Shown: positions 1-11,395 of the stretch, one piece after another
Numbering within the stretch: position 1 is the first letter of the stretch
Layout of the letters: every line of letters begins with the position of its first letter
Virus record (IMG/VR): IMGVR_UViG_2585427777_000024
Location: 1 to 11,395 of that record
Source: a virus
Taxonomy: Duplodnaviria; Heunggongvirae; Uroviricota; Caudoviricetes
Reading direction: 5' to 3' (one strand)
Length of the DNA: 11,395 bases
The notes under the pieces: model-generated
Database searches by the model: none
The model's input: only the letters and a program-made list of their open reading frames with translations
What the model was told of the DNA's origin: nothing
Program-made: the position numbers and the translations under genes

Positions 1-1236
1 CTACGATAACCGCGCATTCAACATGGCTATCTGTTCGTCGTTCATGTCATCAATCCACATACCGTAAATTTCATACACCATCTGCGCAGTTTCATGCCCC
101 ATTTGGCTGGCTATAAATGCCGGGTTCGCTCCTGCCGTCAACAGCCAGCAGGCAAAAGTATGCCGCGTATGGTACGGATTACGGCGGCGAATACCAGCAC
201 GTTTTACTGCTGCATTCCACCTTGCCCCCAAACTGCTTACCGAGTAATAAGGTTTTTGTTTTCCGTTACACACCCTGGGCATGAAAACAAAATGCAGTTT
301 TTGCTTTTCGGTTCTGCCGTACTCCCGATGATAAAAGGTGATTTCGCTTTTGCGATGATGCCCGGTCAGTTTGTATTGCTCCTTCAGTGCTTCAAGAGCA
401 GGCTGCAGTAGTGTTACTGTTCGGATCCCGGCATTTGTTTTTGGGGGACCGAACATATCAAGTATCGTCAGGTTTCTTCTGACATTCACTATTCCCTTTT
501 CGAGATCCACATCCTCCCACGCCAGAGCTGCCAGTTCCCCGTGACGAAGTCCTGAGTAAACGGCAAATTTCCACAAGTTCTGGCTCTGTCCTTTTTCACT
601 TTCCATTAATGCATTGAATTCTGTTTTAGATAACGGATCAGGCTTTATTCTGTTTCGCTGTAATTTTTTTACTCCTTCAAATGGTTTGGTTGATATAAAT
701 CCCGACTGATACGCAAAACGCAACAGCGAACAGAGCAGGGCGATATAGTTATCAACTGTGCGCACGGTTCTTCCTTTTTTGTTGGATCTTGGATTATCCA
801 GGTAAAGCGTTTCTCCATGCAGCAGTTCATTCCGGTAGTTTAAGATATCGCTATAACGAATATGTGATATCGGGGTACTTTCACAAATTATTATTCTGAG
901 TGTTTTTAATTGTGATTTCGTTTTCTTCATTGTGTTTGTTGTTAACTCTGTCTCTTTAATTTTTGTCCAGATATCACAAAGCTCTCCGAACGTTTTTATG
1001 ACTCTCGTTGTCACCATTTTTGCCCCAGTGCTGGACTGGGGAAAACGTCTTAAATACTCAAATTCACCGGAGTTTATTTCATGAACTATCAGCGATCTTA
1101 AATTTCCGGCCTTTTTAATATTACTGTTTGTAATCTCCCAGCCTTTTAATGTTTCCCGACATCGTTTTCCTCGAAACATGAACCAGATGCGAATGTATCT
1201 ACCTCTAATCTCGACACCTGTTGGTAATTTAGACAT
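1..1236 (-). CDS. intR: Prophage tyrosine integrase (Rac IntR-type), 411 aa
   Basis: Full-length ORF; C-terminal HTRHTFA...YEIYGMW is a tyrosine-recombinase box II / catalytic Tyr region. Start is separated by 1 nt from the xis stop (TGAtATG). Sequence recalled as Rac IntR. Confidence 0.93.
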   Translation of the reverse strand: MSKLPTGVEIRGRYIRIWFMFRGKRCRETLKGWEITNSNIKKAGNLRSLIVHEINSGEFEYLRRFPQSSTGAKMVTTRVIKTFGELCDIWTKIKETELTTNTMKKTKSQLKTLRIIICESTPISHIRYSDILNYRNELLHGETLYLDNPRSNKKGRTVRTVDNYIALLCSLLRFAYQSGFISTKPFEGVKKLQRNRIKPDPLSKTEFNALMESEKGQSQNLWKFAVYSGLRHGELAALAWEDVDLEKGIVNVRRNLTILDMFGPPKTNAGIRTVTLLQPALEALKEQYKLTGHHRKSEITFYHREYGRTEKQKLHFVFMPRVCNGKQKPYYSVSSLGARWNAAVKRAGIRRRNPYHTRHTFACWLLTAGANPAFIASQMGHETAQMVYEIYGMWIDDMNDEQIAMLNARLS

Positions 1237-1237
1237 A

Positions 1238-1453
1238 TCATGAGTCTTTGATAAACTGATTTATCTTTGGATAGTTGTACCAGATAATCCCTCGTTTGCT
1301 GTCTGGCTTACCTAAAGGAGATACTCGTTTGAAGTGGAAGCCCTCCACCCAACAGTTCTGGCGGTATGCTTCAATTTGTCTGGCCCCCAGACCAGTGCGA
1401 AGCATCAGGCCGTATTCAACCATCCACTCTTCATTAAAGATTACTTGTGCCAT
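1238..1453 (-). CDS. xisR: Excisionase-like small protein (YdaQ/XisR), 71 aa
   Basis: ORF immediately upstream of int on the same strand. Start chosen at the internal ATG (1453) preceded by AGAGGTGA with a 4-nt spacer; the longest ORF extends to 1477 (79 aa). Confidence 0.7.
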
Positions 1454-1531
1454 CGCATCACCTCTGGCAGGCGCCAATGTTAGACTGAAATTGACGCCCG
1501 ATGTTGATTATTAATAATCAGCTATGAAGTT

Positions 1532-1741
1532 TTAATTTGAATACAATGCAATTCTCGAGGACTGAAGTTTCTCGCAATTAAAATTTATCAGTTTTACTTT
1601 CTGCTCTCTGGAAACGCCTGCTTCTTTTTTACCTGAGAGCATTTTTTCGCATTCTGATTTCGTTAGTTTAGATTTTGAATATCTTGTCCAGTTAGTAGGA
1701 GTGCCACCTTCCTTTTCAATAGTGGCGGTAATTTTATACAT
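1532..1741 (-). CDS. ydaC: Small prophage protein YdaC-like, 69 aa
   Basis: Start chosen at the ATG preceded by GGAGGTG with a 5-nt spacer; this ATG overlaps the ralR stop (ATGTATAA). The longest ORF (93 aa, to 1813) would overlap ralR extensively. Confidence 0.65.
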   Translation of the reverse strand: MYKITATIEKEGGTPTNWTRYSKSKLTKSECEKMLSGKKEAGVSREQKVKLINFNCEKLQSSRIALYSN

Positions 1742-1928
1742 GAACACCTCCATTATTATTTCCAGTGGTTCGTTTATTCCATCTTTCGAGTGCTTCTTTT
1801 TCACTTCCACCATAACCGGTTCGGGATTCGCATCCGTTACACTTCGCTCGGTAATATCCTGAAATGGCTTTCACCGTTACTGATGGACAACCACAAAATG
1901 GACATGGTTTAACATTGTCATATCTCAT
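1734..1928 (-). CDS. ralR: RalR/Lar restriction-alleviation protein and type I toxin (DNase), 64 aa
   Basis: Translation MRYDNVKPCPFCGCPSVTVKAISGYYRAKCNGCESRTGYGGSEKEALERWNKRTTGNNNGGVHV matches recalled Rac Lar/RalR, including Cys-rich zinc-ribbon-like motifs. In-frame upstream ATGs give 68- or 77-aa alternatives. Confidence 0.85.
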   Translation of the reverse strand: MRYDNVKPCPFCGCPSVTVKAISGYYRAKCNGCESRTGYGGSEKEALERWNKRTTGNNNGGVHV

Positions 1929-1984
1929 AATTTTTCTCATAAAAAATATTTCAAGTTGGCGGTGCATTACACCGCCAGGCTGAA

Positions 1985-2794
1985 TTATTCCTCTGAATTA
2001 TCGATTACACTGTATTCCCCGGTTAATACAGAGGAATCTGCAGGATCGATTGTCAGTGGTTCCTTTTCATCCATTGATACTGCACGCTGGATCTCAATTG
2101 ATACGGGCAGATATTTGAACAGGCGACGAATAGCCGTTTTCTTTGCCATTTCTTCCCAGTGAGTTACCCACGGCCCGTTATTACCAGCTTTACTCAGGCT
2201 GCGCACCAGCTCAATCTGTTTGCGCGTCATAACTTCAAACTGAGTACCTCCGTCTTTCAGTCTTGCGACAGCATAGACGTGGGTAACCGGGGCATCTTCG
2301 TTTTCTCCCGGGCGGTGTATTAACTTTTCATCAAGGCCAAATTCGAAGCTAAACTCGTCACCTTCACGGACAACACGGGCTGACAGGCTGGCGATTTGAC
2401 CAGAACGGCGAGCCAGATCAATCATGCCGCGATAGCCAATGATTAGCTGAACGTTCTTTTTACCGCTCTTTTCGTTTTTATTACCAAAAGGCAGTAAATA
2501 TGCATGACCGAGGGCGCTACCTGGCTCAAGTCCGAGCTGTGAACACTGTACGATCGCACTGACAAAACTCATAGTGTCACAGTTTCCTAACGCCGGAACT
2601 TTACGAATTTCTGTGGTGGCGATACGGATCATACGTTCAGCCGTCATATGGCGTGGAAGAGCTGCTGCCAGTTGCTCTTTCATTGATGGCTGGTTAATAA
2701 AACTAATCACGTCGCTATTTTTAACTGCTGCTGGTGCACGGTTTCCCTGAGTTTTTTGCAGATCGGCTTTTGCGATTGGTGGTTGCTTAGTCAT
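1985..2794 (-). CDS. recT: RecT single-strand annealing protein, 269 aa
   Basis: Translation from [16 protein letters not shown] matches recalled RecT. AAGGA lies 8 nt upstream of this ATG. The start overlaps the recE 3' end by 8 nt. Confidence 0.95.
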
Positions 2795-5387
2795 TTGCAT
2801 ATTCCTTAGCCCAGCGGGGCAGTGATAATGTCTTAATAGCTGGCCATTCATCGGTATTCAGGCAGTCAGACAGGGTTCGCAGATTGCGGTGATATTCCTG
2901 TTGACCTGCCAGTTTTGCTTCTTCGCCCATCATGAAAATTTCAACCGGATAACGTCCGCATTCAATAGTTGTGCTGGCAACCAGAAAAACGAAAGTTGGC
3001 TGCACTCCAAACTGTGCTTCATAACCGTCACTGTAGAATGCATCCTGAACGTGATAGCGGTAGTCGTAATAAGCGGTTTTGAATCGTTGAATATCCGCCG
3101 TAGTTTTCACGTCCATGATCCAGTGAAATTCAGGGATAATTTTGTCCGGACGGCACCGACACAAAATTCCTGTTTCAGGATCTTCCCAGTAAATTGATGA
3201 TTCAGCGTGTCCGGCGCTTTCAACAAGCCATTGCCCCAGCGGCAAAGCCATAACGCTTTGATACATGAGTTCAATTTTCCGGTCTTCTTCCGCAGTGATA
3301 ACCGTTTTTCCTGTGCTTGCGCATTCCATCAGAAACGCTTTCTCTTCTTCTTTTCCGGCGTTTGTACGGCGGTTAAATTCAGGTGCTACGATAAAGCGGT
3401 TACTGAATTCTTCCGGTTCAAGTACCCGGCAGTGGAAAGCAGTTCCTAAATCGAGCGTTTTTGTCTTTGTGGTGTCCACGGGGGCATTTTTACGCCACAA
3501 ATATAGTGCCGGAGTATCAGCAATGTCATCGAGCTGAGACTTACTGATACCGGGACCCGCGTGGTAATTCTCATTCGAAATTCTGTAATAAATACCTGGC
3601 TCTATGTCTTCTACGATTACGGGATCTGCGACTTCGCCAGTTTCATCACTGCAATCGCGATGCGGATCGCTGCCAGCATTCTCATTGTGCGGATGTTCAG
3701 CGCCTTCCATTTCCTCCGGATCATTTTCCTTAGCTTCAACCTGACTCTTTTCATCGAATGTTTCCTGGTATGTTGCGTCGCCCATCACCGCACCACAGTC
3801 AGGGCAGTTATCCCCGCCAGTCTGGCCGCAGGCATTGCAGGCTATTTCCGGTTCCTGTTGCACTACTGGCTCAGGTTGATTCATATCTGGGCTGGTTTTT
3901 TCCGTTTCTGGCTGGTTCTGGTACACACAATCGCGAGTCTGGATCCCCTTTACCCATTTCGGATCGTTCGGGTCGCTAATTCCGTCAACAAATTCACCAC
4001 GTGATGCAGCAAGCAATTTATCGGCATCGACAGGATTTTTTGATGGAATGTTTTTCCGGGCTTCATGGAGTTCTGCCCGCAGTTCCTGATATTTCGCATC
4101 AACAGAATTTACCTGTGACTGAGCATCCAGCGGCTGCGTGTCCTGATGATGTTCAGTTGCGTCCGGTTCCATTGTTTCAGCCTCTCCCTGTTCAACTGCC
4201 GTTGTTCCAGATGGTTGCGGTTTTTCTTCATCATCCTGTTTTCCTTCTTCTGTTACTCGCTGCGGCATCGGGGCAGAGGAGCGACCGCAGGCAATATCCA
4301 CGATTTCCGGATCAGGGTTGGCATGATCGGTTTCAGTCAGTACTTTGTTCAGATATTCAGTGACGTGCGCGGGGATGACCTCGATCCCAATTGGTGCTTC
4401 TTTTACGGACGCAACCACGATGGCGCGGGAATAATCCAGCCCGCCAGGCATGGTGATGAATTTGTCGCGGAAAACAGAAAAGGGCGGTTTATTTTCAGCG
4501 ATAATTTCCTCAATGCGTTTAGCGTGTGCCGGATGAAGGTTATAGATGTCCAGATCCATTGAACGGGCCAGTACGCCAGTGGCTACGTCGCGCGCCAGTG
4601 ACGTCAGATCGTGTACGAAACCTTCGCCGCGATCGGTGAGGTTTCCGCCGCCAGCATTAGCACCGGAAGCCGTGCGAGTGATGTGTGAAACACGATTACC
4701 CTTCATCCATTCTTTTGTCAGCAGTCCTCGATCGGTGTAGTCAGCGTTCAGGTATGCTTCGAAAAAAGCAGTTATCAGTCCCAAGTTTGAATTACCAGGA
4801 TTAGGGAAAACTTTGTCAGTGTCACGAACCAGTTTGTGGAGTTCGCGAATTTCCAGCGGGTCGAGCAGGCTGGTTTTGTGGGAAACAGCCAGGGCAGTAA
4901 CAGCCGGTAGTTCTTCAGCCCGAGCAATGTGTAATGCCTGGAGTCCGTCGCGTGAAACGTGCGTTACCGGTTTTTCGCTGCCGTGTTGAGCAAGCCAACG
5001 AATGGGCAGTTCCTGGCCAGAAATTGGGAGTAGCATATTCTCCTCAATCTCAGTCATGTCTTCGCCGTTGACGTTGGTATTGCCTTGATAGTGAGCGTTG
5101 TCTGGTGCTGCTCCCGGTTTTAGTTCCCATGTCATGGAGTCTTTGCTGAGTTGATAGCGTTCACTCCAGGTAAAATCGATCTCACCTTCAGCGGGCAGGT
5201 CATTAACGACAGGAAAATTCGTGGCAACAGCTTTAAAATAGCTGCTCAGTTTTTTACCTGACTTAACGATCAGGTAGTCCAGAGTGGCACAGGTCGATTC
5301 AAAATCGTTGCTTGCCCACAGGACGACGTCAGGTTCACCGGATGATTTTTTCGCTTTCCGTAACAGGAAGAGTGGTTTTGTGCTCAT
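2787..5387 (-). CDS. recE: RecE exonuclease VIII, 866 aa, full length
   Basis: Uninterrupted 866-aa ORF; N-terminus [14 protein letters not shown] and C-terminal nuclease domain recognised as RecE. No frameshift or internal stop. Confidence 0.95.
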
Positions 5388-5460
5388 TGTTTTTTAACCT
5401 CAACTCAGATTAAAATTCGTTTTGTTCAGTGAATGATCTTGCCGGATACACACTGTTCAT

Positions 5461-5481
5461 AGCCTGCGCCATACGCAGGCT
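5461..5481 (-). other. Perfect 8-bp-stem hairpin (AGCCTGCG-ccata-CGCAGGCT) between racC stop and recE start
   Basis: Seen directly. On the transcribed (minus) strand it sits 7 nt after the racC stop and is not followed by a U-tract, so it is not a canonical intrinsic terminator in that direction. Confidence 0.5.
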
Positions 5482-5488
5482 ATTTCTT

Positions 5489-5764
5489 TCAGATTTCACC
5501 TTTTAATTTCATTGCAATTAGAGTTGCCAGAAATTCGGCTTTTTTTTCTGCGGGCAGATTCTTTCCGATATGCACCAGGCACATTTTTTTGACACCTTCA
5601 TCAAGTGTTTTTACGTTGCCTGATGGACCATCGATATCAACCACAGTGAATGGGGTTTCTTTATTTTCTGTTTTAATTACGTAGCCAATGCGCTTTCCTT
5701 CCAGATTCACCTCGTGAACAATGTCATCGGTAGTTACAACAGTGGCTTCATAATTGGTAATCAT
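5489..5764 (-). CDS. racC: RacC, 91 aa
   Basis: Translation from MITNYEATVVTTDDIVHEV matches recalled RacC. The ATG at 5764 is preceded by AAGGAG. The longest ORF extends to 5812 (107 aa). Confidence 0.85.
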   Translation of the reverse strand: MITNYEATVVTTDDIVHEVNLEGKRIGYVIKTENKETPFTVVDIDGPSGNVKTLDEGVKKMCLVHIGKNLPAEKKAEFLATLIAMKLKGEI

Positions 5765-5838
5765 GTTTTTCTCCTTAATTAAGGTTGAGCGAATACCTGC
5801 CATTTCTGGCATAAATTCAGTTTCGAATAGTCAATTAA

Positions 5839-6009
5839 TTAAAGTTCATGTGCCATCTGGTCTTTTTCGGCACAAGCTTCACTGCAATATTTTCTCGGTT
5901 CGTCTTTTGATAAAATCCCGTGCATGAAGTGAAGCATTCTTTCAATAGCTTTGCTTTCTTCAACGTCTTTTTTGCAAAGGTGGTAAGCACATTTTATTTT
6001 CTTAGTCAT
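5839..6009 (-). CDS. ydaE: YdaE small Cys-rich (zinc-binding-like) protein, 56 aa
   Basis: Not in the supplied ORF track (<60 aa). Manual translation gives [56 protein letters not shown]. The start overlaps the kilR stop by 1 nt (TGATG). Confidence 0.75.
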   Translation of the reverse strand: MTKKIKCAYHLCKKDVEESKAIERMLHFMHGILSKDEPRKYCSEACAEKDQMAHEL

Positions 6010-6230
6010 CACCATGACTCCGCCTTTACAGGTAAACCATCACGACCGAGGAAGACTTTAATCATGCGGTCAGTAATGCTTGTTTTTGTGGTCAGGTTAC
6101 GAATATATAGTTTTCGCTTTTTAATATTGTTTGCCGAGGCAATATATGTCCGGCCTTCATGAAGAACATAATCGCCAGGAGTCACACACTGACGTGGTAT
6201 TTCATCAGTTCCGAAGTGATGTGCAATCAT
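6009..6230 (-). CDS. kilR: KilR cell-division (FtsZ) inhibitor, 73 aa
   Basis: Translation from [29 protein letters not shown] matches recalled KilR. The ATG at 6230 is preceded by GGAG with a 6-nt spacer. The longest ORF adds 4 codons. Confidence 0.85.
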
Positions 6231-6401
6231 AATTATCTCCATTTTTACAAATGAACTTTGTTGATGCGGTGCCTGGTGCCTCCAGGTGACTGCAACCAGT
6301 TAACAATTACAGTCGGCTTTCCCACCCAAACCAATAAGGACTAACATGACTTTTAACTGTGCCACGTGCGCTTAGCCGCATTCACCGCATCACAAAATTC
6401 A

Positions 6402-6453
6402 CTTTAAAAAGGGCGGACATCAGCCGAACTTCAAGAAAAAAACTGATGCCGCC
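6402..6453 (-). terminator. Terminator-like stem-loop on the minus strand, ~170 nt upstream of kilR
   Basis: Inverted repeat GGCGG(A)CATCAG ... CTGATGCCGCC (11 bp, one bulge, 19-nt loop). On the minus-strand RNA the stem is followed by C-UUUUU-AAAG. On the plus strand there is no U-tract after it. Confidence 0.4.
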
Positions 6454-6671
6454 AGGACTACACACAGCAATGTCGTTATTTACAACCGGAGGCGCACTCC
6501 CACCATTTAAATTTAACAGACAAGACCGACTCTTTATGGATATCGGAAATGCGCCTTCGTGTTGTGCCCGGTTTTATTTCACCACCTCCGGGCTTCGGTG
6601 GTCTCGGCTATACCCCTACAGCGAGAGCTTGTGTTAACATTTCAATACCCTTACAGTTGAGAGTTATTGAT

Positions 6672-7160
6672 ATGTTGGATGTATTTACTCCATTGTTGAA
6701 ACTTTTTGCTAACGAGCCACTCGAAAGACTTATGTATACGATTATCATTTTTGGTCTCACTCTCTGGCTGATACCGAAAGAGTTTACTGTCGCATTCAAT
6801 GCTTATACTGAAATACCTTGGCTCTTTCAGATTATCGTTTTTGCCTTTTCTTTCGTGGTCGCCATTTCCTTCTCAAGATTGCGAGCACATATTCAAAAGC
6901 ATTATTCATTACTACCAGAGCAACGAGTATTGCTTCGTTTATCTGAGAAAGAAATCGCTGTATTTAAAGATTTCCTTAAAACAGGAAATCTTATTATCAC
7001 TTCTCCTTGCCGTAACCCGGTTATGAAAAAATTAGAACGGAAGGGCATCATTCAACATCAGAGTGATAGCGCAAACTGTTCTTATTATCTCGTCACCGAA
7101 AAATACTCCCATTTTATGAAGTTATTCTGGAACAGCAGGAGTAGACGTTTTAATCGTTAG
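6672..7160 (+). CDS. sieB: SieB superinfection-exclusion protein, 162 aa, membrane
   Basis: Translation from MLDVFTPLLKLFANEPLERLMYTIIIFGLTLWLIPK (hydrophobic N-terminal half) matches recalled SieB. The longest ORF begins 41 codons upstream (6549); that extension looks non-coding (Pro/Gly-rich). Confidence 0.8.
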   Translation: MLDVFTPLLKLFANEPLERLMYTIIIFGLTLWLIPKEFTVAFNAYTEIPWLFQIIVFAFSFVVAISFSRLRAHIQKHYSLLPEQRVLLRLSEKEIAVFKDFLKTGNLIITSPCRNPVMKKLERKGIIQHQSDSANCSYYLVTEKYSHFMKLFWNSRSRRFNR

Positions 7161-7312
7161 CTTACTGTGTGCTTCTCCAACCATCGGCGCGCACCAGTTT
7201 CGGTTTTAAATGTTTTGCTTTTGGTATACGTCATGGCAGTGAACGTTCCATCCTGGTTGGGAAACACGCCGTACACCAGAGATTCGTTGTTGCCAAGATC
7301 GATAGTATCCAT
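7157..7312 (-). CDS. ydaF: YdaF-like small protein, 51 aa (alternative 78-aa form starting at 7393)
   Basis: Convergent with sieB; stops overlap by 4 nt. The internal ATG at 7312 is preceded by GAGGTCAGC; the upstream ATG at 7393 also has a GAGG 9 nt ahead. Identity is by synteny plus recalled length. Confidence 0.55.
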   Translation of the reverse strand: MDTIDLGNNESLVYGVFPNQDGTFTAMTYTKSKTFKTETGARRWLEKHTVS

Positions 7313-7397
7313 GCTGACCTCATTTCCCCTTAACGCCGGGGTAGCGGAACAAAAACCTGCTGCATAGTTATTAAAGTTGAACCCTGCCGTCATGTTC

Positions 7398-7535
7398 TTA
7401 CGCCTCGGGCTGGCTACTTAACCCCTGACCACTGCCTGGTAACTCGAAGTATTGCCCTGCGTTCTGTGGGGCGGGGTGGGTTGGTAGGTATATAATGTAC
7501 TTTGTGTTCATTGATGTAAAGTACTTTAAGTACAT
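7398..7535 (-). CDS. Small ORF of 45 aa (37 aa from second ATG at 7511), possibly ydaG by position
   Basis: Manual translation MYLKYFTSMNTKYIIYLPTHPAPQNAGQYFELPGSGQGLSSQPEA. No convincing SD. The stop lies 4 nt before the ydaF 78-aa start. Called by synteny only. Confidence 0.3.
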   Translation of the reverse strand: MYLKYFTSMNTKYIIYLPTHPAPQNAGQYFELPGSGQGLSSQPEA

Positions 7536-7536
7536 T
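7494..7536. promoter_or_regulatory. Inverted pair of AATGTACTT motifs with a central GTACTT-T-AAGTAC palindrome, just 3' of racR
   Basis: AATGTACTT at 7494-7502 (+) and its reverse complement at 7528-7536. The same ATGTACT core recurs twice in the racR-ydaS intergenic region. A TATAAT hexamer sits at 7491-7496. Confidence 0.4.
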
Positions 7537-7610
7537 TTGTGTGTAAAAAAATGAGATGGGATAAAGTGAAGCACAAACCCGGAGGGGGACGCTACCGGAT
7601 TTATGCTGGT

Positions 7611-8030
7611 TTAAGAGGCTTTTTGTTTTTTCTTTCGTGCTAGCTCTTCGTAAATTGCATTGTACTTCTGTTTTTTCTCCTCAAGAGTTTTTAAAAGTTC
7701 ATCTGTCTCACTGTCAGGGAGCTCGTCCAGAAGGTCAATGATGATTTTTTGTCTTGGATTTAACTCCTGATAGAAACGTACCTGTCCACTTTCTTCTGTA
7801 TCCTCTCCCAAAAGATAGGTTGGTGTTGTTCCAATGAGTGTTGCTAATTCCCTTAATTTCTCTCGGCGAGGAATTGTTTCGCCATTAAACCATTTGCTAA
7901 CCGCTTTTGGTGTTAATTTCATTCGACGGGCAATTTCTGCCTGCCTTCCATGTTGTTCATAACCAGCGTTTTCACAGGCTAGCGCAAGCCTACTGGCGAA
8001 CTCTTTACGCGCTTTATCTTCATGAACCAT
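7611..8030 (-). CDS. racR: RacR-type prophage repressor, HTH (XRE/CI-like), 139 aa
   Basis: The N-terminus has an HTH-like segment (QAEIARRMKLTPKAVSKWFNGETIP). Divergent from ydaS, as cI is from cro. No in-frame upstream ATG or GTG before the stop. Confidence 0.8.
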   Translation of the reverse strand: MVHEDKARKEFASRLALACENAGYEQHGRQAEIARRMKLTPKAVSKWFNGETIPRREKLRELATLIGTTPTYLLGEDTEESGQVRFYQELNPRQKIIIDLLDELPDSETDELLKTLEEKKQKYNAIYEELARKKKQKAS

Positions 8031-8109
8031 AAGTTCAATGATATTCGCTCTTGAATGTACTGTCAGTTCTGTTATAGCATGTACTCAAAGTTCACATTGT
8101 GAGGGTGAT
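8031..8109. promoter_or_regulatory. racR-ydaS divergent control region with two direct ATGTACT repeats
   Basis: ATGTACT at 8055-8061 and 8079-8085 (24-bp spacing). Candidate -35 TTGAAT (8051-8056) and -10 TATAGC (8073-8078) for ydaS. Strong SD GAGGG 5 nt before the ydaS ATG at 8110. Confidence 0.5.
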
Positions 8110-8364
8110 ATGAACCAGAAAACACTTGAAGATGTAATCAAAACTGTTCGCGTTTCTGTTGTGGCCGACGTTTGTGGTGTCAGCCAAAGAGCAATCTACA
8201 AATGGATGGATAACGGAAAATTGCCTCGCACAGAATATACCGGCGAAACAAATTACGCTGAAAAAATCGCTCATGCATCAAACGGATTATTTTCTGCTGA
8301 TGTAATTTTAACTATTGGCAGAAATAAAACTACTACGAAAAAGCTGATGGGAGTTGATTCATGA
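8110..8364 (+). CDS. ydaS: YdaS Cro-like HTH protein, 84 aa
   Basis: Start at 8110 (GAGGGTGATATG). The longest ORF (from 8038) would begin only 7 bp from the racR start, leaving no room for divergent promoters. HTH-like segment VADVCGVSQRAIYKWMDNGKLP. Confidence 0.8.
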   Translation: MNQKTLEDVIKTVRVSVVADVCGVSQRAIYKWMDNGKLPRTEYTGETNYAEKIAHASNGLFSADVILTIGRNKTTTKKLMGVDS

Positions 8365-8783
8365 AAATCAAGCATGAGCACATCGAGTCAGTGTTGTTAG
8401 CCCTGGCAGCCGAAAAAGGGCAGGCATGGGTAGCCAATGCCATTACTGAAGAATATCTGCGCCAGGGGGGCGGCGAATTGCCCCTGGTACCAGGCAAGGA
8501 CTGGAATAATCAGCAGAATATCTATCACCGTTGGTTGAAAGGTGAAACGAAAACGCAAAGAGAAAAAATTCAGAAGCTGATCCCAGCAATTCTGGCAATC
8601 CTTCCGCGCGAGCTGCGTCACCGACTCTGCATCTTCGATACCCTGGAACGCCGTGCATTACTGGCGGCGCAGGAAGCGTTAAGTACGGCAATTGATGCGC
8701 ATGATGATGCAGTCCAAGCCGTTTACCGGAAAGCGCATTTCAGCGGCGGCGGGTCTTCCGACGATTCTGTCATTGTTCATTAA
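8361..8783 (+). CDS. ydaT: YdaT (CII-like, toxic when derepressed), 140 aa
   Basis: Start overlaps the ydaS stop (ATGA). Position and size fit Rac ydaT. Confidence 0.8.
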   Translation: MKIKHEHIESVLLALAAEKGQAWVANAITEEYLRQGGGELPLVPGKDWNNQQNIYHRWLKGETKTQREKIQKLIPAILAILPRELRHRLCIFDTLERRALLAAQEALSTAIDAHDDAVQAVYRKAHFSGGGSSDDSVIVH

Positions 8784-8795
8784 GCAAAAGTTTCC

Positions 8796-9653
8796 ATGCT
8801 GTTTGTGCTTATTCTAAGCCACCGGGCAGCATCATACGGGGCAATTATGGCCGCATTACCATACATGCAACTGTACATAGCTGATTACCTGGCTGACACC
8901 ATGCATTTGTCAGCAGAGGAGCATGGTGCGTATTTGTTGCTGATGTTCAATTACTGGCAAACAGGAAAGCCAATACCTAAAAACAGGCTGGCAAAAATTG
9001 CCCGTCTGACTAACGAGCGATGGGCTGATGTTGAACCATCCTTGCAGGAGTTTTTTTGCGATAACGGCGAGGAATGGGCGCATCTTCGGATTGAGGAAGA
9101 TCTGGCATCAGTCAGGGAAAAATTAACCAAAAAATCAGCCGCAGGAAAAGCATCTGTTCAGGCCAGAAGAAGCAGAAAGGAAGCAGATGTTCAAACAAAA
9201 CAAGAGAGAAATTTAACAGGTGTTCAAACAGATGTTGAAGTGGTGTTTGAACATGATGTCAACACAAAGGCAACTAATAAAGATACAGATAAAGATCTAA
9301 AAACAGATCCCCCCCTAAATCCCCCCCGGGGGAATCGAGGTGTCAAAAAGTTTGACCCTCTGGATATTGCTTTGCCGAACTGGATTTCTGTCTCGCTTTG
9401 GCGTGAGTGGGTTGAATTTCGCCAGGCATTGCGAAAACCGATTCGAACGGAGCAGGGCGCTAACGGGGCGATACGGGAGCTGGAAAAATTCCGCCAGCAG
9501 GGTTTTTCACCTGAGCAGGTGATTCGACACAGCATCGCCAATGAATACCAGGGCTTGTTCGCGCCGAAAGGTGTTCGACCTGAGACGTTACTCCGACAGG
9601 TTAACACCGTCTCGTTACCGGATAGTGCGATCCCGCCAGGCTTCAGGGGGTAA
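8796..9653 (+). CDS. ydaU: YdaU replication-initiator (lambda O-like) protein, 285 aa
   Basis: Full ORF; a possible alternative start is at 8847 (ACGGGG 5 nt upstream). Contains internal iteron-like repeats and a Pro-rich linker, as in lambda O. Confidence 0.8.
   Translation: MLFVLILSHRAASYGAIMAALPYMQLYIADYLADTMHLSAEEHGAYLLLMFNYWQTGKPIPKNRLAKIARLTNERWADVEPSLQEFFCDNGEEWAHLRIEEDLASVREKLTKKSAAGKASVQARRSRKEADVQTKQERNLTGVQTDVEVVFEHDVNTKATNKDTDKDLKTDPPLNPPRGNRGVKKFDPLDIALPNWISVSLWREWVEFRQALRKPIRTEQGANGAIRELEKFRQQGFSPEQVIRHSIANEYQGLFAPKGVRPETLLRQVNTVSLPDSAIPPGFRG
9184..9335. repeat. Candidate prophage replication origin: iteron-like TGTTCAAACA repeats, an AT-rich stretch, then C7-TAAAT-C7-G5 homopolymer tracts
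   Basis: TGTTCAAACA at 9188-9197 and 9221-9230, inverted copy TGTTTGAACA at 9244-9253, partial CAGATGTTGAA at 9229-9239. AT-rich 9262-9300. C and G runs at 9309-9332. All lie inside ydaU. Confidence 0.45.
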
Positions 9654-9659
9654 CTGACC

Positions 9660-10622
9660 ATGAAAAATATTGCGACAGGCGACGTTCTTGAACGTATCCG
9701 CAGACTGGCCCCGTCACATGTAACCGCGCCATTCAAGACGGTAGCGGAGTGGCGCGAGTGGCAACTTTCCGAAGGCCAGAAACGTTGTGAGGAGATCAAC
9801 CGTCAGAATCGTCAGTTGCGGGTGGAAAAAATTCTGAATCGCTCTGGCATCCAGCCATTGCACCGCAAATGCTCGTTTTCGAATTACCAGGTGCAGAACG
9901 AAGCGCAGCGATACGCGTTGAGTCAGGCGAAATCCATCGCTGATGAACTGATGACCGGGTGTACAAATTTTGCGTTCAGCGGAAAACCTGGTACCGGGAA
10001 GAACCACTTAGCGGCAGCTACTCGCGGCCTTAATAAGAAAAACTCTAAGCCGACAATAATCAATAAAGATTACAGTGTAGATACACTACTATCAGAGCTA
10101 TTTTTGAATGGCGCACACATGGAGCAACCCAACGTACACAACGTTTCTGAGGGAAACATGAAGTTCTATGATGAATGCCATGCTGGATTAATCAGACCAA
10201 TACCCGCTCCAATAGGCGCGTCATACGATGAAGAGATCACAATTAATTCTCCAGATTGGCAAAAGCTCGCGTGTGTAGCTTTACGCCGCTATCAGTCGAA
10301 GGAATGTCATGACGGAATGCAATGGGATACAACCGATCATGGTTGGACTGATGTAATCGCGTATCCATTCGTCGAAGAAATACAATCAATGGATAATAGT
10401 GGTTATCGACAATGTTTAGTTGGGCTGGTCACAATAAACAATTCAAATGCAAATTCTCCGTACCTATCTACCGTTTGGATACATCCATTTTATCGCAGGA
10501 GAGGGTTATTAAGTAAGTTATGGCCAAAATTACAAGAGTTATATGGAAGTAACTTCGAAATTGAGCGACCTAATGAAAATATGAAAGCATTTCTGAAAAG
10601 TGCGAAACACGCAGATTACTAA
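9660..10622 (+). CDS. Chimeric ORF, 320 aa: N-terminal ~120 aa of a DnaC/IstB-like helicase loader (YdaV) through the P-loop GKPGTGKN-HLAAA, fused in frame to ~200 aa of unrelated AT-rich sequence
   Basis: N-terminus MKNIATGDVLERIRRLAPSH... recalled as Rac YdaV. After HLAAA (about 10017-10022) the protein has no Walker B or sensor motifs. Hand-counted 60-bp samples give ~52% GC before the junction and ~37% after. Confidence 0.7.
   Translation: MKNIATGDVLERIRRLAPSHVTAPFKTVAEWREWQLSEGQKRCEEINRQNRQLRVEKILNRSGIQPLHRKCSFSNYQVQNEAQRYALSQAKSIADELMTGCTNFAFSGKPGTGKNHLAAATRGLNKKNSKPTIINKDYSVDTLLSELFLNGAHMEQPNVHNVSEGNMKFYDECHAGLIRPIPAPIGASYDEEITINSPDWQKLACVALRRYQSKECHDGMQWDTTDHGWTDVIAYPFVEEIQSMDNSGYRQCLVGLVTINNSNANSPYLSTVWIHPFYRRRGLLSKLWPKLQELYGSNFEIERPNENMKAFLKSAKHADY
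10158..10622 (+). CDS. Possible independent gene inside the chimeric ORF: 154-aa GNAT-like acetyltransferase candidate
   Basis: Internal ATG at 10158 preceded by GAGGGAAAC. Motif YLSTVWIHPFYRRRGLLSKL resembles GNAT motif A (beta4-alpha3, R-x-x-G-x-G/A-like), but the region after the motif is shorter than typical. Assignment is by eye only. Confidence 0.35.
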   Translation: MKFYDECHAGLIRPIPAPIGASYDEEITINSPDWQKLACVALRRYQSKECHDGMQWDTTDHGWTDVIAYPFVEEIQSMDNSGYRQCLVGLVTINNSNANSPYLSTVWIHPFYRRRGLLSKLWPKLQELYGSNFEIERPNENMKAFLKSAKHADY

Positions 10623-10733
10623 TTTATGAATCAGTCTGTGGAGTTAGAGTTGGTGTGAACAAGTAGGGTAAGAGCCTCAACGTGATGCTATGCCGACCTG
10701 CTCCCTGAGAATTCACACAGAAGGCTGCTAGCA

Positions 10734-11024
10734 ATGTCTGCAGATCGCTCAAAGCGGACTAGAAGGTTAGCTTGCGTCGGACTTGGCGTATTTAAAGAAG
10801 TGCTGGTGGTGACTGGTTGTTGTGTTCCATTTCTACAGAACAAAATCACAGAAACTATACCCAATAGTTGTATCTCATCAATGATGAGACAGCCTCATAT
10901 TTATCAGGACTGGTGTACGTCCAATACAGGAGGTTGTCGTGCTGGTTCTCAAATGTGCGCTGGCTATTGCAGCTGTAATGGCAATTTATTGTCTTGCTGT
11001 TGTTCTTATGGATCGCTTTTCTGA
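10734..11024 (+). CDS. Hypothetical 96-aa ORF with a Cys/Gly/Ser-rich C-terminus (12 Cys)
   Basis: The only long open frame in 10623-11035 (open from 10686). Weak SD. The Cys-rich tail overlaps a better-supported +1-frame hydrophobic peptide and has T-rich first codon positions, so at least the 3' part may be non-coding. Confidence 0.25.
   Translation: MSADRSKRTRRLACVGLGVFKEVLVVTGCCVPFLQNKITETIPNSCISSMMRQPHIYQDWCTSNTGGCRAGSQMCAGYCSCNGNLLSCCCSYGSLF
10873..10889. promoter_or_regulatory. 17-bp perfect palindrome TCTCATCA-A-TGATGAGA
   Basis: Seen directly. It lies ~40 bp upstream of the AGGAGG SD at 10928-10933. The 1-nt centre argues for a dimeric protein-binding site rather than an RNA hairpin. 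Confidence 0.4.
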
Positions 11025-11028
11025 TTGA
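10939..11028 (+). CDS. Candidate 29-aa hydrophobic (single-TM-like) peptide, GTG start: (M)LVLKCALAIAAVMAIYCLAVVLMDRFSD
   Basis: Consensus SD AGGAGG (10928-10933), 5-nt spacer, GTG at 10939. First codon positions are G-rich (13 of 29), unlike the overlapping frame. It ends 8 bp before the hok promoter -35. Confidence 0.35.
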   Translation: MLVLKCALAIAAVMAIYCLAVVLMDRFSD

Positions 11029-11035
11029 TTTTATA

Positions 11036-11064
11036 TTGGCGAGGTAACGGGAGTTAAGTAGAAT
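11036..11064 (+). promoter_or_regulatory. Candidate hok/mok mRNA promoter: -35 TTGGCG, 17-bp spacer, -10 TAGAAT
   Basis: Hexamers at 11036-11041 and 11059-11064. The predicted start (~11071) precedes GCTTGAGGCT, which resembles the 5' end of plasmid R1 hok mRNA as recalled. Confidence 0.4.
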
Positions 11065-11124
11065 GGCTGCGGGTGCTTGAGGCTATCTGTCTCAGGCATG
11101 AACACCAAAGGCAGATAGAGAAAA

Positions 11125-11226
11125 GCCCCAGTTAACATTACGCGTCCTGCAAGACGCTTAACATTAATCTGAGGCTCAATCTATGAACGGCAAATCTAGG
11201 TTAGCCTCTTACGTGCCGAAAGGCAA
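11125..11226 (-). ncRNA. Candidate Sok-like antisense RNA with its promoter (-35 TTGCCT at 11226-11221, -10 TAACCT at 11203-11198), antisense to the mok translation-initiation region
   Basis: Inferred from hok/sok architecture and weak promoter hexamers with 17-nt spacing. The RNA 3' end was not located, and no clear terminator was found. Confidence 0.3.
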
Positions 11227-11395
11227 GGAGAAGCAGGCTATGAAGCAGCAAAAGGCGATGTTAATCGCCCTGATCGTCATCTGTTTAACCGTCATAGTGA
11301 CGGCACTGGTAACGAGGAAAGACCTCTGCGAGGTACGAATCCGAACCGGCCAGACGGAGGTCGCTGTCTTCACAGCTTACGAACCTGAGGAGTAA
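11183..11395 (+). CDS. Mok-like reading frame, 70 aa, in-frame N-terminal extension of Hok
   Basis: ATG at 11183 preceded by GAGGCT with an 8-nt spacer. The 70-aa frame is co-terminal with hok. Confidence 0.5.
   Translation: MNGKSRLASYVPKGKEKQAMKQQKAMLIALIVICLTVIVTALVTRKDLCEVRIRTGQTEVAVFTAYEPEE
11240..11395 (+). CDS. hokD: Hok/Gef-family type I toxin, 51 aa, sequence of HokD (RelF)
   Basis: MKQQKAMLIALIVICLTVIVTALVTRKDLCEVRIRTGQTEVAVFTAYEPEE matches recalled HokD/RelF. AAGGAG lies 9 nt upstream. The window ends at its stop codon. Confidence 0.9.
   Translation: MKQQKAMLIALIVICLTVIVTALVTRKDLCEVRIRTGQTEVAVFTAYEPEE

Follow-up and report, generated by a model that had tools for sequence, protein, structure and literature searches.

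What does the breakpoint inside ydaV represent? The locus studied here combines the early genes of a Rac-type prophage with a hokD toxin gene that in Escherichia coli K-12 lies in Qin. The initial annotation read this as a mosaic of the two prophages, with ydaV marking a recombination hotspot at the boundary between replication and accessory genes. We compared the whole analysed stretch of 11,395 nt (hereafter the window; Table 1) and its source contig with K-12 and with other E. coli prophages.

The Rac-type left arm

The window holds a Rac-type left arm and replication region adjoining ttcA. The source contig has ttcA, a 311-aa PF01171 gene, immediately next to intR, so that intR and xisR lie beside it together with the recET-kilR-sieB early-left arm. 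Alignment with K-12 Rac (E-values of 0) gave 99.8% identity for positions 1–7303 and 99.3% for 8355–10020. The order of genes is also that of K-12 Rac, namely intR, xisR, rcbA, ralR, recT, recE, racC, ydaE, kilR, sieB, ydaF, ydaT, ydaU and a truncated ydaV, as the initial annotation had stated for the region up to ydaU. The immunity patch, which carries another repressor/cro allele, is the sole block before the junction that does not match K-12 Rac. This allele is also present in most of the other Rac-type prophages examined.

Table 1. Features of the window, with positions counted from its first nucleotide
Feature	Position	Strand	Basis or remark
intR, Rac integrase	1–1236	-	99.8% identity to K-12 Rac
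Rac early-left arm	1238–7312	-	RefSeq annotation of a near-identical locus; K-12 Rac alignment
xisR	1238–1453	-	
rcbA	1532–1741	-	
RalA sRNA	1557–1735	+	225 bits
ralR	1734–1928	-	
recT	1985–2794	-	
recE	2787–5387	-	
racC	5489–5764	-	
ydaE	5839–6009	-	
kilR	6009–6230	-	
sieB	6672–7160	+	
ydaF	7157–7312	-	
Immunity patch	~7487–8354		differs from K-12 racR/ydaS; no K-12 Rac match
HTH repressor gene	7611–8030	-	
cro-like HTH gene	8110–8364	+	
Replication module ydaT + ydaU	8361–9653	+	PF06254, PF07120; K-12 Rac alignment
ydaT	8361–8783	+	
ydaU	8796–9653	+	
In-frame fusion ORF, 320 aa, YdaV(1-120)::Hyp2(134-333)	9660–10622	+	ORF call, alignment, profile and fold searches
ydaV/hyp2 junction, probably of a deletion	10019–10020		TA common to ydaV and hyp2 (2-bp microhomology)
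hyp2-hok spacer	10623–11040	+	
Promoter-like site TTGGCG-17-TAGAAT	11036–11064	+	
hok mRNA leader and Sok-complementary region	11071–11245	+	Rfam RF01794 'sok'
mokD-type ORF, 70 codons	11183–11395	+	in frame with hokD, common stop codon; PF01848
hokD, 51 aa	11240–11395	+	PF01848

The ydaV/hyp2 junction

Homology to ydaV stops at base 10020, that is at codon 120, directly 3′ of GKPGTGKNHLAAA and just past the Walker A motif. From base 10019 onward the sequence matches the unrelated gene hyp2 (WP_000354966.1; 333 aa) over its 3′ 60%, and so the unrelated cargo that had been noted after the ydaV P-loop is indeed there. Compared with the Rac prophage of NCTC10444, the window lacks 3,178 bp at this point: the 3′ half of ydaV, DUF1627, the Ren-like DUF977 gene, hyp1 and the 5′ part of hyp2. 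The remaining parts form a single ORF that keeps the start codon and the operon position of ydaV.

Both partners are truncated. Intact YdaV has 248 aa, with IstB/DnaC-like homology at residues 44–221, and a profile search aligned the fusion with positions 1–126 of 248 only. What is left of YdaV is the N-terminal region and the Walker A motif (GKPGTGKN) rather than a complete AAA+ domain, and the ydaT-ydaU-ydaV module is not intact. In YdaV the cut falls inside the AAA+ domain; in Hyp2 it interrupts a predicted strand and leaves the predicted GNAT-fold domain (residues ~175–330) whole in the fusion.

The exact 320-aa fusion protein was found on at least 15 contigs from isolate and metagenome assemblies (NCBI, ENA and Logan), and the window is 100% identical to JOST01000149.1. 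All carriers are 99.9–100% identical across 11.4 kb and thus represent one clone; the junction occurs in none of the 5,426 complete genomes. GC content falls from 52.6% in the ydaV part to 40.0% in the hyp2 part. This discontinuity is weak evidence if taken alone, since 500-bp GC values span 0.37–0.54 over the whole window. Mediation by an IS element or a site-specific recombinase was considered for the joint and rejected, as the ydaV and hyp2 flanks match to the base with no added sequence.

The hok/sok locus and the cargo slot

Downstream of the fusion lies a complete sok/mok/hokD locus, which agrees with the HokD reported there before. The RF01794 model matched over its full length (positions 1–157 of 157) and scored 110 bits, where the gathering score is 59. 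The locus thus combines a Hok/Gef peptide of about 50 aa, an overlapping mok frame and the leader/Sok-complementary RNA structure; mokC and hokC of K-12 likewise share a stop codon. The promoter-like site listed in Table 1 is probably the promoter of the hok/mok mRNA. In the spacer before it, positions 10745–11040 are kept 5′ of hok in both right-arm types, and a possible 29-codon hydrophobic ORF (10939–11028, stop codon included) has a GTG start with AGGAGG upstream. On its left side the exchangeable hok module is bounded at 11040–11043: homology stops at 11040 in two compared loci and begins at 11043 in a third.

At the other side, just outside the window, the source contig shows an IS421 end 20–23 bp past the hokD stop codon. 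The match to other hokD loci ends 23 bp past that codon, and every carrier contig ends at IS421. It was this IS end, visible in a gapped comparison, that made the 224 bp past hokD look random in an ungapped one. The hok 3′ untranslated region, whose fold-back element keeps the full-length mRNA inert, is not intact in the source contig. With this region cut, the hok locus has probably become deregulated or inactive.

The description of hokD as a Qin gene stood only in part. Positions 11226–11395 are identical to K-12 Qin hokD (relF) at all 170 nucleotides, and the wider block 10745–11395 is 100%, 98.0% and 96.6% identical to the DicB-type (Qin-like) prophages of AF44, UTI89 and Res13, respectively. 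These carry DUF977, hyp1, hyp2 and hokD in the same order as the relatives of the window, with the hyp1-hyp2 cassette intact, but differ in the left arm (dicB, ydfA-D, another repressor and another replication gene). On the other hand, the gene is not foreign to Rac-type prophages. At least 287 complete genomes (an approximate count), against 722 with the Rac module, have the Rac-type ydaT-ydaU-ydaV module followed by the hokD block within ~6 kb. The count was made with a synthetic query in which five copies of 8355–10018 were combined with four of 10745–11395, so that the 80% coverage threshold demanded both parts within ~6 kb; known positives gave 100% in 9 pieces. The ydaV-hok order is, then, a common state among Rac-like prophages. 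The initial annotation had named such a state, with no compositional discontinuity, as the finding that would tell against its reading; the discontinuity does exist.

Full-length relatives have the order ydaT, ydaU, ydaV, DUF1627 (full-length ydaW), DUF977 (Ren-like), variable cargo slot, hok/sok and nin/Q. The match of K-12 Rac to them stops 450 bp into ydaW, and K-12 Rac has no DUF977, cargo slot or hok. Many of the fuller Rac-type prophages carry hok/sok, which K-12 Rac lacks after its own deletion. K-12 Rac resembles the window in its integration site at ttcA, the near-identical intR-ydaF arm, the ydaT-ydaU-ydaV 5′ part and its deletion-decayed state. Apart from the immunity allele, it differs in what is missing: its deletion runs from inside ydaW to rz and takes away DUF977, the cargo slot, hok, nin/Q and the lysis genes, whereas the gap in the window lies between ydaV codon 120 and hyp2 codon 134 and spares hok.

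In K-12 Qin, the identical HokD coding sequence occupies the same relative position, between early-right remains and DUF968 (ydfU)/Q genes. There relBE replaced the sequence upstream of hokD, which explains the missing sok/mok leader; the window has the putative promoter, the leader and the mok part in full. Integration of relBE has been blamed for the shortening of the ancestral ORF from ~70 to 51 codons in K-12 (PMC6379469). In strain UTAK-15 an intact ydaV precedes a hok locus that encodes the same HokD protein (97.4% identity over the block), and the right arm is of the DUF968-RusA-Q type. The hok allele of the window is the one linked to this right arm, which K-12 Qin and UTI89-type prophages also have. 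By this measure the module-level mosaicism is real, but it is of the standard lambdoid kind (Juhala et al. 2000, as cited in PMC6379469). A literature search for 'Rac prophage' together with 'hokD' returned only a single review.

Between DUF977 and hok, prophages of this family have a variable slot that contains NACHT, HEC-06/DUF262, DUF262 with an AAA ATPase, Sll1717 ATPases or hyp1-hyp2. Seven different contents were seen 5′ of hok, after DUF977 or, in prophages without it, after DUF1627. The DUF262 protein in the slot is PADLOC HEC-06 (E = 4e-221). Conserved flanks and interchangeable content with known defence genes are what characterises a hotspot, and the expectation of variable cargo with such genes between replication and nin/Q was borne out. 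The comparisons place the true variable boundary not in ydaV but downstream of DUF977 and at 11040–11043, where the hok module starts.

Defence hotspots of P2/P4 prophages (PMC9122126) and an E. coli pangenome screen (bioRxiv 10.1101/2022.05.12.491691) likewise show a fixed slot with interchangeable defence genes. The slot described here differs in belonging to Rac/Qin-type lambdoid prophages, and its content in the window would be a dead remnant. By position it resembles lambda O-P-ren-ninB, with ydaU/ydaV at O/P and cargo and hok between DUF977, which matches the PHROG 'Ren-like exclusion protein', and the nin genes, which is a classic module boundary; the cargo is far larger than that of lambda. 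We found no named lambdoid ren-ninB defence hotspot in the literature searched. A related locus, hokW-sokW of the Stx2 prophage Sp5 (HokW is 44% identical to R1 Hok), has been tested for its role in phage release (PMC8621323).

Hyp1 (320 aa) has a weak match to a HEPN/RES N-terminal domain. The C-terminal domain of Hyp2 scored 19.9 bits against Pfam Acetyltransf_1, for which the cut-off is 20.7. In a fold search, ranks 1–38 of the best 50 PDB matches were acetyltransferases, although weak ones (E ~1e-3, target TM 0.4–0.5), and some database members of Hyp2 are named GNAT. Relatives of hyp2 adjoin SIR2 genes on a mobilisable element of Aeromonas, and others are part of a Vibrio island that also carries genes for type I restriction, Mrr and HipA. 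Neither hyp1 nor hyp2 had a significant PADLOC or NCBIfam match or a PDB sequence match, and their only matches were PHROGs of unknown function. The cassette has a GC content of 36–39%. With 0–1 mismatches per 200 bp, its copies in Rac-type prophages hardly differ from those in DicB-type ones, which points to a recent spread. Intact hyp1-hyp2 could conceivably be an uncharacterised two-gene defence or toxin-antitoxin module, an idea that we put forward tentatively.

Origin of the junction

We consider it likely (probability roughly 0.8) that the window derives from a Rac-type prophage at ttcA in which a single 3,178-bp deletion fused ydaV codon 120 to hyp2 codon 134. The best clue to what preceded it comes from strain LR-28. 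The ttcA-integrated Rac prophage of that strain contains a block 100% identical to positions 10019–11395, preceded by DUF977-hyp1 and followed by trkG, and the mismatch pattern switches inside DUF977. The LR-28 Rac bears several deletions of its own. An undeleted parent with the full Rac left arm and hyp1-hyp2-hokD is absent from the complete genomes, where the best matches stop at 11040 or lack 10019–10744, and for this reason the two-step history rests on LR-28.

According to this history, homologous exchange with a prophage of the DicB/Qin type would have brought the right-hand block into Rac, a step to which the LR-28 Rac points. The cargo of the lineage would then have been the two-gene, AT-rich hyp1-hyp2 cassette, with a hok/sok allele of the DUF968-RusA-Q type. 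A single illegitimate deletion at the 2-bp microhomology would later have removed the helicase-loader AAA+ core, DUF1627, DUF977, hyp1 and the N-terminal domain of Hyp2. Such a prophage would no longer be able to replicate, its cargo cassette would be dead and the fusion ORF would be a by-product.

We find it improbable that Rac and a Qin-like prophage were joined directly in ydaV and that the joint marks a hotspot between replication and accessory genes. A direct joint would account for the 100% identity of positions 10019–11395 to the DicB-type prophage of AF44 and for the match to K-12 Qin hokD. Furthermore, the three non-Rac contexts inspected, among 191 complete genomes with the hyp2′-hokD block, were DicB-type prophages, and in strain O78-3 the two kinds of prophage occur together, with the same orientation and a distance of 143 kb between them. 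However, a direct joint in such an orientation needs a large duplication or rearrangement, and homology at the joint amounts to 2 bp only. The LR-28 Rac implies that the truncation of ydaV came after the arrival of the block in Rac, and UTAK-15 pairs an intact ydaV with the same HokD and right arm. Additionally, a joint confined to one lineage does not make a recurrent hotspot. The breakpoint therefore reads better as a deletion scar than as the module-exchange point originally proposed.

It is also very unlikely that the fusion is a selected new gene, for instance a DnaB-binding domain tethered to an acetyltransferase. A frame kept over 320 codons, the ydaV start and operon position, the whole GNAT-fold domain and the occurrence of the allele in several samples could be taken in its favour. 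Yet the carriers are one clone, the partner gene hyp1 is gone, and the breaks lie after Walker A in one protein and within a strand in the other. A frame-preserving fusion can look like a sign of selection, but one third of deletions stay in frame by chance. We give even less weight to an assembly chimera, or to an ancestral window with an insertion in its relatives. The junction comes from a draft contig assembled from short reads and is absent from complete genomes, but the identical junction recurs in independent isolate and metagenome assemblies, and the 2-bp overlap is no repeat that could mislead an assembler. The ancestral state was rejected since the genes on either side of the joint are shortened forms of genes that are conserved at full length.

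The window is an ordinary, decaying Rac-type E. coli prophage. The view of hokD as a Qin gene and of Rac as hok-less was a K-12-centred inference, now corrected, which arose from K-12's own deletions. It is worth stressing that a breakpoint relative to K-12 can be a private deletion scar and not a phage recombination joint. As a by-product, the analysis gives a map of the Rac/Qin-type cargo slot, whose contents include known defence genes as well as at least one cassette that is uncharacterised and, in the window, broken. If hyp1-hyp2 does prove to be a defence or toxin-antitoxin module, the DUF977-hok slot would be a defence hotspot of lambdoid prophages comparable to that of P2.

The junction inside ydaV

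A Rac-type prophage was identified in the window from its ORF list, Rfam matches and alignment to K-12. Along its whole length it matches contig JOST01000149.1 (assembly GCA_000713855.1) at 100% identity; in that contig intR adjoins a 311-aa PF01171 gene; this gene is ttcA, the Rac attachment site. Identity to K-12 Rac is 99.8% over positions 1-7303 and 99.3% over 8355-10020, where the homology ends.

Features of the Rac-type prophage in the window
Feature	Position	Strand	Basis or size
intR	1-1236	-	ORF list, K-12 alignment
RalA antitoxin RNA	1557-1735	+	Rfam (225 bits, full model length)
ralR	1734-1928	-	ORF list, K-12 alignment
xisR, rcbA, recT, racC, ydaE, kilR, ydaF		-	ORF list, K-12 alignment
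recE	2787-5387	-	ORF list, K-12 alignment
sieB		+	ORF list, K-12 alignment
HTH repressor	7611-8030	-	139 aa
cro-like gene	8110-8364	+	84 aa
ydaT	8361-8783	+	
ydaU	8796-9653	+	
320-codon ORF (fusion)	9660-10622	+	
Spacer	between the 320-codon ORF and the sok/mok/hokD locus		418 bp
sok/mok/hokD locus	11071-11395	+	ORF list, Rfam

The immunity region (7487-8354) carries an allele without nucleotide match to K-12 racR/ydaS. This window-type allele is present in 6 of the 8 Rac-type prophages whose immunity region was seen, and the K-12 racR allele was also found in one DicB-type prophage (AF44, locus L017). RalR/RalA, a type I toxin-antitoxin pair, is also intact, so the window holds a second RNA-antitoxin system besides hok/sok.

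Base-level comparison places the end of ydaV homology at base 10020 and the start of the 3′ part of hyp2 (WP_000354966.1, 333 aa), the second gene of a cargo cassette, at base 10019. Only the dinucleotide TA is common to both genes at this point, which is ydaV codon 120, directly after GKPGTGKNHLAAA. In fuller Rac-type prophages at ttcA, the gene order is ydaU, ydaV (248 aa), DUF1627 (full-length ydaW), usually DUF977, cargo, hokD or a DUF1971 gene, and nin/Q. Compared with the prophage of NCTC10444, exactly 3,178 bp are missing from the window, namely the ydaV 3′ part, DUF1627, DUF977, hyp1 and codons 1-133 of hyp2. Since ydaV and hyp2 lie one frame apart and 3,178 equals 3n+1, the joint is in frame and the product is YdaV(1-120)::Hyp2(134-333). 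Its YdaV part covers only positions 1-126 of the 248-position helicase-loader profile; in intact YdaV, the Pfam IstB-like domain spans residues 44-221.

The initial annotation had rightly noticed that Rac homology ends inside ydaV and gives way to unrelated cargo and then hokD, but it took the break for a Rac/Qin joint and a recombinational hotspot. A search of 5,426 complete E. coli genomes gave no instance of the joint, yet 15 contigs, drawn from independent assemblies at NCBI, ENA and Logan, encode exactly the 320-aa fusion protein; wherever these contigs overlap the window, they match it at 99.9-100% identity. Thus, the junction is a real allele of one clone, neither an artefact nor a point of recurrent recombination. 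The sequence comparison marks the break in ydaV as the scar of a deletion.

The hok/sok locus in Rac-type prophages

The second element of the Rac/Qin reading, hokD as a Qin-type gene foreign to Rac, did not hold. We used a synthetic query that reaches 80% coverage only if a hok block lies no more than about 6 kb from the Rac ydaT-ydaU-ydaV′ block. At least 287 genomes (an approximate count) carry both, with 722 genomes for the Rac block alone at ≥80% as an approximate comparison figure. The same query found hokD in further matches with a diverged ydaU but with ydaV/DUF1627. Four rows were sampled from the matches that have the complete Rac block but lack hok (76% coverage), and all four were K-12 or laboratory-strain records. 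Homology of K-12 Rac to its full-length relatives stops 450 bp into ydaW, and DUF977, the cargo slot, hok and the nin/Q genes are all absent from it, so its lack of hok is a derived state.

K-12 Qin matches the window only at 11226-11395 (170/170; hokD plus 14 nt). There, relBE replaces the upstream part of the hok locus, whereas the window retains it. In PMC6379469, relBE integration is held responsible for the reduction of an ancestral ORF of about 70 codons to 51 codons. Enrichment of hok in prophages is documented (bioRxiv 10.1101/2025.08.07.668861).

The promoter-like site, leader (Rfam), mok-type ORF and hokD are all present in the window. On the 3′ side, homology to other hokD loci stops 23 bp past the stop codon, within the hairpin GGCGGGGGAGAATCCCTCGCC, which is part of the hok 3′ untranslated region. 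The hairpin is interrupted by the end of an IS421 element (IS4 family) 20-23 bp after the hokD stop, at L006 11756-11960, 20-224 bp beyond the 3′ end of the window. It is because of this IS421 end that every draft contig stops there. The element occupies the same position in the unrelated Rac prophage of GCM74 (L004), which points to a preferred target or to selection for loss of hok activity. Several hok loci of K-12 are reportedly put out of action by IS elements that lie a short way past the hok gene (Pedersen and Gerdes 1999). The hok locus of the window is, by analogy, probably not a working killer system.

A candidate 29-codon hydrophobic ORF (VLVLKCALAIAAVMAIYCLAVVLMDRFSD) lies at 10939-11028, with a GTG start 5 nt after AGGAGG. 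It falls within a 296-bp block (10745-11040) kept upstream of hok in both right-arm types and is without annotation in RefSeq relatives.

Proposed exchange between Rac-type and DicB-type prophages

The hyp1-hyp2 cassette is near-invariant (0-1 mismatches per 200 bp) between Rac-type (NCTC10444, O78-3) and DicB/Qin-type prophages (UTI89, AF44, Res13), but its flanks differ, DUF977 and the spacer by 5-17%. Past hyp2, the window sequence does not differ from that of the LR-28 Rac or of the DicB-type prophage in AF44. Over 10745-11395, identity is 98.0% to UTI89 and 96.6% to Res13; Rac-type UTAK-15, with a DUF968-RusA-Q right arm, shows 97.4% over 11051-11395. The hok block reaches only 90.6-93.4% in three Rac-type prophages with hok directly before a DUF1367-DUF1364-DUF1133 right arm. 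Across the nine sampled loci, the hok allele thus tracks the right-hand nin/Q module and not the left arm.

In NCTC10444 and O78-3, a DUF1971 gene on the opposite strand occupies the hok/sok place. Their homology to the window stops at 11040 and that of UTAK-6 starts at 11043, in the -35 region of the promoter-like site (11036-11064). The sequence change at this point and the replacement in two prophages indicate that hok/sok is a discrete swappable unit.

In LR-28, mismatch counts change from Rac-like to DicB-type-like inside DUF977, an apparent crossover. DicB-type homology reaches 357 bp past hokD, where a separate deletion joins it to Rac rz′/trkG. We infer that LR-28 and the window lineage share an ancestor that took up the DUF977′-hyp1-hyp2-hok block from a DicB-type prophage through homologous exchange, after which each lineage would have undergone different deletions. 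Both prophage types coexist in O78-3, at a distance of 143 kb, so the opportunity for exchange exists; the undeleted parent was absent among the complete genomes searched. The LR-28 Rac would have decayed from this recombinant ancestor along a second route, independent of that of the window. Its locus (L001 5926-11000) shows at least three private deletions: xisR::ydaU′, ydaV′::DUF1627′ and hyp92′::rz′.

An IS3-family element interrupts Rac ydaU, but not ydaV, in UTAK-15 (L021 2942-5112) and, among the best matches (H171-H180), in O26 and other strains. This adds a further independent inactivation route for the Rac replication module.

The proposed mosaic architecture was borne out at the level of modules, as is typical of lambdoid phages, but a Rac/Qin joint and hotspot at the ydaV break was not supported. 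Pervasive lambdoid mosaicism is documented (Juhala et al. 2000, cited in PMC6379469).

The cargo slot and the state of the prophage

A hotspot for morons and defence genes does lie nearby, although after DUF977 and not in ydaV. DUF977 matches the PHROG 'Ren-like exclusion protein', so the slot corresponds to the lambda ren-ninB boundary. Its contents include a NACHT protein; a DUF262 protein (PADLOC HEC-06, E = 4e-221) with a TPR protein; DUF262 with an AAA ATPase and a hypothetical protein; two Sll1717-family P-loop ATPases; Ea22/DUF551 genes; a string of small genes; and hyp1-hyp2 (L005 14957-16936; L016 and L017 7625-9604). GC content is 52.7% in ydaV, 50.7% in DUF1627, 46.5% in DUF977, 36.1% in hyp1, 39.1% in hyp2 and 50.1% in the hok module.

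The Hyp2 family is small and gammaproteobacterial, with 53 clusters from Escherichia, Citrobacter, Enterobacter, Aeromonas, Shewanella and Vibrio. Its AlphaFold model, for which 24 sequences were used (mean pLDDT 78), predicts two domains, an alpha/beta one at the N-terminus (1-137) and one at the C-terminus, with a disordered linker between them. In a fold search with the model, acetyltransferases took ranks 1-38, the best among 50 listed PDB matches, with weak scores; Pfam Acetyltransf_1 scored slightly under its cut-off. For Hyp1, the only match, to a HEPN/RES N-terminal domain, was sub-threshold, and neither protein matched PADLOC, NCBIfam or PDB sequences. In Aeromonas (L024), a hyp2 relative has a gene of hyp1 length (319-320 aa) 15 bp upstream, spaced as in E. 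coli; the pair belongs to an element with a relaxase and neighbours SIR2 and cREC genes. A Vibrio relative (L022) sits among HsdR, Mrr and HipA genes. Intact hyp1-hyp2 is thus a candidate defence or toxin-antitoxin pair, which these neighbourhoods fit.

We propose that the window holds a grounded prophage. Its repressor/cro switch and early-left genes (recET, kilR, sieB, ralR/RalA) appear intact and excision genes are present, but with the helicase loader destroyed the element would be unable to replicate after induction. The cargo cassette would be dead, and the fusion ORF would most simply be a by-product, transcribed from the early-right operon upon derepression only. All these findings lie within known biology; a mildly novel lead comes only from the hyp1-hyp2 cassette, which is uncharacterised, and the slot between DUF977 and hok.

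Follow-up and report, generated by a model that had tools for sequence, protein, structure and literature searches.

The window, by which we mean the whole stretch of 11,395 nucleotides analyzed here, represents the left portion of a cryptic prophage of the Rac type in Escherichia coli, adjoining ttcA. It matches NCBI contig JOST01000149.1 (assembly GCA_000713855.1) at every base, and the chimeric open reading frame (ORF) that it contains is therefore present in a real assembly. After intR, the genes follow in the order xis, ralR with the RalA sRNA, recT, recE, racC, ydaE, kilR, and sieB, and then a repressor and cro-like pair, ydaT, ydaU, the chimeric ORF, and sok/hokD (Table 1). The RalA antitoxin sRNA match (Rfam RF02694, 225 bits) and the ralR/lar toxin gene overlap, and the two are the known type I toxin–antitoxin system of Rac. 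At the other end of the window, the hokD (Hok/Gef) toxin ORF shares its 5' end with a match to the sok antisense RNA family (RF01794, 110 bits). The roughly 450 bp that separate the chimeric ORF from sok/hokD are devoid of annotated genes in RefSeq genomes, and the short Cys-rich ORF found there is probably spurious. The ydaS-ydaT region is under RacR repression, and Rac itself is mosaic across 154 genomes, with half of it having been lost in more than half of the strains (PMC5700373).

Table 1. Coordinates of features in the window.
Feature	Position	Strand	Remarks
intR	1-1236	-	First gene of the window
RalA sRNA match and overlapping ralR/lar toxin gene	1557-1735 and 1734-1967	+ and -	
ydaU (DUF1376)	8796-9653	+	Directly upstream of the chimeric ORF; early operon ydaS-ydaT-ydaU-ydaV
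SD-like GGGGG run	9646-9650	+	Overlaps the end of ydaU; read from the sequence; native ydaV ribosome-binding site
ydaU TAA stop	9651-9653	+	Chimeric ORF starts 6 nt after ydaU; native ydaV start context
Chimeric ORF (P0001, 320 aa, ATG start)	9660-10622	+	Annotated by NCBI as 'hypothetical protein'
Equivalent of the DnaC helicase-binding domain, residues ~1-77	9660-9890	+	Intact; phmmer against PDB
Walker A/P-loop GKPGTGKN, residues 108-115	9981-10004	+	Last AAA+ element kept; aligned to DnaC Walker A (K112)
Deletion junction	10019-10020		2-bp TA common to both parents; three-way alignment with E. coli O78 strain 3 (L003) at 11107 and 15621
3' part of the phrog_16994/WP_000354966.1 gene, codons 134-333 and stop	10021-10622	+	Native frame; 100% identical to parent
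SD-like GAGGGA (10149-10154) and internal ATG (10158)	10149-10160	+	ATG is Met180 of the parental protein
Complete divergent GNAT-fold module, residues ~169-320	10164-10619	+	Parental residues ~182-333
Region between chimeric ORF and sok/hokD	10623-11070		
Cys-rich 96-aa ORF	10734-11024	+	Probably spurious
sok antisense RNA match	11071-11245	+	
hokD (Hok/Gef) toxin ORF	11183/11240-11395	+	

The product of the chimeric ORF consists of YdaV residues 1–120 joined to residues 134–333 of WP_000354966.1, a conserved protein of 333 residues whose 1,002-bp gene contributes its 3' 60%. Both halves match their parents perfectly: residues 1–120 are identical at 120 of 120 positions to the 248-residue YdaV of E. 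coli O78 strain 3, and residues 121–320 at 200 of 200 positions to WP_000354966.1, in its native frame. PHROG profiles likewise split the protein cleanly, with the DnaC-like loader profile phrog_50 matching at residues 9–120 and phrog_16994, a profile of unknown function (positions 133–333 of 333), at residues 120–320. The preliminary description, which read the locus as an in-frame chimera of a DnaC-like N-terminus and P-loop with unrelated sequence of lower GC content, is thus borne out by the 100% identity to two different parents, and the alignment with YdaV, which in a non-chimeric protein would extend over all 320 residues, covers residues 1–120 only. The GC contrast that it gave as ~52% versus ~37% is genuine but slightly smaller, at 52.6% for positions 9660–10018 and 39.9% for positions 10019–10622. 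The native start context of the ORF is a good one, and disabling mutations are absent. A scan for promoters and terminators around it stayed at background level (four promoter-like sites found versus 3.1 expected), and PADLOC gave no credible match for the fusion, the 333-residue parent, or the HEPN-like neighbor of the latter.

The N-terminal half is clearly related to the helicase loader DnaC. In phmmer searches against the PDB, residues 2–120 of the fusion align to residues 2–118 of E. coli DnaC (6QEL_G, E=3.5e-32) and residues 2–57 to the isolated N-terminal domain of DnaC (6KZA, E=3e-7). The helicase-binding domain (HBD) of DnaC comprises residues 1–75, and its AAA+ module is marked by Walker A (K112), Walker B (E170), sensor I (N203), the Arg finger (R220), and sensor II (R237) (PMC8213410). 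From the helicase-binding domain, the YdaV-derived part of the fusion continues through the linker and the first AAA+ strand to the P-loop, the last being contained in FSGKPGTGKNHLAAA, which spans residues 106–120. Walker B, sensor I, the Arg finger, and sensor II are absent from the fusion, as judged from the end of the YdaV-derived sequence at residue 120 and from the Pfam and NCBIfam profile matches. The Pfam profile IstB_IS21 (PF01695) matches residues 44–120 only (profile positions 40–111 of 238), with 15.5 bits against a cut-off of 24.1; intact YdaV scores 74 bits. The NCBIfam profile PRK12377 matches over positions 1–126 of 248 with 235.5 bits against a cut-off of 389, and PRK07952 (DnaC) yields 122.7 bits against a cut-off of 357. 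The earlier proposal that the Walker B and sensor motifs are missing and the AAA+ ATPase core destroyed accords with these loader profiles, which stop at the P-loop and score below their cut-offs.

Because all AAA+ elements past Walker A have been lost, the fusion should be unable to act as a helicase-loader ATPase. With four of the five AAA+ motifs absent and scores below the curated cut-offs, its sequence marks it as a chimeric ORF that would not function as a member of the DnaC/IstB loader family, and by analogy with the mutational work on DnaC it should be able neither to hydrolyze ATP nor to oligomerize as a loader (PMC8213410). It resembles the Rac YdaV (the K-12 b1360 family; PRK12377; phrog_50) in its start codon, its ribosome-binding site, its position after ydaU, and its retention of the DnaC-like helicase-binding domain and Walker A, but differs in lacking everything past A120 and in scoring below the curated cut-offs of that family. 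A second point of comparison is the isolated HBD of E. coli DnaC, which in vitro still stimulates unwinding by DnaB and supports reduced loading (PMC8213410). Like this construct, the fusion has an HBD equivalent but no functional ATPase module. However, in the fusion the HBD is trailed by a disrupted stub of the AAA+ module and by a foreign C-terminus; it derives from the phage protein YdaV rather than from DnaC, and its binding to DnaB is putative.

The C-terminal half had been regarded as a new region, but it is actually the native-frame 3' 60% of a conserved 333-residue gene, with a complete GNAT-fold module. Members of this family, which are uncharacterized proteins of prophages and mobile elements, combine an N-terminal α/β domain with a C-terminal divergent GNAT fold. 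The parent belongs to a 90%-identity cluster of 521 sequences found on at least 1,000 contigs, and has homologues down to ~50% identity in Enterobacterales, Aeromonas, Shewanella, and Motilimonas; NCBIfam contains no model for either of the parental accessory proteins. An AlphaFold2 model of the parent, based on an alignment of 22 sequences, has a mean pLDDT of 86.6 and is matched by phage acetyltransferases in a Foldseek comparison with viral models. A profile search of the family against PDB sequences returned nothing even at E≤10; the GNAT fold is thus visible by fold comparison, not by sequence-profile search of the PDB. The score of the GNAT profile PF00583 lies close to its cut-off of 20.7 bits: the entire fusion reaches 19.9 bits, and residues 120–320 alone reach 20.8 bits. 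The region corresponding to motif A (consensus Q/R-x-x-G-x-G/A) reads R-R-R-G-L-L, and the Gly varies within the family (RRGRLL, RGKKLL, RRKGKM). GNAT enzymes bind the acyl-CoA pyrophosphate through main-chain amides, and the sequence of motif A alone is consequently not decisive.

In an exhaustive HMMER search, numerous stand-alone proteins of ~150–180 residues aligned to parental residues ~182–333 only, and since these homologues cover just that part, the GNAT-like module is autonomous elsewhere. Invariant S/W, R, HPF-R, and M positions are common to this module and 15 stand-alone homologues, and all are kept in the fusion. Relative to WP_000354966.1, the fusion has lost the first 133 residues and with them the intact N-terminal α/β domain of ~145 residues; this N-terminal region shows conservation among 22 homologues that reach down to 48% identity. 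The profile match confined to positions 133–333 of phrog_16994, in place of the full-length architecture, identifies the C-terminal half as that of a truncated family member, one that keeps the entire GNAT-fold module in its native frame.

In E. coli O78 strain 3, the intact 333-residue gene is the second of a pair 16 nt apart (L003:14245-16224), in which it is preceded by the gene for WP_014639476.1 (320 residues). The same pair occurs at L001:4625-6604 and L014:4026-5993; the window contains nothing of it but the 3' 60% of the second gene. WP_014639476.1 carries the UniRef name RiboL-PSP-HEPN and shows a weak match to Pfam HEPN_RES_NTD1, and the N-domain of WP_000354966.1 is an AAA+-like α/β domain without a P-loop motif, followed by the divergent GNAT C-domain. 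Conservation of the pair extends from E. coli prophages to a mobile element of Aeromonas, in which SIR2 and cREC_REC genes are its neighbors, and Shewanella has a 331-residue homologue without the partner, adjoining Abi_2 and a reverse transcriptase. PADLOC and NCBIfam hold no model for the HEPN-like/GNAT pair, and a literature search on it found no description. We consider it a candidate defense or toxin–antitoxin module.

The origin of the fusion can be read from E. coli O78 strain 3, in which both parents are collinear on the same strand of one Rac prophage, in the order ydaU, ydaV (248 residues), DUF1627, DUF977, IS2, WP_014639476.1 (320 residues, HEPN-like), and WP_000354966.1. This is likely to be the progenitor order. 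In a three-way alignment, the window equals the O78 strain 3 arrangement minus a single gap of 4,514 bp, or 3,178 bp once the 1,336-bp IS2 insertion is discounted. The match to ydaV extends through position 10020 and that to the 333-residue gene begins at 10019, leaving the dinucleotide TA as the only microhomology; the break, previously placed at about 10017–10022, is accordingly mapped to 10019/10020. In the loader, it falls just past the P-loop of the AAA+ core. In the 333-residue protein, it falls between residues 133 and 134, at the start of a predicted strand (132–139) located between strands 124–129 and 142–146, and thus, according to the model, inside a folded region and not in a linker. 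Read in its other two frames, the right part has 13 and 18 stops, so an out-of-frame join would have given a short truncated ydaV. For a random junction between genes on the same strand, the in-frame outcome is a one-in-three event and thus no signal.

Three other origins were considered and rejected. Exchange between mosaic phages by homologous recombination is ruled out by the collinear progenitor and the mere 2 bp of homology, an IS-mediated adjacent deletion by the absence of any IS end at the junction, and the fusion as the ancestral state by the conservation of both parents as full-length families in many genera.

The junction is narrowly distributed. A megablast search of 5,426 complete E. 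coli genomes found no place that spans it, even though the right-hand parent is present in 209 of these genomes and at least 80% of the left segment (ydaU and the 5' part of ydaV) in 714, with a best identity of 99.9%; position 10019 of the window is the exact start of all matches to the right-hand part. An exact search of genome_contigs with 48 nt across the junction gave no match either, which is weakly informative as this collection holds one genome per species. At the protein level, a database of 5.8 billion clusters contains the whole 320-residue architecture only as P0001 (nine contigs on record) and P0002 (a G63D variant, one contig), and all other matches cover 38–67% of the query and come from one parent family or the other. 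A widespread 320-residue family, which would have argued for something other than a chimera, is therefore not what is seen.

Approximately 15 near-identical contigs from isolate assemblies, ENA metagenomes, and Logan run assemblies carry P0001, all in the same Rac context and all with an intact ORF. Seven places that were compared with the window differ from it by 0, 1, or 9 SNPs over up to 11.4 kb, and by none within the fusion ORF. Given that these contigs are the only carriers and that the complete genomes lack the junction, it marks one recent, near-clonal lineage. The place with nine SNPs (L005) has seven of them clustered at 11176–11196 in the sok/hok region and two elsewhere in the 11.4 kb, which suggests patch recombination with another hok/sok locus or a mixing of reads. 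All of the longer contigs that carry the fusion stop ~10–225 bp past hokD (L004:11737-11960), and this suggests that a repeat, either an IS or a duplicated prophage segment, lies immediately downstream of hokD in the fusion lineage.

Truncation of ydaV by deletion is a recurrent theme in Rac. In strain LR-28, codon ~186 of ydaV is joined to the 3' end of DUF1627, and everything between xis and ydaU is missing as well. P0034 and P0047 join ydaV at codon ~136 to DUF1627, at different points of the latter, P0040 joins codon 137 to DUF977, and in P0036 ydaV runs into unrelated sequence. These remnants resemble the window fusion in that a 5' end of ydaV has been fused by deletion to downstream prophage sequence, sometimes in frame with DUF1627 or DUF977. 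However, their breakpoints lie at codons ~135–137 or ~186 rather than 120 and their partners differ, and the window fusion is the only one seen to reach the GNAT-like gene. The 3' deletions of ydaV in other strains are independent of the window junction. The four database chimeras (P0034, P0047, P0040, and P0036) break ydaV within a stretch of three codons (GQTVIV/V/T) at codons ~135–138 (L003:11150-11162), in the part that is deleted in the window, and this stretch could be a hot spot for deletion or recombination; no long shared homology was found at these breakpoints, the best match being 9 nt. Insertion sequences are also found in the region, with an IS1 inside the 333-residue gene in SF-173 and an IS2 beside the region of that gene in O78 strain 3. 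Three further proteins (P0039, P0062, and P0033), each from a single ENA metagenome contig, have the YdaV N-terminus (residues 1 to ~125–165) joined to a β-lactamase-family, a SAICAR-synthetase-like, and a third, unrelated C-terminus, respectively. They are probably chimeric assemblies rather than biology.

The chimeric ORF is very probably a scar of illegitimate recombination, that is, a by-product of prophage decay that is in frame by chance. This reading is favored because the parents are collinear, the microhomology is limited to 2 bp, folded domains are cut in both parents, and the junction is absent from all 5,426 complete genomes. The ancestor would have been a Rac-like prophage with the order ydaU-ydaV-DUF1627-DUF977-HEPN-like gene-333-residue gene, in which a single microhomology-mediated deletion of ~3.2 kb, or of 4.5 kb if IS2 was already present, removed the 3' half of ydaV from codon 121, DUF1627, DUF977, the HEPN-like gene, and the first 133 codons of the 333-residue gene. 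The ends would have been joined by chance in the native frame of the downstream gene, such that the start codon and ribosome-binding site of ydaV may now drive a read-through product of 320 residues. The ~45 and 48 residues of truncated domains that flank the junction are unlikely to fold, and the fusion gene is presumably transcribed, with its operon, only upon derepression of the RacR-repressed early operon. We infer that the fusion is selectively neutral, a property beyond the reach of sequence statistics because its copies lack divergence. Two observations count against a scar, namely that both retained ends are autonomous elsewhere, as the isolated DnaC HBD and the stand-alone GNAT-like proteins of ~160 residues, and that a fusion with a good start and no disabling mutation has been sampled repeatedly, from isolates and metagenomes in NCBI, ENA, and Logan.

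The preliminary description had left open whether the locus is a recombination scar or a genuine fusion linking a helicase-binding domain to an effector. The evidence described above supports the former, and nothing found speaks positively for the latter, in which selection would have favored a protein whose YdaV domain tethers an active GNAT-type acyltransferase to the helicase or replisome, or that acts as a dominant binder of DnaB. Structurally, such a protein is conceivable, since both end modules are autonomous elsewhere: the HBD equivalent is intact and homologous to DnaC 1–75, the isolated DnaC HBD acts on DnaB (PMC8213410), the GNAT-like module is whole, including all residues invariant in its stand-alone homologues, and the ORF is intact in each contig that carries it. 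However, we hold a selected fusion to be very improbable: one near-clonal lineage carries the one junction seen, the cuts within folded domains on both sides leave ~90 residues of orphan fragments, the microhomology and the collinear progenitor point to a random deletion, and the copies offer no divergence from which selection could be read. Moreover, the binding of DnaB by Rac YdaV and the catalytic activity of the GNAT-like module are both putative, and motif A is degenerate.

It is similarly improbable that the relevant product is a stand-alone GNAT-like protein of ~154 residues, started at the internal ATG and freed of the N-domain and of the HEPN-like neighbor. Although this ATG has an SD-like GAGGGA 4 nt upstream and natural stand-alone homologues (157–182 residues) begin within a few residues of the same site, both elements are already internal to the intact 333-residue gene and were not created by the deletion. 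Beyond close relatives, the Met is not conserved in the 333-residue family, where the column holds W, D, N, E, H, Q, G, and I, and no promoter-like signal stands out. More generally, we give little credence to the view that the chimera is made upon derepression of the RacR-controlled early operon and is active, be it as a DnaB-binding domain that carries a GNAT acyltransferase to the replisome or as a GNAT-like module released from the pseudo-ATPase-like domain and the HEPN-like partner; if true, it would capture domain shuffling in the act of giving rise to a new effector encoded by a prophage. An assembly artefact is the least credible explanation of all. Other YdaV 'fusions', such as the β-lactamase-like P0039 and the SAICAR-synthetase-like P0062, may indeed be misassemblies of single metagenome contigs, but the junction studied here is identical in ~15 contigs, including independent isolate assemblies (GCA_000713855.1, GCA_014978025.1, and GCA_048639465.1), ENA metagenomes, and Logan assemblies, and always lies in the same ttcA-intR...ydaU context.

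With a deletion scar as the preferred reading, the chimeric ORF is best filed as a deletion-derived chimeric pseudogene, which is new only as an instance, the outcome being well known in the decay of cryptic prophages. For annotation, this means that the 'hypothetical protein' is better read as a deletion-derived fusion pseudogene of ydaV and a phrog_16994 gene and not a novel replication protein, and the junction itself is usable as a marker for one E. coli lineage. The locus also illustrates that prophage decay yields in-frame chimeras that keep autonomous modules and constitute raw material for domain shuffling, although there is no sign of such use here. The more interesting biology lies outside the window, in the uncharacterized pair of a HEPN-like protein and a pseudo-ATPase/GNAT protein that is found in defense-island-like contexts.

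Follow-up and report, generated by a model that had tools for sequence, protein, structure and literature searches.

A GNAT-like reading frame in a Rac-type prophage is most probably the in-frame stump of a larger cargo gene

Positions 10158-10622 of the 11,395-nt stretch of prophage DNA analysed here (the window) were read in the original prediction as a small GNAT-like acetyltransferase gene with its own ribosome-binding site, and perhaps as a toxin. Is this a gene in its own right, or a piece of another one? We consider it very probable that the segment is the 3' end of a decapitated gene without a start of its own, a recent and most likely inert deletion remnant. The apparent gene with its own ribosome-binding site would then be corrected to the in-frame stump of a larger gene.

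The window, a Rac-type lambdoid prophage adjoining ttcA, carries intR, xis, lar, recT, recE, kilR, sieB, a gene for a cI-like repressor, ydaT and ydaU (DUF1376). It matches a contig of the E. coli assembly GCA_000713855.1 at 100% over 11,395 of 11,395 bases. The open reading frame that contains the candidate, 9660-10622, has 320 codons and is a chimera that joins the YdaV N-terminus (codons 1-120) to residues 134-333 of WP_000354966.1 (codons 121-320). Its parts are the following.

9660..10018, + strand: ydaV', the DnaC-like helicase-loader gene of the Rac-type prophage reduced to its first 120 codons, the 3' half deleted
10019..10020, + strand: deletion junction with a 2-nt microhomology, the TA common to both parents in a three-way DNA alignment
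10020..10622, + strand: cargo-gene tail, codons 134-333 and the stop codon of WP_000354966.1 / phrog_16994, in frame with ydaV'

ydaV' extends through the Walker A loop (GKPGTGKNHLAAA) and is 99.4% identical to the ydaV fragment of E. coli LR-28. NCBIfam PRK12377 matches it at positions 1-126 of 248 (E 6.7e-70), a match that stops just past the Walker A loop, and the DnaC model PRK07952 also matches. The cargo-gene tail holds the entire GNAT-like domain, preceded by the linker and by the last two strands of the native N-terminal domain. At the DNA level it matches LR-28 at 100% and UTI89 at 98.9%, the gene being intact in both strains, and phrog_16994 is matched at positions 180-333 (E 1.1e-112). 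At the join, ydaV reads GCGGCAGCTA followed by TCGGG, the cargo gene reads AAATCGTTA followed by CTCGCGG, and the window reads GCGGCAGCTACTCGCGG. Relative to LR-28 (locus L001), exact-string mapping finds 2,368 bp missing from the window. The deletion took ydaV's 3' half, the genes for the DUF1627 and DUF977 proteins, the whole 320-aa HEPN gene that directly precedes the cargo gene, with its upstream spacer, and cargo codons 1-133. A break had already been sensed near 10020, and it is real, lying at 10019/10020. An illegitimate deletion across the 2-nt microhomology beheaded the cargo gene, and the remainder fell by chance in frame with ydaV codon 120.

None of the 5,426 complete E. coli genomes contains the 10019/10020 junction. 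Independent assemblies in NCBI, ENA and Logan supply 15 near-identical contigs that encode the chimeric protein, so that the event is real and lineage-restricted and no assembly artefact, and the confinement of the junction to near-identical contigs points to a recent one with no sign of selection. As the remnant carries no stop or frameshift and is 100% identical to the intact allele, its decay is read from architecture and not from mutations. Because ydaV is broken, the prophage of the window would be replication-defective. The Rac prophage of LR-28 bears another deletion, of about 8 kb, running from xis to the 3' end of ydaU (L001 3093-3110 against window 1423-9487), and retains an intact cassette despite it. 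The different deletions in LR-28 and the window indicate that this cryptic prophage decayed independently in two lineages.

The gene that was cut is intact in UTI89, in LR-28 and in 209 of the 5,426 complete E. coli genomes, and is borne by mobile elements of Gammaproteobacteria. Its 333-aa product, WP_000354966.1 (phrog_16994), has two domains: a P-loop-NTPase-like alpha/beta domain without a Walker A loop (residues 1-146) and a minimal GNAT fold (residues ~175-333). Both are conserved across the family, whose 66 close homologues come from Enterobacterales, Aeromonas, Shewanella, Marinomonas, Idiomarina and others and are ~330 aa long except for fragments. A tblastn search of the sequenced phage genomes in INPHARED gave no match, and neither the 333-aa protein nor the 154-aa segment has a match in PADLOC-DB v2 at E of 1 or below. 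WP_000354966 is mentioned in no paper that we found, and we found none on a HEPN+GNAT prophage system. The 333-aa gene of E. coli SF-173 is interrupted by an IS1A insertion (L002 5180-5877); PGAP calls the 3' fragment there a 'GNAT family N-acetyltransferase' and annotates the intact gene only as a hypothetical protein.

How far, then, does the likeness to GNAT enzymes go? The segments that bear on this, and on the proposed start, are these.

10143..10619, + strand: GNAT-fold domain, native residues ~175-333, comprising alpha1, a short beta1, alpha2, beta2-beta4, alpha3, a short beta5 and alpha4
10149..10160, + strand: candidate 'SD + ATG' (GAGGGAAACATG), which codes for Glu-Gly-Asn-Met180 of the native protein
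10461..10520, + strand: motif A region YLSTVWIHPFYRRRGLLSKL, from beta4 to the start of alpha3, located by alignments, Pfam and the RibT match

The resemblance stands beyond chance at the level of the fold, where structure prediction finds the GNAT alpha/beta arrangement, and is only borderline at the level of Pfam. An AlphaFold2 model of the intact 333-aa protein, built on a 41-sequence alignment, has a mean pLDDT of 89.7 and a pTM of 0.83. Pfam Acetyltransf_1 scores 21.4 bits with the 154-aa segment and 19.9 bits with the 333-aa protein against a gathering score of 20.7, over profile positions 42-91 of 116 only, a match that takes in the motif A region. That region lies at 10461-10520, as originally described, and within it W286, H288, P289 and R292 show little or no variation among family members. 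Where the canonical acetyl-CoA pyrophosphate loop at beta4-alpha3 is R/Q-x-x-G-x-G/A, the window has R-R-R-G-L-L; across the family the Arg never varies, about 8 of 41 members lack the Gly, and none has G/A at the last position. The best sequence match in the PDB, RibT (5xxr_A, E 0.0022), aligns at the motif A region, and none is better than E 0.002. The best structural matches of the domain are ATAT-2 (8y9f_C), SSAT2 (2bei_A) and ESCO1 (4mxe_B). A likeness of alpha1-beta1-alpha2 to ribosomal protein bS18 was set aside as chance (about ten weak PDB matches at E 0.08-1.4; hhalign probability 1%).

With the GNAT superfamily the domain shares the core alpha/beta fold, an 'HPxYRxxG' motif A rightly placed at beta4-alpha3 and an Asn-x-x-Ala-Phe motif at alpha4. 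It differs in having 10-20% identity to any solved GNAT, in the Leu that ends motif A, in the unique N-terminal domain fused to it and in the absence of the C-terminal beta6/beta7, which are missing from the model, with all family members ending 5-15 residues past alpha4. On the strength of the model, the domain is a genuine but highly divergent and atypical GNAT fold, with predicted acetyltransferase activity. The native protein would be an acetyl-CoA-dependent N-acyltransferase whose Walker-A-less N-domain recognises or regulates the target, and its genomic context suggests that it may act in phage-host or inter-element conflict, possibly together with a HEPN RNase.

The elements on which an independent gene was proposed are all present: the ATG at 10158-10160, a GAGGG at 10149-10153, 4 nt upstream of it, and 154 codons to the TAA at 10620-10622. 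Within the 320-codon frame, however, this ATG is codon 167, an internal in-frame Met equivalent to Met180 of a two-domain protein, and it is unconserved, occurring in 7 of 41 aligned family members. The claim of an own ribosome-binding site and a 154-aa product is not borne out. The putative Shine-Dalgarno sequence codes for Glu-Gly, residues that vary freely in the family. Of the 409 ATGs in the window, 30 (~7%) have an SD core of 4 nt or more lying 4-10 nt ahead of them, as have 4 of the 53 internal in-frame ATGs of long reading frames. Against this background the one at 10149-10153 is not beyond chance. We saw no promoter-like site between 10019 and 10157. An independent gene would show a conserved start and ribosome-binding site that is not internal to another reading frame, and 10158 shows neither the conservation nor the position.

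Should this ATG be used all the same, it would yield a 154-aa stand-alone GNAT enzyme equivalent to natural free-standing members of the same clade. Such members exist. Among 1.84 billion representative proteins, a profile search with 448 hits brought up homologues of 150-172 aa that consist of the C-terminal domain alone (E 1e-70 to 1e-20, profile positions ~177-330). Their existence makes the GNAT domain an autonomous evolutionary module and means that an isolated domain can be a working protein; the use of 10158 as a start does not follow from it. Their N-termini lie about 5-13 residues upstream of the Met180 equivalent, close to the proposed start, and the domain sequence in the window is intact, but the 154-aa product would lack part of helix alpha1 compared with these natural forms. 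Together with an ATG buried in a translated frame and a GAGGG of a kind that is common by chance, this makes a stand-alone enzyme unlikely in our view. The segment is better read as the tail of the cut gene.

The free-standing homologues are informative in another respect. In four of six informative contexts the small gene follows closely on a replication gene of primase or helicase type, immediately in L032, L033 and L062 (overlapping it in L032 and L033) and one gene away from a DUF3631 protein in L063; in the fifth it follows dnaG-rpoD, and the sixth has no replication gene. That the clade recurs behind mobile-element primase or helicase genes gives a hint of a target linked to replication. 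The sample is small; the homologues in L032, L033, L035, L062 and L063 measure 157-169 aa. An origin of the native N-domain from the primase or helicase that precedes them was tried and rejected (hhalign probability 0.1%). Together, phrog_16994 and its free-standing relatives form an uncharacterised GNAT clade that is very divergent and occurs on mobile elements only.

In E. coli the native upstream neighbour of the 333-aa gene, absent from the window, encodes a 320-aa protein (UTI89, L003 3625-4587). Its homologues have HEPN_RES_NTD1 and RiboL-PSP-HEPN domains, and two of them reach 36.1 and 28.5 bits with PF18735, whose gathering score is 28.4. With its invariant Rx4H motif (R-x4-H-R, RNxLVHR; R258 and H263 invariant) the protein is a candidate RNase. 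It is unrecognised by PADLOC-DB v2, which returns only chance-level matches. The HEPN gene comes first and the 333-aa gene second in E. coli, in a fixed cassette whose 15-nt spacer is constant in E. coli, Serratia, Aeromonas and 21 of 25 IMG/VR loci. Of the 209 complete E. coli genomes with either gene, 205 have both, and the pair also occurs in Serratia grimesii, in 21 of 25 IMG/VR loci and in an Aeromonas caviae island. The cassette sits between the prophage replication genes (DUF977) and hokD. In UTI89 the 190-bp spacer upstream of it contains, as read by eye, a perfect TTGACA and TGGTATAAT; this spacer is lost from the window. In APEC O78 a DUF5677 gene (phrog_27456; L036 2384-3409) occupies the DUF977-hokD slot instead of the cassette, which marks the slot as a variable cargo hotspot.

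The relaxase-bearing island of A. caviae (L022-L025) holds the HEPN+GNAT pair at 86% and 79% identity, next to a divergently oriented SIR2 and cREC_REC gene pair, a defence-island-like context. A HEPN homologue of 71% identity is found on its own in a P4-like satellite (L028-L031), a kind of element known as a defence hotspot. An obligate partnership with the HEPN gene was rejected: Rahnella-type loci and all relatives of 62% identity or less have the 333-aa gene by itself, and the neighbours of these solitary genes, Rahnella-type and more distant, are unrelated. Nor is the CbeA gene upstream in Rahnella (L006) a dedicated antitoxin gene, as it is not repeated in the equally close L057.

In HEPN-MNT toxin-antitoxin pairs, a HEPN protein with an Rx4-6H motif is encoded beside a group-transfer enzyme, and the MNT enzyme controls the HEPN protein by AMPylation. 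The intact cassette offers a possible analogy, in that a HEPN gene again lies beside a gene for a putative group-transfer enzyme. Here, however, that enzyme is of GNAT type instead of a nucleotidyltransferase, the genes stand in another order, the HEPN subtype (RiboL-PSP, HEPN_RES_NTD1) is a different one, and each cassette gene also occurs alone. AcrVA5, an anti-CRISPR GNAT that acetylates Cas12a, is likewise a small mobile-element GNAT used in conflict. It is tempting to speculate that the intact cassette of HEPN protein and Walker-A-less P-loop-like domain-GNAT protein is an undescribed conflict module, for defence or of the toxin-antitoxin kind, in which the acetyltransferase controls or complements the HEPN RNase by acetylation; by analogy this may be so, but we rate it a doubtful proposition. 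Were it true, the window would hold an orphaned, N-terminally truncated modifier left behind after deletion of the toxin gene. The intact cassette, for example that of UTI89 or APEC O1, is a reasonable candidate for work on phage defence or toxin-antitoxin systems, and the window copy is not.

The wider suggestion was that the product is a type II toxin of the AtaT/TacT/ItaT type, acetylating aminoacyl-tRNA, with an antitoxin that is unconventional, downstream or lost. GNAT fold and carriage on mobile elements are shared with these toxins, helix alpha2 (WQKLACVALRRYQSK) is conserved and basic, and an upstream partner has indeed been lost, since the HEPN gene was deleted. The remark that no RHH/DUF1778 antitoxin frame lies upstream holds for the whole window and extends to the intact loci, where the neighbours are the HEPN-type gene, ArdA-RadC/CbeA, DUF4400, polA, an HTH gene and others. 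This speaks against the toxin reading, as do the two-domain form of 333 aa, the acidic character of the protein and the absence of any sequence relationship, similarity placing it outside the monophyletic AtaT/TacT/ItaT clade. On context, sequence and architecture we reject the assignment, and any such role is highly improbable. The fold proposed at the outset is thus upheld, and the gene model and toxin class are not. With the RNA cytidine acetyltransferases TmcA and NAT10 there is an analogy of architecture only: the N-domain here is ~146 aa without a Walker A loop, DUF1726 and a tRNA-binding domain are lacking, as is any similarity in sequence, and many AAA+/STAND/ORC matches score higher.

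It is scarcely credible, finally, that the in-frame YdaV'-GNAT fusion is a selected neo-protein in which the DnaB-binding N-terminus of the loader tethers an acetyltransferase to the replicative helicase: the frame is intact in all 15 contigs, and free-standing clade members do follow replication genes, but an in-frame join has a one-in-three chance, the near-identical contigs are its sole carriers, and the AAA+ fold of YdaV is cut just after Walker A. As a deletion remnant, the segment would be without its partner, its N-domain and its native spacer, could be made only as a YdaV'-GNAT fusion upon derepression of the early-right operon, and would most likely be functionless.

What lies downstream had also been considered as a partner, with a functional link proposed to 10623-11035. 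The features are these.

10623..10744, + strand: 3' flank of the cargo cassette up to its right border, delimited by genome counts
10939-11028, + strand: 29-codon reading frame from GTG 10939 to a stop at 11026-11028, encoding the hydrophobic peptide MLVLKCALAIAAVMAIYCLAVVLMDRFSD
11071-11395, + strand: hok/sok type I toxin-antitoxin locus (Rfam sok RF01794, 110 bits, 11071-11245)
11240-11395, + strand: hokD coding sequence, with a longer in-frame reading frame from 11183 that is mok-like

The right border of the cassette falls near 10745. The segment 10630-11060 is present whole in only 219 genomes, and 10745-11060 occurs in 1,767 of the 5,426 E. coli genomes, most of them without the cargo gene. 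It belongs to a widespread hokD module and not to the cargo gene, and the proposed functional link finds no support. The 96-aa reading frame at 10734-11024 has no match in Pfam, PHROG or PADLOC, and 10623-11035 was rejected as a partner on this and on its overlap with the common hokD-upstream module.

Within that module, in the hokD-upstream segment of some 1,767 E. coli genomes, a perfect AGGAGG (10928-10933) stands 5 nt before the 29-codon reading frame. The product may be a small membrane protein or else a type I toxin-like peptide; a few NCBI records (KHD40115.1) list a 34-aa version under the name 'membrane protein'.

Follow-up and report, generated by a model that had tools for sequence, protein, structure and literature searches.

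We propose that the only real gene in the roughly 410-bp stretch at positions 10623 to 11035 of the window (the whole 11,395-nt piece of viral DNA analysed here) is a 29-codon ORF, and that its product is a hydrophobic microprotein for which a role as a membrane modulator is favored. To this reading, taken as a whole, we assign a probability of about 0.8. What had been an ambiguous gap can now be read as a single small gene, one that is usually left unannotated or is miscalled as an overlapping 96-aa frame. The existence of the gene is already catalogued, both in RefSeq and in a microproteome catalogue, and the gain is one of resolution and context, not of discovery: added here are the choice of the reading frame, the family with its narrow range, the linkage to hok, a candidate promoter together with its loss in the allele of the window, and a copy on the pINV virulence plasmids.

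The window is a Rac-type prophage of Escherichia coli, and the unassigned stretch is flanked on one side by a truncated replication-gene fusion and on the other by a hok/sok toxin locus. The place of the 29-codon ORF is the early-right (replication/nin) part of lambdoid and Rac-type prophages, directly 5' of the hok promoter. In E. coli LR-28, whose DNA is identical, PGAP annotates hokD and leaves the gap between the upstream hypothetical gene and hokD empty; the annotation of UTI89 follows the same pattern. The features to which the text refers are the following.

Window at large: integrase, RalR (DUF1187), RecT, RecE/ExoVIII, SieB, an HTH repressor, YdaT and a DUF1376 (YdaU-like) replication protein (Pfam).
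1557 to 1735: RalA antitoxin sRNA (Rfam).
10626 to 10658, plus strand: 10-codon ORF MNQSVELELV, a candidate only.
10734 to 11024, plus strand: 96-codon ORF, an ATG frame judged to be no gene.
10745 to 10927, plus strand: non-coding spacer or leader of the 29-codon ORF, roughly 190 nt.
10873 to 10878, plus strand: position of the candidate -35, reading TCTCAT in the window and TTGAAT or TTGAAG in most relatives.
10896 to 10901, plus strand: candidate -10, CATATT, of a sigma-70 promoter of the 29-codon ORF, recognized by alignment of lineages.
10928 to 10933, plus strand: Shine-Dalgarno sequence AGGAGG, read in the sequence.
10939 to 11028, plus strand: 29-codon ORF with GTG start and TGA stop, encoding a single-helix hydrophobic microprotein (conservation, selection, published profiling).
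11036 to 11064, plus strand: hok promoter (-35 TTGGCG, 17-nt spacer, -10 TAGAAT).
11071 to 11245, plus strand: hok/sok leader (Rfam RF01794, 110 bits).
11071 to 11395, plus strand: hok/mok/sok type I toxin-antitoxin locus (Rfam and Pfam).
11183 to 11395 (mok) and 11240 to 11395 (hok), plus strand: Pfam HOK_GEF (PF01848), E=3e-23; hokD in the PGAP annotation of identical DNA.

The first-pass annotation had described a consensus Shine-Dalgarno sequence followed, after 5 nt, by a hydrophobic frame with a GTG start, and all of these elements are in place. The spacer reads TTGTC, the GTG is at 10939, the TGA stop occupies 11026-11028 and the product is (M)LVLKCALAIAAVMAIYCLAVVLMDRFSD. The G-rich first codon positions, which had been taken to favor this frame, are likewise there (13 of 29 carry G, compared with 3 of the second and 6 of the third positions). 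Throughout the lineages examined the Shine-Dalgarno sequence is kept as AGGAGG, GGGGG, GGGAGG or GGAG, and the start codon swaps between GTG and ATG at one position, being ATG in the copy carried by pWR100 of Shigella flexneri.

Relatives were collected in four ways: through the 96-aa frame, through the 29-aa frame, through the DNA, and through an exact 19-mer at the 5' end of the hok mRNA, the last being a route blind to the frames lying upstream. All 270 loci that span the 29-codon ORF have it unbroken, most of these relatives being more than 90% identical and many of the copies not independent; it is also unbroken in all 26 loci of the frame-neutral sample, which was anchored on DNA or on hok. 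Thirty nucleotide haplotypes provide 35 distinct point variants in this frame, 18 synonymous and 17 non-synonymous, where a synonymous fraction of 0.26 is expected (P=0.0013), and the excess is confined to the 29-codon frame. More distant comparisons point the same way. The pWR100 copy differs from the window by 9 synonymous and 7 non-synonymous changes (dS 0.62, dN/dS 0.20), and a 34-aa homologue, which we call class C, gives a dN/dS of 0.23. Among six divergent members pN/pS lies between 0.26 and 0.58 in 14 of 15 pairs, with variable columns distributed 18/8/22 over the three codon positions. Changes of length at the N-terminus of the peptide involve whole codons, and in-frame indels are the sole ones tolerated. 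The codon-position pattern, the synonymous excess, the Shine-Dalgarno sequence, the GTG/ATG switch and the whole-codon indels are signatures of a protein, and we therefore take the ORF to be protein-coding. Judged by these alignments, it is the correct frame, it evolves under moderate purifying selection and its translation start is conserved. The comparison of synonymous with non-synonymous changes, which had been suggested as a way of deciding between the overlapping frames, thus bears out the initial lean towards the 29-codon frame, since the 96-codon frame keeps no such excess.

The region is not wholly unassigned, as had first been thought. PGAP calls the 29-codon ORF in strain Ec40743 (WP_000960667.1, VLVLKCALAIVAVMAIYCLAIILMDRLSD), and a search of nr with a 46-aa extended translation as query returned several 29-aa entries named "hypothetical protein" or "membrane protein", one of them found on 650 contigs. 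PGAP otherwise passes over the ORF in nearly every E. coli genome. An orthologue in BL21(DE3), VLVLKCTLAIVAVMAIYCLVIVLMDHLSD, is listed in Table S4 of Fesenko et al. ("The Cryptic Bacterial Microproteome", PMC11188072) at NC_012971.2 1591437-1591524(-), where the counts given are 13 for retapamulin TIS and 38 for RPF; the orthologue belongs there to the "Entero67K" coding set, in cluster Escherichia_98807 (size 389, dN/dS 0.46). This published re-analysis of retapamulin profiling lists translation initiation at the BL21 orthologue; the counts are small and the signal weak, in keeping with low-level translation. Over the 29 positions of the window's peptide, the BL21 entry shows 6 differences and WP_000960667.1 shows 4; both of these lie directly 5' of hokD. 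The RefSeq, nr and Escherichia_98807 entries are the same gene, at 29 aa with the same start, about 80-97% identical and upstream of hok; they come without a function, the hok linkage, the promoter motif, the pINV copy or a resolution of the 96-aa frame. Peptide strings searched in the main texts of the literature gave no match, the supplement of a Sakai ribosome-profiling study (PMC5597208) has no entry for the 29-codon ORF, and the paper on hokW-sokW (PMC8621323) makes no mention of an upstream ORF. What is found for this gene is a conserved ORF, start and Shine-Dalgarno sequence, purifying selection specific to its frame and a published translation signal, all of which are expected of a microprotein gene.

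Neither the 29-aa peptide nor the products of the 96-codon frame and of a 58-aa minus-strand frame matched any family in Pfam, NCBIfam, PHROGs or PADLOC. A profile search run exhaustively over 1.84 billion representatives yielded just 17 clusters at E<=0.001, all of them short Escherichia-type peptides; they take in the divergent MLAALKGFVAILAVVAIYCLVVVLMDRLSD and MLIIKGVLAIVIVVAIYCLVVTLWERLSD as well as class C, MSDDISLAMEGALAV(I/V)AVVGVYCLVVFLMDRLGN, which shares 50% identity with class A (E=2e-9). The core of the family can be written K-x-x-L-A-I-x-x-V-x-x-I-Y-C-L-x-x-x-L-M-D/E-R/H-L/I/F-S/G/F-D/N/E. It combines an Ala-rich helix, an invariant I/V-Y-C-L motif and a tail of the form L-M-D/E-R/H-L-S/G-D/N. 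Class C gave no match in a tblastn search of phage records, and a scan of genome contigs returned Escherichia and Shigella only, plus MAG contigs bearing other taxon labels, which are probably mis-binned. By these searches the family is small, uncharacterized and restricted to Escherichia/Shigella.

DNA resembling 10623-11035 is found in roughly a third of the complete E. coli genomes (1985 of 5426), almost always without an annotated feature beneath it. At least 80% of the stretch is covered in just 203 of the 1985. In most of these 1985 genomes homology begins near 10745 and continues into hok, position 10745 being a recombination junction in most prophages. The gene is also present on the pINV virulence plasmids of Shigella and EIEC, on which an ATG-started copy lies about 290 bp upstream of icsP, followed by a mere stub of the hok leader. 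The DNA upstream of icsP is usually taken as non-coding and regulatory, and in Shigella pINV it carries this copy.

How the gene is expressed appears to vary. All 9 representative lineages have the hexamer CATATT unchanged. Its distance from the start codon is 43 nt in most of them and 42 to 50 nt in pWR100 and a few other loci. The hexamer stands exactly 17 nt 3' of TTGA(A/G)(T/G) in lineages (A-major, A2, HannyBb, L097/L098, pWR100 and L374) whose intervening sequences are unrelated to one another. Fixed hexamers at a fixed spacing over a free spacer are a sigma-70 signature, and from this we infer a weak candidate sigma-70 promoter dedicated to the 29-codon ORF, with a start near 10908. The candidate matches the consensus at 8 of 12 positions; a simple consensus promoter scan upstream of the ORF found nothing. 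In the window's allele the candidate -35 is destroyed: three clustered substitutions at 10874-10876, which give TCTCAT (44 of 271 loci), perfect an inverted repeat, TCTCATCA/TGATGAGA, at 10873-10889. BL21 and the lineage L373 are devoid of the promoter motif, and there the ORF follows directly behind a co-oriented gene. The gene is thus probably transcribed from a promoter of its own in many prophages; in others, and likely in the window too, it would depend on operon read-through. The rest of the spacer, 10745-10927, has deletions in 12 of 47 haplotypes and a synonymous excess in none of the six frames. Between the ORF and the hok promoter, whose -35 begins 8 nt after the stop codon, no terminator was found. 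Set against a phage moron, a self-contained cassette in which an accessory gene has its own promoter and terminator, the gene has a promoter-like motif conserved in relatives, with the -35 mutated in the window, and no terminator ahead of the hok promoter.

The favored role is that of a small inner-membrane modulator rather than a stand-alone toxin. The family consensus has a GRAVY of about 1.9 in one unbroken hydrophobic stretch, and at 29 aa the peptide is within the size range of the small hydrophobic, membrane-directed peptides of type I systems (below 60 aa). The label "small membrane protein-like" that it first received is a fitting one. On hydrophobicity, the peptide would insert into the inner membrane as a single helix. 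The flanking charges differ between the classes, with K5 in class A and D3, D4 and E10 in class C, and point to no consistent orientation. A transcript initiated at the weak promoter, or in the upstream early operon, would read on into hok, and the peptide might then pack helix-to-helix against another membrane protein and modulate it, Hok itself, a lysis protein or a transport protein being the obvious candidates. KdpF (29 aa), AcrZ, MgtS, PmrR and CydX are small regulatory proteins of the E. coli inner membrane; each spans the membrane once, with a helix in which small residues abound, and has a strong Shine-Dalgarno sequence, and they were found by conservation and ribosome profiling. The peptide is like them in size class, in its single small-residue-rich helix and in its strong Shine-Dalgarno sequence; they differ from it in being chromosomal and having known partner complexes, whereas the peptide is borne by prophages and plasmids and has no significant family match. 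A further comparison is with small prophage proteins that act on membrane proteins of the host, such as DicB of Qin (PMC6832061). Like DicB, the peptide is small, comes from the early region of a cryptic lambdoid prophage of E. coli and plausibly acts on membrane targets. DicB is a soluble protein of 62 aa with a defined mechanism and has no homology to the peptide.

The first-pass annotation had also raised the possibility of a type I toxin. On this reading the 29-aa peptide would be the membrane-depolarizing toxin of an unrecognized type I pair, held in check by an antisense or divergent sRNA or by a fold that sequesters the Shine-Dalgarno sequence, and would form a second toxin module beside hok. 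We consider it improbable, although of the alternatives it is the one that fares best. Type I toxins (Hok/Gef, TisB, ZorO, Ibs, ShoB) are likewise short, single-helix proteins with a polar tail that are found on mobile elements, and the size, the hydrophobicity and the polar C-terminal tail of the peptide resemble theirs. The ORF sits beside a bona fide type I system, and the window has another, RalR/RalA. The allele of the window allows a 9-bp helix between 10888-10896 and 10930-10938 that can mask the Shine-Dalgarno sequence, and promoter-like sites occur on the minus strand at 11057-11028 and 10881-10854. Against this, the peptide matches no toxin family, the toxin label gained no support from any of the tests made, and neither an antitoxin RNA nor a conserved translational lock was identified for it. 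Changes in the anti-Shine-Dalgarno helix are compatible with pairing in 6 cases and disruptive in 7, and the helix is absent from the BL21, HannyBb, L322 and L374 contexts. The minus strand shows no terminator-bounded antisense unit. The DNA of the 11057-11028 promoter-like site is replaced in a lineage without hok, yet the ORF survives there. The region has no Rfam match even at E<=10, and its fold z-scores, -0.2 to -0.6, are ordinary. Initiation was moreover recorded in normally growing BL21 (PMC11188072). It is the failure to find the regulatory hallmarks of type I systems, together with initiation in growing cells, that leads us to prefer a modulator to a toxin.

Two structural candidates considered along the way were rejected. 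A conserved mRNA structure occluding the Shine-Dalgarno sequence was not found (z-score -0.6, with the balance of compatible and disruptive changes just given), and neither was a structured RNA or sRNA in 10745-10945 or 10890-11070 on either strand, with z-scores of -0.2 to -0.6 (-0.2 and -0.4 for the spacer region) and no Rfam match. A kinship between the peptide and Hok was rejected as well: BLASTP gives no alignment with the adjacent Hok at E<=100, PF01848 (Hok/Gef) is not matched at E<=1, the Hok/Gef C-terminal domain is lacking, and the "CL" common to the two helices is not significant.

The association with hok deserves separate consideration. Of 160 loci that were sampled through the peptide, 151 have hok downstream. 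It is also downstream of the divergent members P0064 and P0065 and of class C, in upstream contexts as different as lambda-P/DUF977/ORF6N in L373, a divergent higBA in L374 (where the TTGGCG/TAGAAT hok promoter is again present) and DUF551 with a second small ORF in class C. In other prophages, the same slot 5' of hok holds an unrelated 27-aa transmembrane peptide ("class B") or membrane proteins of 72 aa and 108 aa. Adjacency maintained across 50% divergence is suggestive of a functional link, as is the occupation of the slot by other tiny transmembrane ORFs. One could envision the microprotein as a third partner of prophage hok/sok, a transmembrane peptide pairing with Hok as a modulator, an immunity factor or a co-toxin. 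Such a partnership would account for 50%-identical members all located 5' of hok and for the unrelated transmembrane ORFs in the slot. hokW-sokW has been reported to aid release of prophage Sp5 (PMC8621323), and a Hok partner might tune Hok-dependent events such as prophage release. We regard this proposal as a long shot. Among 115 prophage contigs anchored on hok, 20 have the intact 29-codon ORF, 10 only its last seven or so codons, with the residual codons fused to other DNA, and the rest other cassettes; the gene is thus dispensable. Conversely, one lineage, which includes a Shigella chromosome, keeps the ORF without hok. A dispensable gene, the other cassettes and the hok-less lineage together mean that the link to hok may be one of mere physical proximity, and the adjacency can be explained just as well by the tight linkage of neighboring genes in mosaic phage genomes. 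Even so, the steady place of the gene beside hok offers a lead on tiny membrane peptides that modulate Hok-type toxins or prophage release. Stripped of the hok link, the membrane modulator that we favor would be an ordinary, if neglected, prophage microprotein.

It is very unlikely that what is conserved here is a DNA or RNA element, either a regulatory part of hok or an sRNA in 10745-10938, with the ORF incidental to it. The idea draws on the short distance between the ORF and the hok -35, on the fact that the last 20 nt or so of the ORF travel with the hok cassette in recombinants, and on a spacer whose degree of conservation is close to that of the ORF (both have roughly 0.42 distinct variants per nt). 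It runs up against the protein signatures of the 29-codon ORF and the initiation signal reported for it (PMC11188072), and hok loci work with entirely different DNA upstream (PMC8621323). Neither Rfam nor the fold z-scores offer a structured RNA signal. The spacer is not significantly similar to the hok leader, and no significant complementarity to the hok/sok leader was seen either. A degenerate hok duplicate, considered for the AGGTTAGC found in the upstream spacer and in the hok leader, was rejected, as shuffled sequences scored higher on average than the best local alignment.

There remain the other frames of the stretch, beginning with that of 96 codons. It had been described as open far longer than chance allows, next to frames full of stops. 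The stops are there as described, and the length does exceed chance, if mildly: when 10623-11035 was shuffled 2000 times with its dinucleotides preserved, 2.35% of the shuffles had an ORF of 96 codons or more in some frame. "Far longer" does not stand, and 21 ORFs in the window itself reach 90 aa or more, many in non-coding frames. The Cys/Gly/Ser-rich tail is, as suspected, what the codons of the hydrophobic peptide yield when read out of frame. In the stretch common to the two ORFs the variants are 4 synonymous and 28 non-synonymous in the 96-codon frame, and the upstream part shows no synonymous excess. The frame is open in 195 of the 242 loci that cover it and altered in 47, 38 of them having a stop or frameshift and another 9 a 12-nt deletion; stops in its upstream part arise through six distinct variants, and in the frame-independent sample it is altered in 9 of 20. 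Its upstream two thirds are missing in the BL21, HannyBb, L322, L373 and L374 contexts, pWR100 has no 96-codon ORF, and the ATG at 10734 is preceded by no Shine-Dalgarno sequence. Some GenBank annotations call the frame; the database proteins derived from it range from 55 to 152 aa, occur in Escherichia only and have no Pfam domain in common. Despite its being open in most loci, rare among shuffles and sometimes annotated, a real 96-aa product, alone or as one of an overlapping pair with the 29-aa ORF, is in the light of these changes hardly credible.

On the minus strand, ORFs of 42 and 58 aa were rejected, having no significant synonymous excess and containing stop-creating variants. The 10-codon ORF, like that of 96 codons, is judged not to be a gene and is probably a chance ORF. 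It does begin close behind the upstream gene, as the first-pass annotation had noted, its ATG starting at the fourth base after the TAA, with no Shine-Dalgarno sequence upstream. Its DNA is found only in loci that have the same upstream gene, and in its commonest variant (29 loci) the TGA stop is changed to TCA, along with an E-to-G replacement.

The stretch immediately upstream of hok is a variable slot in which short membrane-protein ORFs recur: overall, 70 of the 115 hok-anchored prophage contigs (gathered by the 5' end of hok mRNA) carry one whose end lies fewer than 100 nt before hok +1. Besides the family of the 29-codon, GTG-started small ORF of the window (10939-11028, + strand; class A), a second tiny transmembrane ORF, class B, encodes a peptide of 27 aa, MTWPEAFTTVGIAMAVALVVYSICRWG or MNWPEAFAITGVAMAIAFLVYVICRWG, which is apparently unrelated to the 29-aa family. 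Class B has GGAGG as its Shine-Dalgarno sequence, is frequently ATGA-coupled to a DUF551 gene and is left unannotated by PGAP. It fills the slot in 22 of the 115 contigs and stands in tandem with the 34-aa class C homologue of the class A peptide in 6 further ones. In other prophages, a gene for a larger multi-helix hydrophobic protein, of 72 aa or 108 aa (phrog_3772), ends just before the hok promoter. The elements found in related loci or contigs (L numbers), and the copy on a virulence plasmid, are as follows.

Features upstream of hok in relatives, and the plasmid copy
L254, L270, L265: class B ORF, ~41 nt ahead of hok +1
L266, L296, L309, L311: class B ORF, -300 to -216 relative to hok +1
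L253 and 18 other loci; L256, L305, L328: gene for the 72-aa or 108-aa hydrophobic protein
L296, L266, L275, L312: palindrome CGATATGGGAATTCCCATATCG, about -70 to -45 relative to hok +1
L257, L261, L267, L332, L325 and others: 3'-end remnant of the small ORF
L088, 2501-2590; pWR100, NZ_CP037924.1, 90911-90997: plasmid copy of the microprotein gene

In 10 of the 115 contigs, the small ORF is reduced to its last ~7 codons (ending in MD(R/H)LSD and the stop) and joined to unrelated upstream DNA. These remnants mark a recurrent recombination junction within the small ORF, near window position 11006, and show that the A-type hok promoter travels together with the 3' end of the ORF.

A perfect 22-nt palindrome, CGATATGGGAATTCCCATATCG, directly precedes the hok promoter in several cassette types, both where the class C ORF is present and where it is missing. 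Neither strand has a T-run after this palindrome, so that nothing marks it plainly as a terminator; it may instead bind a protein or be a hotspot of recombination.

The window allele is set apart from most relatives, which read TTGAATCA at the position of 10873-10889, by three clustered substitutions (10874-10876). These abolish the candidate -35 hexamer of the small ORF's putative promoter and look like a quasi-palindrome (template-switch) correction. A perfect inverted repeat, TCTCATCA-A-TGATGAGA, occupies 10873-10889 in this allele only.

A copy of the microprotein gene starting with ATG (product, MLVLKGTLAIAAVMTIYCLIVVLMERFSD) is present on Shigella/EIEC virulence plasmids. It is followed by a hok-leader stub and stands ~290 bp ahead of the start codon of icsP. 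Among the plasmid records, 137 fall in the 80-90% band, with matches of ~82.8% across the full length, and none of them (0/137) has this copy annotated.

Farther upstream, the 320-aa ORF at 9660-10622 is a deletion fusion with its junction near 10019/10020. Its residues 1-126 give matches to DnaC-like helicase loaders (NCBIfam PRK12377, PHROG 50). Residues 120-320 correspond to a 333-aa phage protein (phrog_16994; weak GNAT match), of which they cover the C-terminal two thirds; relative to E. coli LR-28, ~2.37 kb are absent between the two parts.

With a RalR/RalA toxin-antitoxin pair (RalRA) in addition to hok/sok, the window carries two known systems of type I.

1532-1813, - strand: RalR (DUF1187)
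1557-1735, + strand: RalA antitoxin sRNA

Three contigs that contain DNA of this E. coli prophage (L084, L086 and L087) are binned as Collinsella, 'Candidatus Scatousia' and Haemophilus; most likely, they are mis-binned short contigs and the labels do not denote true hosts.

What the first reader, a model, noticed from the sequence alone, without database searches (positions are those of the whole stretch)
11036..11395. Complete hok/mok/sok-type locus encoding HokD (RelF) without relBE upstream
Hok here is the HokD/RelF sequence, which in K-12 lies at the 3' end of relBE in the Qin prophage and is generally regarded as lacking its own regulatory elements. In this window it has an in-frame 70-aa mok-like frame with its own SD, a candidate promoter (TTGGCG-17-TAGAAT), a 5' leader resembling the R1 hok mRNA start (GCTTGAGGCT with a long-range stem 11083-11089 / 11112-11118), and room for an antisense sok promoter. 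That suggests a potentially active type I toxin-antitoxin module adjacent to the Rac replication module.
Basis: partly seen in the sequence, partly recalled or inferred. Interest (0 to 1): 0.5.

Follow-up and report, generated by a model that had tools for sequence, protein, structure and literature searches.

The report
Intact prophage hokD/mok/sok toxin-antitoxin cassette
The end of this window holds an ordinary, intact copy of a well-known small RNA-controlled "host-killing" toxin cassette (hok/mok/sok, the hokW/hokD type) that most E. coli carry in their lambda-like prophages; only the laboratory strain K-12 has the truncated version.

Summary
Window 11036-11395 holds the promoter, the full 5' leader, the mok frame and the hok gene of a hok/mok/sok type I toxin-antitoxin locus. 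Hok is 100% identical to K-12 HokD.

- **Family match:** the leader matches Rfam RF01794 over the whole model (110 bits, cut-off 59). Hok matches Pfam HOK_GEF.
- **K-12 comparison:** K-12 shares the sequence only from about 15 nt before the hok ATG, so K-12 is the rearranged form.
- **Sok promoter:** a minus-strand promoter, TTGCCT-17-TAACCT, sits where R1 and phage 933W have theirs. Its -10 box is the one mutated experimentally in sokW of Sp5.
- **RNA switch:** with the 3' end of a 100%-identical copy added, the predicted folds reproduce the canonical tac/fbi to tac/ucb switch.

This is not new. Phage 933W has carried the annotation mokW/hokW/sokW since 1999, and this window is 94% identical to it. 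Sp5 hokW-sokW was shown to be functional in 2021. The leader is present in 4266 of 5426 complete E. coli genomes.

Two limits remain. The 3' fbi element and terminator lie beyond the window end, and activity in this strain is untested.

One side observation: the only hypervariable stretch among these cassettes is the Sok 5' tail and its target loop.

The parts
11036..11064 (+). hok promoter candidate: -35 TTGGCG (11036-11041), 17-nt spacer, -10 TAGAAT (11059-11064)
   Evidence: Consensus scan, 9 of 12 matches. The -10 TAGAAT is nearly invariant in 68 related cassettes, while the sequence upstream of -35 differs between groups, so the cassette boundary lies here. It aligns with the R1 hok promoter region. 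Promoter activity is inferred, not measured.
11071..11082 (+). tac element (GGGUGCUUGAGG), the 5' end of hok mRNA; transcription start inferred at about 11071
   Evidence: Start of the Rfam RF01794 match. It aligns with R1 hok mRNA +1, GGCGCUUGAGG. In the MFE fold it pairs with the 3' fbi in the full-length RNA and with ucb in the 3'-truncated RNA. The helix is 99.9% paired in 69 relatives, but invariant.
11083..11118 (+).
   Evidence: Rfam consensus structure and MFE fold. One pair shows a compensatory AU to GC change in 4 relatives.
11125..11129 (+). ucb (anti-Shine-Dalgarno, GCCCC)
   Evidence: Pairs with the mok SD (GAGGC) in the full-length fold and with tac in the truncated fold. The element names follow PMC9841398.
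11121..11191 (-). Sok antisense RNA, about 71 nt; coordinates transferred from the sokW feature of phage 933W
   Evidence: 933W annotates sokW at the aligned position. The RNA folds into a 5' single-stranded tail, a long hairpin and a U-rich 3' end, at -33 kcal/mol with z = -5.8. It overlaps the mok start by 9 nt, as K-12 sokC overlaps mokC. No expression data exist for this strain.
11198..11227 (-). Sok promoter on the minus strand: -35 TTGCCT (11227-11222), 17-nt spacer, -10 TAACCT (11203-11198)
   Evidence: Read directly from the sequence. It aligns with R1 TTGCGC-17-TATCCT. The same TAGGTTA was changed to CCGGCTC to make the sokW promoter-less mutant, which became toxic (PMC8621323, primers YO-421/422).
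11171..11208 (+). mok SD (GAGG, 11171-11174) and the SD-mok/dcb hairpin, which is the Sok target; dcb AGCCUC at 11203-11208
   Evidence: This hairpin forms only in the 3'-truncated fold. All 17 sequence variants in relatives keep the GAGGC/GCCUC stem with a variable loop.
11183..11395 (+). mok reading frame: 70 codons, in frame with hok, encoding an N-terminally extended Hok
   Evidence: ORF list. PHROG 251 'MokW-like host killing', E = 7.7e-33. The same 57-nt in-frame layout is seen in 933W mokW/hokW, in K-12 mokC/hokC and in 60 of 68 related cassettes.
11226..11230 (+). hok Shine-Dalgarno (AGGAG), 9 nt before the hok ATG; identity with K-12 relE-hokD begins here, at about 11225
   Evidence: Sequence and alignment with K-12.
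11240..11395 (+). hok toxin gene, 51 aa, identical to K-12 HokD/RelF
   Evidence: 100% nucleotide identity to K-12 hokD. Pfam PF01848 HOK_GEF scores 82.9 bits. RefSeq annotates the identical copies as hokD.

Best explanation
This is an intact hok/mok/sok type I toxin-antitoxin cassette of the prophage hokD/hokW subtype. It sits between the replication genes and the nin/Q region of a Rac-like lambdoid prophage.

Inferred mechanism, by homology with plasmid R1 hok/sok and Sp5 hokW-sokW:
1. A weak constitutive promoter (11036-11064) makes a hok mRNA of about 425 nt, starting near 11071.
2. In the full-length RNA the 5' tac pairs with the 3' fbi, which lies beyond the window. ucb (11125-11129) then covers the mok Shine-Dalgarno, so the RNA is neither translated nor bound by Sok.
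3. Slow 3' trimming removes fbi. tac then pairs with ucb, and the mok SD moves into the SD-mok/dcb hairpin (11171-11208).
4. Either ribosomes start at mok (11183) and read on into hok, or the unstable Sok RNA (about 71 nt, 11191 to 11121 on the minus strand) binds through its single-stranded 5' tail and the duplex is degraded by RNase III.
5. When Sok supply stops, through loss of the element or prophage induction, the stable hok mRNA pool is translated. The 51-aa membrane peptide (or its 70-aa Mok-extended form) then depolarises and kills the cell.

Shown here: every sequence element up to the hok stop codon, and the predicted folds. Inferred: transcription, 3' processing, Sok action, toxicity in this strain, and the presence of fbi and the terminator beyond the window.
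For: - **Family matches:** Rfam RF01794 matches over the full model at 110 bits (cut-off 59). That compares with 113.5 bits for 933W hokW, 88.9 for the R1 type, and no match for K-12 relE-hokD. Pfam HOK_GEF and PHROG 251 'MokW-like' also match.
- **Closest relative:** 93.9% nucleotide identity to 933W / VT2-Sakai (Sp5) over 345 nt, where mokW, hokW and sokW are annotated.
- **Sok promoter:** TTGCCT-17-TAACCT aligns with the R1 promoter. Its -10 box is the one whose mutation made hokW-sokW toxic. In that study sokW and hokW RNAs were seen on Northern blots, and HokW reached the inner membrane (PMC8621323).
- **Folds:** these used the 3' end of a copy that is 100% identical over window 10900-11395. 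Full length: nt 1-12 pair with nt 374-386, and ucb pairs with the mok SD. Truncated: nt 1-8 pair with nt 53-59, and GAGGCU pairs with AGCCUC. This is the switch described for R1 (PMC9841398).
- **Relatives:** 69 relatives keep 95% of the predicted pairs, with compensatory changes in two helices. 0 of 500 shuffles reached the observed covariation.
- **Cassette boundaries:** homology among relatives runs from the hok -35 box to the terminator.
- **Toxicity:** HokD peptide is toxic when expressed (bioRxiv 10.1101/2025.08.07.668861).
Against: - The window ends at the hok stop codon. The fbi element, the 3' stem-loop and the terminator are therefore unseen for this genome. A truncation there would give a constitutively open mRNA or a dead locus.
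- There are no expression data for this strain.
[quoted passage not shown] An intact sequence therefore does not guarantee a phenotype.
- The tac/fbi helix is invariant in the relatives sampled, so it is supported by conservation and energy only, not by covariation within this subtype.
- The host prophage looks defective, since it has a fused, truncated ydaV. An induction-linked role may therefore be moot here.
Confidence: 0.85

Rival explanations
1. The cassette is intact in sequence but functionally silent: a selfish remnant that rides along in a cryptic prophage. Sok is always in excess, and no physiological condition releases Hok.
For: The native chromosomal hokA, hokB and hokC loci did not give post-segregational killing or rifampicin activation (summary of Pedersen & Gerdes 1999 in the bioRxiv paper). 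The prophage here has a fused, truncated DnaC-like gene, so it may not be inducible. Genomes carry a median of 2 and up to 9 copies of the leader, which fits passive hitch-hiking with prophages.
Against: All regulatory elements are nearly invariant across 68 distinct cassettes, whereas neutral decay would scatter changes. The 94%-identical hokW-sokW becomes toxic when the Sok promoter is mutated, and it produces HokW on prophage induction.
Confidence: 0.25
2. The locus works mainly as a phage-lifecycle or defence module rather than as an addiction module. Hok would be released on prophage induction to speed lysis and phage release, as proposed for Sp5. Alternatively it would be released on infection by another phage that shuts off host transcription, giving abortive infection.
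For: In Sp5, sokW disappears after mitomycin C and HokW appears in a RecA-dependent manner about 1 h before endolysin. Deleting the locus halves phage release (PMC8621323). hok genes are about four-fold enriched in prophages (bioRxiv). The cassette always sits in the early-right region, between the replication and nin/Q genes.
Against: This describes biological role rather than molecular mechanism, so it is compatible with the best explanation. The two-fold effect in Sp5 is small. The bioRxiv study found no enrichment of hok next to defence systems. This Rac-like element may not be inducible.
Confidence: 0.3
3. The upstream 70-aa frame is a chance open frame rather than a real mok. Hok would be translated only from its own AGGAG-ATG, and Sok would act directly on hok.
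For: Mok codons 2-5 are hypervariable, and 8 of 68 cassettes have a different, out-of-frame 19-codon version. The Mok peptide sequence is therefore not conserved.
Against: An ATG with a GAGG 8 nt upstream is present in every cassette at the same place. It always lies inside the Sok-complementary region and inside the switchable hairpin. The frame is either open through hok or ends in an ATGA overlap with the hok start, and both arrangements carry ribosomes to the hok start. In R1 the requirement for mok translation is established (PMC9841398 and Thisted & Gerdes 1992 as cited there).
Confidence: 0.05

Closest known systems
mokW/hokW/sokW of Stx2 phages 933W and Sp5 (VT2-Sakai)
   Same: - 93.9% nucleotide identity over 345 nt.
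- Same 70-codon in-frame mok and 51-aa Hok.
- Same hok -10 box.
- Identical Sok -35 and -10 boxes.
- Same leader structure (Rfam 113.5 versus 110 bits).

   Different: - Hok differs in 5 residues, 4 of them in the C-terminal tail: ...VFTAYEPEE here versus ...VFVDYESEK in 933W.
- Mok codons 2-5 differ (NGKS versus LNTC), so the Sok 5' tail differs.
- 933W lacks the AACCCGCTTCGGCGGGTTTT terminator seen after copies identical to the window.
- The host element is a Rac-like prophage, not an Stx phage.

hokD (relF) of E. coli K-12, in the relBE-hokD operon of prophage Qin
   Same: The hok ORF and its SD are identical, and the 3' fbi and terminator match those of the window's identical relatives. 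It occupies the same relative position, upstream of a DUF968 gene and Q.
   Different: K-12 lacks everything upstream of about window 11225: the hok promoter, tac, ucb, mok, the Sok RNA and the Sok -10 box. These are replaced by relE. It gives no Rfam leader match. Only 2 of 71 distinct IMG/VR cassettes with this Hok protein have the K-12 junction.
hok/mok/sok (parB) of plasmid R1
   Same: The order of elements and the switch logic are the same: tac, 5' hairpin, ucb, the Sok terminator hairpin, mok SD, dcb, hok SD, then a 3' stem-loop and fbi. The conserved blocks are GCTTGAGGCT, GGCAGA.AGA...AGCCCC and AGCCTCTTAC...GCAAGGAGAAG.AGGC. The Sok promoter is in the same place.
   Different: - The Hok protein is strongly diverged. 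HokW, which is close to this Hok, shares 44% identity with R1 Hok.
- R1 mok is out of frame with hok (58 nt versus 57 nt) and encodes an unrelated 70-aa peptide.
- R1 is plasmid-borne.
- The tac/fbi sequences differ on both sides (GGCGCUU/AAGCGCC versus GGGUGCUU/AACGCACCC), which is consistent with co-variation between subfamilies.
mokC/hokC/sokC (gef) of the E. coli chromosome
   Same: In-frame mok 57 nt upstream of hok; Sok overlaps the mok start by 9 nt; the same 21-nt tac motif.
   Different: It is a core-chromosome locus (next to IS186 in K-12) rather than prophage cargo. The Hok sequence differs (MKQHKAMIVAL...), and so does the Sok target loop.

Membership tests
hok/mok/sok type I toxin-antitoxin family | Small hydrophobic toxin of the Hok/Gef family | tested here: met
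   Pfam PF01848 scores 82.9 bits (cut-off 22) over the full 42-position profile. The peptide is identical to K-12 HokD.
hok/mok/sok type I toxin-antitoxin family | Conserved 5' leader of hok mRNA with its secondary structure (tac stem, 5' hairpin, Sok-terminator hairpin, Sok-target hairpin, hok SD hairpin) | tested here: met
   Rfam RF01794 matches model positions 1-157 of 157 at 110 bits (cut-off 59), E = 7e-25, on the hok-sense strand.
hok/mok/sok type I toxin-antitoxin family | Upstream overlapping mok frame with its own Shine-Dalgarno, located inside the Sok-complementary region | tested here: met
   GAGG at 11171-11174, and an ATG at 11183 that is open through hok. The same feature occurs in all 68 relatives with a leader.
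hok/mok/sok type I toxin-antitoxin family | cis-encoded antisense Sok RNA with its own promoter and terminator hairpin | tested here: met
   Tested at sequence level only. The promoter TTGCCT-17-TAACCT is positioned as in R1 and 933W. The predicted 71-77 nt RNA has a hairpin and a U-tract, with z = -5.8. Transcription was not tested.
hok/mok/sok type I toxin-antitoxin family | 5'-3' fold-back (tac/fbi) that locks the full-length mRNA | tested here: inconclusive
   The tac half is present at 11071-11082, but the fbi half lies beyond the window end. In a copy 100% identical over 10900-11395 the two pair (nt 1-12 with nt 374-386). The helix is 99.9% paired in 69 relatives.
hok/mok/sok type I toxin-antitoxin family | Alternative pairings ucb/SD-mok (closed) and tac/ucb plus SD-mok/dcb (open) | tested here: met
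   Both states appear as MFE structures, of the full-length and the 3'-truncated RNA respectively. These are predictions, not probing data.
hok/mok/sok type I toxin-antitoxin family | Toxicity of Hok and neutralisation by Sok | not testable with these tools
   This was shown for the 94%-identical hokW-sokW (PMC8621323) and for the HokD peptide (bioRxiv), but not for this copy.
K-12-type relBE-hokD (relBEF) arrangement | relE immediately upstream, with the hok leader replaced | tested here: not met
   The window has the leader instead of relE. Homology with K-12 starts only at about 11225.

The most novel reading that the evidence does not exclude
Among cassettes that encode the identical HokD peptide, almost all variation is packed into about 25 nt (window 11175-11199). 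This stretch is at once mok codons 1-5, the loop of the Sok-target hairpin, and the single-stranded 5' recognition tail of Sok.

There are at least 9 sequence classes, and the hairpin is preserved in every one. Co-resident copies in the few multi-copy genomes examined all belong to different classes.

The most novel reading not excluded is that prophage hok/sok cassettes are under diversifying selection for Sok-target specificity. The classes would then be 'immunity groups'. The Sok of one prophage could not protect the cell against loss of another prophage, or against an incoming phage carrying a different class. The window would carry the 'MNGKS' class.
Probability: 0.25. Interest if true: 0.45.

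Novelty: already known. Interest (0 to 1): 0.12.

Why it matters
It matters mostly as a correction of perspective. The textbook K-12 hokD, which lacks a leader and is fused to relBE, is the exception. The intact self-regulated cassette seen here is the common state in E. coli prophages. For annotation, the region should carry mok, hok and a Sok RNA feature; RefSeq copies list only hokD.

The locus adds a second RNA-controlled toxin, besides ralR/RalA, to this Rac-like element. That may contribute to the element's retention. Nothing here opens a new question about the hok mechanism. The only lead with some novelty is the hypervariable Sok-recognition segment.

Tried and rejected
- **Source genome:** I looked for the exact source genome, to read past the window end. 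No complete E. coli genome covers more than 82% of window 7400-11395, so the element is a mosaic. The 3' end therefore had to be taken from copies identical over 10900-11395.
- **Original papers:** Pedersen & Gerdes 1999 and Steif & Meyer 2012 are not held. The statements about K-12 hokD rest on later open-access papers that cite them.
- **tac/fbi covariation:** the helix is invariant within the hokD subtype, so this test is uninformative. Only the comparison with R1 shows changes on both sides.
- **Within-genome diversity of the Sok-target segment:** only about 6 multi-copy genomes were available. All differ between copies, but with at least 9 classes that is not significant.
- **29-aa ORF upstream of hok:** I considered that it might be part of the module or a second toxin. 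It has no family hit in Pfam, NCBIfam or PHROGs. It is present in only 22 of the fetched loci, so it is not part of the cassette.
- **96-aa Cys-rich ORF at 10734-11024:** it has no family hit and overlaps the 29-aa ORF, so I treated it as probably spurious.
- **YUNR U-turn motif:** by eye I found no clear YUNR motif in the loop of this variant's target hairpin. I did not pursue this.

Full report
**What is in the sequence.** The window is a Rac-like lambdoid prophage. It carries an integrase, recT/recE, racR, ydaS/T/U and a ydaV-like gene. Its last 360 bases contain the following:
- a sigma-70-like promoter, TTGGCG-17-TAGAAT, at 11036-11064;
- a 169-nt leader;
- an ATG at 11183, preceded by GAGG 8 nt upstream;
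- a second ATG at 11240, preceded by AGGAG.

Both ATGs are in one frame that ends at the last base of the window. The shorter product (51 aa) is identical to K-12 HokD/RelF, and the DNA is 100% identical to K-12 hokD. It matches Pfam HOK_GEF at 82.9 bits against a cut-off of 22. The longer product (70 aa) matches PHROG 251, 'MokW-like host killing'.

**Is it more than chance?** Rfam family RF01794 is named 'sok' but is modelled on the hok-sense leader. It matches 11071-11245 on the + strand over all 157 model positions, at 110 bits (gathering score 59), E = 7e-25. The same search gives 113.5 bits for phage 933W hokW and 88.9 bits for an R1-type plasmid hok. It gives no hit at all in the K-12 relE-hokD locus.

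**Relation to K-12 hokD.** Aligned with K-12, identity starts at about 11225, some 15 nt before the hok ATG, and continues through the ORF. Upstream of that point K-12 has the end of relE. K-12 has therefore lost the hok promoter, tac, ucb, mok, the Sok RNA and the Sok -10 box, but it keeps the 3' fbi and terminator. This agrees with later papers that cite Pedersen & Gerdes 1999, which say K-12 hokD was inactivated by a genomic rearrangement (PMC12214031, PMC7232551). The original paper is not held.

**The Sok gene.** Phage 933W (AF125520) annotates mokW, hokW and a 71-nt antisense sokW. The window is 93.9% identical to it over 345 nt. Transferring the sokW feature through the alignment gives window 11191 to 11121 on the minus strand. 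Upstream of it on the minus strand lies TTGCCT-17-TAACCT (11227-11198), which aligns with R1's TTGCGC-17-TATCCT.

In the Sp5 study, the 'promoter-less' sokW mutant was made by changing TAGGTTA to CCGGCTC (primers YO-421/422). TAGGTTA is exactly the sequence at window 11197-11203. That mutant became toxic and was rescued by sokW supplied in trans. Northern blots detected both RNAs (PMC8621323). The predicted Sok RNA folds into a free 5' tail of about 14 nt, a long hairpin and a U-rich end (-33 kcal/mol, z = -5.8).

**The mRNA switch.** The window ends at the hok stop codon, so the 3' quarter of the mRNA is missing. A prophage in E. coli A27 is 100% identical over window 10900-11395. It continues with a GC-rich stem-loop, then CCTCAACGCACCCGC, which is complementary to the 5' GCGGGTGCTTGAGG, and then a terminator.

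Folding this 425-nt RNA gives nt 1-12 paired with nt 374-386 (tac/fbi), and GCC.C (ucb) paired with the mok SD. Folding the RNA cut after the 3' stem-loop gives nt 1-8 paired with nt 53-59 (tac/ucb). GAGGCU then pairs with AGCCUC, forming the SD-mok/dcb hairpin that holds the mok start. This is the closed-to-open switch described for R1 (PMC9841398).

On 69 related cassettes, 95.1% of the cells of the full-length structure are paired. Ten pairs have compensatory changes, and 0 of 500 shuffles reach the observed covariation. The tac/fbi helix itself is invariant, so within this subtype it is supported only by conservation. Between R1 and this subtype both sides of tac/fbi differ.

**How common it is.**
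- The leader alone (11060-11245) is found at 80% coverage or more in 4266 of 5426 complete E. coli genomes. The median is 2 copies and the maximum 9, and RefSeq annotates them as hokD.
- In IMG/VR, 80 loci encode the identical HokD peptide. Of 71 distinct sequences, 68 carry the full leader, 2 have the K-12 relE junction and 1 has another junction.
- Homology among cassettes starts at the hok -35 box and ends after the terminator, so this is a discrete module of about 0.5 kb.
- In A27, phage Tritos, phage HannyBb and K-12 Qin it lies between the replication genes and the DUF968/RusA/Q region. 'Adjacent to the replication module' is therefore the usual place.
- The 21-nt tac motif also occurs in hok loci of Shigella, E. 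albertii, Klebsiella, Kluyvera, Atlantibacter, Yokenella and Yersinia.

**The mok frame.** Here mok is in frame with hok (57 nt apart), so 'Mok' is an N-terminally extended Hok. The same holds for 933W mokW, for K-12 mokC and for 60 of 68 related cassettes. The other 8 have a 19-codon out-of-frame mok that ends in an ATGA overlap with the hok start. R1 mok is out of frame, at 58 nt. What is conserved is a translated start upstream of hok and inside the Sok target, not a peptide sequence.

**Verdict.** This is a self-regulated hokD-type locus, unlike K-12's, and it is potentially active. It is also already known: it was annotated in 933W in 1999, shown to be functional in Sp5 in 2021, and catalogued as prophage-enriched (bioRxiv 10.1101/2025.08.07.668861). 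Two uncertainties remain, namely the unseen 3' end in this genome and the absence of expression data. Native chromosomal hokA, hokB and hokC loci gave no killing phenotype in earlier tests, so a silent state is a real alternative.

**Side observation.** Among the 68 cassettes, positional entropy peaks sharply at 11175-11199. This stretch holds mok codons 1-5, the loop of the Sok-target hairpin and the Sok 5' tail. There are at least 9 classes, and every one keeps the hairpin. Co-resident copies in S. flexneri, E. coli ECMA0423 and E. albertii all differ there, but the sample is too small for a test. This could reflect selection for distinct Sok specificities, and it is the only part with some potential novelty.

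Noticed in passing
window 1557-1735 (+), overlapping the ORF at 1532-1813 (-): RalA sRNA matches Rfam RF02694 at 225 bits over the full model. It is antisense to the ralR toxin ORF, so the window carries a second type I toxin-antitoxin pair typical of Rac.
   Followed up: partly
window 9660-10622 (+): This 320-aa ORF is a fusion. Residues 1-126 match the DnaC-like loader YdaV but stop at profile position 126 of 248. Residues 120-320 match the C-terminal two-thirds of PHROG 16994 (unknown function, weak GNAT signal). The replication module is probably defective or recombinant.
   Followed up: partly
window 10939-11028 (+): A 29-aa hydrophobic ORF (VLVLKCALAIAAVMAIYCLAVVLMDRFSD) starts at a GTG with AGGAGG upstream and ends 8 nt before the hok -35 box. 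It is found in 22 of the fetched loci, with conservative substitutions, and has no Pfam, NCBIfam or PHROG match. It may be an unannotated small membrane protein.
   Followed up: partly
window 11175-11199; alignment A4 columns about 144-167: This is the only hypervariable stretch among 68 cassettes that encode the identical HokD. It coincides with the Sok 5' tail, the target-hairpin loop and mok codons 1-5. There are at least 9 classes, the hairpin is kept in all of them, and co-resident copies in multi-copy genomes differ.
   Followed up: partly
loci L007, L017, L026, L029, L043, L058, L062, L083 (around locus position 2940-3000): Eight cassettes have a 2-nt deletion plus a 1-nt insertion. These put mok out of frame, leaving a 19-codon ORF that ends in an ATGA overlap with the hok start. 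The mok-hok frame relation is therefore polymorphic within one subtype.
   Followed up: yes
window 11378-11381: The Tyr47 codon of hok lies in a TACG context. This is the motif reported for TadA A-to-I mRNA editing of hokB, hokC, hokD and hokE, which recodes Tyr to Cys (PMC12214031).
   Followed up: no
L082 2821-3000: One IMG/VR contig has the identical hokD ORF and 3' end, but an upstream sequence that is neither the leader nor relE. This is a third kind of truncation junction, again breaking near the hok SD.
   Followed up: no
L094 6059-6745; L141 3608-4830: Klebsiella sp. MISC125 and K. spallanzanii each carry two tandem hok cassettes 0.7-1.2 kb apart, with the same 21-nt tac motif.
   Followed up: no
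L101, L116, L132 (Photobacterium damselae); L090, L099, L119, L144 (MAGs labelled Segatella, Collinsella, Alistipes, Veillonella): The exact 21-nt enterobacterial tac motif occurs on three contigs of a Vibrionaceae genome, where my crude filter found no Hok ORF. It also occurs on short contigs of MAGs from unrelated phyla, which are probably mis-binned E. coli prophage fragments.
   Followed up: no
window 11057-11028 (-): A promoter-like site on the minus strand (TTAACT-18-TAAAAT) is divergent from and overlaps the hok promoter. Its significance is unknown.
   Followed up: no
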